Source of the DNA: Guillardia theta CCMP2712
Taxonomy: Eukaryota > Protista > Cryptophyta
DNA: 64,000 nt
Assembly (NCBI RefSeq): GCF_000315625.1
Contig: NW_005434665.1
Coordinates: 136,969-200,968, forward strand
Direction: 5' to 3'
Part shown: piece by piece, positions 1-64,000 of the stretch
Layout: each line of letters opens with the position of its first letter
How positions within the stretch are numbered: the stretch's first letter is position 1
The notes under the pieces: model-generated
The model's input: the letters and a program-made list of their open reading frames with translations, nothing else
The model's database searches: none
What the model was told of the DNA's origin: nothing
Made by a program: the position numbers and the translations under genes

Positions 1-2939
1 AGCTCACTGTCATGATATCTACAAGCTCTGAAAGACTTTCGTGTAGATGACTGGTCCTAGTCAGAGAAATCGAGACGACGGGATGGAAGGAGTTGAGATG
101 CAGACTCGATCAAGAACAACAGACATCGTTGTTGACGAAGATGACGCGGCTGAATCCGATAACGAGGGAACAACCCCAATGCCGTCAGATTTGTATGCAA
201 AGGTAACTCGGAACATGTCTGCGGTGCAGATCAGATGTAGTGATGCTGGTTCTCCAGTGTATGGAAGAGTACAAGTGCCAAGGTGTTGAGGGTTTTCACG
301 GCCTCTCGAGCTTCGCCGGTGATCTGAAACCTCCATGAACGAATGTGGGCGAGTGATGGATGGATTTTCAGAGTCGGAGAAGCATGACGAGCAAGGCGGT
401 TCTCATCAGCGAATGAAGAGGTTCGTTGCTGCTCCTCCTGCCAAACCGTCTGAACCTCTCAAAAGGCTGCACAAGGAGTTGAAATCTCTACCCAAGCAGC
501 TCGAGCAGGTACCACCACCTGCTACTCCTCTCCCTCCTCTTCTCTCCCTCTTCTCTCCCTCCTCCACTCCAATCCGCTCCCTTGCCCTGTCCCCCACGCG
601 CTCACACTCACCCCGTCCATTGCATTCCCCCCTCTTCTATTCTCCTTATTCTCTCTTCCCTCCTTCCTCTTCCTCCTCGCTCAGGCTGAGCTCGCACTTG
701 CTGCAGCATCCAAACTCGAGCATATGGATACGCTACGACCAAGACAGGCCGCAGTACATGCGAGCCGCTATCACGGGACCCAGCGGAACACCTTATGAGG
801 TAGATGGGAAAGGAGAGGAAGGGAAGGAGGGAGGGAAAAGGATGGGGGGGGGGGGTGGGGGAGGAGAGAGAGAGAGAAAGGAAGGAGAGGTGAGGTGAGG
901 TGAGGTGATAAAGGGGAGGAGGGAGAGGGAGATAGCAGAAGCGTAGAGTGAGCTGATTTCCTCCCTCTGGTGTGATATCCTTTGATTTTTTCTCCCAGTC
1001 TGGAGTTTTTTTGTTTGATCTTTACTTCCCACCGAGTTATCCTTTGGTTCCCCCGAAGATGCTCTTCTTAACAACAGGTCGAATCTCTCTTCCTGCTCCT
1101 ACTCCTGCTAATGATCCTCCTCCTCTCTTGCCTTGTTTCCCTCATTCTTCACCTGTTTCTGTTTCCAATTCTCCTTCTCCTCTTTCTCCTCATCGTCACA
1201 CCCCTGCTCCTCCTCCTCGTCATGCTCTTCCAGCAGCAACTCCTTCCTTCTTTTTTCTTTGCTAACTTTGTAGTCTTGCCAGCTCATGGAACCATCCGAT
1301 TCAACCCGAACCTTTATGCTGACGGCAAGGTACATCAGAGCAAGCTTACAGTAGAGAGGGTGGGAGAGAGGGAAGAAGAAATGGAGCAGGAGAGGGGGGA
1401 GAGGGCGGGGTCGAGGACGAGAAGGTTTTGATCATCTTGTCCAGGTCTGTCTTTCGCTCCTTGGAACGTTCGATGGGCCCAAGTGGGATCCGGGCAGCTC
1501 GCTCTATCAGGCACGGGAGTGGAGTCAGCCCGAGCCTCCTCCGCTCACTCCTTCTCCAGGTCCTCATCTCCATCCAAGGGATGATCCTTGGAGCCCCGCA
1601 CCCCATTCTCAACGAGCCCGGGCTGGGAGGGTTCGAGCGACAAGGTGGGGAAGGAGGAGGAGGAGGAGGAGGAGGTCTTGGGTGCTGATGGACTTGTGCA
1701 GAGGGAGCGGCGGGGGGGAGGATCGCTCATGTGTGCGACAATGCCGTGCGCGCCTATGACGAGAGGGTTCAGCTTGCGACGTTGCAGGTCAGAGGAGGAA
1801 GGAGAGGCAGAAGACGGATGCCGGGGAACAGGAAGAGAAAGTAGAGGAAGAGGAGGGATTGGAGGCCGAGGAAGAGGCAGCAGCAGCAGCGGCAGCAGCA
1901 GCGGCAGCAGCAGCAGCAGCAGCGGCAGCAGCAGCAGCAGCAGCATCAACAGAGAGGGAGGCAGGGAAGGGGAGTCAAACGGAGTGACGCGTTGGTCTAC
2001 AGCATGCCATCTTGGGTTACATACGGAAAGTTCCGGATGGTTTCGAGGAGGCAGTCCAGCTTCACTTCTTCATGAAGAAAGCATCGATCCTATCCCTCCT
2101 AAAGAAGTTGGAAACCTCTTCCTTCCTCCCTCCTCCTCCATTCCTCCTCTTCCTTCCTCCCTCCCCTCCATTCCTCCTCTTCCTTCTTCCCTTCCCTCCA
2201 TTCCTCCTTCTTCTCCTTCTCCTTCTCCTCCTCCTCCTCCTCCTCCTCCTTTTCGATTTCCCCGTCCTTGTCGTCCTCCTTCTCCTCCTTCTCCTCCTTC
2301 TCCTCCTTCTCCTTTCTCCCCACCCTCTCAATCCCCTAACCCTCTCCCATCCCCGTCTTGTGCTGCTTTTTCCTCCTTCTTGTCTGACCGTATCCCTTCC
2401 GTCAGATGGCGGGAGGAAGCTGAGTCTTTCAGGAGGGAGCACGGAGCTGCTCAGCTGCAGGAGGATTTTCTTGACCGTCTGCACGAGCTGCACATGCAAC
2501 TTTCCCTGTCCCTCAACGCCATTCGAGAGCCAGCCGCCTATCGCCAGGTATTCTCCTCCTCCCCTCTCCCTTTTCTTGCTTTCCTGCTCGTCCTCCCACT
2601 CCAACCTCCTGGCTTCTTCCCCTGCTCCTCCTCCCTCCCCCCCCCTGCCTTCCTTCCTGTTCCCCTCCTTTCTCTCCCCCCGCCCGTTGGCCTACTTGCA
2701 TCACTGAGATGAGATCAAGATTTTGGATGCGGAGGCTTCGAGCAGAGCAGCGGCCACGATGAGGGCAGTCGGGGAAGAGGGAGAGGTCGAGGCTCAGGGA
2801 AGCGAAGGAGAAGGAGCGGAAGGTGGGACAGGAGAGTTGCTGCCTCCTCCTCTGACGATGCTGGCAGACGACAAGATGCTTGAGGACGATCGAGACGATA
2901 TTCAACTTCTTCCAGGTGGAAGAGGAGGAGGGGAAAGGG

Positions 2940-2973
<34 letters not shown>

Positions 2974-3040
2974 AGGATTGACTCTTGGTCTTCTAGGTGC
3001 GAGCAGAACGAACAGGTCCAAGTCAAGGCAACGACGTTGA
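1..3040 (+). CDS. Ubiquitin-conjugating enzyme E2, BIRC6/UBE2O/UBE2Z-type UBC domain; multi-exon, probably 5'-partial
   Basis: Spliced exons read LKRLHKELKSLP / SSIWIRYDQDRPQYMRAAITGPSGTPYE / SGVFLFDLYFPPSYPLVPPKMLF / TIRFNPNLYADGK|VCLSLLGTF (catalytic Cys) / VLISIQGMILG..PILNEPG. The last exon ends at the stop at 3038-3040. Confidence 0.85.
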
Positions 3041-3231
3041 TTGGTTCTCCTCCTCCTAACTCCTTCCACCATTAGCTCGCACTCCCCTCCCCCCTTTCCC
3101 AAGACCTCCTTCCCTTCTGTTAACACACTGTAGTGAAGTTACTTGTGCTCTATTTCTCTCTGTCACCCAAATAATCTAGTCGCGTGTCTACTCCGTTCCT
3201 CCTCCTCTATCTCCAGCTCTTCTTCCTCTCG

Positions 3232-4143
3232 TTTACATGCGGTCATTCCTGCCTCCTGGAGCCACTATCTTCGGTTCCCCTGCAAGAAACTCAGGAAGAG
3301 GAGGGGAAGGAGAAGGCACGGGAGGAGGAAAGGAGGGTAGATGGGGTTGGGGGCGGGCAGGGGAGGACAGTAAAAGGGGAAGGAATAACCTGGAATCTCT
3401 CCATATTTCATCTGCATCTTCATAAGGATTGCCTCCCTTCTCCGCTCCTCTTCCGCCTGTTGCATTGCCAACCGGTTCCTCTGCTGCATGAACTGCTGCT
3501 CGTTCTTCCTCCTCCTCTCCTCCTGCATCTCCCGCATTTTCTCCGCCCTCTTGTCCGCCGCCCCCCTCTTCTCTAGCCCCTGCTGAATCCTCAACCTCTT
3601 CTCCTCCTCCTGTATCAGTCGCTTCTCTTGCCGCAGCTGCTCCAAGTCGTTGCTCTCCGCCAGCGCCTTCAGGATGATCTCGGTCTTGATCTTCTGCTTC
3701 CTCTCCTCGAACAGCTTCGCTCTCCTCGCCTCCTCCTCTAGCTTCACCCGCTGCTCCTCGTCGATCCTCTCGCTCTCCGCCACCTGGTCGATGAGGAAGC
3801 TCGACTTGTCAAGTTTCTTGCTCCACTTGAGCAGCATCTCCTTCTTCTGCAGCTCCTTCGCCTTGTACTTCCTCTCGTTTTCCTCCTCCAGCTGCCGCTT
3901 CAGCTCCATTCTCTCCTCATTGTACTTGTTCACAATCGACGAGGATTTTCTCAGCTCGCGCGCTACCCTAAGCGCCTTCGCTGTCTCTCGCTCCTCCGCC
4001 GTCGTCAGCCCATTCCACTTGTACCGCCTGATCCGCTCGTTCGAGGAGCCGCTGCTCGCCGTGTTGGGCGTCTCGCTGCCATCGCGGGACGCGGCGACTC
4101 CTTCGAAGTTTGTCTCCTCTGCTGTCGAAAGGGAGACGCTCAT
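3232..4143 (-). CDS. Coiled-coil E/K/R-rich protein of unknown function
   Basis: The long ORF 3265..4200 has a continuous charged helical region and gene-like codon use. ATG at 4143; probable short 3' intron near 3280-3390, so the 3' end is approximate. Confidence 0.65.
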
Positions 4144-5237
4144 GGCGGGGAAGGGGGAAGTCAATGACAAACGCTCTTCTCTCCGATCTGAAGAAAACAA
4201 TGGTTAATCACAGTAGAATCACACACACAATGGATAGAAATGCTGCTGAGATGAGAGCATGACAGAAAGACAAAGTCTGTACAAAGACCGCATCATCCTG
4301 GTCACATATTCGGATATGATGAGCACACATTCACGTCTCATTCGTACTTCGCCTCTTGCCATTTCTGCTCATCCGTTCATTTTCTGCTGAACCAACACTC
4401 ACTTCCTCTCCTTTCCATCCTCGACTCTTAGCCTTGCTTGAGGTGTTATATGTCTCATAATTCAAAGAAACACACAATTTATTTTTGTCCTGTTCAATCA
4501 TAGTTTGATCTTCAATCGTCCGTTCCAACTTTCCTGCACCCACCACATTTCTTTGCCTTTTCCACTCTCTTCATATCTTCCAGTCTCCCAATTCTTTCTC
4601 AACAATCCACTCCCACTCTTCCTCCTTTCGCCCTCCAATCCAGCTCTTGCTCATCCTATCCCCTCTTCACCTCTTTTCCAACTTCACTTCCTATCCCACC
4701 TCGTCCCTCCTCTCCTCCTCTCTTGTGTTCTTTGATCTCCTCTCCTCTCCTGCCCTCTCCTGACCTTCTCTTCGTTCGTCTGTATTCTCTGTGTTGTTTT
4801 TTTTGCTCTTTTTTCTGCTTTTTTTGCAACGGCCAATAAAGGTTCGGTTGGTGTCTAATAGTAATATAAAAAGTGTTAAAAGGAAATTTATCCTGTACAC
4901 AATCTACAAATAAGTTATAAACATCGGTAACTCAAAAGGTACATAAAACGAAAGTAACAATTAAAATAGTTTTTATAATTAGAAATCTCGTACAAGATAT
5001 TTTCGCTCAAACTGAATCAATAGTACAATTTTTCTGTGACTCCGTACACCTTCTAATAGTGATTTAAGATACACTATCGAAAATGGTGCAGAGCAATTCG
5101 ACGACGTCGCCTTCGTCGTCGTCGTCGTCGGTCGTGTCAGTGATCTCAGCGGTGAGAATGAGAGAATTTGACTGCTTGATCGCTCAACAACAACTATGAT
5201 GACTTCTTGATCGCACAACAACAACTGTGAGATTAGA

Positions 5238-5963
5238 TGACATCTTGTTCGTACAACTCGCTTTCACAGCGGGTAGTGTGGGAGAGGAGTTTATGTAGCG
5301 CTGATACACCAAGATGTAAAAGCAAACAGGAAGTTCAGTCAAAGAGACCCTTGATGAAGGGGTGAATCACTGTTGATGAGAGATTTGAAGCGAATAGATC
5401 ACTTTCATGAAACCCTTCATTGAAAACATCTCTTGTTCTTGCTTTTCACTCGCTTTCCAGGGAGTACTTGAGCGATCAGATCTGGGTCGAACAGCAGGGA
5501 ACATCTCAGGGTACGTGCACTTGCTCGCCGCCATGCTGTCTACCGGCGTTTCTGACGGCGTGAGAGCAGGTGGACCATTATATTCCTCTCCTGTATCTAC
5601 TTCATCGCCGGTGTGATCTGCTCCCTTCGCTACTACAAGCATGCGAGGAGGAAGCGCAACGAGTGGCTCAAGGTCGTCTCCATGGAGGGACTTCGTGCGC
5701 AGTCGATGCTGGAACTGCAGGCAGCCAAGGCGAACGTGGGGATCCTTGTGGTTACAATAGTTATTACGCTCCTGTACACCCTTATCGGAGCCCTTGTGGG
5801 GTTTGCCGTGGGGATTACGATCGGGGTATTGATAGGGCAGATCTTCTTAGTGGTCCGCCTTCCCTTGACAGAGGAGTATGAGATGTTGACAGGGGCGCTT
5901 ATCACGATCATGCTCCTGTTCTTCTCACTCGCTCCTTCCTCCATCAATCTCTACTTCCTGTGA
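5238..5963 (+). CDS. Small multi-pass membrane protein of unknown function (spliced)
   Basis: The last exon encodes several hydrophobic segments (VGILVVTIVITLLYTLIGALVGFAVGITIGVLIG; LTGALITIMLLFFSL). Short GT-AG introns lie upstream; the start is approximate. Confidence 0.55.
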
Positions 5964-6540
5964 TCCCTTGCACGCAATGCTATGTGCGGAATGTTGTGAA
6001 GGTAGACAGATTTGGAATGATTTCAACCAGAAGATTGCATGTTGATATTGTAGATGTAGATGTACACGTAGATGTATTTGACGTGATGTACATGTTGTTG
6101 TAAAGTAATCGAGTCCACATTTTCGTTTCACAGATGTTCTAGTGTAAGTTTTCTGTCGTCAAAATCTGCTGGGAGTTGCATGGTTCACTGTCACTGGCTT
6201 TGCAAGGTTCTGCGGGTCTTGTTCGCCGAGTCCAGTCCCGCTGTGGATGCCTCCTGGTTTCGTCGAGTCTCTCACCACCTGAACCCTTGACGACCTCGCT
6301 CGCTCGCACAAGATGCAACTAGTTTCCACCCACAGCAGTCATACAGGAGTTGGAGGTGTTGGAGGAGGTGAAGATGCAGGAGGTGGGGGAGGAGGAGGAG
6401 GTAAAGGATCAATGGATGGAGCCGAGTCGAGGGAGAAGGGGACGGGATGGGGCCAGGAAAGGGAAGAGTACTGAGGACGACAGGAGGTCTCACCCGCACA
6501 TCATGATGTAGGACAACGAGAGGTTGCTATACCATCCCCC

Positions 6541-8993
6541 ATGGCTAGTTCCTCCTATGCTTGCATCCCACTGATTGAGAAACTGTTGGAAGAATTTCGA
6601 CAGCCAGAACAAGAACATCTCAGCAACGTGGCAAAACTTCTCATCTTTCTACCTGACCGAGGACGCCTAGAGAGATTTCTCCGCCTTGTCGCCCTCCATG
6701 GGCAAAGTGAGCCTGGAAGAGCAGAAAGAGACAGTCATCGGAGGTTGAGGGGAAGGAGGGATACCTGGAATGCAATCATGAGGAGAGAGGTGTGAATTCG
6801 AGCTCCTGGCCTCTTTGCCAGACAGTTGTTTGCAAACCTGCGCAGGTCGAGATGAGCGGTGACGGAATCTTGTGGAGCTGACATGGAGATGTGGTGGAGA
6901 GATGGTATGAGAAAGTGGTTGTAGCGTTGAGAGACTGTTGATAGAAAGATGGGATCAGCAGAGATGCAAGAGGTGAGAAGCGAAACGAACATGATAGCGA
7001 GATGAGATGAGATGAGATGAGATGAGATGAGATGAGATGAGATGAGATGAGATGAGATGAGATGAGATGAGATGAGATGAGATGAGATGAGATGAGATGA
7101 GATGAGATGAGATGAGATGAGATGAGATGAGATGAGATGAGATGAGATGAGATGAGATGAAAAGGCAACAGGATTTGAGCGCTCCTCAACATACACTCTT
7201 TGTACTCTTCTCTTACCACAAGAAATCACTCCAGCTGGCTTCCTTGGCTGCGAGTTTCTGATTTCGCTGCTCCTCACTCATCCGATTTCGAGGTATTTTC
7301 TTGTTCTTCTGGAAATCTTCTTGATCTTTCTCCTCGCACTGACGACATGCATAAGTATCTGCATCTCCGATATCAACTTCCTACTGCCTCGTTCCCTGCA
7401 CAGGAGCCTTGGTCACTCAACGAGTTAGAATTCCTCTTCTTGGAGATGTTGATCTGCATGGCAATCAGTAAAACTTCCTGCCTTCCATCGTCGTCGACTA
7501 CATTTCCTACCTGCTTTTCTTGCTTCGACTGGTAAGTCTTGCAAATCATCCTTGTATCATTGCCTGGCAAACATATGACAAGGGAGCAAACCGTGGTATT
7601 CATCGCACATGCATTCAAAGCGTTGACAATCCGCAAGTCGCTCACTTCTTGATACATTTCTTGCACCCTTTTGAAACTGTCGGGATCACCAGGTCGAATC
7701 TGCGGTCCCTTGTCAAACTGACGCATCGGATCGGTGAAGCAGCGGGCAGGACCTTGAGCCGGATCTCTTTGACAGCCTGCCGGCACCCTCGGGCAAAGGT
7801 CGCAGCGTCCCTTGCTGCCTCAGCTAGCGCGTATTCTCGGAGGTTCGCGATGATAAACCAACAAAACAGAATGACGTAACCAGACCCAGAATCGCTCCCC
7901 TTGCATTTAGGAATCAGATAGATCAAGATCCTGACTAATGCACCACCTTTTCATTCTTGATTGCTGCCAGAATCACCTGTCGTTTCGAGCATAAAAGCTT
8001 TACAATTTCCATTTTTGACTTGCAGTGTGAAGACAATTCATCGGGTTGGATGAACGGCAGATCTACAAGAACGTTGTGAATCTGAAAAGATCGTGAGTTG
8101 TATGCTTGATGCAGAAGGCTCCCTACAAGTCGTTCACTTCTTTCTGGAAGAACATCCGTCTTTTCCTCCTTCACACGGTTGTAAGTCCCAGCAAGGAAGG
8201 ATTAGTGGCATCTACGGGTTTCATTCCAGGAGATGGGTCTTGAATCGTATCGATAAAACACTCACAAATTTCTTGCCAGTCGGACTCTGAGATGTTTGGA
8301 GCATTGCTCGCAATGGTGTCTTGCAGAACATCTGCTGCTCTCCATGTTGCATGCTCTGCATTGATTTCTTGAAAATTGAACGAATCAGCACAACCAAGCC
8401 TGTTCCAAGACACTGTCAACCTGCTGAATACTCCTTCTCGGTGAAGACAGGTTTCGTTGTTCCATGGATGCATACAGGAGCAAGGAGCTCGTCCTCTGCT
8501 TTTACAGATATCCTCTTCGACAGCTCGCCCACACTCTTGTGTTGTTCGCATCTCCGCAACGACTCTCCTCCCTTCAGGTTGCTATAACACTGCATCACAA
8601 CTAAACTGCAATGCGATAGGAAAGCACCTCGCATACTGTCGGATTCTATCAGACAGATCCATCATGGTACAGGCGAAATGAGAGCGAAATGCTGCCGCCT
8701 TCGCTTCTGGATTTGCAGCTTCATGTCATTCCATGGCAATGCGAAAGGCGAAACCTACTCGCTTCATGTCCTTCGTCTGATAGAATTTCTTGAGGGTTCA
8801 TGGAGTCCCTCAAGAAGAGAACGGCTACGATCAACACATGAGCATGCTCAAGTCTCTCTCTCAACATCGCCGCTCCTTCTCGATGGCGGAGGACAGTCTG
8901 CTCAAGGCAGGTATTTCAGCTCATAGGATGCATGTTACTGACTATCACCGAGTGTTGGAGAAGGAACTCTCTGGCCCAGTCGTCACTCGCTAG
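6541..8993 (+). CDS. Hypothetical multi-exon protein (one or more genes)
   Basis: A chain of + strand ORF segments is separated by ~50-nt GT..AG introns. No recognisable domain; boundaries approximate. Confidence 0.35.
6999..7160. repeat. (GAGAT)n pentanucleotide microsatellite
   Basis: Perfect gagat tandem array of about 32 units. Confidence 0.97.
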
Positions 8994-9324
8994 TCTACTA
9001 TCATCCTGCATACCGCACATGTCAAGGAGTCTGCTCGCCATCTTCATGGCTTGTCGCAAGTGCTCCTCCTCTACATTCGCGTCTCCCGCCATTTCCTCCA
9101 GTCAATTTGTGTGTTGTTTTTGACTTCTTTTTAGGACTCAGTCGGCCAGAATCGGTGACTCCCGGCGGAACCGTCCGGGCCGGCCCGGCCAAGCCAGAGT
9201 CCGACTGGCCCGGGCGTCACCGGCCGCGGTCCGACTGAGCGGCGCGGCGCGGCGCGGCCCGGGCGGCGCGGCAGCCTTCGGCGGCAGTAGCCCGCCGATG
9301 TTTAGTGACTGAGGGAATCGTCAC

Positions 9325-10827
9325 TTAGTTTCCGAAGTTCATTGCGGCCTTGACGACCTCTAGGAATGTTTTATGGCTCCAAACATGACGGGCAGTAGTG
9401 ACTGGTCCCTCATACGCTTCATTTCTCTCTCTGGCCTCTTGACCAGCGACCGAACGCCCGCACCTGAACAAGTGCGTCATGGTTGAGAGTAGATGGTAGG
9501 AAGCGACTGAAGTCACCGTAGATGTGTCGTCTGCGAACAAATGCAATGCTTTCCATCCCGTTGTTGCTCTTCCTGTGAGGATTTCGAGACCTGACTAGTA
9601 GCTCAGAGACGTCAACAATCTACTTTCGCCCTTCACGGCGGAAAGAGCAAAGAGACATATGGGGTCTGCATCCGAAGAGGTTCTACCTCTGTCTCCGTGT
9701 TGGGCAGTCGCATACATGCTTTTTCTTGCGGTCATCAAACCAAAAGCCAAATCCTGCACATCAACGTCAAGATAACAAGTGTACGAAAGTCTCAGATGGT
9801 ACAATCACCGTGTCTTTTCTCGGCACAGGGTATGTAAACGTCGTCTCCCTTTCCCCACACCTTCAACGCATGTCAAACGCATCGTATGGACAGAAACTGA
9901 GCTAGCACTTGTCCTAGAGCATAAGATCCGATGGCTGCAACACGCAATGAGTAGCCGTCGACAGGGTTTCGCTCTGAAGGGAAATAGGTCAAGGGATACA
10001 GGTTGCTGCAAGGGCTTTCATGTACCGAACGCATCGATGGCAACATTGAAAGGGGATGCTCCCGAGCGGAGCAGGCTGTCAATAGACAAATTATCTCTAC
10101 AGTATTCAGTCTTGACGTTCTTGATGATGTATTCTATCATGAACTTGAGAATCGGATGCCCAGGTATACTTGAAAAGCACCAGTTCTGTAGTTTCAGATC
10201 GTGATGCTCCTCCCCGTACTTCCTTTGAAGCACCTTGGAAGCAAGTCTAGGCTGGTACCCCACGACCATGTCGTCGTCCGGAAGAAGCATCACATCCAGC
10301 GGCAGCTCGCAAGTGCAGTCGACCGTTGCGAACGTCCCGCCAAACTTGAACAGCATGAGATATGACCACAAGTCCTGTCGCGATTCTTGCCCGAGGGAGT
10401 CGTAGATCGTCAACAGCTCGGGATAGAACTCGTCTACCAAGTTCCTTGCCTGTCTGGGGCTACAGAGTGTAACCGAGTACTCTGGATTCTCGTTGTTCCA
10501 TGTCTCGGAATAGCGCTTGTGAAGCTTACTGAGAGGCATTTCCCAGTACACCTGCCATACCTTCCTCGGGATTTTAGGTTCTCTTTCCTCTTTCTTCTTT
10601 TCTGCCTTTTGAGCACGAGACAATCGCCCCTCTCCCTTGATGTTTTGTAGCATCTTCTTCATTTCTACTGGCATCCCGTGGCTAAACTCCGGCCGATAGT
10701 TCTTGTCCTGGTAGAACTCTGACGAGTCCCAGTGCTGCCACTCTGACTTATCAGCCCCATGCGCATCATAGAAGATCAGGCATGAGAGGATGATTGAACA
10801 GAGGCAAAGCTTTGTTTCTGAAGCCAT
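9325..10827 (-). CDS. Glycosyltransferase family 32 (Och1/DxD sugar-binding type) with N-terminal signal/anchor; 3' exons approximate
   Basis: KIPRKVWQVYW, TWNNENPEY, RQDLWSYLMLFKFGGTFATVD and LQNWCFSSIPGHPILK match the GT32 pattern. The N-terminus is hydrophobic. Confidence 0.75.
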
Positions 10828-11079
10828 GGATCGCACTCTATCAAGCGCCTGCTGCTCAGATCACGCTAGAGCGCTGCAAAGCACGAGCATGCACTGGTAC
10901 CCTGCTGACTAGCGGGACTCAACGCCATATGATCGAGGAGGGAGCGTCCAGCCATGGAGCTTGCAGTGGAGCCTCACTGCCATGACTTTCACGTGCTTCT
11001 CCTCCCTTGGCCCCCTCGTCCTGCCATCGTTTCTTGCAACCACACAAGCCGCATCGACAAACTTCCGATTGGACTGCCT

Positions 11080-11830
11080 TCGCCGCCGCCGGGGCCTCCA
11101 ACCGGCGGGCCGCCGGGCCGGGCCCGGGCCCGGCCGGCCGGGCCTCCCGGAGTCTGGGCAGTGAGCCTGCCGCCGACTCGGTCCCGGCGGGCGGCGCCGG
11201 CCCGCGGCCGGGCGGGGCCAGGCTTGACTAGGCCGTGACCGGCGTCCGGGTGCCCGGCATTATGCCCGGTGCCAGTCGAGGCTACCGTACGGCGCCGCCA
11301 GTACGGCCCCCCCGGGGGCCGGCCCGGCTAGTACTACGCGGGGCACGGTACGGTACCGGCGGCCGGGCCGCGGGGCCGCGGGGCCGGGCCGCTGCGCGGC
11401 GCGGCCGTAAGAGTGATCACCGCCGCCGATCGTTGAAGCCTGTGGACTATCAGGGCCGATCGTAGCGGCCCGGGGCCCCCGCTCCGGCGGCCGCCCGGGC
11501 CCCGGCCCGGCGGGGCCGCCCGCCCGGCCGCCCGCCCGGCGGGCGCGGCCGTGCGCACGGTCCGATCACAGTCGCGGCCCGGAGGCTGCGGCGGGCCCGG
11601 CGGGCCGCGCCGTCCGGCGCACTCAGGCCCGGCCCGATCGGACTCACTGAGTCAGCCACGCCGGGTCCGGCGGGCCGGGGACGGTCACCGTGGCACCGTG
11701 ACTGTCGGGTCACCGCCGGGGCTAGTACCGTCACACAGCGGCACCGGCGGTGTGACTCAGTACGAGGACAATGTGACTCAGCCGCCCTGCCACGCGCGGC
11801 AAGCCTCATCTATCCCGCCGGGCTGGACTC
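11080..11830. other. GC-rich intergenic island; similar islands at ~9135-9310, 13190-13700, 14960-15448, 20227-20480, 23100-23500, 30510-30560, 35185-35440, 45000-45310, 52930-53360
   Basis: Very high GC and CpG content with ccgg/ggcc/gactca/gtcac/cggtccgatc words, lying between genes. ORFs here are low-complexity Pro/Gly/Arg/Ala. Confidence 0.8.
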
Positions 11831-11988
11831 AACCACTTTAATGATGACAAGGCTGAGGATTTGGATGATTAGCGATCTGATCATGTCACGATTTTTCCAA
11901 CACCGTTTCAAACACGAAAGTAAGACTCAAACATTCATTTAAATTACAATCAGAAGTGCAGGAATGAATTGCCTGCTCCTCTCACCCC

Positions 11989-12657
11989 CTACAAGAAGAT
12001 AGGCTCCTCAGACCCATCAGTGTCCGAGGCGGTAGACGATTCTTCACGATGTTTGCACCCATCTGGTCTTCGCAAGACCTTCTTTCCACCCTTGCGGTTG
12101 AACTTGTACGGCCATTTTTCAACGCCCAATTGTCTGCACACCAGCTTCATCGTGGATTTGCCGATGCCGATCTTTGCTGACGCTACCTCCAGGCTCTCGT
12201 GGAAGTGCTCTGCTAGCAACTCGAGCGTGATCTCCACTGGTTTATCAGAATGGAAGTCAGCCTGTCGGGACTGTACCCTCACAACAGGTGCTTGGGGGAA
12301 GCGCTGCACAGGGCGAGAAGGAGGAGTGTTGCTGACAGATGAAGTATGTGCATGTACAATTGAGTTGTTCCTTGTCTCCGACGGCCAGTTGACCTGAAAA
12401 ACGTCTCCCATGATCTTGCTATTCATGATCATGGAAGGCTCAGGGCTCAGAAGATCACTCTGGTGCAAGGCAAAGAGATCCTGCATGAGGGAGGGAACGA
12501 ATGGTGAGTCTGAGAAAGAGTCGGCCAAGAGCGTAGTCGGGTCAGCCTCCGGCAAGGGGACTCGGAACCAATCATCGTCCAGGGTAGTTTGATCGAGGAA
12601 ATCGTCCGCAAAAGGTTCGCTGAGGAAGGGATGGTTGGCAAAGGAGATAGATTGCAT
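11989..12657 (-). CDS. RWP-RK domain transcription factor (intronless)
   Basis: ITLELLAEHFHESLEVASAKIGIGKSTMKLVCRQLGVEKWPYK fits the RWP-RK helix-turn-helix signature (KWPYK variant). Confidence 0.9.
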   Translation of the reverse strand: MQSISFANHPFLSEPFADDFLDQTTLDDDWFRVPLPEADPTTLLADSFSDSPFVPSLMQDLFALHQSDLLSPEPSMIMNSKIMGDVFQVNWPSETRNNSIVHAHTSSVSNTPPSRPVQRFPQAPVVRVQSRQADFHSDKPVEITLELLAEHFHESLEVASAKIGIGKSTMKLVCRQLGVEKWPYKFNRKGGKKVLRRPDGCKHREESSTASDTDGSEEPIFL

Positions 12658-12775
12658 CGCGGTACAGGAAAGTGAGAGGAAGAAGTGATACAGAGCAGAA
12701 GTGTGATGAAGCAGAGGATGCTGGGGGGAGAATGTTGCTGCTGGGTTGTGATAGACTTGAACAGACGGTGGAGCC

Positions 12776-12782
12776 TTTTATA
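12776..12782 (-). promoter_or_regulatory. Candidate TATA box of the RWP-RK gene
   Basis: TATAAAA on the minus strand, about 120 bp upstream of the ATG at 12657. Confidence 0.45.
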
Positions 12783-15759
12783 GAGGGGGGAGTGCCCTTG
12801 CCAAAAGCTACAGTTTCCTCAGTTCATACTCAAGCGCTGCACTTTGGCACGGCCAACCGGGGCATTGTCCCGTGCATGTAGTAAAGAAAGCCCTGCAGTT
12901 AACCCCTAAAGGTTCATAGAAGGCTCCAGACGATTCGATTGGCGAAACGAGGCATGAAAGTGGCATGATGCTGACAGATTTGGATGCGCCTCGCACCTCA
13001 TCGCAGCAGAAAGCGTTAGGATGAGGTCCATGAGGTGGGAGAGCGGGGTGGTGACTTCTAGTAAAAGGAGGGGTCCCCCGCACTCCGAGTACTCCCCAGC
13101 CATGGAGATGCGCTCCGGTTATTGAAACATGATAGACTCTTGAATGGAGCCTGCACGGCTGTGGCTTGCACAGCAGCGGCATCATGATCTGGTGATCGGC
13201 GACCGGATCTCGTGTAGTAAACTGGAATGACTCATCCGGTGTCCGAGTCAGTACGGTCACTCAGTGGAGAGTCGGATCCGATGAAGATGATCAGCAGCGG
13301 CCACTGCCGGCCGACCGGGTGACGGACCCGGTGTCGGCCGGCCAGGCCCTGTGCGGCCCGTACCTTGAACTTTCCAAGAGTCAACTCGCCGCGGGACGGT
13401 GACTGCTGCTTTACTCAAAGTTAAGTGCAGCCTGTCACAAGTTCAACGGCCCGGCGGGCCGGCCGGGCGGCGGCCCGGACCGTGGCCGAGTCACACCGTC
13501 CTGAGTACGGGCCGGGCCGGTCCGATGGCAGACTCCGAACTGGCCGAGTCCGCGGGGCGCCCCACGGTGCCAGGGCACCCGGGACGGTCACTGCACGGCC
13601 ACTGGACCGGCCGCGATCTGCCCGGTGGCATGTGTTGTCGGTCGAGGCATCCGATGCAATCCACGGGGGCCGTGCCTTGCTCGGCCAACAGTGTCACCAA
13701 GTAATTTACTACAGGAATTTCCCAAAGGATGAGTCCTTTATAGGGTCCCAAGTACATCCCTATTTGAAACGATGTATCTCCAGACTAGCTTTACTCCTAT
13801 GAAGAAAACTCCAGAAGGATAACATGAGGTAATCATCCATGACGAAGTCGTGTAGTAGCCATGCAGGGACTGGGGCCCGTGCAAAGGCTGACAACCTCCC
13901 TCAGGTCCCGTGCCATGCTGAACCTGTCTGTGTACCTCCTATTCCGCCCCCTCTCCTACTGCCTCCCTTCCTCTACCTCTTCCCTCCACTCGGCCATTCG
14001 CCCCCATTACATCCAAGAAAGACACATTTACTCCATGTGTGCCATATTGTCTTGCTGCACTACATCCCTCTGACTCCCTCTGCCTCCTCTTGCTCTCTGC
14101 CTCTCTCTGTGCGTTTGCCTTTCCCTCCCCAGACCCAAAACTTTGCCACCGAACTTTCGCTTCCTTCCTTCTGACCCTCTGCCTTCCCACCCCCCCGGGC
14201 CTTCCTCTCCCATGATCGGCAGCTACAATTATGCTGCATTTTTCCTTTAAATTCACTAGTATGAAAATACCTTCAAAGCAATGATGGAAATGCTGTCGAT
14301 CAAACAGCTCACCTTTCATCTGGTCATGACAGGATGAACTTGGAGCTTAGCTCAATAAGAACTTGCGCTGGAATTTCTCTACTAAGAGGAACGCAGTGTG
14401 ACAAAAGGACGTCTATCTTTCTTTATTCTCACACAACCAACAAAACAAGCCAACACGCACTGGTGTAGCACAAACAGACGTGGCACACACACGAAAGGGG
14501 AAGATGACCATCGAGTTCTGACGAGGATGATCCTTTTCTACCTTCCAAGAAGGAGGCAGGAGTACCGTCTCTTGGCTGAGGGAAGCAGGAGTTGTGATCT
14601 CTCCTTGGAAGTTGACAAGCTTCCCTCCTCAGATGTTGAACATCCCTTCAGCTCTTCGTCCTTTTCAGCAGACTCACACTGGAGTAGAGTATCCTCAGGG
14701 CCTTAGTAATCCAGGAGAAGGCAGTTTCGAACACGAATGCGAGACAGCCAACTATCCTTTCCTTTCGCAGTATCATGAGTATTTTTTTACGCAAAGTTAA
14801 GTGAGTATCATCCGATTCTCGGACTCAGACTTTGAGTAAACGGACAGACAGTGACTCAGGCTTTTACTCAAAGTTAAGTCAGGCTACTCCGACTCTCGCT
14901 GTCTTTCAAGTTCTCTGATCTCAGTTTAACTTAAACTTGACTGCGACGGTGAGTAAAGAAGAGTCAACGGCGGCCGTCGGACGGTCCGATCACACAATGA
15001 CCGGCGACGGTCACCGTCTGAGTACGGTCCGATCATACGACTAGCGGCCGGAACTCGTCGGAAGCCTGGGCGGCGGGGAGCCTTCGGCGGAGCGGCTGGG
15101 GCTGCCACCGGTGACCTCGGACGGTGGCCGCCGGGGAACTCAGCGCGGCGGCTCAGTGAGACGGTGCCAGACTCAGAGTACCGTTGACCGTGAGTCGGAC
15201 TCCGATATCGGACCGTCGCGCCGCCCTACACCGGTGACACGGGCCGCCCCCGCCGGCGCCCGGGCCCGGCACCCGGGTGCCGTGATTTCAACTTAGTTTC
15301 GCGGCCGCGGCCGCCTGCCAGTCGGACTCCCGTACTCAGTACGGTGGCCCGCAGTGGCGGAGTCCGACTCGGCCCGGGCTCGGCCGGGCCGGGGGGCTCG
15401 GCCGGGCCGGGGGGCCCGGCCGGGCGGGGCCCCCGCCCGGCGGCCGGCCATACCGGGCAGTTTCCCACCGCTCCCGGCACCTCATTAGTAGTTCATCAAT
15501 TGGGGTACCTTCTTTGATGGGGGTGGGCTGCCTGGTTTGAATTTTTGTACCAGAAATGATTTTTGAGTAATTACATAAAAGTTGTTTTTGAGAGATTTTA
15601 GGATGTATATATGGTACAAAAGCTCCTGGCAACCCCTCTGAATGACCCGGATCCTGAGCACCCCTGTCGAAGCGGATGGCTTTTTGTGATAGCGTCGGGA
15701 GTGCATCCCCCCCTCAGCTCTGCAAGCATAAGCTGTCCTACTATTCGGGATAACGCTTC

Positions 15760-17031
15760 ATGAAGCTCTTCACCTTCTCGACGAGGTCTGGCGGCTTCCT
15801 AGTCCCAACCATCCCCCGCCCCTCCAACCAATCCCCCGTCCCTCCAACCATCCCCCGCCCCTCCAACATGCGTTCTCCCCGCATTTCAAGAGTTGCCGCC
15901 CAAGAAGGGAGGGAGAAAATCAGAAGGGTAACGCTAGTGATGGATGATGACGGGGAAACTCGGAAGCTTGAGAGAGATTGTGTACCTCAAATGATCAAAA
16001 TCCCTTTTTTCTTCTCTCGGATGTTATTTCAGGAAGACACTGACGCTCCTCAACTTGTGCTTTGTGGTAGTAGAGAATCGCAAAAGCGCGAATTTCTAAA
16101 ACCAAGTATGGGAATCTCGTTCTTGGACGTCAACAAACAACTCCGGCATGGTATGATACGAAAAGTAACCGAGAGTCATGTAGATGTTTACATTCTTTAC
16201 ACCAAGGATGTATTGAGACAAGTACAAACCAATGTCTTGAGTGGAGCTCGCTTGACGCAATTCATCTCTAGCCTTGATGATCATGAGTGCTTGCAGAGCA
16301 TCTACACGGACCAAGTTCCATTGCAAGACATTCAGGAAACTGTATTGCTGAACTATGCCCAATTCTCTGTAAGGACTATGCGGTGCAATAGCTTACTGAT
16401 CGTTGGGTGGTTGTACTTCGGAATGCCAGGACGCAAAAGTCAAGAATGTCAATTTTCTTACTTCAATACCATGACGGTTTTACCCCAGCAACTGAAAAAC
16501 TTTGTCGATGTCACTCTTCTGCTTCAACTTACAAATACCATTGAACTTCACTGGGAATTGGAATCGATCAGACGCAGTTTGAACAAGTGGCTGCAGCTGA
16601 GAGGAAAACCAAAGACTCGTTGTCTTGCTGCAGCAAAAGAAGCTCCCTTGAGATTCAATGTGGAGATACAGGATATGCGTGCAATGCTGTTCCTTTTTTC
16701 TGAGATTATGCAAACCGATCCCAATCTTGAAGCAGAGGCAATTAAGTGTTCCACTGTTAGCAAAAGTAGCCTGGTAACATGCTATTGGGTAATTCCTGAG
16801 ACATATCTAAGAACCTCTGTTTTGCAAAAGCACTTGACTATACCCTTTCATGATTCACAACTACGGTTGCCAAATGGGACTGGTAGTATTTACGTGGAGG
16901 GGCCTGTGACAATCAGCTTACGAAGACAGAAAACTGCTAATGAGGCTGGGTTGCTCATTTTCAGATTTTCTAAGATCTATCGTTACGGCTGGACTGGAAA
17001 AGAAATGTGGAGGTTTCCTCCTCTCAAATAG
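15760..17031 (+). CDS. Transposon partner protein (423 aa; alternative start ATG 15868) with a BAH-like segment
   Basis: Long uninterrupted ORF ending 90 bp from the transposase stop. The GMIRKV..HVDVYILYTKD...HECLQSIYTDQVPLQDIQETV segment resembles a BAH domain. Confidence 0.7.
   Translation: MKLFTFSTRSGGFLVPTIPRPSNQSPVPPTIPRPSNMRSPRISRVAAQEGREKIRRVTLVMDDDGETRKLERDCVPQMIKIPFFFSRMLFQEDTDAPQLVLCGSRESQKREFLKPSMGISFLDVNKQLRHGMIRKVTESHVDVYILYTKDVLRQVQTNVLSGARLTQFISSLDDHECLQSIYTDQVPLQDIQETVLLNYAQFSVRTMRCNSLLIVGWLYFGMPGRKSQECQFSYFNTMTVLPQQLKNFVDVTLLLQLTNTIELHWELESIRRSLNKWLQLRGKPKTRCLAAAKEAPLRFNVEIQDMRAMLFLFSEIMQTDPNLEAEAIKCSTVSKSSLVTCYWVIPETYLRTSVLQKHLTIPFHDSQLRLPNGTGSIYVEGPVTISLRRQKTANEAGLLIFRFSKIYRYGWTGKEMWRFPPLK
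15805..15867. repeat. Tandem 19-20 bp repeat CCAACC(A)ATCCCCCGCCCCT, ~3.3 copies
   Basis: Units at 15805-15823, 15824-15843 and 15844-15862, plus a partial copy ending just before ATG 15868. Confidence 0.9.
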
Positions 17032-17121
17032 TTTGTTTATAGCGGCCGGCTTACCAAGTCCATTTCAAGAGTCGTGGCAAGCTCATCCGCGCCAAAGATA
17101 GCACAGAAATAAAATTTTCAT

Positions 17122-19638
17122 TTATGTACTATTCAAAACCACTTGTAATTGTTTTGCTTTGCGTTCTAAATTGAACCAACTTACCATGCTCAGCGATGCT
17201 AAGGCGTAGTAAGACCAGGCTGCTTGGCGCGACTCCATCAAAGGTTCATGTTCTCCTTCACGGCGACGTTTCTTTGAGACGAATGCATTCACCTCTGGTT
17301 GGACTTGAAGATATGAAGGTCTTCCAAAATGTCTGTGGCGATTCTCGACGTTACTAATGTTCAGTAATCCAAGAGGGATCCCATATTGTACCAAACGGTC
17401 GTAGAATTGTTGGCCAATGTGCCCAACAAGGAGCGAGTGGAAGTAGAATGACTGCATCAAAGTAGGATCTCCAACCAGATCGATAATGTTGAGCATGAGA
17501 TTTCTCAATCTTACTGGAACGGTCAAACCGATTTCAAAATTCAGGTTTTCAATTTTTTCAATTTCTTGACACTTCAGCATGCTGCTTAGCAAGTCCCATT
17601 CTTGCATTACTTGAGTCCATTGTTCTCTGTCATCTGCATAGGCAGGATCGCTGTAAAGGGTATTGATAACCACTGCGGCATTTTTGACGAATCGGGCACA
17701 TTGTTCCCCGTTCAATTTTCTATTATGAGACTTCTCAGTGAATTGCACATTCACTCCTTGCTCTTGTAATCGAAGGTTGACTGTCGCGACCTTTCTCATC
17801 TGCGCCGCTTTCTCTTGGAGGCAACCAATAATCATGTTCGTCGTTCTTATGAAAGCATGAAACGAGCAACAAGCTGCTTCGCCGCTGCATCTGTCCATTT
17901 CAATGAGACGAATCACTGGGATCTTTGTTCCAATTTCCATGATCAATTCTGGGTCTTGCAGATAATTTTGCAGTCGAGTCTGATTTTCTTCAGCTAATAA
18001 CTCTTGGAATTCTCCTTCCGAGGTATCGAACATTCGTTGGAAAGCATCGGGACTTTTCAACATTCTGTTTAATTTCTTGATGCCCTCGGTAGACATGACT
18101 AGTCTTTCACACACTTGGGACAGAGTTTCGTCGCAAACGATTGTTTCGATTTCGAAATATTTGCCAGCCTTGTGATCTTTTAGGAGTTCGTTACAGTGGA
18201 GACAGAACTTACCCTCATTGTCGGACATTCCACCAATGCCGTACATATTCCATTGCCCTTGCAAATCAGATCTCTTGACGAACTCCACTTGGATAATCTT
18301 GTCAGGCTTACCACCTGCTAAAGTCTTTTGAAGTCCCCCGACTGCTTGATTGTTGTAGACGTGAATACCTTTCTCCTTCAAGAGATCAATAACTTGATCA
18401 TATGCAGCTCTCACAGTCCTCTGAAAAACCTCAGGACTGTCTCCATATGGAATGTAGGACATCGTCATAAGGCATGATGAACTTCGGACAAGCTTTTGCC
18501 AGAATTTCCATTCTTTCTTCGAACAGTCTACGCCGTAAGGGAAAATGGAAATGGTGACTTCAGTTGCCTTCTGAGGATTGCCAGCCGAGAAAGTCATTGT
18601 TGCACAGTCATAGTTGATCGTGATAACAAGGCGATGCTTCCCGTGAAGTTTGAAGATATCAATCCACTCTTCGACAAGTTGAAGGAGGCCGAGACAATGT
18701 GTCCCATCTGGCAAACAGAACAGTTTGAATCTTTCGCACATCGCATGCTTCTCTTGTACTCTAACCCGTGATATTTTTGGCATTGGAATAAAGCAGCCAG
18801 CCATGCTATCGTTTGCACGACAGAATCCTTGGTACTGCGATTTCGTTATACCGTTTGCTGTCAGGGCAACTGCTGCCTCTCGCGCGCTCGGCATCATTTG
18901 CCTGACCGCAGGTTTCAGGCAGTTTTGAAGCTCCTTATTCGTGGCAAGTTCATTTTTTATGACTGTCTTGAAGGCTTGACTGCTCAGAATGCCTTCAAAG
19001 AACGTAAGGCTATCGTATTTCGAAGTTTTGCACTTCTTCTGCTTTCGAGGCCCCTCGGCCGCTTCCTGTCCAGAGTCATCCTCACACTGGTGGTGAAATA
19101 GATCAGCAAAATGTCCCCATTTCACTCGACAATTGGCCTTGTGTGACGCAAAGTGCCGATCTACCTTCTTCGTGACCACATCTAGAAGGTCCTCATCAGT
19201 GTCACCCTGGATCTTCTTCAGAATCGCTGTTTTCACTTTTGGATCTTTGATAGAATCGTAACAAGCCGGAATTGGTTCATCAGAGTCGGAAATAATCCCT
19301 TCGCGTATGGCTTCATCCACATGATGACTAAAACCTCTCTGCTCCTCATACTCTTGTAAGATTCGAAGCAACAACTCAGGAGATCTACCTGCATCTCAGG
19401 TGTTACAAAGATTTGAATTATACAAATAATCTCTTTTCAAACCTATGGCCTTCAGGCAAGCATTGACATTAGGTTGTCCTTGCCATTTTCCTTGTTTATA
19501 GAGGAAGCCCGCTCGACTTGCCAGAGACTCCCAGGTGAGCAATTCATCGTCTTCCAGGGTGATCGTTTGTTTGCGACGTCTGCACGAACTTCCTTGCAAA
19601 GGTGGGGATGACGGATTTGATAGATTTGGTCCTGACAT
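17122..19638 (-). CDS. RAG1/Transib-like DDE transposase, ~820 aa, two exons (19638-19443 and 19388-17122)
   Basis: A 54-nt GT-AG intron (19389-19442) joins the 80-aa and 750-aa ORFs in frame (..KAIG|RSPELLLR..). Ordered motifs INYD, RSDL, FCLHC, SFHAF, KLNGEQ, YFH-x5-H and SNVEN parallel RAG1 D600, D708, C727/C730, H795, NG, YFH..H and E962. Confidence 0.8.
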
Positions 19639-22440
19639 GGTTAATCAATGTTTTAATGTTCAAAATGCCAGGCCAAATTTCAAGATCCCACTGACATGTC
19701 TCTCAACTTGTGCCGTGGCGACTGGCCTGTGGAAAAAATTCAAATCCCTGAAATAGGGATGGGTGGGGAACAGGGGGGACTACCCTACCCCCTATTTGTG
19801 AAAGCACTAGCAGAAAAGGACCCGGTGACTTCATTCTTGTACTAAACCCAGAAACACAGTACACAATGAATTTGAATCAGGCACAAAATATTTTCGAACC
19901 TTAGTATTGAATTTCTAAGTCTTTTCTACTGTGTTTCCAATTTATATTTATTTTATGATTATCCGTATCCTTCTAAAACGTTTTCGCAGCCTTAAAACAT
20001 GTCGTCTGTTAAAAGTTTCGAGGGGAGTGGGGTGGTCTTGAAGGTTACCGCCCATGACAATTCAAATACCCCACCCCCTATTACTAGATGATAATGGGGG
20101 TAAAAGGGTGCTTCTGTGCGAGGGTAAGTACCCGTATATGAGCAGTCAAAAGTACCGGTCATTGAAAGCGCTAATCAGTAATCCTGGAATTTCATATACC
20201 GGTGCAGCCCCCTGAATCCCAATATGGCGGCGGCGCCGGGTCCGTCAGTGGCAGCCTCAGACCGTGAGCGGCCCTTTCGGAACTTCGGAACTTCGGAACT
20301 TCGGTCGGAGAGTCAAAGTTCCGGTCCCGGACTGACCACTGAGGAGTCCGACGCCGGTCCGGCGGGCCGCGGCCGGGCTGGGCCCGGCGCCGCCGCCGCA
20401 GTGCCGCCTCGCCGACTCCGGGCGGCCGGCCGGGCATGTATACTGACTCTGTGAGACTATTTGAAGCGGCGGTGGCCCGGGCGTGACCCTTCCCAAAGTG
20501 ACAGAATTTCCCATCGTATCAGAGAGGGGTGGGGGTCTTGAATTTCTACTTGAATGTGACATGGGATTGAGAGAGTCCTCTATACCTATGATCTCAATTG
20601 GGAATACCTCTACCATATCGTAGGGGCATGCAGAAGAATGGTCTTGTTGAAGAATTAGAGGGTAGGGGGTGGGTGATTGACAGCAGTGCGAAGGGGCGGA
20701 ACCAGGGAGTAGGGGTCAGCTGTGTTTGCCAGTTCCACCGAGCCTTTGCGGGCGGGTAGGGTGGTATGGAAATAGTAATTAGAAGGGGTACAGGCAACAT
20801 TTGAGGGTAGATGCCATCAATAAAGAGGGTAGGGTACTCTGTGTTGACAGGGGTGTAGAAATTTCAGGAATGTTTTAGAATTGGTGTCGACTAGAGTTGA
20901 GCTCTTCGATTTCAAATTTCTCATAAGATGATTTCAAAGATAAACAGGATGTTATCCAAATTTATCCCAAATGGGTGGGGGTATGATGATGCAGGCAACG
21001 GAGGCGATAGGACATTGCAGATCGGCAATGCTGTAGGCTCCTTTCGCATCTGCTCGACGAAGAAAGAGACATAGGGAAGATGGAAAAGATGAATGAACAA
21101 TAGACGTCGAAGTGAACTCCGAGTGTTGAAACCTGAATGCTGAGCAATGTAGTCTGACGCATGGGTAATACATCCGGGGGGCAAATTGAAATCATTCCAA
21201 CTTCCATGAAATAGGCGGATAGTGAAACAGAGAATCCTACATCTATGTATTTCACAGTAGAACAAAGAGTAGTATGCATTTGTAGAATGTAGAGAGAGGC
21301 CATGAAATTAACCTGATGTGGAAGTGGAAGAGAAGAGGTAACTAAACCAACCAGAATCGGTCGTGAGAGATTTTCGTCGTGGTTGCGAGATCAGGAGAGA
21401 ATAGTTGGGCAGTGAACTTCAACTGCTTATGCTTTGAATACCACAGGAACAAACATTTGAAGCAAGTGAAGAGGTTGAATTTAGTAAATAGCCATCCCCT
21501 GCAGGTGTGGTCGTCTAGTACGGTTGTGAGGTTTTAGAGCATTGATTTGAATTCGCCAAGATGCTGTTTTCAACTCGATTGAACGTAATTGTGCAGGTCA
21601 TGAGAACAAAACTCGAAGGTATTCCAGAACCGCCAAGTGGGTATGTGCCTCCCCTTGGCGCTTCGCACAGAACGTGGACCAACATCTACAAGAACAAGGG
21701 AAGGATTGACTACTGCGTATCTCAATTCTCTGTGAGTGAACGTCTTTGTGCTTCTTGCATTGTTAGTGACAGGATTGACAGTACCTCACTAACCGCTTGA
21801 AGTGCGTGGCAAAGGTATGTTTCTCTTGTTTGCAATAACCAATCAATTCGTCCTAACGACGTCTTCGCAGCTCACCGGCGGTCCGTTCTTGGACTAGAAG
21901 ATCGTATTGAGAACGAAAAACATGGTATGTGTACCCGTCAGGCGGTAAAATACGAATACATATCCCAACCAGTGGGAGTTACGGTTTCGAAATGCAAACT
22001 AGTCATGGATACGTAAATGCATACTTGAGGTCATTTTCTTCACACATGTTGATTCATACTCTGCATAGTGCATAAGATTGCAGAATATTCGGAACATGTT
22101 GACTCTTGCTATGCCAACCATACAACTCTAACCCGGGGATCCCTTGTCTCCTTGAAATCGATGAATTCATGAGGAAGGGACTTGACACACATGCGTGTCC
22201 AGAGAGTAGCCAGGAACCAGCATTCCGAATTCAACTTCTTTCATGCATGATCGGTACTTCGATGCAGCACAAGATGTCGTGATTTCCAGTTTATTGGATA
22301 CAAATAGCAAACAGGAAAGGCGTAAGGCCCTTTACAGGCTCGACCAACACTGTCAGTGTTAGACAAGAACATCCTTTTGTACAAAGACAACAAGGATCGG
22401 TGCTAGTCGTGTCTGTGCATGACGACTAGTCATGACTCAC

Positions 22441-22740
22441 TTACTGCTGCATATAATCGCAGTAGGTGTGGCTGCGTCCACCATCGCAGTTGTTGACGTA
22501 TCCGAAGGAAGGATGCCAGACGGTGCCGAAGAAATCGCTGCCAGTGCCCTGACCATCGTGGCTGGGGGTCGTGCTCTCCTCAGGGTGCTTGAAGACACAA
22601 AGTCAACGAGAATCGAAGAAACAAGGTTTACTCGGCTGTACCTCCCAGTAAGCGTCAGTGCGGTGAGCAGCAGCCGCATCGGGGAAGCCGATGCTGAGGA
22701 GAGACTGACGGGTCTGAGCCAAGAGAGAGAACTGAAACAT
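22441..22740 (-). CDS. Small 81-aa protein, two exons (22740-22642, 22587-22441)
   Basis: Clean splice through a 54-nt GT-AG intron gives MFQFSLLAQTRQSLLSIGFPDAAAAHRTDAYWE|HPEESTTPSHDGQGTGSDFFGTVWHPSFGYVNNCDGGRSHTYCDYMQQ*. Confidence 0.6.
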
Positions 22741-23518
22741 TCGATTAGAGCCAAATTGCAAGAGAGAAAGTAAAATCGATCGCAAACACCACCACGAGAC
22801 AAGTTCTCTGGTCTTGAACCATTCCAAATCGACAAACAACAAGGATATTACGAATTTCCCACATGGTTGAATAACATTTAGCCAGAATATGAACATGCAC
22901 AACCCACATCAGCACGAGAAGACAGTGTCCTCTTCTCAACCGCGCAAGCATTCGAATGCGAGGAGAACGCGGTCGCATGCAAGAGTCGCCTCGCTTACCA
23001 TTTCGTGATCTATTTCGGGCTATCGGGGGAAGAACTTTTTCTAGCCACACGTAACCCTTCAACTCTCGACCTCCAAACTTCTGAAGTTCAAAAGTTGGGA
23101 CCCGGTCCAGAGTTCCAAACTTGAACCGACCGTACGGTTGGCTCAGTGAGCCCGGCCGGCCGGCAGTGACTCGAAGCCCGGCCTGGCAACGGTTGGCCGC
23201 GGCACTGCGGGGGGGGCTTATTAGGGTTTAGACTGCCTTGACTTTGACTACTGGGGGCCGACTGGGTCCGACCCAGGCACCGTCACGCGGCGGTGCCGGT
23301 GCTACCGTATTACCGTACGGTAGTACAGTGGCACACTGAGTCATGCGCACTCCGATCACTCCTCAGCGGCCGGGCGGCCTGGCAGGCGGACAGCCCGGAC
23401 ACTGAGCCTCGGGCCCGGGCAGTGCAGCCACGGTGGCACTCGGAGCCGCGCGGCGGCCCGCCCCGTCTGGCGGCCGCCTCAGCGGCAGTGACGGTTTGAG
23501 TCTGAGTGTCTAAAATAT

Positions 23519-23634
23519 GTTTACTCAAAGTTAAGTTAAAAATCAGTACGAGGACAATCAGGAGAGTCGCCGGGAGGCTTGACCCCAGACATGTATGTAC
23601 TCAAAGTTAAGTTAAAACCCAGACACTGTCGCAC
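23519..23634 (+). repeat. Dispersed ~100-115 bp element, copy 1 (two TACTCAAAGTTAAGTTAAAA boxes)
   Basis: The first 42 bp are identical to 30411-30452. AGGCTTGAC, the second box and the terminal TGTCGCAC are also shared. Confidence 0.85.
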
Positions 23635-23716
23635 AGGCCAAACGGCGAGAAGAGAAAGACAGCGAGAACCAAACCCAATCCTGCCGACTGCTGTCCCCCA
23701 AACTTCTGAGTGTCCG

Positions 23717-26700
23717 TCAGGCTTGCACACTGCCCATCCGTTCAGCAAGTGCTCGACTAACAGCCTCCTCGATGAACTTGTCGGGGTCCAGAAGTACACT
23801 GAGAGGGAGGAGAGGTCAGGTTCGGAGCTCTGAGCGGCATAGTGAAGAGCAGGACAGCAAGGAGTACAACCTCATATTCCTGTTACCGAGAGGACGGAGA
23901 AGAAGATCCCATTCCTGCCCCTCCTCCTCCAGCTCGTACAGCTGAGGCGTTAAGAGATCAGCTCCCTCCTCCCTCCTCTCTTATCACCTTGCGCAGATGG
24001 TACATCCTGGACGGGTGCGTGCTCGTCTTCATCAGCTCCCGCAGACTCATCGTTGCGAACGACCCGGGATCGAGCGTGAACTTGATCCACAACGCATTCC
24101 ACCTGTACTGCTGCTCCTTTCCACCTTCCTCTGTCCTGATCCTCAGCTTCATCCCTTCCTCGTCCACCGACGCCCTCCGCTTCGAGTTCCTCCCCACTGT
24201 CGGGTGCTGATAGACGAGGTTGGAAGTGTTCTTGTCCATTCGAATGTCCCCGCCCCCGCACGAGTGGACAGTCTGATGACGAGTGAGGGAGGATGGAAGC
24301 AGCGAGCTGACTGACCTGAAGGTCATGCTGACCCGGGCGATAGTTGATGAACTTGTAGGAGACATTCTAGCTCAACAGTTCACGACATGGAGGACGATCG
24401 GTCTGTTTCATCCTTACCTTGGGTCTTGTCACAATAGAACGATAAGAACAAACGCGCTGAGGGAGAAGGACTCCTGCCTTCTTCCTGATCTGCTTGACGA
24501 CCCCGAAGACTCCCTCGCGGTGAAGGAGTTTCTCCATGAGATACTTCAGCTTGTTGTTGGGATACTTGACCTCGACTCCTGCTCCAAAGACCGGAAGAAC
24601 AACCTGGTAGAGACAAGAGGAGTGTGGGTAAGTTGGAAGAAAAGAGCTCAAGGATGAAAGGTTGTGAGGGAGAAACTTTGTACGTCAAAGATGTCGAACT
24701 TCTTGTTCTTGGCTTCTGTCAAGCACAAAAAGAATTGGATGATGTCGAATAAGGTCAAGGTTCACCGCTTGCGGTCACAACATGCACATGATCCACTTTC
24801 ATTCCATCGTCTCGCTTCTCCGTCCTGACACGTTACGGTCAAGACATGAGCAAAATCGAAGAAGAGAAAAGGAAACAAGACAGTTCACACCTCAATCGCA
24901 CTAGATCCCCTTCAACACAACCTCTTAACCCGTATAGATTGCTGCGCAACGTCAGCGCCTCGTTCCACAGCCTGCTCCAGAACGACTGTGACTCATGTCA
25001 GCCATAGTATGGGATATGGCCACATCACTTGGATGAAGATGAATCGTTGAGGCATGGTATCGCATGCCTTTCTCATTTGGTCGTTTGAGAAATCCTGCCG
25101 ATTGTTGTTCAAATCCTTGGATTGTCTGCATTATCAAGACTCATTTCAAGCTTCCTGTGCTCTCTCTCACCTCCTCCCCTCCTCTATACTCCTTCCCTTA
25201 CTAGCTCCCTCTGCTCCGCTTCAATACTTTCCTCTGCAATCGCTACTCTCCTCTACTTCCCACTGCCCTCTTCTCCCTTGTGCTCATTTTTTCTATCCTA
25301 CTCCCTCCTCATCTCTCAATGAACCACTTACTTGATCAAGCTCTGCAAGACAAACCTCTCGTTTGCACATTCAAACGGCATTTCTCGAAGGGCTTCGCTT
25401 GCAGACTTCAAGTTCTTCCTGACGAGCACGAGGTCAAAACAAACAAATACAAGCAACTCCAGAATGTCTCAAAAGAACAAACTCTGACAGCAAACAACAA
25501 GAATCATGTCATCAAATCCATTCTGAATGCTCACCCATTCATCCATCGTTCCTTCGCCTGTCGCTCTTCGTGGCCAATTGCAAAGCTGATGGAAGATTCA
25601 GGCTAGACAAGCACTTCACTCCCATCTCACCTTGGATCCAATACAGCGTCTACAGCGACTCGGAAATGACCTGTAAAAGACCAGCACCGGACTCTGCATG
25701 AGAGGAAAATTTCTGTGCAATAAACTTAAACTTTCAACCTTTCACGAGAGCTCGTCCGACTTCAATTGAAGGAATTCCTACAGAAATTTTTACAACATTT
25801 CTACAATCTCAAAGTTGCGAAAACCAGATGCAGAATTGATTCCAAACCTTTCTGAGCAACAGAAGATGTCATTCTTATATCGTTCTATATCATACTGAAC
25901 TTGAACTTACGATGGCCATAGTAGTTGCAGAACCCATGCTTCTTCCATTTACGAACCTGATTCCACGTGTTGAGATCATTTCTTACATGCATCCATCATG
26001 AATCATGTCGTGTCACCGCTTTCCTCGTCATCTCCAGATCAGTCTCTATGTGCCTGACCACAATCGAGAACGTGTTTCCGGAGTGCTCGCCATAATGCAG
26101 CCCGTGGCTGCTCCACATGAAGTTCCCAACCTGTGCAGCAACAAGACAACATCATACACTGACAGTCCTTGCAGGAACGACCAGATTCTCACCAGCACTC
26201 GTTTGAAAACGCCGTTGAGAGCTAGGATCTGCATCAGAGCGTGAATGGCAGCAACGAATCAGAGAAAACCCTCTGCCTCTTACTTTCTCCGGAGAAGCGA
26301 GACGAGATTCAATGCAGAGCTCCTGCTGTGTTATTCCTCCCCGGTCCTTCAACCCCGCAAACGAGATGTCTTGCGTCGTCAGCCCCAGCTCTTGCGCCAA
26401 CCTCCTGACCATCTCGAAGGTATCCCTTCCCGCTTTGTACAGCACAAACTTCAGGAACTTCCCTCGCTCTCCTTTCACTTGGCATGACAGGTCCGTAATT
26501 TCAGCGCAAGAGTTATCCTCCAACCGCCTTTCTGTTACTCTGAAATCTCCCCACCTGCTCTTGATCACTCCCCCGATACCCCGGAGAGCGGGTTTCACAT
26601 ACTGACAGATGTGAACGTCCGTGTCCCACACTCGCAATGAGCCATAGGCCTTCCAGTTCATGATCTCAGCCTTCTTCTTGAGGAAATCAGAGGAAATGGC

Positions 26701-26835
26701 ACTCTCAAGCTGCTGGATGACTCGGTCGTGTTGCAAGGAGGGGAGAACCCTTTCGGAGGCAACATCCTCATTCCCCAACGTGAAGCACATGCACAGAAAG
26801 ATCGCCGTGCCTGATCTGAGCTTTCTCTCGAACAT
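23717..26835 (-). CDS. PUS7: TruD-family pseudouridine synthase (PUS7-like), multi-exon
   Basis: GVIKSRWGDFRVTE, FVLYKAGRDT, SFAGLKDRGGITQQ (catalytic Asp), GEHSGNTFSIVVR, GFCNYYG..RFG and C-terminal FTLDPGSFATMSLRELMK. Confidence 0.9.
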
Positions 26836-27279
26836 CAGGATCGGAGGGTGAGCATGAGACTCGTCTTCACGCTAGAGGACATGCTGAACGCGATGATGCC
26901 CGGTCATGCCAAGTTCACCATGTTGCATTCAATGCGTCCAGTCAATAACACTATTGGACACCACCCCCAATTACCCCGGATCACCCACCCTGTTTCATAG
27001 AGACATTTTTCACTCTATAACACGGGTAGTGTGAGTACCCTACCGGGAAAAGACCGCACGTGTTCATGGCAATGGCGATGGCTGACCTAGGTCGGTGATA
27101 GGAGCGAGAGAAGGGAGGAGAGCGAGAAGCATACACACAACGACAAACACACTGATAGCAAGGAAGACACTGACAGCAGGTCTTGCGCTCCTCCTGCTCC
27201 ACCTCCCCCTGACTTTCTGTAAGTTGGAGAGTCAACAAGGCCGGTGTGACTGGCAGTCCTGACATCAACAGCAGCCGCA

Positions 27280-28499
27280 ATGGACTTCAAGTTCAACTTT
27301 GCCGCGTCGGGTGCAGAGAGCGGGACAGATGCTGGCTTCAAGTTCAACTTTGGCAGCAACGACGATGAAGTTTCGAGCGCAGTAGAGTCTTTATCTGCCC
27401 TCAGAATCACACCGCAAGGGCACTTCGTAGCAAAGGAGGTCAAGATTGAAGGCAAGGAAGAAGAGCTGGACGAGATGGCGATCGAGGCGCTGTTTGAGGA
27501 GATGCACTTCCGTAACAGAGAGCCGTTGAAACGTTGCCGTCCACCCAACTCAGAGAGTCTTGAGGGCCCCATAGCCGAGGTGATCGACAAGTCGGACTTG
27601 GCGTCGGGAGTGTATGAAGGAGGCTTCAAGGTGACAGCAAACTTACCTTCTGTTCGGCTGTCTGCCAACACATGCACAGGTCTGGGAGGGATCGTTGGAC
27701 CTGATAGAATACCTGGTGCAAGAGAAGCTCCCTGTCAAAGGGAAGAGAGTGATCGAGCTCGGTTGTGGGCATGGACTCCCTGGCATTCAGATGCTCTGCG
27801 ATGTGAGATGAAGATGGACGATCTTGATCGTCTCTAACACAGCCAGCACAGGGAGCAGATGTAGACTTTCAAGATTATAACGAGGAGGTCTTGAAAGAGG
27901 TGTGCTGCCTGAATGTCCTCGTCAACTGCCCCAACACTCCGAGCGCTGTTCGGTACTTCTCTGGAGATTGGGGGTCTTTGGCGGCATGCACTGGGAAGGT
28001 GAGAAGCGTTTGAGAGAGGCAAGATGCAAGTGTTGATGCCTGAGCTTGTTCTGACAGGTGTATGATGTTATTCTAACTGCCGAGACCATCTACGACGACA
28101 AGAGCTCTGGGCGACTCATAGCATGCATCGACGACATCCTGAAACCCGACGGCGTTGCTTACATAGCAGCAAAGAGCTATTACTTCGGTCTTGCCTTGTC
28201 TTGTGCTCACTTTCTTCCTCGTAACGAGGCTGCAGGGGTCGGAGGAAGCACCAGACAGTTCGAGGCGCAGGTTGCGAAGTTGCTTCCAAGAAGAAAGCTG
28301 GAGCAAGTTGCTCTCATACAGGTGGGCTTTACATATTGTCATCACTCTCATCATCATTCTGGGCATGTCAAGCACTACAATCGCAATCATCGCCATCAGT
28401 CACCTTTTTCTTCTTCATGATAAGTGACTATGATGTTTCCTGCAGGATGGATCCTCCAATGTGAGAGAGATTCTACGTCTCTCGCCCGAGGTCGCGTGA
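27280..28499 (+). CDS. METTL18: Histidine protein methyltransferase (METTL18/Hpm1-like), multi-exon
   Basis: SDLASGVYEGGFK|VWEGSLDL, VIELGCGHGLPG, QDYNEEVL, YFSGDW, YDVILTAETIY and AAKSYYFG|VGGS. Confidence 0.9.
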
Positions 28500-28616
28500 A
28501 GACTTTCAGTGACTTTAACCATCATCATCGTTGAGATTAAAACGCGAGCGTTCAAGTATTTGCTTACAAATGACAGGAATTTCAATTAAAAGACAACAAG
28601 GCTTCATCTTCGTGTT

Positions 28617-30349
28617 TCAGTACTCGACAGCTCTTCTCTTGCGAGTCAGTCTAAGAAAATCTTGGGCAGTCTCAACTCCCCATAGCTTCCACCAGCTGAT
28701 GCTCACCCAGTTCTCTTTGTTGTTCTCGTTCACCACGATCCGGTAGTAGCTGTACTTATGCGTCGGCTCTACGACAAAGCTCTTCCCCGCTCTCGTGTAC
28801 CCAGTCACTCCCTCCTGGTAGTCGACCACTGACCACGTCGAGCCATCGTTGGAGCCGAGGATCCAGAACCTCTTCGGCCCTCGGAACAAGTTGTTGGCCC
28901 GCGTGTACAGCTCGTACTTGTAGAGGTAGATGGAGACTGGGAGCGAGATTTGCAGCCACTCACCTGCGCACGAGATGCCTGTGGAGGTGACGGTAGGAGG
29001 GTACCTGACGTACTGGCCTGTCGAGAAGGAGTAGTAGCTGTGCGTGTAGGTGGTCCAGAAGTTGATGGTCGTCGAGTTGCTGATGAAGTCGAAGGCGCTC
29101 CAGGCGTACTCAGTCCCGTCGGAATAGTCACCAGAGGAGGTGACACGGTAGATGCCGTTGCCGTACGCAGCGCTGGAGATGGTGGAGGTAGGAGCAGAGA
29201 GAGGAGCAGGAGGATACAGGAGAGTTTCATGTCCCTGAATTTCTGCTCCCCATAGCTTCCACCAGCTGATGCTCACCCAGTTCTCTTTGTTGTTCTCGTT
29301 CACCACGATCCGGTAGTAGCTGTACTTCTGCGTCGGCTCTACGACAAAGCTCTTCCCTGCGCTCGTGTACCCAGTCACTCCCTCCTGGTAGTCGACCACT
29401 GACCACGTCGAGCCATCGTTGGAGCCGAGGATCCAGAACCTCTTCGGCCCTCGGAACAAGTTGTTGGCCCGCGTGTACAGCTCGTACTTGTAGAGGTAGA
29501 TGGAGACTGGGAGCGAGATTTGCAGCCACTCACCTGCGCACGAGATGCCTGTGGAGGTGACGGTAGGAGGGTACCTGACGTACTGGCCTGTCGAGAAGGA
29601 GTAGTAGCTGTGCGTGTAGGTGGTCCAGAAGTTGATGGTCGTCGAGTTGCTGATGAAGTCGAAGGCGCTCCAGGCGTACTCAGTCCCGTCGGAATAGTCA
29701 CCAGAGGAGGTGACACGGTAGATGCCGTTGCCGTACGCAGCGCTGGAGATGGTGGAGGTAGGAGCAGAGAGAGGAGCAGGAGGATACAGAAGAGGTCTAA
29801 CGCTTGAGGTGTTGCTTTCAGCTTTGCTCTAGAGTGCATTTCAGTCAGCTGGTGTAGGATAGAACAAAGGATACCGATAAAAGATCGAGCGATGACTCGA
29901 AGCCCCAGGCTAGAAAAAGTTTCTTTTCTTCATCATACACAAAGCAAGCTGCATCAACTACATTCGCAACGCAGTCGCTCTCGTAGTCACAAACCCAGAC
30001 CTCGAATCTGCTTCACAGAAACAACTGGGTGTTAGTGCTTCAATCAATCGGGCTTCTGCTCTGACCTCCCTCTGCTCGCGAGCTGTCCGAGTCCTCCTGT
30101 CTGGAGCTGCTGATCTGACTGTGGTCTGGAGCCGCTGAGCTGCCGGATGATCAGGTCCCAATCCTTGCTCAGAACGCATGGTTGAACAGCGATGGAGGCG
30201 TTGTCCCAGGGGAACACTGGCAGTCAGGAGACCTCAGAAAGACACGTGCAGTGCGAGCAGTGATGCTGACCAGATTCACAGGAGCAGCATCCGAGGTGTA
30301 GCACAAGGAGGAGGAGGAGAGGAGGAGGGGGTGCGAGCAATCGCGGCAT
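28617..30349 (-). CDS. Secreted protein with two tandem F5/8 type C (discoidin/galactose-binding-like) modules
   Basis: Signal-like [24 protein letters not shown] at 30349, then short exons and a long last exon from ~29829. That exon has two copies of LYPP..YGNGIY..AWSAFD..GEWLQISLP..GPKRFWILGSNDGSTW..YSYYRIVV. Confidence 0.7.
28676..29789. repeat. Near-identical 544-bp tandem duplication (28676-29219 and 29246-29789; period 570 bp)
   Basis: Direct comparison shows only about three substitutions (28758/29328, 28788/29358, 28791/29361). Confidence 0.95.
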
Positions 30350-30410
30350 AGAGTATCTGCTGGGGAGATCAAACCTTGTTGGAGCAAACTTTTTTAAAAA
30401 AGTCAAACAA

Positions 30411-30509
30411 GTTTACTCAAAGTTAAGTTAAAAATCAGTACGAGGACAATCAAGGCTTGACAGTAGAGTTTTTACTCAAAGTTTTAAGTTAAAACTTTAG
30501 ATGTCGCAC
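30411..30509 (+). repeat. Dispersed element, copy 2
   Basis: GTTTACTCAAAGTTAAGTTAAAAATCAGTACGAGGACAATCA, then AGGCTTGAC..TTACTCAAAGTTTTAAGTTAAAA..TGTCGCAC. Confidence 0.85.
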
Positions 30510-32092
30510 TTTGGACCGGCCAGGTCGGCGGCGACCCGGGGCCTGCGGCCCGGGCCCGGGACTCTATACGTTACGTATTCCGTTGCGTTCCCGTTTCATA
30601 CAATGGAATTGACCATGTTGAGAGGAATGGAAGAGGAGGAAACAACGTAGAAACTTAGAGGAGAGCGAAAGAATGATGAGGCAACAAGCCAGGAGAATGA
30701 TTAAGATAGGATGATGTGTAGGAGGACGAGGACGAGGACGAGGACGAGGAGGACGAGGAGGACGAGGAGGAGGTATGAATCAGAATTCAGGAAAGTACCG
30801 GCAAGAGCAACCGATAGACTAACAACATTTAGACAAATCAGAGACAGTGCAAGTGACAAAGGAAGAAAAGCAGGAGATTGGTCGGAAGTTTGAATTGATG
30901 GCATGCTTTCAATCTAGGCTCTCGGCCATTGCGTCATGGCAGATGACGGCGCTGCAGCCACAACTACTATCAGCCACGATGATAAGGCTTCAGCTGAAGA
31001 CAAGGTTTCAGCTGCAGAAGACAACACACAGCCCTCGAAGAGATTGGTCTGCCGTAGACGTTTGCAACGTCGTCTCTGATGCTAGATCGTGTGCTCCAGA
31101 AAGTTTCTGATCCTTCTGAGACAACGGAAACGATGACCTCTCACCGTCCCGAGCACGGTATGGCTCTTTGCTTCCATGCTGGTCATGATTGTGCGCGCTC
31201 CAGACAAGGATGAAGCATCAGTAGAAGCGCGCGCCAACACGAGCTCCGTCGAATCAAGGTGCAACACCGAGGTGACTCTCGATCGTTGACGTGCCAATGA
31301 CGGTTTTGTTTATCAGCGCCGGTGACAACGAGGAGCATGGTATGAAAGTGTTGATGATGGTGTGTCTTGTGGTGGTCCTGTGACTGACTTATAATGTCCA
31401 CATTCGTTGATCACAGCTGCGAATGGAAGGTTAGGAACACGCATAGGGCCGAAGATCTCGCTGACTCCTTCGTGCAGAGAACACTCGGGAGTTCTCGAAC
31501 GCCTGTCGAAGATTCAGACGTTTGAATGTCAGACTGCGGGATGTAGCGGGAAGTTGACGATAGACGAAGACATATGTAAAGTCGGGCATGGCGTGATAGT
31601 GATCTGTAAGGGAGGGACGCAAAAGACAGGACACAGGTTAAACATTCCTTGTCAGATGTAACATAGATCGAACTAACATGTCTTGTGTTTCAGGTATAAG
31701 TGGTGTAATTATAGATACAGTTTCATCCCGGCATCAGAATGTAATTGAGTCTTACTCGTTCTCCTTGCCCTGAATGTACTCCAAGGGTCTTCTCATGTTT
31801 CTTGGTGCGATGGTGGTCAACCCCCTTGCAAGCAGACGCTAGGAAATGTGAGTTTGTCTTTGAGACGATGTCTCCTTTTCTTTATCTCTGTCTCCTCTAT
31901 CTCACTTGAATCATCCCTTGTGTCCCTTGCTCCTCGTCTCTTGTCCCTTTCCTCCATGTTCCTTATCTCTTCCTTCCATATGTCCCTTTCTCTAATTTCC
32001 TTCACTCCACTCGCCATGCCTCCCATACATTTTTCTCTCCGTCCCGTATCTGTCTCTTTCTTTTCGCTCCCTCGGACTTCTGAATGGGCTGC

Positions 32093-33230
32093 AGTCGAAG
32101 TTGGACGAATTTCTTGAGGCGCGAGCATCCGACTTCTCTCACGAGCCCTTCGCACTGCAGTAACTCCTTGGGTGTGATGAAACCATTTGAAGCTCTCTGC
32201 AGAGACGTGAAAGAGAAAGAGGAGAATGGAGCGAGCAAGCGAGACGGAGCGGAGGACGTCGAAGAGAAGAAGGTTGACAACAGCAAGGCGGACAAGTTCA
32301 AGAACTTGCAGGAGGAGATAGCGAACATCTGCGAGAAGGTAAAGGATGGAAACAGTCTCTCGCCTTTCCCTGCTTGACCTGGAATTTCAGGAGCAGAAAT
32401 ATATCTTCTGTGGTGACGCGGAGTCGATGCAAGGATGGGTCGAGCATGTCAAGGATGTGCAGAAACGATCTTTGCTCTGCGATCTCAGGCAGACAGTCTC
32501 AACCAGGTCCAGGTCTCCTCCTACCTGCTCGTTTCTCATTCCGTGCCAGCTCCGAATCGTCTCAGCCTAACGATACCAACGGTGAATCTTCAGGAGCAGG
32601 GGAAGGGGGGGCGAGGGCAGGGGCAGGGGCAGGGGCAGGTTGGACTGTCTTGATTCTCACACGAGCACAGAACTGTTTGCTGCGGTAGCTCGGGGGGAGA
32701 TGGAGAAACTTTGCCGCATGTTAGCGCAGGTATGCTGATGATGCTGTGGAGACGAAGAGACTGAGTGAAGGTGGAGGGTGTAGCGGTGAACGTGCAGGAT
32801 GCAAGGAGCAACTTTCCTCTGCACTGGGCAGCCTCGGTAGGGAGAATGTGATGACGTCGCCTCGAGTAATCCCTCCTCCTTGCAGGCAGGCAGCACGGCG
32901 ATCTGCCGCATCCTCCTGGACCAGGGAGCCGATAGCAACGCTGCTTCGGAGAAGGGAGACACACCCCTGCACGTGGCAGCCGCTCATGGGAGGATGGGTT
33001 CCCTGCCGCCTCCAGCTGGTGTCGTGCTGTGACTGGATGACAGGTGTAGTTCAGCTGCTCGTCTCACGAGGGGCAGATCTTGACAAGCAGAATCAAGGTA
33101 TGTCAGCTGGGGTTGTGCTGGGGATGACGAGGATATGGAAGATGGGATCACTGCTCGGCAGCTGCTGAATGTGCTCACGGAGGCGAACTGTGCGTGAGGG
33201 AGAGAGGGACAGAAACCAGCTGGGTGAGGA
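32093..33230 (+). CDS. Ankyrin-repeat protein, possibly with a PH-like segment; multi-exon, boundaries approximate
   Basis: Spliced AVNVQDARSNFPLHWAAS|AGSTAICRILLDQGADSNAASEKGDTPLHVAAAHG..VVQLLVSRGADLDKQN. Upstream KYIFCGDAESMQGWVEHV resembles a PH C-terminal helix. Confidence 0.75.
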
Positions 33231-33495
33231 GGAGGAGGAGGAGGAGGAGGAGGAGGAAGACGAGGATTAATGAATGGATAGGAAATTTTGAGTTACATCT
33301 TCAAGTGAGTGTGGCTGCTTCGGCTATAACACTCTGAGCTTGCTCCTGCAATCCCCACTTTTCTCATCTCCCTGTGTCACTCACTTCCCCTTCCTCTTAA
33401 ATTCGCCTGCCTCGTACCTCCTTCTCCTCCTTCCCTTCCATCTCTTACTTTCTCCTCCTCCCCGGCCCCAGCTTTTCCTCTTCCTTCTCCCTTCC

Positions 33496-34861
33496 TCACT
33501 TTGGATCCTGTGGGAAAGAATGATTGAGACGAGGCCGGGCAGCGACTCTCCTCACCTCAAGCTTGCGGGCACCGAGATAGACTTGAAGGCGATCAGAAAG
33601 ACTCTCAAAGCTGCGACAACCGGGTCATACAGAGAAGAGGCGAGGACGGTGGGAGGAGGAGACGGGAGGGAATAGGGATAGGATTCCAAAGGAGAAGAGC
33701 AGGAGGAGGGAAAGGAAAGACGGCGAAGAAAGAAGCAATGTCATCGCGTCCCCGTACAAGGTAACATACAAGGTAACACTATCGTTAGCAACAATTCTAA
33801 CTTCTCCACCTGTCAAGAGCCGGTCGCACGTCCAAGTGATAGGAGACTGGCTTGTCAGCGATGGGTTTGCCTGAGTAGAAGTCGATGACATATCGAACCT
33901 GCTGCTGGTCAGCCGCCAGTCGACAAGGAGGAGGAGGTAAAACCTGCTTGCCGCATCGATCTACAATCCAATCATGGCGATCGAAAGGAGGTTTGTACCC
34001 CAACAGGCTCTGTATCCTTGCTTTCGGACTCAGCTGATCAGGCTTGCCCTGGAATTTCAAGAGCTGGAGGGTAAGTTAGCCACCCATGGGTCAACCGAAC
34101 GAGTCACGTCACCTTTGGCTGTTGGCACTCATCGCAGTGAAGTTTCTCCCACTTCATCACCTCCTTCCACGTCTGCTCGTTGACAGCATTGTGAATCGCC
34201 ACCACCTGCCCGTCTCCCGTCAGCAACCAGCACATGCAGCAGGAGCGTTGCTGCTTGCCGCATGCATGTCGTTCTCGTTGGGCTCCCATCCCTTCCTCTG
34301 CATGGCGTTGTAGAACATCTGTTCAGACGGATACACCCAGTTGCCGGACCCTGACGAAAATCTTCACCTCCTCCTCTCCCCCGTCTCGATTGCAAGTACC
34401 TGCTGCCTCCTGATGCGGCGGCGTGTGTTCGCCTCGGGGGATGTTTGAGACGACCCGCTGTGTGGGCAAGCTTCTAGTCTGACTTACATGTGGCAACCTG
34501 GCCATGGTGTGTCAGAGACTCGCGGGCCTTGACGAGAGGCTAGCTACTGACTGGCTCTCTCCTCCAGCTCGCATGTTATTGCGGGGATCTAAAGGAATCA
34601 TGGGATGTAGTTGCTCTCTCGATGTACTTGCAACCGGGCAGCTCGATCCCTTTGCATCTGGTTGTCTGCCATACGTGTGAAGACGCTGCGAATACAAAAG
34701 ATTGTATACACCTTGAGTGCATCACTGGACATGACGACTGCGGTGCCGGCGGCGATGAACTTTCAGCTGGTGCTAGTTGTCACGTGGGATGGGGAAAAGA
34801 TACAAGAACCTTCTCTCTGCTGCGAGCTCGTGGGCCAGAGCCAAGATAGCAAGTTGGTCAT
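33496..34861 (-). CDS. HCCS: Holocytochrome c synthase (cytochrome c/c1 heme lyase), multi-exon
   Basis: Two CPV heme motifs (SCPVMH, SCPVA), [57 protein letters not shown] and LDVRPALD. Confidence 0.95.
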
Positions 34862-35499
34862 GTATCTAGGAGAAAGGATCACATCTGAATCAATGATGTA
34901 CCAGGGCTTTCCAGGAACCATTGCCTTTATCTTCAGTCTCTTTCGTTGATGTTCCTTCCACTTCTTCCTCTGGCCTACATGTCTTTCTACCTCCAACCTC
35001 CTCTCTCCCTCTCTCCATTACTCTCCCTTCTCCTCTCTCCCTCTCCTCCTTACACTCTCTCCCCTCCTCCTCTCCAGTCCTTCCGTTTTCCTCTCCCTGC
35101 TTTTCCATGGCAGGTGCCATGGTTCGATCAAGGCTTTTATGAGATGGTTGGTGGGGATGTGGTCACGTTCAACATAATGATGGTTGGCCGGGCGCGGCAC
35201 GCCGAGCCGCTGAGCCTTGACCATCGGACTCAGTGAAGTCTCGGACCGCCGGACCGTCGGTCCGCGGCCGGGCCCGCCGGGGACACTCCGACAACTCACT
35301 GAGTCAGAGTCACCAACCTGGGCCCGGCGTCGAGTCACCCGGCACGGTCACTGGCAGCCTCCCGACTGTCGGCAGTCCGACTCGCGGCCGCGGCTTGCGG
35401 CCCGGCACTCTATGACTCGCCGCAGGCGCCTCAGGTAGGGCGGAGTATTTAAACTTTCAGTACGGTAGTACTCCGGAAGTTTATCGGCTGAATCTGACA

Positions 35500-36890
35500 G
35501 AGAGACATTCGATGTCATTCAGGCATCTCCTCAGTATTTTCCTTTCTGGCAGTGCAGCTTGTACGGTAACTACTGAGAGGCAGCAGACAAATGAAATCAC
35601 AGATACAGCCTGCGGTTTTACGCGAACAGTCTCTAAGGCATAGAAAACTCCCACATACCACCCAAGAAAGTGTCAGAGTCCATCATCTGAGGTGATGTCA
35701 GTCAAGTTAGCTTGCAACGAGCACCACTAACCTCCAACTTGTTCAGCTCCCGTCTGATGTACGCCACCATCATTCCGACATGATGAGCGTCCCCATCGAA
35801 AGAGAATCTGCCCAGCAGGAGGCACAGCATGTCAGCCTCCCTCCCACCGCACAGGACAAGGCACGGACATGTTTCGGTACAACGCCATCGCCAGCAGAGC
35901 GTCTGAAGTCCCCAGAGAGAAGTCGAAGGCAACAGCGCTACCATAGAACACGTTCTGCAAGTTTACCGTCTCAGACGAGCTCATGGCGGCAGACAGGATG
36001 CCTAGACCTGCAAGTCCCTCGTCCTGGCGTTCAACGACAAGACGCCGACGCCCAAGTTCTTGAGGTGCTTCTGCGCGTCAAACCAAAGGTTGTCGAACAC
36101 TTCCTGCGAGAGCTGCGGCGAGATGAGCATGAGAGCGCGAGCATGAATGATGTCTACCTGCTTGCCAACAGACTCCTTCCGAAGCCGAACAAAGATCATC
36201 CACATATGGATAGAAATAATGCAAAACCTGTGATCAGTCGTCATGCTGGTTTTATATACTTTCTTTGGCACTTACTGCTTGTTGAAATCGTTGGGCATGC
36301 CAAAGTGCTTGAGGAAATTGGGGTTGTCAGCATGCTGACTGTGCCATGAAGAGGCGTCAAGAGTTGGACTGGAGTACATACATCGTATACCGTGCATTCA
36401 GATATAAGTTCAAGGCCGATCGAGTAATTTTCGATTCCTTCGAATAGAATCCAACCAGTCTCAGCGCTGTTTCGAAGATGCTTGAGGTTGGTTTGAAGTC
36501 TACTATGATCTTGCTCTTTACCGCGGACGGGATAGCCATACTCTGCACAAAGACAGAAGGCATCAACAAGACAAGTCTGACAACATTGAACTACCTTCTC
36601 CCCTGCTCCAGGTGCAGCAGATTTGGTTGCCGAGGATTGTGAGAAAACCTTGACGCCTTGGCGCCGCCATCCCTCAGTCACGCGGTTCACAGCATGAGCT
36701 CTCATTTCGCTATGTCCTGCTGCCCTCCTGGTCACCATCGAGCCTGTGGTGCTGGCTGAACGCGCGGCCATACTCTCCGCATGTCGCGCCAGTCGAGGCA
36801 GCATGTCGTCTAAAGCCCCGGTCAGGTGATGCACGGGCCCTCATCCCCGCGCAAGCTCGTCCGCCAAGACGATCTGCAAGATGATCTGGC
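35500..36890 (-). CDS. Hypothetical multi-exon protein
   Basis: Minus-strand exon chain (e.g. VDIIHARALMLISPQLSQEVFDNLWF; GRFSFDGDAHHVGMMVAYIRRELNKLE). No confident domain; boundaries approximate. Confidence 0.35.
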
Positions 36891-36949
36891 AGGAGAATGC
36901 AGGGGATGTGGAGAGAGGCGGGGGAGGAGGAGGGAGACAAGGAGGGACA

Positions 36950-37195
36950 GAGAGGAGGAAATGGAGAGAGGAGGAGGAGGAGGAGGAGGAGAGAGGAGGA
37001 GGAGGAGGAGGAGGAGAGAGGAGGAGGAGGAGGTGGAGGAGGAAATGGAGAGAGGAGGAGGTGGAGGAGGAGGAGAGAGGAGGTGGAGGAGGTGGAGGAG
37101 GAAATGGAGAGAGGAGGAGGTGGAGGAGGAGGAGAGAGGAGGAGGAGAGAGGAGGAGGTGGTGGTGGTGGAGGTGGTGGAGGAGGAGGAGAGGAG
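36950..37195. repeat. Purine-rich (GGA/GAG)n low-complexity repeat
   Basis: Degenerate gaggag/ggagag/ggtgga array. Confidence 0.9.
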
Positions 37196-37425
37196 GGATG
37201 AACAAACGACTTTCAGCTGAAGTATGTAGTAGTGCGTAGGCAGTACGCAAAGACATGAATCGGAGGAGAAGAAATGGGAGGTGGAAGAGAGGAGAGGAGA
37301 GAACGTGCAAAAGAGAGGGAGGAGCTCTTTGCTGGATTGTTTCCAACTCTTAAATCTGTTGTAGGATTGTTCGTACCACCCTTGTATTGCTTCTTGTCCT
37401 CCTGCTCTGCTGCTTGCGTTGTTCG

Positions 37426-39027
37426 ATGGCAATGGAATCTCTCAAGTTCGACAGTGCGGCATACGTTGAGCTCTTGAGGAAGCTGATCGGCGAGAACAGG
37501 TGAGGCAGGTTCGAGTATTTATTTCGCGTGCTCATCCACTTTCTCCCAGAAATCTGCAGAACAATCCCCCCTTGAATGTCCCACAGGAGGATCTCGCGTC
37601 CCAGCACGTTCTCAAGGTGCTGGAGCCATACACCGTAGAGAAGGGAGGCCCCTTGTCAGTGCGACGTGAGACGTTCGTTGAGGGCAGAGGCAACGTCATC
37701 ATCGAGTACAAGTGCGAGAAGAAAGATGCTCCTTACGTTTCTTTCGTCGGGTCGCACCTCGACGTCGTTCCAGCCAACCCCGACGAATGGGACTTCAATC
37801 CGTATGAGCTCATGGTGGACGGCGACAAGCTCTGCGGGCGAGGAGTCACTGACTGCTTGGGCCACGTCGCACTCGTCACAGAGTTGTTCAAGCAGATTGG
37901 CATCAACAAGCCCAAGCTGAATGTCAACGTCGCAGCCGTGATGATAGCCAACGAAGAGAACTCGAAGATCGAGGGAGTCGGCATCGACGAGCTGGTCAAG
38001 AGAGGCATGGTCGCGCACCTCAAGTCAGGCCCTGTCTTCTGGGTTGATTCTGCAGACAAGCATCCTTGTCTCGGAACTGCTGGGATGGTTCCCTGGCAGC
38101 TGAAGGCCAAGGGCAAGCTGTTCCATTCCGGTCTTCCCCATCAGGCCATCAATCCCATGGAGATGGCGATGGAGGCAGTCAAGTACATGCAGGAGCGCTT
38201 CTACCAGGACTTCCCCCCGCACCCCGAGGAGGAGCGCTACAAGTTCATCACCTGCTCTTCGATGAAGCCAACCCAATGGTCTTACCCGGGAGGGGGAGTG
38301 AACCAGATCCCGGCTGAGTGCACCATTTGTGGCGACATGCGTCTTACTCCCTTCTACACGTGAGCGCGAGTGGTTGTTGACCGAGTCAAGGAATGATGCT
38401 GTCGCAGGGCACAGCAGGCCAAAAAGTCTTTGCAGTCATACGTGGAAGAGCTCAATAAGGACATCAGCAAGTTGCCTACTCGCGGGCCCTCTTCCAAGTA
38501 CACAATCACCAGCCATGTGCTTCGTGCCTGATTCCTTGCTGCTGTCAGGTATACCCTGCCCGACCAGGGTTTGACCGGAACGTTGGAGCTCACTATCATG
38601 GGAGAGGCCATGTCCGGGATCGCGTGTAACCTTGAATCTCCAGGTCCGTTGTATGCCAGGGGTAACCAGGAACTTACAGCTGGCAGGAAACAAGGTTCTG
38701 TTCGATGCTACTCAGGAAGTTCTGGGCGAGTGCAAGCCTTACTCCCTTACGGGCTCTCTCCCACTGGTGAAAGAGCTGCAAGATGAAGGGTTTGACATTC
38801 AGATCATCGGATACGGCCTCATGAAGACCTACCATGTAGAGAGACTCGTTGACTTGAGAGTCGCTCACAGCTCTCGCAGGCCAAGAACGAGTATGGCTTG
38901 CTCTCGGACTTCGGTCAAGGGTTCCAGATCATGGTGAGCTTGTTTCCAGTGTTCATACTTGTTACATTCAAACTAATATACATGCTCGCAGTGCAAGATC
39001 ATCCAGAAACTCAGTGACAAGAACTGA
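37426..39027 (+). CDS. argE: Acetylornithine deacetylase (M20A peptidase, plant/protist type), multi-exon
   Basis: GSHLDVVPA, LCGRGVTDCLGHVAL, IANEENS, WVDSAD, GKLFHSGLPHQAIN, LTGSLPLV and GYGLMKTYH. Confidence 0.9.
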
Positions 39028-39102
39028 TGTGACACGGCCTTGGTAACCGTTGCGAGAGACAGAGAGGGAGAGAGAATGTGCAGCAGCAGCACACGAATGA
39101 AC

Positions 39103-42100
39103 TCATGTGCCCTTCTCTGTTAATCGCGCAGCATCCAAGCTGGCCCAATCGTCACTCCTCTCCCTCTTCCTCCTCTGGATCTCTTCGCTCGAGGCGTGCA
39201 GCTCCAGCTGCGACTCAAGCTGAATCCCCAGGGAGAGCTCAGTTGCTTCCGAGCTCAACGATTTCCTGCGCTGCTCGAGCTCTAACTCCCCCACCTGCGG
39301 CTCTCCTCCTTCGTTGATCGTGAGGTCCACTATCAAGGGCTGCAGCTGGGGTGATGAGTCAGGGACGGGTGCCTCAGAGTTGGTTCGTCTCTTGGCTGCT
39401 GGTCGCTCAGCATGAGTCGCCTCGGCCCACTGACCCTCTGCAGCGATGTCGCTCCTAGAAGGTTCACCATCCTCGATGTGGAGCTCCGACAGGAGACTCT
39501 CCGAGTTGTGGAGCGAGTTGCAATGCTTGCTGCCCGCCGGGACCTTGCCTGCCGCCTCCTCCTGCGTCAGCATCGAGAGGCTTCCTATGGAGTTGATCGC
39601 CAGACCCTCGACTGAGCAGAAATTGTCGAACTCTAAGGTAAGATTGTCCTTCTTGCAGTCTGTGTTGGCCTTCAGCTTGTTTCTTGTCTTGGCTGTTCCC
39701 TTCTTCTCTCTCCTCGTGTCCTGCCCGAACAAGGTGACGTCGCTCCCCATTTGTAAGTCTCTCAGCGACAAGTCTCTCACTCCCTCTCCCTCATCGTCCC
39801 TGAAGGGTTCAACCCTCGCTTCCTGCTGCGTGAGGCTGTTGGAGGGAGGAGAAACCTCAGGGCAAGTCTGCAGTCCTCCTGCCTTCTCCGCATGGACTCG
39901 CTTCCTATCCCTCTTCTCATGATCTAGCTTCGTCTTCGCCAACCACATCTCTCCCATGTTGCTCTCCACGTCCTCCTCCGAGAACGGGTCAACCCCCTCG
40001 TGAACATAAGCTTCAGCTGTGGTAGGGAGAGGACGGCTGATGGACTTGAGATTCTTGGAGGGAGTTGGAGTCAAACTGCCTGCGCTGCCATCATCGCTCG
40101 CCACGGAGGCTTCTCGTTTCCTCTTCACTCTCGTCGCCGTCTGAGCAGCCGCCTGATTCCTGCTCTCCCTCCTTGAGTTGTGATAGAATTGCAGCCTGCC
40201 AAACGCGTCCACGAGCTCCACCACGTCCATGAAGTCCTTGCTCAGCCACGCGTGCTTCAAGCACTGGTCCACCGTCAGCCTCTCGGCCACGTCCACCTTC
40301 AGGCAAGCAGACACAAAGTCCTTCGCCTCCTCGGAGACGGCGGACCAGCTTCCTCCCCTCATCGGCAGCACTTCTCCGTTCCGAACTCGCTCCTAAGGTT
40401 CCGTCACTCCAGCACAGCAGCAACTGCTTCACCTGAATCACTTCGTCCGCATCGTCTCCCATGTCGAACGGGTGGTAGCCGCACAGGAGCACGTAAATCA
40501 TCGCCCCGAAGCTCCACACGTCAGCAGCGAAGCTATGTCCCTGCTCGCTGAACACTTCAGGAGCACTGTATCCCAGCGTTCCGATCTGCTGCGTATGCGT
40601 CTTGAGGGCATCTGTCGTGTTGCGAGCAGCTTCGCTCTCCTCGACTCGATCGCAAGGAGCGTTCAGTCGCTTCCCTACGCCGAAATCCGCCAGCAGCGGC
40701 TTCCTGGAGTCTTCACTGCAGGCAAACAGCACGTCAGATTGCCCAGCTTGCCCTCCAGCAGCTTCTCACCTCGAGTACAAGACGTTCTCAGGCTTCAGGT
40801 CACGGTGTACCACTCCCTTGGAGTGCATGTGCTGCAGCGCCTCTAACAGATGCTTCGCTATCTCCGCCGCCACCTGCCATGCCCGTCAGCAAGACAAGTT
40901 CCCCTTGCGGAACACGTCACCGGTTCTGTCAACGGACCATTCTTGACGATTCGCTCCAGGAGGTCACCGCCGGACGCGTACTGCATGACAAGGCAGGTGA
41001 CGCCTTCGTTGACACACTCAAAACAGTCCAGAAGCTTGCAGATACACTCGTGATCCAACTCCCGCAGCAGCGAGGCCTAGATGAACACGTCAGCCAGAAA
41101 GAGAAGACAAGACTGTGATGACAACGAAATATCCGCACGCATCCCATCATATGCCTCCGAAAGAACAACCATCATAGACACAAGATACCTCTCCCAGGGC
41201 GTATCTGTCGCTCTCGAGGACCTGGACGTTCTTGTCACACTCACTCACTCATCAAACTTGAGACCTTGACGGCCACCAGCTGCCCGTCGGATCTTCTCCT
41301 CGCTTTGTAAACCTCTCCATACGAGCCAGCACCGCAGCTTTCAATGCATTCATACCTTAGAGTGAAAACACACAGTGTAAGTAAAGAAAAGCGGCAACTT
41401 AGCAATCAATCCTCACTCGACATCGGCTCGGGCCGGCCATGGCATGACAACCCCACCTTCGACTGGCTTCACCTTGCTGAAGAACGCGCAGGGTCAAGTG
41501 GTGCAAACATCAGACGGTGCATACCATATCTCAGCCGCTCGATCTTTCGACGGAAGAGAGGATTGAATCTTTGAGAAGACTTGTGGCGAACTAGAAGAAC
41601 ATCTCACATCAATGAAAGAGTAGAAGCTGTGACAACAACACTCACGTTGATCGGCAAGGCTCATGCTCGACGTCTGGGGAAGGGGATCTATCCTTGTCAC
41701 TGAGATCATTCTTCGCTCCTCCCTCTTTCCCGTTGTCGCTCTCACTCGTCTTGTGAGATTTCGTCTCAGCAGAGCTCTCTTCTTCTGCTTCCTTCTTGCC
41801 AATGTTTTCATCGTCCGAGAGTTTCAAACTTGACTCCCTATCTAACTTCGACAGAATCGATTCATAACTTGCATCTGACTCGAAAGAATCGAGTCGTTGA
41901 GAAATCTTCCGAATCAATGCATTCTCGAGAATCTTGCTGGTCTCATCCAGCGAGTTGGGTTTTAAAAGAGATTCTTCACGTATATCAAACAATGTGTTGC
42001 CTTCGCACTTGACTTCACTCGGAGATTCATAACGCTTCTTCGGCGCAGTGTCCTGTTTTGCGCAGCCTGCCGAGACTTTTCGTATCTTCAAGGATGCTAT

Positions 42101-42256
42101 TTCACATGCTTCTTGATAAATTATGCTATCTGCATCCTCACTCGAGCCAGAGATCTGATCACCCGCTTGCAGGGCTGGCGATCGTCGCTCTTTAGCTCCG
42201 CTCGCAATGTCCTGGACCTGAAATTCTCCTTCGTTTGTAGGCGGCGAGTTGGGCAT
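39103..42256 (-). CDS. Ser/Thr protein kinase, CAMK group, with long disordered N- and C-terminal extensions; multi-exon
   Basis: [62 protein letters not shown] and [21 protein letters not shown]. The 5' end is uncertain. Confidence 0.85.
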
Positions 42257-42818
42257 AGCAAGTTGATCAACAAGACGAAAGTTGGATGGAAAGTGTTTTG
42301 CTAACTTTTCATAGACAGCTCCTCCCTCGTGAATGAACTAGATGTCACCCCATTGCCCACAAAGTCCTCGTGAAGTAACTCCTTGTTTACCTCTTTTCAC
42401 GATTCAACATTTCATCTTTCCGTCGGCCGCTTTTGGAGATTGACTTGGCCTGCTGAACTTGTCCTTGTCTGGTCGTCCTTCCCTCTTCCTCTTTCCTTCC
42501 CTTCTCTCCGTCTCTTGCCCCCTGGTCTGCTCCTCTCTCCCCTCTGCTCGCCTTCTCTCGTTGTCTTCTCCTCGTCTGCTCTTCCTACCTCTCTTCTCTT
42601 CTTCCCTGGTCTTCTTCTTCTCTTGTCTTCTTCTCTTCTCTTCTCTTCTCTTCTCTTCTCCTCTTTGCTGTCAAGCAATACAGCTGCTCGACATGATGCT
42701 CGGCAGAAAAGGCAAAAAGTATCCGTGAGTATCCGTGAAAGTATCCGTGAGGCAATCTTCATAGGGGACGAGGCGGGTTTGGTTTTGGTCGCACAATGCA
42801 GTGACGTAGGCTTGCGGG

Positions 42819-44868
42819 ATGTCGCTGGCGCTGACATGGTCGATGAGCTTGGGGCTCACCTGCAGCTTCATGCTCGTCGTGTATCACTCGCACTTCCTGC
42901 TGCACCTCGGACCTGGCATGACCCTCCTGCTCATGCTCTGCTTCCTCGCCTCAGTAACCCTCTTGCTCTTGTTGAACCTGTGGTTCATGGCTGGACAGCC
43001 TTACGTGCTCGAGTTCATCGCGTACTTCGAACCAAGTTCGCGGGCGATGGAATGGCTGCATGAGAAGCTGTTCGGGATATCAAAGACAAGGTTGGCCAAC
43101 GCATACCGGGTCTCATCCCACAAGGGATCTCGCGACGCAGACAGCAAGAAGTACGTGCAGCTTGTGGTTCCAAGGAGGACTTGTCCCTATCCTCTATCCC
43201 TCGGTGGCCTCGTTCACTTCTTGTTCTTCAATGCAGAAGATCCCTTTGATCCCGAACAAGCCATCGTGCAAATCATGCGGTCTATCATGTTTCTCTCTCT
43301 GATCGTCTTGGTGGTTCAAACCTCAGTAGTTGGTCGTATCTTTCACTCGAAAGCTATATACGAGAACGCCATTGCGTATCAGAATCATGGTGACATAGAT
43401 CAGGCTATCCAACAGTACATCACTCTGATCAAGCAAGACCCTTCTTTCAACCCTCATGTGCTCGCAGTACATCAGTCCTACCTATTCCTCCAACACCGAT
43501 GGGCTGCGGCTGCATACCTCGTAGCAGCAACCTTTCACGTCAATGGCGATCTACGAAATGCGGCGAAGTACTACAAGCAGGTGGTTCCAGACTTCATGTG
43601 AACGAAGGTCTCTTGACGTCTAGCAAGGTACTGGACGATGCTCCCGATTTTGTTCTTGCATCGCATATGCTTCAGTCCGTTCAACGATGGCAAATCGACC
43701 ATGATGCTCAACACTCGCACCGTCCTCAACAAGAAGACATTAGTAGCAGTCGAGCACAGTCAGTCAGCGATGAAGTGGAGCCTTCCAAAGAGTAACCGCT
43801 CATGTCATCTCCTGTTTACTCTAACATGAGACAGGTATGTGAAGACTGCATTCAACGCATACGCAAAGTTCTATGAGCCATCCATGAAACTCCTTGCTTA
43901 TCGTGCACATGTCATGTTAGTATCTGCGTTGGTTGCAGTACATGAAAGTCGGAAGGAGCATGTAAGCGCTTCCCCACGATTGACGATGAAGAAAATCATG
44001 AACATTTGGACAGGACTCTAACTTTCTGCCAACCGCAATCAATGCCCTGGATCTGGGGTGTGGAACAGGATTGTTAGCTGATGCTCTAGAGAAGACAGAG
44101 CTTCAATTCCAAAATCTAACTTGCATCGATATCTCGCAAGAAATGCTGAAGAGAGCTCGGTAAACGATCCCTCCGACAGATTCGATATTCGTTAATCCCT
44201 TCGCAGATCAAAACCGACTTACACTCAGTTCATAGAAGGAGATATCGCCTCATCCTTGAGAAGCTTGCAGCAACAGACCTACGATCTTGTTGTTGCAGCA
44301 GACGTCTTGCCGTACCTCGCAAGGCTTGATGTCCTCCTCCACTGCTACATTGACCCTCCTTCCTGACTGAACCTCACAGGACATCATGGAGCGTGCGCAC
44401 AAGGCCCTTGTGCCGGGAGGAATCTTCACTTTCACCGTAGAGGCTCTGGAAGCGCATCTTCCTCTCCCGTACGCGAGCTCTCGCTCCGACGACCACGTTG
44501 AGATCGATGCTGGCGATCCCCTTGACCAGGAGATCCACACGAAGGGGTGAGAAGACGAGGAGGGCAGTAGCGACTCCGCTGACGCTCTTTGCCAGCTGGG
44601 CGATCCTGTCCAACGGTAGGGTCGCGCATGAAAGAGCTTACGTGGACAGGTTGTGCCCTGAGACTCAGGTTGCAAGGTGACTCTTCTTGCTCGCGGCAGG
44701 TTGGCTAGGAAGTTCAAGTTCCTCGTTGAGGCTGTGGGAGATGGCCCCATTCGGTGGCAGGTAAGAGGAGAGAACGGACAAGAGTCTGCTCGACCTCAGC
44801 TGAGTCTTTGTTGCTGTCAGCGAGGAAATCAGGTAGAAGGGCATGTGTTTGTCCTCAAGAAAGTCTAG
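42819..44868 (+). CDS. Membrane-anchored TPR-containing SAM-dependent methyltransferase (COG4976-like), multi-exon
   Basis: TM segments, TPR-like helices, EYVKTAFNAYAKFYE, ALDLGCGTGL, CIDISQEML, YDLVVAADVLPYL, GGIFTFTVE and GRVAHERAYV. Confidence 0.8.
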
Positions 44869-45523
44869 ATCGACGACCCTGGCCACTTGTTTGTGTAACT
44901 TTTAGCATCAGTTCACGGTTGTAAATACAGATCTCTGCTAATCACCGCAATGTCCGAGTCTCGAAAACACTCAGACAATTTCCACTGGGTGACGTTCCCC
45001 GGGGGGTGGGGGGGGGGGATATCGCCGCGGGGGGCCGCCGGCGGCCGCGTCACGAGTCTGCCAGGCGGCTCCGCACGCTCAATGCTGCCCTAGGGCTCAG
45101 ACTGATACCGTCTGAAACCGTTGACTCGAACAGTTAACTTCCCCGCCGCCACACTGCAGAGGAGGCTACTAGTGTCCGGGCCGGAGTCCGGGGCCCGGCC
45201 CGGGTCGCCGAGTCGGAGCCAGGCTGCCAGTGCCCCGGCCAGTGACCCGGGCGGGAGCCTTGGGCCGGCCCGGGGCCCGGCCGCGCTCCGAGTCAGGCTC
45301 ACTGAACGCCGACATTATACCCGTAACCGTTTCAACGACCAGTTTCCAACGGCCCAATGGCACGGTATTTCCGTAGCCATGATGGGATAAGGGGAGAAGA
45401 GATGGGATGTGAAGGAAGCATGATGAAACAGAAGAGAAGGAAGACAAACTCTTCTTGCTTCACATGATTTACATGAGATGAGATGAGAAGCAGATAAACT
45501 CAGTAAGTGACACCATCTCCAAC

Positions 45524-47995
45524 ATGATGTCAAGATCGTTCACCCTCCGTTCGTCCTTGACAAGCAGCTCCATGCGAGCGTCGAGGATGAACGTCAGGAA
45601 TCGTGTTGATGCTGCTCTGCATGACGAGCTCAAGAATGTCTCTGCTTCTCTGCCAGAGGCACCAACAAGCAAAGAGCTCCTGGAAAGCTTCTTGGACCTC
45701 CCGCTCCTTGAAACCATGAACAGGATCCAGGCGCAGGTCGGAACTCTGCAGAAGCAGATGGATCGTGTGGAGTCTCACGTATCAGCTGCCATGAAGCCAG
45801 TCATGCAAGAGAGCGCAGATGATGCAGGGGAGGAGTCCAGGGCAGAGCCGTCCAGCGAGCAGGAGACTTTCCTCACTGCGGTCAACGTGCAGGGGAAGGA
45901 GAGTGAGAGGAAAGCACAACCAGCAGCGATCAACGTGAAACAGGAGGACGTGGAGGTGAAGAACGTTCATCTACTCGAGTACCCTGGGTTTCGGGCAAGA
46001 GCAGTGGAGCTGCCGGGGAAGCTTTCAGCCAACGATCTCATCAAGAGGTTGTCGGATTCTTGTAAGTTTGCGAAGGTCAGCGATCAGAACATCTGGGAGG
46101 AAGTTTTGGCGAGTGTTGAAGCTCAGGACTCTGTGAAGGACCTGTTCTGGTGGTTTGTGGGAGACAAGTATCACCGTGGTCGTCAAGAGGAGCAGGACAA
46201 GATGTTTGCAAGGATGGCGAGGAACTTTGTAAGGATCTTCACGAAAGTACCGAGTTCGAGCAAGGACGTCTTCTTCGATAAATTCCACAACGTCATCTCC
46301 AAGAGCGTCTTCGTGGCATTCAAGGTGGCGTTCCCCCTCTCCGAGCAAGAGTTTGACGACAACTTCCTCGGGGAGATCGCACGGCTCTATGCCTACTGGT
46401 AGTTGTGTTGGACATTGAAGCTTGCTGTACGTCTTACCGGCTCCTCTCAGGTCGACCGGGGCTGACATCGGGCCTGCTAGCTACCTCTCCCCGAACGGAG
46501 AGGTCATGAAGACGTCGTCCGGGATGGAGGAGGTGAAGGGAGTCGTGGGAGAGTTGAAGAAGGAGCAGGAGGAGTTGGAGCAGATCACTGCGGAGAAGAA
46601 GAAAGGGAAGCACGGTGAGATGTGACGGGTTGTTGAGTAGAGGTAATCCTTTCCTCTGCCCAGCTCCGCTCTCGAGGAAGATCAGCGGGGAGGGTGGCAG
46701 GAATACTTCGAGGGGGAGGGCAGAGGACAGGCAGCCGGTGAGCGAAGTGCTGCTTTGTCGATCTCCTGCTGACTCGACTTCCCTTCCTCCCCCTCCCTCC
46801 CTCCTCTCCTCTCCTCTCCTCTCCTCTCCTCTCCTCTCCTCTCCCCTCTCCCCTCTCTCCTCTCCTCTCCTCTCCTCTCCCCTCTCCCCTCTCTCCCCTC
46901 CTCTCCCATCCATCCTTTCCCCCCCATCCATCCCTTCCCTCCCTCTTTCTCTCTCAGTCTCCCAGGAAATCTCCCAAGAAAGGAAACTCTGACAGCCCTC
47001 CGTTAAGCTCCCGTCCCACCCAGTCGCTCGCATCAGAGGTGAAATAGAAGTTGCTGGAGCTCTTTGGACCGCGCCTCCTCTCTCCTCCCTCTCTCCCCTC
47101 CCCTCGTCTCCTCCCTCCCTCCCCTCCCTCCCCTCCTCCCCTCCTACCTTTCGCCTCTCTCGTCCTCTTCCGTCCTCTCTCATTCGTCTGACATCCACTG
47201 CAGCAGCAAGAGATCAAGATCTTTGGATCCGCGAAATCGTCAGAGGCGAAGGTACGCTGAGATAAGAGCGGGAGAAGAGGAGGAGGCAGCGATTTGATGC
47301 TGAGGAATAGGAAAAGAAAGAACGAGGAGGGGAGGGAGGAGAGAAGGGGGAGCTAGGGAGGGGGAGCTAGGGAGGGAGAGGGGGCACAGGGAAGACAAAA
47401 GGGAGGGGAGGGGAAGGGAGGAGGCAGGGAAAGGAGGGGAATCATGATGGTGGGGGGGAGGTAGAAGGAGGAGACAGACTAAAGTCGCTCCAGCTGCCGA
47501 GCATCCCTCCCCTGCGTCTGCCCGTGCAGAACGAAGCTGCTCTCAAGACGCCGAGATTCATATCCTCCGCTAGAGAGACGCAGAGGTCTCGAGCTACGAC
47601 TGAGCGGTGAGAAGGGAAGAAGAGGAGAAAGGGGATGTGTATGGAGGAGGAGGAGGAGGAGGAAGGGAGATTGGGGGGAGGAAGGGGGAGGAAGAGGAGG
47701 AAGAAAGGGGCAGAGCGAGTGTTATATTGACGTTGAATTGCTGCAGTGTTCATCACACATCTCAAAGTGCTCGAGGGGTATGTTTTCTCCCTCCTTATGC
47801 AAGTTTTCCTTATCCTCCGCTCCCCCCACAGCAACCGAAGCCTCCCATGAGCGCGCGGCCCTCCAGCATGTCGTCGCGATCGCAGGGAAGGGACTTGAAG
47901 TTTCAGCATCTCACCGCGCAAGCGATGAAGAAGAGAGAGAGCAGCTTTAACCTCAACGAGAACTCTCCCTTCCTCAAGTTTTACTTCCTCACTGA
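45524..47995 (+). CDS. FAM227-like (FWWh domain) protein, multi-exon; 3' end runs toward the assembly gap
   Basis: DLFWWF..EQDKMFARMARNFVRIF..KDVFFDKF..SVFVAFKVAFP..FDDNF..W, plus downstream FNLNENSPFLKFY. Confidence 0.75.
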
Positions 47996-48347
47996 GGTAA
48001 CTCCCCCGCCTCCTTCCCCACCTCCCCCTCTCTCCCCCTCCCCCTCCCCCTCCCCCTCTCCCTCTCCCTTGCCCTCGCCCTTTGTTCTTCTGCTGTCTCT
48101 CCTCTCTCTGCTTCCTCTCCTTCCCGCTCTCACCGCTCCTCCAATCCCTCGTCCTCATCCTATACGTGTTCTGATCCTCCCCCCATGAGCAAATATCCTA
48201 ATCACCTCCTCCTCTCTTACCCCCTTCACCTCCTCTCCTCTCCTCTCCTCTCCTCTCCTCTCCTCTCCTCTCCTCTCCTCTCCTCTCCTCTCCTCTCCTC
48301 TCCTCTTCTCCTCCTGCTTCTTCCTTCTCATCCCCACCTCAGGTCAG

Positions 48348-48447
48348 NNNNNNNNNNNNNNNNNNNNNNNNNNNNNNNNNNNNNNNNNNNNNNNNNNNNN
48401 NNNNNNNNNNNNNNNNNNNNNNNNNNNNNNNNNNNNNNNNNNNNNNN
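48348..48447. other. Assembly gap (N run)
   Basis: Run of N. Confidence 1.
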
Positions 48448-48854
48448 CCAGTCGATCAGGTAAGCAGAAAGAAAGGCAGGAAAAGAGGAAATGACTTGGA
48501 AAAAAGGAAAGTAGAAAAAAGAGGAAAAGTTTGAAGGACAAGAGGAGAATTTTGGAAGGGAAGCAATGAAGAGGGAGGGAGGATAGAAGAAAGCAAAAAT
48601 AGGATAAGGGAGTTGACGAAGGGGGGAAGGGGGGGGGCGCGTGAAGAGAACAAGGCAGGAGCAAAAGGAGAAGGTGGAGGGGGAGTTGGTAGTGGAGGAG
48701 GACCCGAGAGGGGGAGCGGCGAGTAGGAGGAGGTTGTGGTGAAGGACGAGGACGAGGAGGAGGAGGAGGAGGAGGTTACGGTGGATGACGGGGAGGAGGA
48801 GGAGGAGGTTGTGGTGGAGGAGAGGGAGGAGGGGGAGGAGGGGGAGGAGGATAA

Positions 48855-52836
<3,982 letters not shown>

Positions 52837-53559
52837 GGTGATTGCTGATTGACCACCGGTCCTGACTACGGGATTCTCGGGTTCTGATGACGGGTGGTGT
52901 TAAGTGGGGAATCTGGTAAGAATCTTATATGTCCCGGGGGCCGACGGTCACGGTCACTAATAACTCCGCCGTAGTCCGGAGTATACTCATAAGCCCTGAC
53001 TCGCGGCCGGCAAGGACCCGCCGCGCCGGACGGTGACTCAGTGCCACGCCGGTGCTCGGAGTCAGAGCTGATTGGACGTGAAGTCCGATCCGAAGGCTTT
53101 GCAAGTTTCAATCAGTGCACCGTCATCGTGACTGCGCAGTGCCCCGGGCCCGCCGACCCCGCCCCCGGCCCACTCGGCCCGTGATGCGGCGGCGCAAGCC
53201 TTGAAGGCCGGCCGCAGCCGCTCAGACGGTGCCACGGCCCGGTGACTCCCGGGCCAGCCGTTGACCGTACTACGGTACGGTCCGATCGGTCTGCTCCCGG
53301 CCCGGGAGTCCCCGGCGGGAGCCCCGGCGGCTACTATCCGATGATCCGATGATCACCGTCCGAGTCAGAAAAGAGATGGACATAGGAGGGGATGAGGGGC
53401 TCCATTGACAGCATGAGAGGGAAGGAGGGATGCGATGGGGAGCAGTAAGGAGAGGAGGAGCGGAATAAAGAACCGAGGAGAGAGAGATACACGGGATACA
53501 AGGGAGGAAGTGATGTGCTACGAGTGACCCAGCAAGGTGCCCTCAGCATAATCGCAACC

Positions 53560-55024
53560 ATGTCAGCTGAGAAAGCTTCGGAAGCAACCACCGTGTTCTA
53601 CATGGATCTCCATAAGAAGTACCTGGCATCGCTCAAGGACAAGAAGAACTCCTTCGAACATGCGGTGACAGAATATCTCCGTATGTCGGGTGTCTACTGG
53701 GGACTATGCAGCATGTACTTGATCTCGAGTGAAGACTTGCTGAACAAGGATGAAGTAGTCCAGTGGGTCCTCAGTTGTCAGCATCCTTCGGTAGGCCTTG
53801 TTGTGCATTTGCCGCCTTGTGGTCTAGTGCTGATAATGATCTTCTTTCCTTCAATGCACAGGGAGGATTCGGAGGCAGTGTTGACCACGATGCACATCTG
53901 TTATACACCTTAAGTGCAGTGCAAATTTTGTTGATCTTTGACAAAATCGAACTTGTTGACAAGGAGAAGGTACGGAATTCAATAAAACTTGTGCGCAAGC
54001 TTAATGGTCGAGCTGATTGTCATTGCAGATTGCAAACTACGTAGCAGGGTTACAGCAAGATGACGGATCGTTCTATGGTGACGAGTGGGGCGAGGTCGAC
54101 ACCAGGTTCTCGTACTGTGCGCTGAGCTGCCTGTCCCTGCTGGGTCTGCTGGACAAGATCGACGTCAACAAGGCAGTTGACTTCATTGTCTCCTGCATGA
54201 ACTTTGATGGGGGTTAGAGCGATTGCCCTTCAGATGATGCGCTGAACCATGGCGCAGGGTTTGGGTGCATCCCTGGAGCGGAGTCACATGGAGGGCAGAT
54301 CTTCTGCTGCGTCGCCGCTCTTGCCATTGCTGACTCGCTGCATCATGTCCGAGCTGACGATCTCTGCTGGTGGTTGTGCGAAAGGCAGACCGCAGGTGGA
54401 GGATTGAATGGACGGCCCGAGAAACTGCCCGACGTCTGCTATTCGTGAGTCGAACTGGCTGTCATCATTGTGAAAATACTCCTGTCTTACCGCGCCCCTC
54501 CTCTTTCTCTCCCTCCCTTCCGCATCTTCTTTTCTGTTCGTTTCGTTCCCTCTCAGAAATCCCGCACTCTCTTGTGTTCTCCTCTCATTCTCCTCTCGTG
54601 TTTGCATGCGTCAGAGTTGTCCGACAAGATGGTCACAAGTGCTCTAACTGTTTGATTAGGTGGTGGAACCTTTCTGCGCTTGTCATTCTTGGACGAATCG
54701 ATTGGATTGATCGTGAAAAGCTTCGCCAATTCATCTTGAATGCACAGGACGAGACAGAGGGAGGCATTGCCGACAGGTGACAAACCATCAAACGATGCAG
54801 GATATCAAAAAAGCTTCTTTTCTGACTTGTTCGTGTACCTGCACAGACCAGGCGACGTAGCCGATGTTTTTCATACCTTCTTTGGCATTTCTGGCTTGAG
54901 TCTGCTTGGCTACACTGAAGAGGATGAAGAAGGCATTCCAGGGTTACGGCGGATTGACCCAGTGTATGCGCTTCCTGTTCAGGTGCTAGAAAGAATGAAT
55001 GTTCGCGTCTGGCGAGCTGTATGA
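53560..55024 (+). CDS. RABGGTB: Rab geranylgeranyltransferase (type II) beta subunit, multi-exon
   Basis: [74 protein letters not shown]|WW and [15 protein letters not shown]. Confidence 0.95.
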
Positions 55025-55114
55025 GGATGATGAGGATGAGGATGAGACGAATGATCAAGTTAGATGGCGTCGGAGGAGAAATAGATTGAAAATTCATGAT
55101 AAAAGTCCTGATCC

Positions 55115-56546
55115 TTATTCCTTCCAGCGATTCCCGCAGTTGAGACACTGAACTTACAGAGTCAAGTCCGATGGTTTTGATCGCTCTTGCAATGCTTCTC
55201 ACCGTTACAAATGTCGTCATCGGCTCATCTGCACTTCTTGTCTGCATCTGATAGTATGTACACTTCCTCTTCTGGCACCTCCGACAAAGGAACAGGTCGG
55301 AGACCTGGATTGAAACAGTTAGGACACGGAATACAGGAAGCAAGATTGTTGACCGCATATTGATCTTCTGCTCCTCCAGCTGAATTTGACTTCATGTAGT
55401 ATGCTGCATATGTCTTCCGATACCTGGACAAGACAACATTTAGAACATAAAGTTACCCATCACAACAAGAGCATTACTCCTTGAGGTTGTCAGAGGCTAA
55501 CTCAGTGGGATCCATGAGGGTCAGCCTTTCAGGCTGAATGATTCCTTGTAAGATCTGCAACAAACTTACTGATCGAGCATCTTAACCTCCAACCGTACTC
55601 TTCTTCGTAGATCTGGATTCTTTGAATCTCTCAGGTTGAAGAGGATTGAACTAAGACATCGATATCAAGGAGCAGAAGGCGGCAATCAACAAAAGTACCG
55701 TGCTCTTCCCTTATATCTTGAATTGCTCTCATCCTTGCCGAAGAATCTATACCTGCAGATCTTGTTATCACTTGCTCGTGGGACAGTCGCTCACTGATAC
55801 ATGGAGTGTTCTATCGCAATAGCCGCATCGAGAGCACTGTACTTGTCCCCAGGCAGAACATGGGGCTGTAAGGCATCGCACAGCTTCTCACGTATCAGGT
55901 CTCGAACAGCATTTCGAGTTGGGTGACGATATTTCCTGATGGCATGCGCAGTCGAGGATCCAGTCAGGTCCGAGCCTGTTTTGCTCTCGTCCATTACGGA
56001 GCCGGTGCTGCCATCTTTGACGCCCTTCTCAACGCTCATCTCTGTGAACTCCATTGGCACAGAATCCTTACTTTCAGTAACGGACTGATCTCCTCTCTTC
56101 TCATCGGTGGGCTTCCCAGGTTTCTTGACTGCCTTCTCTTTTCTTGACTCCCCTGGCAGGGGCAGAGCCTTCAACTCGTCCATGGTGATCTCCTCAACAT
56201 TCTGTAGACTCGAAGTTCCCTGCATTTCGCTCGTTCCTCGGCCTTCTGATTCTTCAATGTTAACATGTTCCGGGTTATCAGACCCTCCTCGCAGCGACAG
56301 CATGGGGGCTGCGGTTATCATCCCATCCCCGTATAGCAGCCGCTGCCTCCCGGGGCCATGCAGCCTTCTGTGCTCGATCTTGTCGCACATCTTGTGATGA
56401 AGAATGCTAGCGATAGATCTATCTGATCTTTCACTGCCAGTTGTGAATCCCCACTCGACATACGCGCTGAGAAGGATCAAAATCCTCAGCAGCCTCGTCG
56501 CATCTCGGAATGGCTGATGGAAACTTGTGGAGAGCAGGCAGGGCAT
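55115..56546 (-). CDS. TFIIS: Transcription elongation factor TFIIS-like (central domain + C-terminal Zn ribbon) with an N-terminal signal-like presequence
   Basis: [33 protein letters not shown]|[10 protein letters not shown] and central [21 protein letters not shown]. An alternative upstream start is at 56663. Confidence 0.9.
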
Positions 56547-56737
56547 GGTCTCAGTGCCGTCTCCAACCCTTCTCCTCGATACCTCACACGCACGATGCTC
56601 TTCTGCTCTACTCTTCATCCTTCCTGGCCCTGCCTTTCCTCCTTCATCCATTGCATCCTCCATTACGCCGCTCCCCGCCCTGTGCCATGATCCACCCTTC
56701 CTTGAGGTAGAGCCCCCCCACTGCTGCCCTGTTTTCG

Positions 56738-56789
56738 GGGGTAATTGGGAGGTACGGGGGGTAATTAAGTTTACTCAACAGGGGTAATT
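56738..56789. promoter_or_regulatory. Triple GGGGTAATT motif in a divergent intergenic region
   Basis: Copies at 56738, 56758 and 56781. A reverse copy lies at 26969-26977 between divergent PUS7/METTL18. Confidence 0.45.
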
Positions 56790-57323
56790 GATCACCGTAG
56801 GGGTAGATGGCCAACATAGGAGAACGTTTTAAAAGTGTTATAAGATGATGTTGAGTAATCTTTGGTTGAAGAGGTGGAAATGCCCAGGAAGGGAAGCCAC
56901 TGCGAGGAATGGCGCTGCAGGGACGGCGGCGCGATGGCGCAATTGACGGTTGAAGAAGGAGAAGAAAGATGGAGATGGAGATGATTATGGGAAATAGGGC
57001 GAGGAGGAGGAGGAAGAGGGGAAGGAGGAGGAATCGAAGGAATCGACTGCTACTGCTCTGTGTAACTTTGTTTAATAGTTGTTATACTCTCATGGTGTTT
57101 GGTTGCCCTTCTCATCCTTTAGAATTTCTGTATTTGACAGAGTGTAAATCATGGCATTCGAACTTTTTTCATTGCCGAAAGCACGCTCTCGCATGTTCGT
57201 CAATAATTCTCGTGACTGGTTCTGTCTGATTTCTACTTCCAGAGACCTGCTCGCATGATTGTTATTTCTTGAGGGTTCTATTCGTTTGACTGATATTTTA
57301 TCTTGCAGAATTCCTTCCTTACC

Positions 57324-58249
57324 ATGAATTCTCAACCAAAAATCACTCTGTCCAGTGCAAACATGGTCAACCAGCCTTTCTCGAATCCGCAACGCGTCAA
57401 GAAGGTTCGATCTTCGCTCAGGAAGAGGGGATCGAGAGGAAAGGGAAAAGGCCGAAAAGAAAAGAATGCAGTGGAAGCTGTGGCAAACCAGCAGCAAGAC
57501 ACATCGCAGCCGGATGTGACCATGGAGATCCCCAAGCCAAAGCGGAGGCGCGAGAGGAAGAACCGTAAATGGAAGCCTTACTCCGCGATGACCTGGCAGG
57601 AGAAACTTGAGCAGGAGAAAAAAGAATCGATCAAGGCTGAGCAGATGGATAATCCCTTCGACGCACCGTCCAGTAGGAGAAAGAAGAGGAAGAAGAACAC
57701 CGAGATCAACATGCCCAGAGCTCCAAGAAACACCACACAGAGCTTGATACACGCAGATAGTACGGAATATGAAAGAGCAAGCTTGGATTTGGAACGAAGG
57801 GTTGTTATCCCATCGATGCAAGGAATTTTATCTAGGGAGACCCTCAAAAATGGGAGAAATTTCGATTCTCATGAAGATAGCTCAGATGATGACAGCGAAG
57901 TAGAGTATGCAACCTTGCTATCATGTTCATTAATGTTTGCTCCTCAGGGTGGAGTTCGAAGTCCTGGAAGTATTTCCTTGGGTTCTCCATACGATGGGAG
58001 CATAAAGTGGATGCTTGTTTTACATATGATTGGCTTATTCTGACTTGTACAATGCAGCGGTGATCAAGTCACTTTGCATTCTGAAGAGATCAAGAAGAGA
58101 GATAGGAAAGTCGATTTGTGACTCAAGGCAATGTGAACTTACTGCAAATTTTCTACAGGCGCATAAGTGAGCTCATAGCTGAAAATGAACAGCTCAGGAC
58201 TCGGATAGAAGAACTCGAAAGGAAAGCAAATGCAACGACAAATGCATGA
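57324..58249 (+). CDS. HEXIM-like protein, multi-exon
   Basis: Basic region, then KWKPYSAMTWQEKLEQEKKESIKAEQM, PRAPRNTTQSLI, acidic EDSSDDDSE and C-terminal coiled coil RISELIAENEQLRTRIEELE. The order matches HEXIM1. Confidence 0.75.
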
Positions 58250-58299
58250 TTCCAAATGTTCGGCTCAGCCTCAAAATAAAGTGAAGCAGACAAAGGAGG

Positions 58300-59480
58300 A
58301 ATCGCGTATCTAAACACTCTCTTAGTCTCATACTTGTGTGCCTATCATTCTGTTTCTCGTGGCTTCCCTCATGCCGAAAGCCCAATCAGGAATCGCGTAA
58401 ATCGTCTTTTCACGCAACTCGGAGTTTCAACCTCTTTCCCAGAGGTGGTATGTTGCCATTGACCGATATTGTCATGGCCTCATTGGGAGAAGTACGTCTG
58501 AAACTTCTCGAACAAGATCGTATCTCTTCGAAGAATGTCGCTGAAGACAAGGTCAGCTCGACAGGTAACAAAACACCCTTCACTACACCTCAAAGGCCCA
58601 AAGTTGCTTACGAATGCATCGCGACTGATCGATCGCAGCTCTGTCTTGCCAACAACTTTCATGCTGCAAGATCGTTTGCTGCCGGCCATGGCCAGCGCCT
58701 GCTCAGCAGTTACGACATGCCGCACAGGCCAAGTCTGCCTACATTCTGTCCGAAGTATTGACCGTGAAACAGGGGATTTCCAACAGAGATACCCGGCTTC
58801 TCGCCATCACCGCTCTCAACCACTTTCTGCACGGAGCCTCCCATGATGAGGAAGAAGTCATCAGCAACGTCACCCTGCACCATGATTACAACTTGCGCCA
58901 ACCACAACGGGACGACAAAGCAACCTGGCGGTACACATATTCCCCATCCCTCAAGGTAGAAGGCTTGAGAGATCTTGCAAGGATGGAGATTTCCTTGGGC
59001 ATGAGAGTAGAGAAGATGGTCACCCTGCTAAGATACTGCTCGATCTCTGCAATCTCGATGGCCTACAAGAGATACAAGTCAACAATCGCTTGAGAGCAAC
59101 TGGGCTCACTTTGTCCAGCTCATCAAATTGCCGAGGGGTGATCTCTTCAAGAACGTCCTTGTTTGCTGGGATGTTTTCTTCAGAGTGAATCAACTCTGAT
59201 AACTCCTTGCTGGTGTTACTGCTCAATTTCCTTGAGCTAGAGGCCCAGAAAGCGACACGATAAGAAAGCACGTGCCGGCAAACATTCAGAGTCACAATAT
59301 TCTGCAAACTACGCTCACCTGCCACAGCAACTTCCGCTCCACCATAGCATGTGCAACTTTGTCGACTTCTGGAAAAATCACGTTGTTGTCAGCTATTCCC
59401 AACACTTGAAGCGTCTCCTTAAGACCATCAACATTCAATTTCACACCCTTTCCTTGATCCGATTGTCTGAACGTGAGCAT
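58300..59480 (-). CDS. Cyclic nucleotide-binding domain protein, multi-exon; boundaries approximate
   Basis: VIMVQGDVADDFFLIMGGSV..LFHGQYFG..EQALAM..KRSCSMKVVGKTELRSISRDAF fits a cNMP-binding fold. Confidence 0.75.
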
Positions 59481-60132
59481 CGCACTGTGTTGTCAATGTT
59501 GACAAGGGATGGGGGTGATGAGGCAAAGATGAAGTGCAAAGCAAAAATTCTCGTCCTCTCTGCTCTCTGCTCTGCTTCTCGCTTCCTCTCCCTCTCCCTC
59601 GCCTTCTACCACCCGCCCCTGACTCATTTTGTTCCACTTTCGCTCCTCAGAAAAGTATTTTTGGTTTCTACCCATCGATATACATAAAGACAATTTATAC
59701 TAAGATTGTACCATAGATTTAAAATGAACATATTGAATGGAAGGTATACCAGCTGATAAATGTATATATTTTAATTTTCCGTAATCTTTTTTTGTACCCA
59801 TTATATTTTAGTAACTGAAGATTACATCCAGGTCTAAATCACTTTTACACTTCGAACTAGCTGTGATGGCATGGTGTATGCAAGGTAGAATGGACAAGGC
59901 GAAAATGAGGCGCGGGGGTGCGGATGGTACGATGAAGGTTAGAGGGAGGGAGAGGAGAGGAGGGAGAGGAGAGGAGGAAGAGAGGACAGAGGGGGGTAGC
60001 AGAAGCTGTGTAATGATGGTGAGTCCATGAGGAGAGCTTTCGTCAAGTGTTTGCAGTCATAACTGTTGTTGAGAATCACACAGTATCTCTATACCCAGAA
60101 TGTAGAAGCATCTCGATACCTGGAATGTAGAC

Positions 60133-60877
60133 ATGCGAAAGAACTTGGGTTCACACGGATTCCTCGCTGTACTCCTCCTCTGTTTCTTCGCTGTTGGCAT
60201 CGTACAGGCAGAGAAAGAGAACTCCGCTGCATCAAATTACGAAGAAAGCGGCGGAATAGATATACCAAAGCTCCCTGACGAAGGTGACACGTATGCTCTG
60301 AAGAGCAGCTAGCATGCTGATGGTTTGTGCACGGCAATCACAGCGGAGAGCACGTGGGTTCCAGACTTTGATGACCTCGATATGGATGCGGTCATGCAAG
60401 AAACCGAGAACTCGCCTGCGGAGTCAAAATTCCAAGACGTTGAGCCCATCCGAGAGCAACCGGCGCCGTCCTCCAACAGCAGCGAGATAGTGGCGCTATC
60501 CTCCAACAAGAGCAAGGCGATCCTAGAGGAGCTCAGCACTGCCGACCAGCAGATTGTGGAGATTCTTAGGGAAATGAGGGAGAGTGGACAGAACATGGAC
60601 ATGAAGGTGTGGAGGAAGCTGAAGAGGGAGGGAGTGAGGGTAGCCCACATGAAGGAAGCAGGGTTGTTCGCTTCCTTACAAGTGGAGTTGTTGCTGACAA
60701 GTGATCAGGTTGGCGAATGAGTTTGGTGTTCTGACCGACCCAACTCGATCCAAGGAGTCTGAAAAGATCGGGCGAACTTTCAAGGGGGTCGACGGGTCAC
60801 TCCTCCTTAAAGACTCTCTTGGAAGGTCTGATAATCTCTTCCATCAACCTTTGTCCTCTTCATCTCCTCCTTCTCAT

Positions 60878-60927
<50 letters not shown>

Positions 60928-62640
60928 CCACCACCATCACCACCACTTTTGTCCATGTCTATCACATTCCTTCCTCCCGCTCTCTTGATTTGCCCTGCTC
61001 AGATTCCCAGCATGGACGCGGCAAGGAGTTCATTCCTCACAGCGCATCGACACCAACCCTCTTGCACTCGTCACAGTCCGAGATGGAACCCTGGTGGATG
61101 CGCAGGGGGGGGAGAGGAAGGTGACCTTGTACAACCCGCTCTACGGCATGCCCAATGTCTCCTTCGACGTCGTGGTCCCGGAGGAAGTGATAGAGCGGCA
61201 CAGGAATGTTAGCAAGGTCTGTTCGCATGTTTGCATGCTAAAAGCTGACAGTTTCTTGTCAGTGCATTATGACGGCAGGTGGTATCATCTATCGAGATCG
61301 AGTCTTGGAGGAGTGAGGCACCTCTTTGCTCTCATGCCCTGTACTGACCTCCTCCTCCTCCTCCTCCTCCTCCTCCTCCTCCTCCTCCTTTTCTTGTTCC
61401 TCCTCCTCCTCCTCCTTTTCTTGTTCCTCCTCCTCCTCCTTTTCTTTTTCCTCCTTCTCCTCATTCTGTAGGTGGCCGGACAACGACTTCCGTCTCTTCA
61501 TCGGCGATCTTGGCCAGCATGCCACCGATCAATCTCTCACCAGCGTCCTCCGCGAGTGTGTCGACGTCTCCTCCTCCTCCACCACCACCACCACACTTAC
61601 TCCTCCTCCCCCCCCCTCTTCCATTCCTACTCCTCCTCCTTCTCATTTTCCTCCTTCTCCTTCTCCTTCTCCTTCTCCTCCACCTCCACCTCCACCTCCT
61701 CCTCTGACCAGTTTGCAGCTGGAAAGGTTTCAACATGGCGAGGGTTGTTGTCGACCGTACCACCGGGTGAAGGAGCTTCATCGTTCCTTCCTCCCGCTCA
61801 TCCCCTCCTCTCAGGCGCTGCAAGGGCTACGGCTTCGCCTCCTTCTCCTCCGCCGAGCATGGCGTCGCTCTGATCCGGTGAGGAGGAGGCGGAGGCTGCG
61901 GGGAGGCTGACAGGGTTGCAGGCACCAGTGGCGGAGTGAAGACAAGATTTGCCTCTCCGGGAGGCCGTTGGTGATCAAGAAGAGCACGTGGCAGAAGAAA
62001 ATCCTCAGGCCAGAGAAGATGCCGGAGGTGGGGATAGAGACTACCTCCTGCTCCTCTCCTGCCCCTCGTCCTCTCCTCCCCGTCCTCTCCTCCCCGTCCT
62101 CTCCTCTCAGTCGCTACTCCTCTCCTTTCCTTGTTCTCCTCTCCAACCCCTTTCTATTCTCCCATCCTCTTCTGCCTGTTCCCTTGTTCTCACCATGGAC
62201 CAGGTGGAACGTCTGCGCAAGTTCCGGCACCAACTCATGTCGGAGGGTTACCTTCCTCCTGAACCAGAGTCCTACAATAACAAGGCACGCGCTCCCTCCT
62301 CCCTCCTCCCTCCTCCCTCCTCCCTCCTCCCTCCTCCCTCCCCCCTCCCCCTCCCCCCTCTTCTCACCCCTACATCGTCCTTCCTCCTTGCCTCCCCACA
62401 ACTTCTCCCAACCTTCCTTCCATACGAATGTTCGTCTCGTTCCTGTCCTGCTCTGCCCTCCTAGCCTCCTCTTCTCACCGCTCCTGCTCCTGCTCCTCCC
62501 TTGTTCTGAACTCGCTGCAGCACATGAAGCGCGTCTACGACTCCATGGGGATCCAGAAGGACGAGCTGCAGTGGCAACTTGACCTCTTTGCTCGCAAGGG
62601 GCTCAAGTTCAAGCCCGACAAGAAGCTGCGGAGTACGTGA
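60133..62640 (+). CDS. RRM protein, RBM42-like, with an N-terminal signal peptide; multi-exon
   Basis: RWPDNDFRLFIGDLG (RNP2), FNMARVVVDRTTG and CKGYGFASF (RNP1). First exon MRKNLGSHGFLAVLLLCFFAVGIVQAEKE. Confidence 0.75.
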
Positions 62641-62745
62641 GGGAGAGAGCGAGTGCTGGAGGAGAGGTGCCACGTATGGTACCCAGGAGGAAGAAGAGGA
62701 AGAGGATAGGGGTGGAGTTGTAGGGAGAGGAGGAGGGAGGGAGGA

Positions 62746-62845
62746 NNNNNNNNNNNNNNNNNNNNNNNNNNNNNNNNNNNNNNNNNNNNNNNNNNNNNNN
62801 NNNNNNNNNNNNNNNNNNNNNNNNNNNNNNNNNNNNNNNNNNNNN
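62746..62845. other. Assembly gap (N run)
   Basis: Run of N. Confidence 1.
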
Positions 62846-62946
62846 TACCCCTACCCCTTACCCCTCCCTCCCCTCCCTCCCTCCCCTCCCCTCCCCTCCC
62901 TCCCCTCCCTCCCTCCCTCGACATTCTCGCTCCTCATCATCTCATC

Positions 62947-64000
62947 TCACCCCTTGATGGTCACCAGGCTCTCGCCCTTCTCCTCCTCCCCGGGCTTGGG
63001 CGGGTGGATCTGAACCTTGGCGTGAGACTTTCCTGTGATGATCTTGATGTTGACTCCTCCCTTGCCGATGATGGCCCCCACCCGCCCTGTCGGCACCTTG
63101 AGCTGGATCTCTCTCGTAGCCTTCTTGGGCCCCTTCCTCTCCACAGCCTCCGCCACCAGCCTGTCCCCCACGTACGCCCAGCGGTTCTCAATACGGTCGT
63201 TCTTTCCTTTCCCCTCCTCCGTCTTGGTCGTCTCCTGCGCCCCTGCCTTGCGCCGCATCTCCTCCTGCCTCGCGCGCTCCTTGTCGATCTCCTGCTGCCT
63301 CGCCGCTTCCTCCATCGCTCGCTGCTTCCGCTCCTGGTCCATGAAGTATCGCTCGCGCTCCGCAGGGTCCAAAGAGTTGAGCCAGTCCTCGTGCTCTTTC
63401 TTCTTGCGCTCGCGCTCCTTCTCCATCTCCTCCTGTGCTTTCTTCCTCTGCTCCAGCTCCTTCTTGATCCTCGCGTCGCGATCAGCGGCGCTCTCCACGG
63501 GCTTCGCTGGCTTGTCGGAGAGGAAGTCGTCGAGGTCATCCTCCTCCTCCTCTTCCTCGAACTGATCGACAAGTTAGATGCCTCACGCGCTCTTGCTTCA
63601 CGTCTCACCTCCTCCGCATGGCTTTGCTCCATGTACTGCTGCAGGTCATCCTCATCTGCCATCTCCCCCTGCACCCCAGCAGTGAGATGAGCTAAGAGGA
63701 CGAGAAGGAATGTCGCGACGAGAGGATCAAACCAAGCAAGAGCGAGAGAGGAGAGGGGGAGAGGGGAGGGAGAGAGGTGGTAGGGCCGAGTGAAAGGCAG
63801 TGCAAGATACCTCGAAGTCGTTGTCCTCCTCTACCTTGACGCCCTCCATCTTTGAGCTGAGCTCCTCCTCTGCGAGAACTTTACAACAATGGCGTGTTAA
63901 GTACTACACGCACCTTCATTCGGCGACGGCGAAGCTTTCTTGCCGGGAGTGGGAGGATGAGTGGGGTTAGGGGAGGCAGGAGGTTTCTTGGCAGCAGGGG
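62947..64000 (-). CDS. KH-domain RNA-binding protein with a coiled coil (partial, multi-exon)
   Basis: IQLKVPTGRVGAIIGKGGVNIKIITGKSHAKVQI..LVTIKG (GxxG loop), preceded by an E/R/K-rich helix. Confidence 0.8.

Follow-up and report, generated by a model that had tools for sequence, protein, structure and literature searches.

A mobile two-gene element of the alga Guillardia theta with a predicted RAG1-like DDE protein and a predicted BAH-fold partner

The RAG1-RAG2 and RAGL/ProtoRAG systems share a layout of two genes arranged tail to tail, which in RAGL/ProtoRAG lie within the terminal inverted repeats (TIRs) of one transposon. Transib elements contain one gene, bear CAC termini and produce a target-site duplication (TSD) of 5 bp (PMC7204232). 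In the window analysed here, a stretch of 64,000 nucleotides from Guillardia theta CCMP2712 (GCF_000315625.1 NW_005434665.1:136969-200968), two long genes converge in a similar way, and a first-pass annotation had taken them for a RAG1/Transib-type transposase and a partner other than a kelch propeller. Which kind of element is this, to which family does its larger protein belong and what could the second protein do?

Extent, copies and termini of the element

The GC profile and the shared ends of genomic copies delimit an element of 4778 bp at positions 15449 to 20226, to which no strand is assigned. GC content lies between 0.42 and 0.48 within these limits, with flanking values of 0.74 (15000-15499) and 0.60 (20000-20749). 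The only long open reading frames of the block are ORF1 on the plus strand and ORF2 on the minus strand, which converge with stops at 17031 and 17122, separated by a gap of 90 bp (17032-17121). On this composition and gene layout, the ORF list and the GC profile agree with the first-pass annotation. Homology to the window runs exactly from 15449 to 20226 in the copies found on contigs C242, C80, C65, C560 and C211, and the limits initially claimed are the true ends of the element, as seen from copies with unrelated flanks. The copies on C242, C211, C560 and C80 are 98-100% identical to the window element, and the flanks of those where they could be read (C242, C560 and C80) are unrelated to the flanks of the window element, whose own flanking DNA is unique in the genome.

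That the block is not a transposon but a host gene pair that was duplicated, or an artefact of assembly, is hardly credible. The copy on C242 could be quoted in its favour, being 99.98% identical and located on a scaffold with N runs, together with the empty-site allele suggested at the outset, of which a search for the window insertion in the genome found none. However, this explanation is contradicted by sharp element ends that are common to several genomic contigs and metagenome contigs beside unrelated flanks, by a composition foreign to the flanks and by the diversity of the copies. Each ORF has multiple copies in the genome (87.1 Mb), where diverged families are numerous and deletion derivatives as well as degenerate fragments carrying stop codons also occur. 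With RNA coverage spanning both ORF1 and ORF2, this algal block is a DNA transposon that is transcribed and has moved recently, and the multiple copies with shared ends bear out the proposal that it is mobile and holds two convergent genes and no others.

Aligning the copies, as the first-pass annotation had advised, defined the ends of the element and a TIR but yielded neither CAC..GTG termini nor a 5-bp TSD. The left terminus CATACCGGG (15449..15457, plus strand) and the right terminus, which reads inward as CATATTGGG (20218..20226, minus strand), are the arms of a short imperfect TIR of ~9 bp with 7/9 identical positions. The first base of the left arm is identical in the C242 and C80 copies beside differing flanks, as is the last base of the right arm in the C80, C65, C560 and C242 copies. 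These termini are of the CAT..ATG type, a CAT start being present in all subfamily termini read with confidence, and the heptamer-like CAC was found neither in the window element nor in those subfamily termini. Direct repeats of 2-9 bp that could represent a TSD were found at none of five complete insertions (window, C80, C47, L054 and C17), and the window flanks compared as a 5-bp TSD read CCGGC versus GCGGC, with four of the five positions equal. Among DDE cut-and-paste elements, such an absence of TSD is uncommon. The C56 copy displays a 34-bp flank duplication and one truncated end. Concerning insertion context, a GC content of at least 0.62 was measured in 10 of 21 flanks compared with 9% of background windows, the flanks being non-independent and the background biased towards TEs.

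The ORF2 protein and its affinities

The longest open frame of ORF2 in the ORF list (17122-19374, minus strand) encodes 750 aa. The first-pass annotation had described two long intact genes, and while both are confirmed, the gene model of ORF2 had to be corrected to a spliced sequence that codes for 820 aa and is free of stops up to the final one. On the minus strand, exon 1 (19443..19638) starts with the ATG at 19638-19636 and encodes a conserved N-terminal motif, its translation aligning with the N-terminal block of paralogs; exon 2 (17122..19388) encodes the transposase body and includes the stop codon; the intron between them (19389..19442) measures 54 nt, has GT..AG borders and encloses an in-frame TGA. 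The corresponding 54-nt skipping joint (CT..AC on the plus strand, cut +2) is present in RNA, both in raw reads of X19 (n=3) and in contigs of X2 (depth 480) and of X6 (depth 339). Judging from the substitution pattern, ORF1 (Ka/Ks 0.19, C154 versus C285, which are copies of another subfamily) and ORF2 (Ka/Ks 0.35) are both under purifying selection.

The AF2 model of ORF2 (pLDDT 86.6, pTM 0.81) conforms to the expected RNase H-fold DDE protein. All 49 Foldseek matches in the PDB at E<=1e-3 are RAG1, BbRAGL or HzTransib, with a top value of 3e-10. In VIA comparisons, the model shares its core fold with RAG1 (6dbi_C, Z 18.9, 428 residues aligned) and BbRAGL (Z 18.1) over ~430 residues, followed by HzTransib (6pqn_A, Z 12.5; 6pqx_A in Foldseek, 2e-8, TM 0.58 by target) and the P element (Z 11.0), and its structural neighbours in the Atlas are DUF1280, Transib-like and RAG1 clusters. 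The RAG1-like core defined by AF2 and VIA (17149..18900, minus strand; residues 159-742 of the 750-aa frame) is thus predicted with high confidence, at the level of the fold, to be a RAG1-type RNase H-fold DDE domain with preR-RNH, a ZnC2/ZnH2 insertion and a C-terminal helical domain.

In the numbering of the 750-aa frame, the candidate active-site codons on the minus strand are D256 (18607-18609), D312 (18439-18441), D370 (18265-18267) and E677 (17344-17346), and among 39 relatives (14-45% identity) no aligned sequence lacks any of these four residues. AF2 places D256 in beta1, D312 after beta3, D370 just past beta4 and E677 in a helix. Their order is that of D701/E764/D811/E1063 in BbRAG1L, whose active-site list also includes H894 and is accompanied by ZnC2/ZnH2 modules (PMC7204232), and their putative equivalence to RAG1 D600/E662/D708/E962 is drawn from motif order and secondary structure. 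The candidate zinc ligands C391xxC394 and H646/H652 are conserved with at most one exception in the aligned sequences among the 39 relatives, and C503/H506 and H680 with at most two. As in RAG1L, ORF2 combines ordered conserved acidic residues, a C(2)C motif and two histidines ahead of the last glutamate (PMC7204232).

Between C(2)C and C503/H506, residues ~395-501 (17872..18192, minus strand) form an insertion in the insertion domain that distinguishes ORF2 from RAGL, Transib and Chapaev. A weak to moderate case for a LysM-like fold of this insert comes from VIA (Z 4.7-4.9 to LysM proteins for model residues 394-501), from the comparison of the ORF2 profile with LytE LysM repeats (E 0.024), from a Pfam LysM match in the relative P0097 (E 8.7e-4) and from a Cymbomonas homolog annotated as 'LysM domain-containing' in its source.

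The assignment to a RAG1/Transib-type transposase, which stands for the fold (Foldseek, VIA and AF2), does not extend to sequence membership. ORF2 differs from RAG1 in having no detectable sequence similarity to it: Pfam PF12940 (RAG1) has no match at E<=1 in 39 ORF2 family members and none at E<=10 genome-wide, PDB chains gave no match to the ORF2 sequence or profiles, nor did Pfam to ORF2, and N-terminal RING or zinc-finger domains of RAG type were not detected in ORF2. The nearest named sequence family is Chapaev, by sub-threshold matches to DUF1280, a domain that denotes Chapaev transposases (PMC3985635). We tentatively entertain a classification as a divergent Chapaev (CMC) member and not a Transib/RAGL relative, in which the two genes would parallel CACTA and the likeness to RAG1 would reflect that RAG1/Transib are the only solved structures of the wider clade. 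Among Pfam families, DUF1280 alone gives a recurrent signal, with matches in 8 of 39 ORF2 family members (best E 0.0032), and the top Atlas neighbour of ORF2 is a cluster with DUF1280 in 16% of its members. Nevertheless, all these matches fall below the curated cut-off and none occurs within this genome. The wider ORF2 family shows the Chapaev hallmarks C(2)C, LH and H(4)H (PMC4079192) in its consensus, the H(4)H spacing being found in 27/39 relatives, whereas the window ORF2 carries C(2)C but FH and H(5)H (H646x5H652). Moreover, the CAC..GTG termini and 3-4 bp TSD of Chapaev are absent here, and the published descriptions compared mention neither a convergent BAH-like gene nor a LysM-like insert, the transposase being the one gene that they describe. 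The Chapaev and Transib labels are in any case not exclusive, since Kapitonov and Koonin (2015) nest Chapaev within the Transib superfamily (PMC4411706).

Transib (HzTransib) has the same RAG1-type DDE fold and, like the present element, is a eukaryotic cut-and-paste element, from which ours differs by its two genes, its CAT termini, its lack of TSD and the lack of a sequence match. Similarly, RAGL displays a heptamer-like CAC and a 5-bp TSD in contrast to the CAT..ATG ends with a ~9-bp TIR and no such duplication observed here. In our reading, the element is a new two-gene form within the RAG1/Transib/Chapaev group.

ORF1 and its pairing with ORF2

ORF1 is an open frame of 423 aa from the ATG at 15760 (15760-17031, plus strand, in the ORF list). 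The alignment of 15 paralogs places its true start probably at M37 (position 15868), which gives a protein of 387 aa (15868..17031, plus strand). This protein of ~390 aa would begin with a basic N-terminal helix, followed by a BAH-fold domain and, towards the C terminus, by an alpha/beta domain that is uncharacterised. In the AF2 model (pLDDT 73.6), residues 93-237 of the 423-aa frame (16036..16470, plus strand) are assigned to the BAH fold by VIA-align, Foldseek and the Atlas. In VIA-align, 18 BAH entries reach Z 8.4-11.6 and a nineteenth (DNMT1 BAH1) 7.0, compared with 5.2 for the top non-BAH entry; the superposition covers roughly 120 residues with an rmsd of ~3 Å and 7-13% sequence identity. 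Foldseek matches to BAH domains range from 3e-5 to 1e-3, and the Atlas match is a BAH cluster (TM 0.68 by target). The superposed structures belong to chromatin readers (ORC1, Sir3, PBRM1, EBS/SHL/AIPP3 and DNMT1), from which ORF1, a putative reader, differs by its low identity, its other surrounding domains and its location in a transposon. At the sequence level, Pfam BAH has no match in the 15 ORF1 paralogs. A kelch propeller is absent among the best 50 VIA matches listed, all with Z of at least 4.0. The modelled domain is thus a BAH fold, and the partner is not the six-bladed kelch propeller of RAG2, the latter point being as anticipated in the first-pass annotation.

The convergent pair recurs at ~20 genomic loci in copies diverged to 20-50% identity, as well as on metagenome contigs L052 and L054, and L046, a far relative, carries a convergent ORF that hhalign identifies as homologous to ORF1 (94% probability, E 1e-7). 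The identity matrices of ORF1 and ORF2 correlate with r 0.98, a value reached by none of 5000 Mantel permutations. At the sequence level, the pairing thus persists and the two genes diverge in step even between distant copies, which answers the question, raised at the outset, of whether convergent linkage is kept elsewhere. Strict co-divergence and a tight convergent layout, kept down to ~20% identity and in L046, fit a functionally coupled pair, although physical association is unproven by this pattern.

The same data bear on whether ORF1 acts outside the transposition machinery of this two-gene transposon, which we regard as unlikely. It would then be a selfish chromatin-acting accessory that, for instance, counters silencing of the element or alters local chromatin, or a DNA-end binder like CACTA TnpA, with ORF2 alone sufficing for cleavage and joining. 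The strictness of the co-divergence, at similar rates for both genes, and the persistence of the layout argue against it. On its side are the BAH fold itself, which is a chromatin-interaction module, and the majority of distant ORF2 relatives (L045 and L047-L051), beside which an ORF1 neighbour is not recognisable. HzTransib also acts as a single protein, according to PDB entry titles, and epigenetic accessory genes such as TET/JBP are described for other DNA transposon lineages (PMC12730594).

A possible two-subunit system

We consider it fairly probable that the block is an autonomous two-gene cut-and-paste transposon of a previously unannotated family, in which ORF2 is a RAG1/Transib/Chapaev-type transposase and ORF1 a BAH accessory working with it. 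Adjacent accessory proteins are needed for targeting or end binding in PIF/Harbinger (transposase and Myb-like protein) and CACTA (TnpD and TnpA). These elements resemble ours in encoding an accessory protein beside the transposase, and differ from it by transposase folds or families that are unrelated or only distant, by accessory proteins that are DNA binders and not of BAH fold, and by 3-bp TSDs.

Besides catalysis and a zinc site in ORF2, we infer cooperation between ORF1 and ORF2, chromatin reading and targeting. The ORF2 enzyme (820 aa, one intron) would be the transposase, its RNase H fold being interrupted by a Zn-binding insertion domain, with D256, D312, D370 and E677 as putative catalytic residues and C391/C394 plus H646/H652 as putative zinc site. 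It would recognise the short CAT..ATG termini together with subterminal sequence and would insert without detectable TSD. ORF1, a putative transposase subunit, may cooperate with it by analogy with RAG2 and RAG1, or with the Myb-like protein and the Harbinger transposase. Its BAH domain would read chromatin and thereby recruit or license cleavage and integration, and such reading may be the reason why many copies lie in GC-rich islands. The chromatin-reader-type fold of ORF1 might then be a functional parallel to the PHD finger of RAG2, and an independent recruitment of the partner is a reasonable inference.

In its boldest and rather doubtful form, this explanation becomes an independently evolved heteromeric RAG-like transposase, whose RAG1-fold subunit would act with an obligate tail-to-tail BAH reader that replaces the kelch/PHD RAG2 and directs TSD-less integration into a particular chromatin, that of GC islands. 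If true, the chromatin-gated two-subunit design on which V(D)J recombination is built would have arisen convergently a second time, and the heteromeric RAG1-fold/BAH system would be old enough to be common to distant metagenomic relatives.

Boundaries, transcripts and insertion sites of the element

The low-GC block at 15449-20226 (4,778 bp, GC 0.42-0.48, versus 0.74 in the left flank and 0.60 in the right one) is an autonomous two-gene DNA transposon. Its extremities, proposed by the first-pass annotation, are true element ends, since they coincide with the limits of BLASTN homology to copies on contigs C242, C80, C65 and C560 of the same genome, whose flanks are unrelated; contig C211 carries an additional full-length copy. 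In the flanks beyond these limits (15300-15448 and 20227-20400), there are tandem units of 18 bp (GGGCTCGGCCGGGCCGGG), a repeated 8-bp sequence, TTCGGAAC, and inverted repeats rich in GC; it is this structured GC island that the element interrupts. As initially annotated, the block has exactly two long ORFs, which converge with stop codons separated by 90 bp: ORF1, the partner gene, on the plus strand (15760-17031, 423 aa) and ORF2, the transposase gene, on the minus strand (17122-19374, 750 aa). A Helitron, a Crypton or a retroelement was rejected because Rep/helicase, tyrosine recombinase and reverse-transcriptase signals are absent from both ORFs, and a virus-derived island because there are two genes only and a capsid gene is absent.

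The first ~160 residues of the 750-aa ORF2 frame lack an ATG. Upstream and in the same frame, an ATG-initiated ORF of 80 codons (19638-19396, minus strand) ends with a TGA, which is eliminated by the removal of a 54-nt GT..AG intron (19442-19389, minus strand). The spliced coding sequence amounts to 2,463 nt (820 aa), and its exon 1 codes for an N-terminal motif common to the paralogs. This splice is real: the 54-nt joint (CT..AC on the plus strand) is present in raw reads of RNA-seq run X19 and in contigs from two further RNA runs at depths of 480 and 339. RNA coverage spans both ORF1 and ORF2. For ORF1, an alignment of 15 paralogs indicates M37 (15868) as the start.

The termini of the window element are short imperfect inverted repeats, CATACCGGG and CATATTGGG; those of the C47 lineage read CATAYCGGTC and CATATTGGTC, and all confidently read termini of the other subfamilies also start with CAT. 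Longer TIRs or internal repeats were not found beyond these ~9-bp termini. A direct repeat of 2-9 bp was absent from the junctions of all five complete insertions (window, C80, C47, C17 and metagenome contig L054), the nearest approach to a target-site duplication (TSD) being CCGGC versus GCGGC at the window copy. Both 300-bp flanks of this copy are unique in the genome, where the search for an empty site retrieved none. A subfamily B copy on contig C56 (locus L030), whose right end is short by ~38 bp, lies between two identical copies, in direct orientation, of a 34-bp sequence (L030 3049-3082 and 8020-8053) that occurs nowhere else in the genome, a structure that differs from the outcome of a standard cut-and-paste reaction. 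A GC content of at least 0.62 is found in 10 of 21 flanks versus 9% of 100-bp background windows, which suggests that the element may favour GC islands, but the flanks are non-independent and the background is rich in TEs.

Some full elements have additional terminal fragments beside them. At locus L027, the element is directly preceded by a second copy of its left end, 169 bp long (CATAGCG..., 2635-2803). At L029, which holds the C17 copy, two 27-bp direct repeats 170 bp apart (255-451) adjoin the left end, and the right end is directly followed, from ~5384, by another left end of diverged sequence, with CATG common to both. The same locus contains an 882-aa open frame adjoining the copy (5354-7999, minus strand) with a weak zf-RVT match (E 0.004), which probably belongs to a neighbouring retroelement. 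Finally, a GC-rich sequence of ~27 bp, TAAGTGTCCGGAGATTGGCCGGGGGCC, abuts the ends of two elements of different subfamilies in opposite orientation (L028 4127-4155 and L032 6814-6843), and could represent a further repeat or a favoured target.

Internally deleted derivatives are found on contigs C80 (1.9 kb with both ends), C75 and C560. In window coordinates, the deletion joints of C75 (16774>18343) and C560 (17682>19412) also occur in RNA contigs from X2 and X6, which makes it probable that non-autonomous copies are present and possible that they are transcribed. A third joint in RNA is 17194>18542.

Fold and placement of the transposase

Pfam scans of both proteins and all paralogs returned nothing significant, PDB sequence and profile searches (profiles A1, A2 and A3) gave neither RAG1 nor BAH matches, and ORF2 was not recognized in Pfam or PDB sequence searches, whether single or as a profile. 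The Pfam models of RAG1 (PF12940) and DUF1280 (PF06918) had no match genome-wide, in a search whose control genomes gave no positives. Word-based homolog searches with ORF2 and with the ORF1 profile retrieved near-identical entries only. For ORF2, a search on language-model features led to RAG1-domain clusters, and an exhaustive HMM search with the profile of its paralogs recovered 176 cluster representatives, including 900-1800-aa proteins of metagenomic origin or of the green alga Cymbomonas.

The AlphaFold2 model of ORF2, built on an alignment of 39 of these 176 relatives (pLDDT 86.6, pTM 0.81), predicts a RAG1 architecture. Searched against the PDB with Foldseek, it yielded 49 hits at E<=1e-3, all of them RAG1, amphioxus RAGL or HzTransib (best 4wwx_E, 3e-10), the next fold being the P element at 2.8e-3. 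VIA, a structure search independent of Foldseek, aligned 428 residues with RAG1 (model 159-742 versus RAG1 477-1023; Z 18.9), followed by BbRAGL (18.1), HzTransib (12.5), P element (11.0), ISCth4 (8.6) and Hermes (8.2). In the Atlas set of structural clusters, the first neighbours are eukaryotic clusters that lack annotation, although DUF1280 is carried by 16% of the members of one of them, and the next ones are arthropod Transib-like and vertebrate RAG1 clusters. The RAG1/Transib assignment of the first-pass annotation is thus borne out for the fold of the large protein; it fails at the sequence level, with no PF12940 match in the genome, and at the level of TIRs and TSDs, given CAT termini and insertions without repeats.

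Twelve ORF2 residues are conserved in all, or all but one or two, of the aligned sequences among the 39: D256, D312, D370, C391, C394, C503, H506, R510, H646, H652, E677 and H680. In the model, D256 lies on the first RNase H strand, D370 directly after the fourth strand and E677 in a late helix. The active site of BbRAG1L comprises D701/E764/D811/H894/E1063 along with ZnC2 and ZnH2 modules (PMC7204232). Judged from their order (three acids, C(2)C, His, two close His, Glu), the conserved residues of ORF2 parallel this series of active-site and zinc residues and may be their equivalents.

The only recurrent Pfam family among the 39 relatives is DUF1280 (8/39, all below the curated cut-off, best E 0.0032). 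DUF1280 corresponds to Chapaev transposases, which cluster with RAG1 (PMC3985635) and were assigned by Kapitonov and Koonin to the Transib superfamily, as one of its clades (PMC4411706). Chapaev elements are recognized by C(2)C, LH and H(4)H motifs, by CAC..GTG termini and by TSDs of 3-4 bp (PMC4079192). The motif series is found in the wider ORF2 family, with FH and H(5)H in the window copy, but the DUF1280 model matched nothing in the genome and the element differs from Chapaev in its termini and TSDs. ORF2 is therefore placed as a deep, unannotated lineage of the RAG1/Transib/Chapaev structural superfamily, perhaps nearest to Chapaev, which appears from these profile matches to be its closest named sequence family. 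In the literature, Repbase aside, we found no paper linking Transib or Chapaev to G. theta, or to BAH or LysM.

ORF2 also contains an insert of ~100 residues between C(2)C and C503/H506 (17872-18192, minus strand) that resembles LysM, with a beta-alpha-alpha-beta module. The insert matched LysM proteins in VIA (Z 4.7-4.9), the ORF2 profile matched LytE repeats over it (E 0.024), and Pfam LysM was detected in one relative (E 8.7e-4); in the Cymbomonas homolog, the likeness is also reflected in the protein name given by the source. The insert is kept in distant relatives, with a nearly invariant N436. LysM modules usually act outside the cell as glycan binders; here one would be part of a nuclear enzyme.

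The partner gene and its linkage to the transposase gene

For ORF1, no sequence match was found outside its own family in Pfam, PDB or homolog searches. Its AlphaFold2 model (15 paralogs, pLDDT 73.6, pTM 0.73) begins with a basic, disordered N-terminal part that includes a single helix, continues with a beta-rich domain (93-237) and closes with a C-terminal alpha/beta domain. With Foldseek, the middle domain matched the BAH domains of Sir3, Orc1, PBRM1, AIPP3, EBS/SHL and DNMT1 (3e-5 to 1e-3). Atlas BAH clusters reached a TM of 0.68 by target, and VIA returned 18 BAH entries at Z 8.4-11.6 and a nineteenth at 7.0, the best non-BAH entry scoring 5.2. Residues 93-237 are thus predicted to adopt a BAH fold. 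Since no propeller was among the matches listed, ORF1 is not RAG2-like, in agreement with the non-kelch partner initially proposed. Prediction of a complex between ORF2 (159-750) and ORF1 (75-423) scored 0.00 ("no answer"), in a run without alignments where the ORF1 fold was uncertain.

A six-frame search of the genome (87.1 Mb, 669 contigs) gave 67 ORF2 and 70 ORF1 matches. The convergent linkage of the two genes, anticipated from the single window copy, recurs a few hundred bp apart in ~20 loci whose identity ranges from 100% to ~20%, as well as in metagenome pairs. With few exceptions, all of them fragments, ORF1 matches at E<1e-10 adjoin an ORF2 match. Across 12 paired copies, the ORF1 and ORF2 identity matrices are nearly superimposable (Pearson r 0.98, reached by none of 5000 permutations in a Mantel test); therefore, the two genes diverged together within the same elements, and the BAH-fold partner has co-evolved with the transposase. 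Purifying selection acts on both genes, as the Ka/Ks ratio of two copies with 94% identity is 0.19 (ORF1) and 0.35 (ORF2); more divergent pairs have saturated Ks and Ka values of 0.3-0.5.

Elsewhere in the genome, open frames of 300-411 aa share ~20% identity with the N-terminal/BAH part of ORF1 (E 1e-4 to 1e-6; C2:38332, C4:961970, C28:676486, C12:578886, C113:93122, C75:295599 and others). No ORF2-family neighbour was found beside any of them, and they may encode BAH proteins of the host or the partner in a different family of elements.

Outside this genome, two convergent pairs, both complete, are found in one metagenome sample (ENA ERZ930071). That of L054 shares ~95% identity with the C47 copy but has different flanks, and that of L052 is a distinct lineage. 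A further contig, L053 (JGI 3300014720), shares 94.6% identity with the window element. The members on L052, L053 and L054, 94-95% identical and with other flanks, therefore point to a close relative of the alga in those samples, with its elements at other sites. More remotely, the ORF2 homolog of L046 matches the profile at only E 5e-26, and the convergent 535-aa ORF downstream matches the BAH region of the ORF1 profile (94% probability, E 1e-7). Beside distant ORF2 relatives, an ORF1 homolog is thus clear in L046; it is marginal in L048, and no recognizable partner was found in L045, L047 and L049-L051. With pairs in L052, L054 and L046 and five distant contigs without a recognizable partner, the partnership is old, though not demonstrably general across the wider family.

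Significance for RAG evolution and transposition

The feature is real, and among the traits that set it apart from the known RAG1/Transib/Chapaev-type architecture is its BAH-fold second gene. A central step of RAG evolution is the gain of a second subunit by a single-gene Transib-type transposase. The element resembles RAG1-RAG2 in its RAG1-type catalytic fold and convergent gene layout but differs in a partner predicted to have a BAH fold. Most economically, ORF1 would cooperate with the transposase and probably tie it to chromatin, as does the RAG2 PHD finger in RAG.

Several signs speak for recent activity: almost identical copies are dispersed in the genome, some derivatives carry deletions, the genes are intact, and their transcripts are spliced. 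The copies, genes and spliced transcripts make the element a new candidate system for transposition experiments. In addition, at least 176 database protein clusters from algae and metagenomes that had no Pfam annotation gain a structural one. For the fields of RAG origins and transposon mechanisms, the interest lies in a protist far from animals where a RAG1-type fold is paired, in the same convergent layout, with a partner of a wholly different, chromatin-reader fold. If the pair works together, it would offer a natural comparison for why RAG1-type enzymes recruit partners, for chromatin reading as a gate of cleavage, and for how target-site geometry can change within one fold, as no TSD was found here.

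Follow-up and report, generated by a model that had tools for sequence, protein, structure and literature searches.

The forward-strand gene ORF2 of the window (the whole 64,000-nucleotide stretch of Guillardia theta CCMP2712 DNA analysed here) belongs to a mobile element in which it is, with high confidence, the genuine and conserved partner of a transposase gene, and residues ~92‒237 of its product very probably adopt the fold of a bromo-adjacent homology (BAH) domain. Since no sequence method detects BAH in it, we describe the modelled domain as BAH or BAH-like and highly divergent; on sequence grounds we do not count it among PF01426. The transposase gene, ORF1, is probably RAG1/Transib-like, and the transposon seems to have acquired a chromatin-type partner of its own, independently of RAG2. 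The element brings a chromatin-type module borne on a transposon into a RAG-like architecture of two genes, with a partner that is not homologous to RAG2. The coordinates of the element and of its parts are collected in Table 1.

Table 1 Features of the element, its two genes and the flanks of its copies. Positions are those of the window.
Feature	Position	Strand	Size or GC content	Basis or remark
Whole mobile element	15449-20226		~4.78 kb, GC 44.5%	Decayed copies and contig breaks
Left terminus, CATACCGGG	15449-15457	+		Copy comparison and run contig
Right terminus (CATATTGGG)	20218-20226			Left terminus matches its reverse complement at 7/9
ORF2, partner gene	15760-17031	+	423 aa	Open reading frame list; intact
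N-terminal extension of ORF2	15760-15867	+	36 codons	Not seen in other copies
Predicted BAH-fold domain of ORF2, residues ~92-237	16033-16470	+		AlphaFold2 model and structural searches; includes 16090-16420
Block 1, GMIRKVTESHVDVYILYTKD, residues 131-150	16150-16209	+		Two predicted β strands; ends I-L-Y at the BAH W-F/Y-Y position
Block 2, HECLQSIYTDQVPLQDIQETVLL, residues 175-197	16282-16350	+		Family motif C-x-Q-S-x-Y-x-D; spacing like BAH E-L-F-x-S...D
C-terminal α/β domain of ORF2, residues 238-423	16471-17028	+		Secondary structure of the model
ORF1 exon 2, probable RAG1/Transib-like transposase	17122-19388	-		Open reading frame; invariant residues; language-model clusters
ORF1 intron, GT..AG	19389-19442	-	54 nt	Spliced joint in RNA reads and contig
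ORF1 exon 1, N-terminal part	19443-19638	-	65 codons	Aligns to the N-terminus of a Guillardia theta homologue from residue 12
Left flank of copy L005/L006			689 nt, GC 62-73%	
Right flank of copy L005/L006			88 nt, GC 49%	
Left flank of copy L004			100 nt, GC 41%	
Right flank, run contig leaving at 20226			30 nt, GC about 53%	

The extent of the element was derived from its other copies. Similarity to three decayed copies (L004, L005 and L002, the last being one contig with L006) begins at 15449 or 15451 and stops at 20223, with unrelated flanks beyond. One contig from the sequencing runs begins exactly at 15449, and another departs from the window sequence after 20226. Since the decayed copies with their different flanks and the breaks of the run contigs coincide at these positions, the ends of the element are placed at 15449 and 20223/20226. 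The decayed copies come from lake or groundwater-type metagenomes; their identity is 89‒95% to the window and ~99% among themselves, and they carry deletions of 16350‒16866 (L005 and L002) and 18261‒19387 (L004). The three copies, with common ends and different flanks, show that the unit is mobile, and a multi-copy family with decayed copies in different flanks rules out that ORF2 is a host gene and not a transposon gene. The two termini, CATACCGGG and CATATTGGG, form a weak terminal inverted repeat, where a Transib element would be expected to have repeats of the CAC type. A 5-bp target-site duplication is a criterion of the Transib superfamily (PMC1131882). No convincing duplication of 5 bp was found at the window copy or at the L005/L006 copy; CCGGC and GCGGC, which border the element in the window, agree at four of five positions but are of low complexity.

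ORF1 lies tail-to-tail with ORF2 on the opposite strand, where an unspliced frame of 750 residues (17122‒19374, reverse strand) ends 90 nt downstream of ORF2. Its spliced product has 820 residues and is free of stops, and the splice joint is carried by three RNA-seq reads (X23) and by a contig of run X7 at a word depth of 480. A break of ORF1 by the TGA at 19396‒19398 is ruled out, as this stop is inside the spliced 54-nt intron. Residues D256, D370, C391, C394, C503, H506, H646, H652 and E677 are invariant in five ORF1 homologues, and their order (D, D, CxxC, CxxH, HxxxxxH, E) is what we take to be that of D600, D708, C727, C730, H937, H942 and E962 of RAG1. In the language-model atlas, the clusters nearest to ORF1 carry PF26100 RAG1_RNase_H and PF26101/PF26104, with RAG1_ZnC2 and RAG1_ZnH2 among the names, at scores of 0.93‒0.96 and with 171‒192 shared features. 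Pfam and PDB profiles give no match of ORF1 to RAG1 or Transib; the language-model features and the order of the motifs are what make ORF1 a probable RAG1/Transib-like transposase.

The arrangement of the two genes is conserved well beyond this element. An ORF2-like gene followed immediately by an ORF1-like gene on the opposite strand occurs at six further loci, with identities of 21‒50% that drop in parallel for the two genes. Three of these loci are on metagenome contigs: L001, at 50%/44% identity (ORF2/large ORF), L007, at 28%/26%, and the more divergent L009. The other three (L008, L010 and L011) are on separate Guillardia theta scaffolds. A metagenome scan for loci with a 6-sequence alignment returned four. 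ORF2 had been proposed to be a partner ORF, and the same convergent pair in the window and at the six further loci bears this out.

A word-index search with ORF2 returned one relative, P0001, of 433 residues and 50% identity, and a profile search across 1.84 billion representatives returned 22, giving a family of 23 members including ORF2. The relatives that bear names are all cryptophyte entries labelled 'hypothetical protein', namely several paralogues of Guillardia theta CCMP2712, entries from the Hanusia phi transcriptome and one MMETSP transcript. Against the 50% identical relative at L001, the dN/dS of ORF2 is 0.21 overall and 0.28 over the BAH region (residues 92‒237), with dS there near saturation, and for L001 against its close relative L003 the ratio is 0.32. 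As judged from these ratios (dN/dS ~0.2‒0.3), purifying selection acts on ORF2. The conserved start of the protein is probably Met37 at 15868, since the relatives in protein alignment and the other copies in DNA similarity align only from this position. Upstream of it, a family of direct repeats (D2) with Pro-rich units of ~20 nt occupies 15805‒15867 inside the N-terminal extension, and DNA comparison found no similarity to 15666‒15867 in the other copies of the element.

The fold of ORF2 was examined on a template-free AlphaFold2 model (m144eb95d9007) built on the shallow alignment of the 23-member family. The mean pLDDT is 73 and the pTM is 0.72, with the five models within 1.2 units of each other, and over most of residues 110‒240 the pLDDT reaches ~83‒94 (about 90). 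With an alignment of only two sequences, the pLDDT is 31.6. When the model was searched against the PDB with Foldseek, each of the first 50 hits was a BAH domain, with E-values from 1.7e-5 to 1.7e-3. Those of Sir3, Orc1, PBRM1, AIPP3, ASI1, SHL, EBS, DNMT1, MET1, DIM2 and MTA1 are among them, and the TM-scores are modest (0.35‒0.51 by target). VIA-align, an aligner independent of Foldseek, was run exhaustively on 48,161 representative chains and placed BAH domains at ranks 1‒19 (Z 11.5‒6.8), with superpositions of ~120 residues at an rmsd of ~3 Å over the model range ~92‒237; the next fold, Tudor, follows at Z 5.2 with 54 residues. Re-alignment of the Foldseek list with VIA-align gives 94 chains at Z of at least 8, led by EBS and SHL (Z 11.7, rmsd 2.8‒3.0 Å, 117‒120 residues). 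A shape search of the ESM-Atlas with the same model carries PF01426 on most of the named rows.

Sequence-based methods are blind to this fold. Pfam gives no match on ORF2 at E ≤ 1, PF01426 included, and at E ≤ 10 none of the 23 family members matches BAH, Tudor, PHD or Kelch; the sole marginal match is KOW6_SPT5 (E 0.024), in two members. No BAH chain was returned from the PDB by phmmer and hmmsearch with queries of 1, 2 or 23 sequences of the family, and the language-model atlas has no usable match for the whole of ORF2. This blindness, the modest TM-scores and an alignment of only 13‒18 sequences per column would fit a resemblance that is an artefact, in which an SH3/Tudor-like barrel of generic type, or a domain that was modelled wrongly, meets a chance motif match. 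Such an artefact is very improbable, for BAH chains align over ~120 residues at Z 8.5‒11.7 against ~55 residues and Z ≤ 5.2 for Tudor, PWWP and KOW barrels, the five models agree at a domain pLDDT of ~90, and an aligner independent of Foldseek gives the same result. The BAH domain suggested for this gene in the original prediction thus holds at the level of the fold, in the AlphaFold2 model, the Foldseek search and the two VIA-align searches, while the expected PF01426 profile match is absent.

The two peptides on which that suggestion was based are present, upon in-frame translation of 16090‒16420 on the forward strand, at exactly 16150‒16209 and 16282‒16350. In the 23-sequence alignment, block 1 is conserved at G131, I133, V143, Y144, L146, Y147 and K149, and block 2 at C177, Q179, S180, Y182 and D184. 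Conservation at the pattern positions of the two blocks is at least 70% and mostly at least 80%, with 13‒18 sequences per alignment column. In this alignment the positions of the two blocks rank with the most strongly conserved ones in the 23-member family, beyond chance. The family consensus reads V143-Y-I-L-Y147-x-K149 and E176-C-L-Q-S180-x-Y-x-D184..I191, and by eye block 1 resembles what we take to be the BAH consensus v.v.W-F/Y-Y-R-P, while the spacing of block 2 resembles that of E-L-F-x-S-x3-D...I. Two predicted helices, 149‒156 and 162‒171, sit between the blocks in the model. Further conserved positions are P82, L113, P115, G118, F121, D123, R129, G216, W217, F220 and F235, and a basic N-terminal stretch and an hPLCFS motif are also conserved across the family.

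Known BAH domains, namely those of EBS/SHL, ORC1/ORC1b, Sir3, DNMT1, PBRM1 and AIPP3, share the fold of the ORF2 model (Z 9‒11.7, rmsd 2.8‒3.6 Å, 117‒133 residues), and by eye their two signature blocks seem to recur in ORF2 in like order and at like distances. On the other hand, identity in the superpositions is 6‒15%, and ORF2 differs in the missing PF01426 match, in an Ile in place of the cage Trp, in the two helices between the blocks and in being encoded by a transposon instead of a host chromatin gene. BAH domains are nearly confined to chromatin proteins, and every BAH match from Foldseek and VIA-align bears a title in keeping with this.

In the BAH domains that read methyl-lysine (ORC1, EBS/SHL, AIPP3, BAHCC1 and TNRC18), the aromatic cage is built from a Tyr and from the Trp and Tyr of a W-x-Y motif. 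The cage of ORC1, EBS and AIPP3 thus includes the Trp of W-F/Y-Y. In our by-eye alignment of ORF2 to BAH domains, this position is Ile145, and most family members have I, L, V or M there; Trp is found in three of 18 members (P0011, P0020 and P0023, which read WFYRK or WLYRK). Since the Trp position is Ile145, a canonical methyl-lysine cage is unlikely in this copy of ORF2. R129 is the probable counterpart of the first cage position. The Tyr that follows the Trp position, Y147, is invariant across the family, and together with Y182 and W217, which vary little or not at all, it might line a non-canonical pocket. Given what seems an incomplete version of the canonical aromatic cage, this domain would be more likely to contact the surface of the nucleosome or an unmodified histone tail than methyl-lysine. 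Such contacts are made by Sir3, yeast Orc1 and plant ORC1b. The BAH domains of DNMT1 and MTA1, in turn, act largely as protein scaffolds, and the fold alone does not show function. From the fold alone, a role of the ORF2 domain in contacting chromatin is a tentative reading, and we hold it at slightly less than an even chance.

In our view, ORF2 may serve as accessory protein to a DNA transposon of the Transib superfamily that carries two genes and resides in cryptophyte algae. It would comprise a short basic N-terminal region, the divergent BAH-fold domain (~92‒237) and the C-terminal α/β domain. The C-terminal domain may dock on the transposase and the BAH domain may contact nucleosomes or histone tails, and such contact would serve to tether the transposase to chromatin or to license it there. 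Comparable jobs are done by the PHD finger of RAG2 for RAG1 and by chromodomains for the integrases of chromoviruses. Taken as a whole, from BAH contact to docking, this explanation has about an even chance of being right. The fold searches barely probe the C-terminal domain, and the language-model atlas gives no usable match for residues 238‒423; WLxxRG and GSIYxEGP are among the conserved motifs of this domain.

Alternatively, ORF2 could be an obligatory structural cofactor, like the core of RAG2, in which the BAH domain is a scaffold for protein-protein or protein-DNA contacts and reads no chromatin. The absence of the canonical cage Trp from most family members is consistent with such a cofactor, as is the strict co-inheritance of the gene pair across deep divergence. 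In several superpositions some C-terminal strands align with the BAH core, with model ranges reaching 335‒392, which suggests one integrated body, and the scaffold BAH domains of DNMT1 and MTA1 score like reader BAH domains (Z 9.5‒11). A possible pocket lined by the conserved Y147, Y182 and W217 would speak for reading instead, and Transib transposase is reported to act alone (PMC4840297), so that a cofactor would not be a general need of the superfamily. We regard a purely structural role as doubtful, though it is the alternative that survives best.

In a second alternative, ORF2 would act like the second protein of PIF/Harbinger elements, recognising the ends and/or carrying the transposase to the nucleus through its N- and C-terminal regions. 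The conserved basic stretch and hPLCFS motif, the C-terminal domain without an assigned fold and the weakness of the terminal inverted repeats, which makes an extra specificity factor plausible, would fit this role. We nevertheless consider it improbable, for Pfam finds no DNA-binding domain in ORF2 or the 23 members, and the sole assigned fold, BAH, is not that of a sequence-specific DNA binder. PIF/Harbinger elements are two-ORF DNA transposons that encode a transposase and a Myb-like (Myb/SANT DNA-binding) protein. They resemble the present element as DDE transposons that need, or at least carry, a second conserved protein-coding gene, and they differ in the superfamily of the transposase and in a partner of Myb/SANT and not BAH type.

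The accessory protein that we favour invites comparison with RAG2. In the RAGL (ProtoRAG) transposons, the RAG2 or RAG2-like gene is likewise a second gene convergent with a RAG1/Transib-type transposase gene in one mobile unit, and both RAG2-like proteins and ORF2 carry a domain of a type typical of histone readers. RAG2, however, consists of a six-bladed kelch β-propeller and a C-terminal PHD finger, whereas ORF2 appears to have a BAH fold in its N-terminal half followed by the α/β domain. Pfam finds neither Kelch nor PHD in ORF2 or the 23 members, and no propeller is among the fold-search matches, which barely probe the C-terminal half. In the model, long helices (242‒281 and 307‒319) lie beside the BAH core, and the C-terminal half holds only a few scattered Cys and His residues. 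With neither kelch nor PHD features in ORF2, nothing points to homology with RAG2, and we reject it. The earlier analogy with the RAG2 PHD is thereby restricted to architecture, that is, to a convergent gene pair and a domain of reader type, and perhaps to role, and does not extend to Kelch or PHD.

In RAGL transposons, the partner of RAG1L is a RAG2L of kelch-PHD type, and one such pair is reported from the alga Aureococcus (PMC9435367; PMC10462144). Transib transposons are stated to encode no RAG2-like protein (PMC10462144). Transposable elements are known to have captured readers of the Chromo and PHD types (bioRxiv 10.1101/2021.11.30.470311). In chromovirus integrases and other captures, the readers are mostly in-frame Chromo or PHD fusions to the integrase or transposase and were found via Pfam; ORF2, unlike these, is a separate gene of a DNA transposon with a BAH fold that Pfam does not see. 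Surveys of chromatin-domain capture by transposons that are based on Pfam miss divergent cases like ORF2. Within the library searched, Transib is mentioned in no paper together with 'bromo-adjacent homology' or Guillardia, and together with 'cryptophyte' in general reviews only.

Central to how V(D)J recombination originated is the question of how RAG1 grew dependent on a chromatin-reading partner, and here an algal Transib-like lineage carries a different conserved partner with what is very probably a chromatin-type fold. If the two proteins cooperate, this type of transposase would have been paired with a chromatin-reading module more than once, which would point to a selective pressure. The more far-reaching idea is that, independently of RAG1-RAG2, a cryptophyte Transib evolved a two-subunit transposase in which a BAH reader, brought by a non-homologous partner where RAG2 has its PHD, steers or licenses integration at particular chromatin, possibly GC-rich islands. 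A protist would then have converged on a 'RAG-like' solution, and we consider this idea rather unlikely in this full form.

The insertion sites at hand bear on the last part of that idea. The element is flanked by GC-rich DNA (64‒92%), and GC islands cover ~7% of the window; once the element is removed, flanks of at least 64% GC on both sides, such as are found here, occur at only 2.3‒3.7% of window positions. The flanks of the other copies are mixed (Table 1). The observation in the original prediction that this copy sits inside a GC island stands, while targeting of islands by ORF2 is unsupported: the sites are too few and from different organisms, and they give a hint of it at best.

Both genes of the element are transcribed. 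In the runs X6 and X7, which are probably RNA, both reach word depths of tens to hundreds, against 4 or less at the non-coding ends, and these contigs give neither level nor strand. A run on record as RNA, of which 6% was read, holds a few ORF2-sense reads at a depth of ~1, and the transcriptomes of Hanusia phi and of MMETSP contain relatives of ORF2. With an intact and transcribed element, and with relatives in the culturable and sequenced Guillardia theta, the proposed cooperation of transposase and BAH-type partner is open to experimental test.

The sole in-frame stop codon of the transposase gene ORF1 (TGA, 19396-19398) lies inside its intron, and RNA reads show that this intron is removed by splicing. 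Another strain or copy has TGG at this codon, and there the reading frame stays open even without splicing. Upstream of ORF1, the contigs of two sequencing runs lack a 109-nt stretch. Its ends are non-canonical (CA..CG), which makes an indel difference between copies a likelier explanation for the skip than an intron.

Element derivatives with internal deletions, which take out parts of ORF1 and/or the BAH-fold partner gene ORF2, are present among the run contigs and the metagenome copies. Such losses would be expected of non-autonomous derivatives. The metagenome contigs L005 and L006 overlap by 878 nt at 99.8% identity and carry an identical internal deletion, and they look like the two ends of a single element copy. 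Although a target-site duplication is expected for a Transib-type element, none was found in the flanks of this copy (L005 1-689; L006 4117-4204).

Nine GC-rich islands of the kind listed below cover ~7% of the window, with GC as high as 92%. Their low-complexity sequences are similar to each other and built in part of an 18-nt unit, GGGCTCGGCCGGGCCGGG, tandemly repeated at 15376-15429. Elsewhere in the window, one ORF encodes an RWP-RK domain, a transcription-factor domain of the plant, alga and protist type.

Features of the window (window coordinates)
Feature	Position	Strand	Remark
ORF1 intron	19389-19442	-	54 nt, GT..AG
109-nt stretch	19877-19987		upstream of ORF1; missing from contigs of two runs
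Internal deletions of element derivatives	16774-18343, 17194-18542, 16350-16866, 18261-19387
GC-rich islands	15050-15448, 20227-20440; also 10941-11820, 13301-13700
ORF with possible glycosyltransferase DXD sugar-binding region	10018-10836	-	weak match to PF04488, E 9.8e-6
ORF with RWP-RK domain	11989-12657	-	Pfam E 5.7e-13

What the first reader, a model, noticed from the sequence alone, without database searches (positions are those of the whole stretch)
17122..19638. Intact ~820-aa transposase with the ordered RAG1 catalytic and Zn-binding motif series
Seen, in order: D in INYD (18607-18609); GDSPE; D in RSDL (18265-18267); CLHC (18193-18204); H in SFHAF (17857-17859); NG in KLNGEQ (17707-17712); YFH (17437-17445); H (17419-17421); LGLL; E in SNVEN (17344-17346). 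These parallel RAG1 D600, DESDHE, D708, CTLC, LH795, RMNGN, YFHKTLAH, IGAW and E962. The frame is unbroken and one clean 54-nt host-sized intron joins a basic N-terminal exon. Inference: the element is recent, active or domesticated. The H-x5-H spacing and lack of an E959 equivalent suggest a divergent lineage; CACTA/Mirage/Chapaev share the CxxC/H/H-H motifs, so placement needs a tree.
Basis: partly seen in the sequence, partly recalled or inferred. Interest (0 to 1): 0.85.

Follow-up and report, generated by a model that had tools for sequence, protein, structure and literature searches.

The report
RAG1-fold transposon with BAH partner
This is an intact, expressed copy of a jumping gene in a cryptophyte alga whose cutting enzyme has the same three-dimensional fold as the RAG1 antibody-gene recombinase yet is unrecognisable by sequence, and which always travels with a second gene for a chromatin-reading (BAH-type) protein instead of RAG2.

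Summary
The 54-nt intron (19389-19442) is spliced in RNA reads, giving an 820-aa product.

No Pfam or PDB sequence search recognises the protein. An AlphaFold model (pLDDT 78) matches only RAG1, BbRAGL and HzTransib at the top: Z 18.6 over about 430 residues, spanning RAG1 459-1008. P element scores Z 12.9.

All proposed catalytic and zinc residues are invariant across a small family of 21 proteins from Guillardia theta, Hanusia phi and a few metagenome contigs.

The gene lies in a 4,778-bp element (15449-20226) with 5'-CATA..TATG-3' ends. The element is multicopy, has deletion derivatives, occurs at different sites and is expressed. It is an active-type DNA transposon, not a domesticated gene.

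In seven loci the transposase lies tail-to-tail with a co-diverging partner gene. The partner's confident core folds as a BAH domain (Z 10.8), not a kelch propeller.

Two points stay open. Placement inside the CACTA-Mirage-Chapaev-Transib (CMCT) group is unresolved: protein-language-model (PLM) neighbours are RAG1 and Chapaev/DUF1280, but predicted CACTA models fit about as well. No clear target-site duplication was seen.

The scan noted the same two-gene unit on this stretch and on another piece of this genome.

The parts
15449..20226 (-). Whole transposon copy, 4,778 bp. It has low GC (about 0.43) and sits between GC-rich (0.70-0.79) flanks.
   Evidence: Similarity to independent copies L012-L015, L006 and L008 stops exactly at 15449 and 20226, with unrelated flanks beyond. 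GC profile. Word depth in DNA run X1 is 331-1450 on the element against 33 and 101 on the flanks.
20215..20226 (-). Transposase-side terminus. It reads 5'-CATATTGGGATT on the minus strand.
   Evidence: Same terminus behind three different flanks: window, L012/L014 and L013. Conserved among copies.
15449..15472 (+). Partner-side terminus. It reads 5'-CATACCGGGCAGTTTCCCACCGCT on the plus strand. With the other end it forms a 9-bp imperfect inverted repeat, CATAYYGGG, so the element is 5'-CA..TG-3'.
   Evidence: Same terminus before three different flanks: window, L012/L013 and L014. L008 has one mismatch.
19443..19638 (-). Transposase exon 1: ATG at 19638, 65 codons plus 1 base, basic N-terminus.
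   Evidence: This segment is homologous to the N-termini of P0015, P0013 and P0014. It has the highest RNA read depth in X23.
19389..19442 (-). 54-nt GT..AG intron, phase 1.
   Evidence: Spliced joint in raw RNA reads of X23 and in a contig of X7. In copy L012 the intron is read through in frame, giving 838 aa = 820 + 18.
17122..19388 (-). Transposase exon 2, stop codon included. ORF residues 159-746 form a RAG1-core-like fold.
   Evidence: AF2 model at pLDDT 78.2, pTM 0.74. Foldseek and VIA hits. dN/dS 0.19 against copies L006 and L008.
18607..18609 (-). D256, proposed first catalytic Asp, near the end of strand E248-258.
   Evidence: Invariant in 11 of 11.
18265..18267 (-). D370, proposed second catalytic Asp, directly after strand E359-368.
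   Evidence: Invariant in 12 of 12.
17344..17346 (-). E677, proposed catalytic Glu, at the start of helix 674-699.
   Evidence: Kept in 10 of 11; the exception is a Hanusia transcript that diverges at its C-terminus.
18193..18204 (-). C391-x2-C394, the C(2)C zinc motif, 21 residues after D370.
   Evidence: Invariant.
17419..17439 (-). H646-x5-H652 zinc motif, 25 residues before E677.
   Evidence: Invariant in 12 of 12. The spacing is one residue longer than the H(3-4)H given for the CMCT group in PMC12730594.
15760..17031 (+). Partner gene, 423-aa ORF, convergent with the transposase; the stops are 90 nt apart. The true start may be Met37 at 15868, because copies align only from there.
   Evidence: Homologous partners lie tail-to-tail with the transposase in L003, L004, L005, L009, L010 and L012 (alignments). 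Copy similarity resumes at 15868.
16108..16470 (+). BAH-like domain of the partner, residues about 117-237.
   Evidence: Model region pLDDT 64-84. Foldseek: 28 of the 30 best hits are BAH-domain chains or BAH-containing assemblies (MTA1/NuRD), and the other two are DNMT1, which carries BAH domains. In an exhaustive VIA search the 19 best of 48,161 chains are all BAH-containing, Z 5.3-10.8 (18 of them at Z 7.5 or more); the next chain scores Z 4.7.
15805..15867 (+). Three tandem copies of an approximately 20-nt unit, encoding PTIPRPSN repeats. This stretch varies between copies.
   Evidence: family D3. There is a similarity gap at 15666-15867 between copies.

Best explanation
Window 15449-20226 is an intact, autonomous copy of a two-gene cut-and-paste DNA transposon of a cryptophyte alga (Guillardia theta or a very close relative).

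Gene 1 (minus strand, two exons, 820 aa) encodes a DDE transposase. Its core has the whole RAG1/Transib architecture: dimerisation/DNA-binding domain, pre-RNase H, RNase H, C2 and H2 zinc modules, and C-terminal domain. Proposed catalytic residues are D256, D370 and E677. The proposed structural zinc site is C391/C394/H646/H652.

Gene 2 (plus strand, convergent, 387-423 aa) encodes a protein with a BAH-type domain. I infer that it is an accessory subunit that tethers or licenses the transposase on chromatin, the role that RAG2 with its PHD finger plays for RAG1.

By sequence the element is a new, very divergent lineage of the CACTA-Mirage-Chapaev-Transib ('CMCT') group. Its closest solved relatives are RAG1 and Transib.

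Shown: intact ORFs, splicing, expression, the fold, residue invariance, multiple copies at different sites, and conserved synteny with co-divergence of the two genes. Inferred: catalysis by these residues, cut-and-paste via 5'-CA..TG-3' ends, physical interaction with the partner, and chromatin targeting.
For: Fold:
- Foldseek's top 49 hits are all RAG1, BbRAGL or HzTransib, E 1e-8 to 1e-4. The next hit is P element at 2e-2.
- VIA-align: Z 18.6, rmsd 4.0 A, 430 residues aligned to zebrafish RAG1 480-1028. Z 18.6 over 418 residues to HzTransib 21-477. BbRAGL Z 17.4, P element 12.9, Hermes 8.4.

Language-model features: the nearest named clusters are RAG1_RNase_H/ZnC2/ZnH2 at 0.96.

Residues:
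- All motif residues are invariant in the family.
- They sit where an RNase H fold needs them.
- Spacings are D-114-D, D-21-C, H-25-E. In mouse RAG1 they are 108, 19 and 20 (RAG1 numbers recalled from the literature, not computed here).

Mobility:
- Six other contigs share the exact ends but have different flanks.
- L012-L015 are 100% identical copies with at least two different flanks on each side.
- One copy interrupts the integrase of a chromodomain LTR retrotransposon.
- Internal-deletion derivatives exist: L006 lacks 16350-16866 and L008 lacks 18261-19387.
- Word depth is raised and variant contigs are fragmented in DNA run X1.
- Guillardia theta has several paralogous 'hypothetical proteins' of three subfamilies, and Hanusia phi has transcripts.
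- dN/dS is 0.19.

Expression: spliced RNA reads, with strand-matched reads over both genes.

Partner: tail-to-tail in 7 loci. Identity of transposase/partner to the window copy falls in step: 93/88, 45/51, 35/33, 26/28 and 24/29%. BAH fold.

Against: - No sequence method links it to RAG1/Transib or to any family. Pfam at E up to 10 on 13 members, PDB phmmer and profile searches, and motif-segment searches all gave nothing.
- The D-D-E geometry could not be measured, because no coordinates are available.
- Termini begin CATA, not the CAC of Transib, RSS or CACTA, and the inverted repeat is only 9 bp.
- No convincing target-site duplication. The L012 insertion allows at most 1 bp. The window flanks give CCGGC/GCGGC, 4 of 5 in a G+C-only context.
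- His spacing is H(5)H, not H(3-4)H.
- Predicted CACTA models align nearly as well as RAG1 models, so 'RAG1/Transib' is not yet separated from other CMCT lineages.
- The partner model is poor overall (pLDDT 46.7) and Pfam BAH does not hit any partner.
- No evidence of physical interaction or of transposition activity.
Confidence: 0.8

Rival explanations
1. It is a Chapaev-like (or other CMC) transposon rather than a Transib/RAG-side lineage. The RAG1 resemblance would then be only the shared ancestry of the whole CMCT group.
For: DUF1280 clusters are among the nearest neighbours by features (7 of 60; 19 + 6 of 60 named). By shape the best row is a Mucoromycota cluster with 16% DUF1280, TM 0.67 by that row. 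DUF1280 is equated with Chapaev in PMC3985635. Plant CACTA Transposase_21 models reach TM 0.47-0.51 over 421-469 residues. No CMC structure is in the PDB, so could not have shown one. The C(2)C and H-H motifs are common to the whole group.
Against: Pfam DUF1280, DUF1258 and Transposase_21 hit no family member even at E 10. No Transposase_21 cluster is among the 60 nearest by features. The top-scoring named clusters are RAG1. PMC3985635 itself groups DUF1280 with RAG1, apart from Mirage/CACTA, so this rival partly collapses into the main reading.
Confidence: 0.3
2. It is a domesticated host gene pair, a RAG-like recombinase system working for the alga, and no longer a mobile element.
For: Both ORFs are intact. 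dN/dS is 0.19. The mRNA is spliced with a host-type intron. Relatives are present and transcribed in two cryptophyte genera.
Against: Many copies share precise ends but have different flanks, including one inside a retrotransposon gene. Deletion and frameshifted copies exist. Several diverged subfamilies occur per genome. Composition differs from the flanks. Purifying selection between copies is also expected for an active transposon family.
Confidence: 0.07
3. The BAH-like gene is a passenger or self-defence gene of the element, for example one that counteracts host silencing, and not a subunit of the transposase.
For: Other CMCT, hAT and Harbinger elements carry passenger chromatin or epigenetic genes such as TET/JBP (PMC12730594). 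No interaction data exist. The region outside the BAH core is unmodelled.
Against: The fixed tail-to-tail position and the co-divergence, from 93% down to about 25% identity in 7 loci, are what is seen for RAG1L-RAG2L. TET/JBP genes, by contrast, were repeatedly exchanged between elements.
Confidence: 0.25

Closest known systems
Transib transposases and RAG1/RAG1L (HzTransib 6PQX, RAG1 6DBO/4WWX, BbRAGL 6B40)
   Same: Same multi-domain core fold over about 430 residues (Z 17.4-18.6). Same order D..D..C(2)C..H-H..E. 5'-CA..TG-3' ends. Eukaryotic cut-and-paste element.
   Different: About 10-13% identity in structural alignments and no detectable sequence homology. H(5)H spacing. An extra segment of about 80 residues (407-490) after C(2)C. 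Termini CATA rather than CAC(A/G)GTG. No 5-bp TSD seen. A different N-terminal region encoded partly by a separate exon.
RAGL / ProtoRAG two-gene transposons, including AanRAGL of the alga Aureococcus (Tao et al. 2022, PMC9435367)
   Same: A transposase plus a closely linked second gene inside the inverted repeats. The arrangement is convergent, as in ProtoRAG and vertebrate RAG1-RAG2. The partner carries a chromatin-reader-type fold, comparable to the PHD finger of RAG2. A unicellular alga as host has a precedent.
   Different: The partner is BAH-like, not a kelch propeller with PHD. The transposase lies outside what RAG1/Transib homology searches recover. TIRs are not RSS-like. No 5-bp TSD.
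CMCT group: CACTA/EnSpm, Mirage, Chapaev (DUF1280), ESTA, Plavaka, Lanisha (Kojima 2025, PMC12730594; Majorek 2014, PMC3985635)
   Same: [quoted passage not shown] Chapaev/DUF1280 clusters are among the nearest neighbours. ESTA was likewise linked to RAG1 only by HHpred.
   Different: No Pfam hit to DUF1280, DUF1258 or Transposase_21. H(5)H spacing. A TSD of 2-5 bp is not confirmed. A BAH partner is not reported for these lineages in the papers I could search.
BAH-domain chromatin readers (MTA1, ORC1, PBRM1, DNMT1, Sir3, EBS/SHL, AIPP3) and, as a functional analogue, chromodomain integrases of chromoviruses
   Same: The partner's residues 117-237 superpose on BAH domains at Z 8-10.8, rmsd 2.3-3.6 A, over 93-110 residues.
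   Different: No sequence match to Pfam BAH. Whether a methyl-lysine pocket exists is unknown. The rest of the protein has no recognised fold.

Membership tests
RAG1/Transib superfamily | Overall fold of the RAG1 core or Transib transposase (DDBD, pre-RNase H, RNase H, ZnC2, ZnH2, CTD) | tested here: met
   Z 18.6 to RAG1 (480-1028) and to HzTransib (21-477), model residues 159-746. The top 49 Foldseek hits are all from this family.
RAG1/Transib superfamily | D, D, E catalytic triad on an RNase H fold with a long insertion before E | tested here: inconclusive
   D256 lies on beta-1, D370 after beta-4 and E677 at a helix start. All are conserved.
RAG1/Transib superfamily | Zinc site C-x2-C plus H-x(3-4)-H | tested here: inconclusive
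   C391-x2-C394 is present and invariant. The His pair is invariant but spaced H-x5-H.
RAG1/Transib superfamily | Sequence-profile membership (Pfam RAG1 models; homology to solved RAG1/Transib chains) | tested here: not met
   No hit at E up to 10 for 13 members. No PDB hit by sequence, profile or motif segments.
RAG1/Transib superfamily | TIRs starting 5'-CAC (heptamer-like) and a 5-bp TSD | tested here: not met
   The ends are 5'-CATATTGGG / CATACCGGG, sharing only CA. The L012 insertion allows at most 1 bp of duplication. The window shows CCGGC/GCGGC, 4 of 5. Only two insertions have both flanks known.
RAGL (ProtoRAG-type) transposon | RAG2-like partner: six-bladed kelch propeller, with or without a PHD finger | tested here: not met
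   The partner's only confident domain is BAH-like. There is no kelch Pfam hit. The rest of the model is low-confidence, so a small additional domain cannot be excluded.
CMCT group (Kojima 2025) | [quoted passage not shown] | tested here: met
   Definition taken from PMC12730594. The His spacing is one residue longer than stated there.
CMCT group (Kojima 2025) | 2-5 bp TSD | tested here: inconclusive
   The two insertions examined show 0-2 bp.
CMC: CACTA / Mirage / Chapaev | Match to Transposase_21, DUF1258 or DUF1280 profiles | tested here: not met
   No hit at E up to 10. DUF1280 clusters are, however, near by features and by shape.
BAH domain (partner protein) | BAH beta-barrel fold | tested here: met
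   The 19 best of 48,161 chains are BAH-containing proteins, Z 5.3-10.8 (18 of them at Z 7.5 or more); the next chain scores Z 4.7. Foldseek E 1e-5.
BAH domain (partner protein) | Pfam PF01426 sequence match, and a histone- or nucleosome-binding pocket | tested here: not met
   No Pfam hit in any of 6 partners at E up to 10. The binding pocket is not testable with these tools.

The most novel reading that the evidence does not exclude
A previously unrecognised superfamily-level lineage of RAG1-fold transposons, so far seen in cryptophytes, works as a two-subunit machine: a RAG1-like DDE transposase plus a BAH-domain nucleosome or histone-mark reader encoded tail-to-tail. On this reading, the 'recombinase plus chromatin reader, convergent genes' design of RAG1-RAG2 arose more than once, or is older than RAG2 itself. 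The near-absence of a target duplication would point to an unusual integration step.
Probability: 0.35. Interest if true: 0.85.

Novelty: new variant of a known kind. Interest (0 to 1): 0.72.

Why it matters
[quoted passage not shown] Known RAG-like transposons were all found by homology to RAG1 or RAG2, so lineages beyond sequence detectability are invisible to those surveys.

This family shows that such lineages exist. The fold of the whole RAG1 core is kept at about 11% identity. It also shows that a RAG1-fold transposase can be stably paired, in the same convergent layout, with a different chromatin-reader partner. That makes testable whether a chromatin-binding subunit is a general requirement of this enzyme class.

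The copies appear recently active, and both genes are intact and short. The element is therefore also a tractable system for biochemistry: hairpin formation, the 12/23-like asymmetry of the ends, and target choice.

Tried and rejected
- Sequence searches gave nothing for RAG1, Transib, Chapaev or CACTA. Tried: Pfam on the protein and on all 13 aligned relatives up to E 10; PDB phmmer, a family profile and two motif-rich segments.
- The word-indexed protein search found only a near-identical fragment. The exhaustive HMMER search found just 21 relatives.
- The search for related loci with the wide alignment failed for lack of conserved words. With a narrower alignment it found 3 metagenome loci, none in viral contigs and none in prokaryote genomes.
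- Long TIRs were searched with the repeat finder on the window and on L003-L005. None was found. CACNNTG heptamers are not enriched and none sits at the ends.
- A possible second shared subterminal block (CCAG..GATT.TTGA at about 40 nt from one end and about 100 nt from the other) scored only weakly. I do not rely on it.
- The three Guillardia loci of the P0013 subfamily (L004, L016, L017) were fetched to define ends in a real assembly. They are collinear over more than 10 kb at 99%, so they are segmental or allelic duplicates and say nothing about termini.
- The partner has no usable hit by language-model features or by Pfam.
- A RAG2-like kelch reading of the partner was considered and rejected on the fold.
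- A tree with RAG1L, Transib, Chapaev, CACTA and Mirage, and hhalign against them, could not be done. No tool returned such sequences and typing them from memory is not acceptable.
- Literature searches for this family in Guillardia or other cryptophytes, and for BAH partners of transposases, found nothing relevant.
Full report
**Observation**

The minus strand carries a 750-aa stop-free ORF (17122-19374) preceded by an 80-aa ATG-started ORF (19396-19638).
- D256 (18607-18609)
- GDSPE from residue 311
- D370 (18265-18267)
- C391-x2-C394 (18193-18204)
- H506 (17857-17859)
- N555-G556 (17707-17712)
- H646 and H652 (17437-17439 and 17419-17421; H-x5-H)
- E677 (17344-17346)

The proposed intron 19389-19442 is 54 nt, GT..AG on the minus strand and phase 1. 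Joining the exons gives an 820-codon CDS.

Public reads confirm splicing. A joint that skips exactly these 54 nt is seen in three raw RNA-seq reads of run X23. Nine more reads have a loose end that is the exon-2 sequence. One contig of run X7 shows the same joint. In X23, reads whose first mate lies on the minus strand cover the transposase, and first-mate-plus reads cover the neighbouring plus-strand gene. This fits two convergent transcripts if first mates are sense, as the spliced reads indicate. Depth is low, and many reads differ from the window by 1-10%, so several copies are transcribed.

**What the protein is**

Sequence methods are blind to it:
- no Pfam family at E up to 1
- none in any of 13 aligned relatives at E up to 10
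- no PDB chain by phmmer, by a family profile, or with the two most motif-rich segments alone

An exhaustive HMMER search of 1.84 billion representatives found only 21 relatives. By exact look-up these are 'hypothetical proteins' of Guillardia theta CCMP2712, transcripts of Hanusia phi, and a few metagenome contigs. The Guillardia proteins include GUITHDRAFT_114463 (95% identical to the window copy), _107925 and _149260.

An AlphaFold2 model built on the 13-sequence alignment is good (pLDDT 78.2, pTM 0.74). Foldseek against the PDB returns RAG1, BbRAGL and HzTransib as all 49 hits below E 1e-3; the next hit is P element at 2e-2. VIA-align results:

| Target | Z | Details |
|---|---|---|
| Zebrafish RAG1, residues 480-1028 | 18.6 | rmsd 4.0 A, 430 aligned |
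| HzTransib, residues 21-477 | 18.6 | 418 aligned |
| BbRAGL | 17.4 | |
| P element | 12.9 | |
| Hermes | 8.4 | |

The match spans model residues 159-746, equivalent to mouse RAG1 459-1008. That is the whole core except the nonamer-binding domain.

The three proposed catalytic residues sit where an RNase H fold needs them. D256 lies near the end of strand 248-258. D370 lies just after strand 359-368. E677 lies at the start of helix 674-699. The spacings D-114-D, D-21-C and H-25-E parallel RAG1's 108, 19 and 20; the RAG1 numbers come from the literature, not from a computation here.

D256, D312, D370, C391, C394, C503, H506, R510, G556, H646 and H652 are invariant in every relative covering them. 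E677 is kept in 10 of 11.

I could not measure D-D-E distances, because model coordinates are not exposed.

**Limits of the RAG1 reading**

No CMC transposase has a solved structure, so the PDB cannot separate Transib from CACTA, Mirage or Chapaev. Against predicted ESM Atlas models, the nearest clusters were:

| Cluster | TM by query / by row |
|---|---|
| Mucoromycota cluster, 16% DUF1280 | 0.51 / 0.67 |
| Arthropod cluster with RAG1_RNase_H (Transib-like) | 0.53 / 0.64 |
| Vertebrate RAG1 | 0.51 / 0.41 |
| Plant CACTA Transposase_21 (three clusters) | 0.41-0.51 / 0.39-0.51 |

By language-model features, the nearest named clusters are RAG1 (0.96, 188-192 of 256 features) and DUF1280. No Transposase_21 cluster appears among 60.

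Majorek et al. 2014 equate DUF1280 with Chapaev. They place it with RAG1, apart from Mirage and CACTA.

[quoted passage not shown] The present family meets the motif and terminus criteria, with H(5)H. I file it as a new, very divergent CMCT lineage on the RAG1/Transib/Chapaev side. A tree is still needed.

**It is a transposon**

Six other contigs define the element. Similarity to the window stops exactly at 15449 and 20226, giving 4,778 bp, with unrelated sequence beyond.

- **Ends.** In transposase orientation the element reads 5'-CATATTGGGATT ... CTGCCCGGTATG-3'. This is a 9-bp imperfect inverted repeat CATAYYGGG, and both termini are conserved between copies.
- **Identical copies.** L012-L015 are 100% identical to each other over the element. 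They carry at least two different flanks on each side.
- **Intact copy elsewhere.** L012 encodes an 838-aa transposase (intron read through in frame) and a 432-aa partner.
- **Insertion into a retrotransposon.** The L012 copy lies inside the pol gene of a chromodomain LTR retrotransposon. RT-RNaseH-H2C2-rve is on one side and SH3_Tf2-1 plus Chromo on the other.
- **Deletion derivatives.** L006 lacks 16350-16866. L008 lacks 18261-19387. Both have stops or frameshifts.
- **Copy number.** In DNA run X1 the word depth is 331-1450 on the element against 33 and 101 on the flanks. The element is assembled as many short variant contigs.
- **Composition.** The element is 0.43 GC, inside a 0.70-0.79 GC minisatellite-like region.
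- **Selection.** Between copies, transposase dN/dS is 0.19.

This is the picture of a recently active family, not a domesticated single-copy gene.

**Target duplication**

Joining the L012 flanks restores the integrase reading frame (..SGLT|PFEIIYGR..) only if a single base is counted once. The duplication there is therefore at most 1 bp.

The window flanks read CCGGC and GCGGC. That is 4 of 5 in a G+C-only context, which is not significant.

No 5-bp (Transib/RAG) or 3-bp (CACTA) TSD is supported, but only two insertions have both flanks known.

**The partner gene**

A 423-aa ORF (15760-17031, plus strand) ends 90 nt from the transposase stop. Its start is perhaps Met37 at 15868, where similarity between copies resumes.

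Homologous ORFs lie tail-to-tail with the transposase in L012, L005, L009, L003, L004 (Guillardia) and L010 (alignments). Identities to the window copy fall in step for the two genes:

| Locus | Transposase % identity | Partner % identity |
|---|---|---|
| L012 | 93 | 88 |
| L005 | 45 | 51 |
| L009 | 35 | 33 |
| L003 | 26 | 28 |
| L004 | 24 | 29 |
| L010 | 32 | 27 |

The L009 and L010 transposases are partial, so their identities rest on short aligned stretches.

The partner's AlphaFold model is poor overall (pLDDT 46.7), but residues about 110-200 reach 64-84. In Foldseek, 28 of the 30 best hits are BAH-domain chains or BAH-containing assemblies such as MTA1/NuRD, at E 1e-5 to 1e-3; the other two are DNMT1, which itself carries BAH domains. 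An exhaustive VIA search of 48,161 chains puts 19 BAH-containing proteins first. These include MTA1 (Z 10.8, rmsd 2.3 A over 93 residues), ORC1b (10.6), PBRM1 (10.1), DNMT1, EBS, AIPP3, Sir3 and others. Eighteen of them score Z 7.5 or more and the nineteenth 5.3; the next chain scores Z 4.7. Atlas models agree.

There is no kelch propeller, and no Pfam BAH hit.

I infer an accessory subunit that binds nucleosomes or a histone mark and directs or licenses the transposase. This would be functionally parallel to RAG2's PHD finger and to chromodomains of chromoviral integrases. It is an inference only. A passenger or anti-silencing role is the main alternative.

**Comparison with what is known**

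RAG-like two-gene transposons are known down to the alga Aureococcus, and Transib-like genes in bacteria, fungi and plants (Tao et al. 2022). All of these were found by homology to RAG1, RAG2 or Transib.

The present family would not be found that way. It also carries a different partner, different termini and no evident TSD.

Full-text searches found no paper on such elements in Guillardia or other cryptophytes, and none on BAH partners of transposases. Repbase itself could not be consulted, so an unpublished Repbase entry cannot be excluded.

**Verdict**

I rate the element a new variant of a known kind. Its main interest lies in the combination of a RAG1-fold enzyme beyond sequence detectability with a conserved convergent chromatin-reader partner.

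Noticed in passing
window 18103-18354 (transposase residues about 407-490): An extra helical/beta segment between the C(2)C motif and H506 gives a weak LysM-like match (4uz2, Z 4.7, rmsd 2.1 A over 48 residues). The first-stage note s1-430803 raised the same idea. The score is too low to accept.
   Followed up: partly
window 15000-15448 and 20227-20450: Both flanks of the element are very GC-rich (0.70-0.79). They share GGGCTCGGCCGGGCCGGG-type minisatellite units. The element appears to have landed inside a GC-rich repeat tract.
   Followed up: partly
L012 1-2947 and 7599-10320: An intact copy of the element interrupts the integrase gene of a chromodomain-bearing Ty3/gypsy-type retrotransposon, between the rve core and the SH3/chromo domains.
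   Followed up: yes
L004 2016-2424 and 6805-7208; L004/L016/L017 7200-13200: In Guillardia theta, the P0013-subfamily unit has a roughly 400-nt fragment of its partner-gene end repeated 4,789 nt upstream. It is followed in all three scaffolds by the same protein-kinase gene and a 332-nt tandem array. The three scaffolds are 99% collinear over more than 10 kb, so they are segmental or allelic duplicates.
   Followed up: partly
window 17010-17180: The two stop codons are 90 nt apart, and RNA reads of both orientations overlap there. The convergent transcripts probably overlap at their 3' ends and could form double-stranded RNA.
   Followed up: no
ESM Atlas clusters: For both the transposase and the partner, the nearest or near-nearest predicted-structure cluster is an unnamed Mucoromycota family. 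Similar two-gene elements may exist in those fungi.
   Followed up: no
window 19877-19987: Contigs of runs X6 and X7 skip 109 nt here, in the region upstream of the transposase start. The ends are non-canonical (CA..CG), so this is more likely a deletion variant among copies than an intron.
   Followed up: no
L006, L008, L002 (JGI lake metagenomes) and runs X12, X16, X18: Contigs 90-95% identical to this element of a marine cryptophyte turn up in freshwater and lake metagenomes. This could mean a related freshwater cryptophyte or carry-over between libraries.
   Followed up: no

What the first reader, a model, noticed from the sequence alone, without database searches (positions are those of the whole stretch)
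57324..58249. HEXIM-like gene outside animals, with PYNT replaced by PRNT
Seen: basic tract, WKPYSAMTWQEK..E....AEQM, APRNTTQSLI, acidic tract and C-terminal coiled coil. Established: HEXIM1 has WKPYYKLTWEEK..APYNTTQFLM in the same order, binds 7SK RNA and inhibits P-TEFb through the PYNT motif; 7SK/HEXIM is mostly described from metazoans. Inference: a 7SK-like P-TEFb control system, possibly with an unknown ncRNA, may exist in this algal lineage. The Y-to-R change could alter CDK9 inhibition.
Basis: partly seen in the sequence, partly recalled or inferred. Interest (0 to 1): 0.75.

Follow-up and report, generated by a model that had tools for sequence, protein, structure and literature searches.

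The report
Cryptophyte HEXIM homologue, already catalogued
This is an expressed gene of the alga Guillardia theta for a true relative of the animal transcription brake HEXIM, but a 2023-24 preprint already lists this gene as "HEXIM-like", and whether it controls a kinase through a small RNA is untested.

Summary
Window 57324-58249 (+) is a transcribed four-exon nuclear gene of Guillardia theta. It encodes a 257-aa, mostly disordered protein with these parts in order: an arginine-rich tract, WKPYSAMTWQEK plus a helix, the peptide PRAPRNTTQSLI, an acidic tract and a C-terminal leucine zipper.

Homology to HEXIM is real. Pfam HEXIM is below its cut-off for this gene (18.7 bits against 29) but above it in other cryptophytes (29.3-32.9). 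A profile built only from cryptophyte proteins reaches named animal HEXIM1 in an exhaustive search. Profile-profile comparison gives 98.9% probability (E 1.9e-17).

It is not new. Chivu et al. (bioRxiv 10.1101/2023.02.19.529146) list this protein (XP_005839073.1) in their "HEXIM-like" set and tree. Their text reports patchy HEXIM-like sequences outside Holozoa that lack key residues.

Arginine at the Tyr203 position is the common state outside animals, so "Y replaced by R" probably has the direction backwards.

No 7SK RNA was found with Rfam. P-TEFb control remains inference.

Small additions here:
- The public 226-aa model reads into introns and lacks the coiled coil.
- The last intron is GA-AG.
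- The zipper is predicted to dimerise.

The parts
57324..58249 (+). HEXIM-like gene from ATG to stop. Four exons, product 257 aa, identical to database protein P0010 (an MMETSP transcript).
   Evidence: Every exon translation is found in P0010 at the expected place.
57324..57899 (+). Exon 1, residues 1-192. Holds all HEXIM-type motifs except the coiled coil.
   Evidence: Pfam PF15313 scores 18.3 bits, E 0.0028, profile positions 1-88. RNA contigs.
57393..57458 (+). N-terminal basic motif R24-K45 (RVKKVRSSLRKRGSRGKGKGRK). The core RVRSxxRKRGxRG is conserved in the cryptophyte homologues and was not seen in the animal HEXIMs retrieved here.
   Evidence: Invariant columns R24, V28, R29, S30, R33, K34, R35, G36, R38, G39. 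Motif scan.
57534..57569 (+). Arginine-rich basic region K71-K82, placed like the RNA-binding basic region (ARM) of HEXIM1 just before WKPY.
   Evidence: hhalign aligns it with the basic tract of animal HEXIMs. The role of that region in HEXIM1 is from PMC12901311.
57570..57650 (+). WKPYSAMTWQEK followed by the linker helix (AF2 helix 91-109).
57675..57695 (+). Second basic patch R118-K124 (RRKKRKK). It lies in a roughly 15-residue insertion relative to animal HEXIM.
   Evidence: Gap in the hhalign alignment. Alignment.
57714..57749 (+). P131-RAPRNTTQSLI-142, the counterpart of HEXIM1 202-PYNTTQFLM-210. P, N, T, T and Q are kept; Tyr203 is Arg135 and Phe208 is Ser140.
   Evidence: Invariant P131, R132, A133, P134, R135, N136, T138, Q139 in cryptophytes. 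hhalign.
57813..57836 (+). S164-MQGILSR-171 motif, conserved in the cryptophyte alignment here. Similar [ST]MxG[LIVM] motifs appear in other non-metazoan HEXIM-like proteins. It was not seen in the animal HEXIMs retrieved.
57864..57899 (+). Acidic tract D181-E192, placed like the acidic region of HEXIM1.
   Evidence: Role of the acidic region in HEXIM1 from PMC12901311.
57900..57947 (+). Intron 1, 48 nt, GT..AG.
   Evidence: Joint seen in RNA contigs X1, X2 and X3..
57948..58006 (+). Exon 2 (GGVRSPGSISLGSPYDGSI plus 2 nt).
58007..58057 (+). Intron 2, 51 nt, GT..AG.
58058..58105 (+). Exon 3 (N GDQVTLHSEEIKKRD R), the start of the C-terminal helix.
58106..58158 (+). Intron 3, 53 nt, non-canonical. 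No possible placement (58104-58107 start) gives GT..AG. The best reading is AG|GAAAGT...CAG|G, a GA-AG intron.
   Evidence: The same joint appears in three RNA contigs, with 3 nt of ambiguity. All four placements were listed.
58159..58249 (+). Exon 4: leucine zipper RISELIAENEQLRTRIEELERKANATTNA plus the stop codon.
   Evidence: AF2 helix 213-256 with pLDDT 89-96. Predicted parallel in-register homodimer.

Best explanation
SHOWN. This is the single Guillardia theta member of the HEXIM family, in the divergent 'HEXIM-like' branch found patchily outside animals. It is a transcribed four-exon nuclear gene. The 257-aa product is almost wholly disordered and carries, in HEXIM order: an arginine-rich basic region, WKPY plus a linker helix, an invariant PRAPRNTTQ peptide, an acidic tract and a C-terminal zipper. 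The zipper is predicted to form a parallel dimer.

INFERRED from HEXIM1. The dimer binds a structured nuclear RNA through the basic region. RNA binding frees the PRNTTQ peptide from the acidic tract. The peptide then docks on a CDK9/CDK12-class kinase with its cyclin T/K-type partner and restrains RNA polymerase II CTD phosphorylation.

Because Tyr203, Phe208 and the Phe262/Phe267/Tyr271-type cyclin contacts are absent, the contact chemistry, and perhaps the target, differ from animal HEXIM. Arg at the Tyr203 position is probably the older state, not a replacement.
For: Gene and transcript:
- Exon translations equal the MMETSP protein P0010.
- Spliced RNA contigs come from three studies.
- There is a single locus in the 87-Mb genome.

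Homology:
- Pfam HEXIM scores 18.3-18.7 bits here, and 29.3-32.9 bits (cut-off 29) in Baffinella and other cryptophyte orthologues.
- An exhaustive search with a cryptophyte-only profile gives 71 hits at E<=1e-3. They include HEXIM1 of a tardigrade (E 1.9e-6) and a frog (E 9.2e-4), an ichthyosporean, a glaucophyte, a colponemid and a bicosoecid.
- hhalign against nine Pfam-verified PYNT HEXIMs gives 98.9% probability, E 1.9e-17.

Constraint: PRAPRN-TQ, WKP-S--TWQE and the basic residues are invariant across cryptophyte genera at only 38-41% overall identity.

Architecture:
- AF2 predicts disorder apart from helices 91-109 and 213-256. This matches the basic region, linker helix, PYNT, acidic region and coiled-coil layout of HEXIM1 (PMC12901311).
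- The zipper homodimer scores 0.39 against a best control of 0.00. That mark was reached by 21 of 30 solved homodimers and 0 of 23 solved monomers. The runs agree in at least 81% of contacts, and partner pLDDT is at least 67. Asn237 pairs with itself at an 'a' position.

Possible partners in the genome:
- a PITAIRE-type CDK;
- two La-module genes with xRRM-type matches;
- two Bin3/MePCE-type genes.
Against: - Residues important for P-TEFb binding or inhibition in human HEXIM1 are changed. The Y203D/T205D mutant loses P-TEFb and 7SK (PMC13717190); here Tyr203 is Arg. Chivu et al. list Phe208 as functionally important; here it is Ser. No counterpart of F262/F267 (PMC6838758) or Tyr271 is recognisable.
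- No 7SK was found. The best Rfam RF00100 hit scores 19.5 bits against a cut-off of 35. It lies inside a 202-aa ORF, has no GAUC motif at the aligned position (GGGC where the model consensus has GAUC) and has no T-run. RF01052 found nothing.
- Cyclin T proper is thought to have arisen near animals (Chivu et al.).
- This gene itself is below the Pfam cut-off.
- The C-terminal halves do not align with animal HEXIM, and the zipper is much shorter (about 35 residues against about 100).
- All functional steps are inferred. Nothing was tested for RNA, cyclin or kinase binding.
Confidence: 0.55

Rival explanations
1. It is a true HEXIM homologue with a different job. On this reading it is a dimeric, disordered nuclear RNA-binding adaptor whose conserved PRNTTQ and SMQGL peptides dock on some partner other than CDK9/cyclin. 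P-TEFb inhibition would then be a later holozoan or animal invention that came with Tyr203, Phe208 and Tyr271.
For: - The key P-TEFb-contact residues are absent.
- Chivu et al. link the appearance of a key tyrosine in HEXIM to pausing and place HEXIM proper at the base of Holozoa.
- Extra conserved motifs that were not seen in the animal HEXIMs retrieved here (the N-terminal RVRS-RKRG-RG and SMQGL) point to other contacts.
- No 7SK was found.
Against: - The most conserved peptide is exactly the counterpart of the Cdk9-binding PYNTTQ peptide, with P, N, T, T and Q kept.
- The basic region, peptide, acidic tract and dimer layout that underlies RNA-gated unmasking in HEXIM1 is retained.
Confidence: 0.3
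2. The gene came from an animal or holozoan by horizontal transfer, or is contamination, and is not an old eukaryotic gene.
For: The distribution across eukaryotes is patchy.
Against: - The gene lies on a 1.14-Mb nuclear scaffold, has three short spliceosomal introns and is found in G. theta RNA data from three studies.
- Orthologues occur across cryptophytes, including Goniomonas.
- The sequences nearest to the cryptophyte profile outside cryptophytes are a colponemid, a glaucophyte and a bicosoecid, not animals.
- It carries the non-animal R state.
Confidence: 0.05
3. The similarity is a chance or convergent likeness between charged, low-complexity disordered proteins, with no common descent.
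For: - This gene is below the Pfam gathering score.
- The protein is disordered and rich in K, R, D and E.
- No solved HEXIM chain is matched.
Against: - hhalign E is 1.9e-17, with 42% identity over 66 columns that include the non-repetitive WKPYS-TWQEK and AP-NTTQ motifs.
- Hits to named HEXIM1 are significant against 1.84 billion proteins.
- Orthologues pass the Pfam cut-off.
- The order of five elements is the same.
Confidence: 0.03

Closest known systems
Animal HEXIM1/HEXIM2 (Pfam PF15313), the 7SK-dependent inhibitor of P-TEFb
   Same: The order of parts is the same: basic arginine-rich region, WKPY-x-TW-EK, linker helix, AP-x-NTTQ peptide, acidic tract and a C-terminal dimerising coiled coil. 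The protein is mostly disordered. The central 66 columns align at 42% identity.
   Different: - Tyr203 is Arg and Phe208 is Ser.
- No F262/F267/Y271 equivalents are recognisable.
- There is a 15-residue basic insertion before the peptide.
- It has an extra N-terminal RVRS-RKRG-RG motif and an SMQGL motif.
- The zipper is about 35 residues instead of about 100.
- No 7SK RNA is detectable in the genome.
- The Pfam score is below the cut-off.
'HEXIM-like' sequences of non-metazoan eukaryotes in Chivu et al., bioRxiv 10.1101/2023.02.19.529146 (PMC11482795)
   Same: This gene is a listed member, as XP_005839073.1 / GUITHDRAFT_101996. In their tree it groups with Hanusia, Baffinella, Chroomonas, Cryptomonas, Geminigera and Teleaulax. 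It shares AP[RKH]NT[TS]Q with glaucophytes, a colponemid, a bicosoecid and Capsaspora.
   Different: - Their entry is the truncated 226-aa public model, which reads into introns and lacks the coiled coil. The real product is 257 aa.
- Cryptophytes, unlike most other HEXIM-like proteins, have also lost Phe208 (S, G, N or A in its place).
LARP7/MePCE-containing RNPs outside animals, such as the telomerase RNPs of fission yeast and ciliates (from general knowledge)
   Same: G. theta encodes genes with a La module plus an xRRM-type match, and Bin3-type genes. These could cap and hold a 7SK-like RNA.
   Different: In those organisms these proteins serve RNAs other than 7SK. Their presence therefore does not indicate a 7SK system.

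Membership tests
HEXIM (Pfam PF15313) | Match to the family profile above its curated cut-off (29 bits) | tested here: inconclusive
   This gene scores 18.3 bits (exon 1) and 18.7 bits (full-length P0010), E 0.002-0.003, which is below the cut-off. Cryptophyte orthologues score 29.3-32.9 bits, above it. Profile-profile comparison with Pfam-verified HEXIMs gives 98.9% probability, E 1.9e-17.
HEXIM (Pfam PF15313) | Arginine-rich basic region directly before WKPY (the 7SK-binding ARM in HEXIM1) | tested here: met
   K71-PKRRRERKNRK-WKPY is aligned with the animal basic tract. RNA binding itself was not tested.
HEXIM (Pfam PF15313) | PYNT motif (P202, Y203, N204, T205) that binds and inactivates Cdk9 | tested here: not met
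   The sequence is P134-R135-N136-T137. P, N and T are kept and Tyr is Arg, in every cryptophyte sequence seen. The Y203D/T205D mutant of HEXIM1 loses P-TEFb and 7SK (PMC13717190).
HEXIM (Pfam PF15313) | Phe208 after the motif (NTTQF) | tested here: not met
   Ser140 here, and G, N or A in other cryptophytes. Phe is kept in the glaucophyte, bicosoecid, colponemid and ichthyosporean HEXIM-like proteins.
HEXIM (Pfam PF15313) | Acidic region downstream of the motif (autoinhibition partner of the basic region) | tested here: met
   D181-SHEDSSDDDSE-192. Function was not tested.
HEXIM (Pfam PF15313) | C-terminal coiled coil that forms a homodimer | tested here: met
   By prediction only. AF2 gives helix 213-256 with pLDDT 89-96. 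ESMFold2 homodimer score is 0.39 against a best control of 0.00. That mark was reached by 21 of 30 solved homodimers and 0 of 23 monomers. Run agreement is at least 81% and pLDDT at least 67. The model is parallel and in register.
HEXIM (Pfam PF15313) | Cyclin T-binding residues at the start of the coiled coil (F262, F267, Y271) | tested here: inconclusive
   The C-terminal halves do not align. There is no Phe between the acidic tract and the zipper.
7SK snRNP system | A 7SK RNA gene in the same genome | tested here: not met
   RF00100 gives a best hit of 19.5 bits against a cut-off of 35, inside a coding ORF. RF01052 gives none. 7SK diverges fast even within animals, so this does not show that a functional analogue is absent.
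7SK snRNP system | LARP7 and MePCE partners | tested here: inconclusive
   La plus RRM_3 matches lie at C26:274665-275411 and C9:1069284-1070883. Bin3 matches lie at C53:310296 and C85:92130-92301. Orthology to LARP7 or MePCE, as opposed to La or Bin3 paralogues, was not resolved.
7SK snRNP system | RNA-dependent binding and inhibition of CDK9/cyclin T | not testable with these tools
A PITAIRE-type CDK gene exists, but it has many exons.

The most novel reading that the evidence does not exclude
The HEXIM module (RNA-gated, dimeric, with an AP-R-NTTQ kinase-docking peptide) dates back to early eukaryotes, with Arg as the original residue. On this reading cryptophytes still run a 7SK-like RNP that restrains a CDK9/cyclin T/K kinase, using an undiscovered small RNA that no current 7SK model recognises. 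RNA-controlled release of elongation kinases would then predate animals by far.
Probability: 0.3. Interest if true: 0.7.

Novelty: already known. Interest (0 to 1): 0.3.

Why it matters
The 7SK/HEXIM brake on P-TEFb is usually taught as an animal invention tied to promoter-proximal pausing. A conserved, expressed HEXIM homologue in cryptophytes, and in glaucophytes, colponemids, stramenopiles and others, makes its origin an open question that can be tested. Guillardia theta can be cultured and has a sequenced genome, so pulling down this protein could show whether a 7SK-like RNA exists outside animals.

The existence of the gene is already on record in a preprint supplement. This report therefore adds a corrected gene model, a direction for the Y/R difference and a feature-by-feature comparison. 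It does not add the discovery.

Tried and rejected
- **Rfam 7SK (RF00100) over the whole genome.** One hit at 19.5 bits (cut-off 35), at G000:C41:226616-226822. It lies inside a 202-aa ORF that ends at a splice-donor-like GTAAGT. It has GGGC at the position where the model consensus has GAUC, and no T-run. The same search also gave sub-threshold hits in three bacterial and archaeal control genomes. Rejected as chance.
- **Arthropod 7SK (RF01052).** No hit.
- **Sequence search of solved structures**, with exon 1 and with the cryptophyte profile. No HEXIM chain was matched, only generic coiled coils.
- **Pfam CycT2-like_C (PF21797) in the genome.** No hit, and the control genomes were also silent, so this is uninformative.
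- **Classifying the PITAIRE kinase from one 91-aa exon against PDB.** CDK1, CDK2, CDK6, CDK12 and CDK13 all score alike, so it is not resolved as CDK9.
- **Modelling the complex with CDK9/cyclin.** Not done. The length window of the search for homologous proteins cannot reach full-length proteins from a short exon.
- **Neighbouring ORFs (55791-56663 minus strand, 58336-58761 plus strand).** No Pfam family.
- **Kobbi et al. 2016 (PMC5111705).** Not held in the library.
- **The search of earlier findings for 7SK, LARP7 and CDK9 in this genome.** Nothing found.

Full report
**What is there**

Window 57324-58249 (+) begins with an ATG and ends with TGA. Exon 1 (57324-57899) is an open frame of 192 codons. 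It contains, in order:
- the basic tract KPKRRRERKNRK;
- WKPYSAMTWQEKLEQEKKESIKAEQM;
- a second basic patch, RRKKRKK;
- MPRAPRNTTQSLI;
- SMQGILSR;
- the acidic tract DSHEDSSDDDSE.

The heptad segment RISELIAENEQLRTRIEELERK lies in another frame, 260 nt downstream.

**Organism**

The genome has 87.1 Mb in 669 contigs. The closest database proteins are a 226-aa NCBI/UniRef model on a 1.14-Mb contig (P0011) and a Hanusia phi protein at 82% identity. The preprint discussed below names that 226-aa model XP_005839073.1, GUITHDRAFT_101996, of Guillardia theta CCMP2712. This is cryptophyte nuclear DNA.

**Gene model and expression**

RNA-derived contigs from three independent studies lie on the stretch without a mismatch and skip three short introns:
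- 57900-57947, GT..AG;
- 58007-58057, GT..AG;
- a 53-nt intron that starts somewhere in 58104-58107.

None of the four possible placements of the third intron gives GT..AG. The best reading is AG|GAAAGT...CAG|G, a GA-AG intron at 58106-58158.

An MMETSP transcript protein in the database (P0010, 257 aa) contains every exon translation at the expected position, so I used it as the full-length reference. The public 226-aa model starts at Met14, reads through intron 1 into intron 2, and lacks the coiled coil.

**Homology to HEXIM**

- Pfam HEXIM (PF15313, cut-off 29 bits) scores 18.3 bits on exon 1 and 18.7 on P0010, which is sub-threshold.
- Orthologues from Baffinella frigidus and unnamed environmental cryptophytes score 29.3-32.9 bits.
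- I built a profile from five cryptophyte sequences only (A2) and ran it against 1.84 billion representative proteins. It found 71 proteins at E<=1e-3.
- Among the hits whose names could be recovered are HEXIM1-like of the tardigrade Paramacrobiotus (E 1.9e-6) and HEXIM1 of the frog Ranitomeya (E 9.2e-4).
- Other named hits are the ichthyosporean Sphaerothecum, the glaucophyte Cyanoptyche, colponemid Colp-15 and a bicosoecid.
- Nine hits carrying APYNTTQF all match Pfam HEXIM, with a best E of 3.2e-54.
- Their profile aligns with the cryptophyte profile at 98.9% probability, E 1.9e-17, with 42% identity over 66 columns running from the basic region to the NTTQ peptide.
- Several non-metazoan hits with R, K or H in place of Tyr also pass the Pfam cut-off, at 34-44 bits.

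Chance or compositional similarity is excluded. There is one such locus in the genome.

**Prior art**

Chivu et al. [quoted passage not shown] Their supplementary file "FinalHEXIM-like" and the matching IQ-TREE tree contain this protein, XP_005839073.1. It groups with Hanusia, Baffinella, Chroomonas, Cryptomonas, Geminigera and Teleaulax. The same set holds Goniomonas, Cyanoptyche, Picozoa, Spironema, CRuMs, stramenopiles, colponemids and Malawimonas.

No other paper in the library deals with HEXIM outside Holozoa. The headline of the finding is thus already on record, although only in a supplement and with the truncated model.

**The Y/R difference**

Human 202-PYNTTQFLM-210 corresponds to 134-PRNTTQSLI-142 here.
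- All cryptophyte sequences retrieved here have R at the Tyr203 position.
- The glaucophyte and the bicosoecid also have R. Sphaerothecum has K and the colponemid has H.
- In the preprint's 66-sequence HEXIM-like alignment, PRNTTQ, PRNTSQ and PRNPTQ together occur 19 times, PK/PH 3 times and PYNTTQ 15 times. Capsaspora reads APRNTSQF.

Arg is therefore the usual state outside animals, and Tyr looks derived. "PYNT replaced by PRNT" probably has the direction backwards.

Cryptophytes are unusual in a different respect: they have lost Phe208 (S, G, N or A), which most other HEXIM-like proteins keep.

They also share two motifs that I did not see in the animal HEXIMs retrieved here:
- N-terminal RVRSxxRKRGxRG;
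- SMQG[LI], downstream of the peptide. Similar [ST]MxG[LIVM] motifs appear in glaucophyte and colponemid sequences.

**Architecture**

AlphaFold2 with the five-sequence alignment predicts disorder (mean pLDDT 58.6), apart from a helix at 91-109 and a confident helix at 213-256. This matches the published HEXIM1 layout of basic region, linker helix, PYNT, acidic region and coiled coil (PMC12901311).

Two copies of residues 195-257 gave an interface score of 0.39 against a best control of 0.00.
- That mark was reached by 21 of 30 solved homodimers and 0 of 23 solved monomers.
- On eukaryotes it was reached by 17 of 29.
- The runs agree in at least 81% of contacts, and partner pLDDT is at least 67.
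- The model is parallel and in register, with Asn237 paired with itself.

This supports dimerisation but does not show it.

**Partners**

- Rfam 7SK found only a 19.5-bit match inside a coding ORF. The arthropod 7SK model found nothing.
- Two genes combine a La motif with an xRRM-type match, and two loci match Bin3/MePCE. Such proteins also serve other RNPs elsewhere in eukaryotes, so they are permissive evidence only.
- One FPITAIRE kinase gene (CDK9/12/13 class) lies at C8:744267. A single exon could not assign it to CDK9.
- Because that gene has many exons and joining exons is ruled out here, I did not model a HEXIM-like/kinase/cyclin complex. The one complex job went to the homodimer instead.

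**Mechanism and rivals**

The invariant PRAPRN-TQ peptide, at only about 40% overall identity, argues for a conserved docking partner. The retained basic, peptide, acidic and dimer layout argues for the RNA-gated unmasking described for HEXIM1.

- The most likely reading is an RNA-dependent dimeric adaptor acting on a CDK9-class kinase. This is inference (confidence 0.55 for homologue plus mechanism; homology alone about 0.9).
- The main rival is the same scaffold with another target, with P-TEFb inhibition arising later together with Tyr203, Phe208 and Tyr271 (0.3).
- Horizontal transfer or contamination (0.05) is contradicted by the introns, the cryptophyte-wide orthologues and the RNA data.
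- Chance likeness (0.03) is contradicted by the E-values.

**Verdict**

- Novelty: already known.
- Additions here: the corrected 257-aa model, the GA-AG intron, the direction of the Y/R change, the cryptophyte-specific loss of Phe208, the extra motifs, and a predicted dimeric zipper.

Noticed in passing
window 58104-58159: The third intron of the gene is non-canonical. The same 53-nt skip appears in RNA contigs from three studies, and no placement gives GT..AG. The best reading is AG|GAAAGT...CAG|G, a GA-AG intron whose 5' splice site differs from the consensus only at position +2.
   Followed up: partly
window 57363-58043 (the public model P0011): The public 226-aa protein model for this gene starts at Met14 and reads through intron 1 into intron 2, ending in ...MIGLF. 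It therefore lacks the real exons 3-4 and the coiled coil. This is the version used in the published HEXIM-like tree.
   Followed up: yes
window 56969-57229 (+): An 86-codon ORF that opens with MEMEMIMGNRARRRRKRGRRRNRRNR lies in the 5' leader. It is covered by the RNA contig, which starts near 56920. It could be an upstream ORF, or the contig may merge with the divergent neighbour's transcript.
   Followed up: no
window 58322-58500: Raw RNA reads change strand here: first mates lie on the minus strand only. The RNA contig X1 runs on to about 59096. This suggests a convergent downstream transcript overlapping the 3' end of the HEXIM-like mRNA.
   Followed up: no
G000:C26:274665-275411 and G000:C9:1069284-1070883: Two genes combine a La motif with an RRM_3 (xRRM-type) match. 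They are candidates for genuine La and a LARP7-family protein.
   Followed up: partly
G000:C53:310296-310460 and G000:C85:92130-92301: Two loci match the Bin3/MePCE methyltransferase domain above the Pfam cut-off.
   Followed up: no
L001:1501-1707 (G000:C41:226616-226822, minus strand): This is the only 7SK-model match in the genome (19.5 bits). It sits inside a 202-aa ORF that ends at a GTAAGT donor, so it is most likely a coding exon and not an RNA gene.
   Followed up: yes
P0010 residues 24-45 (window 57393-57458): The N-terminal motif RVRSxxRKRGxRGKG is conserved in the cryptophyte HEXIM-like proteins and was not seen in the animal HEXIMs retrieved here. It may be a second RNA-binding tract or a nuclear localisation signal.
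   Followed up: partly
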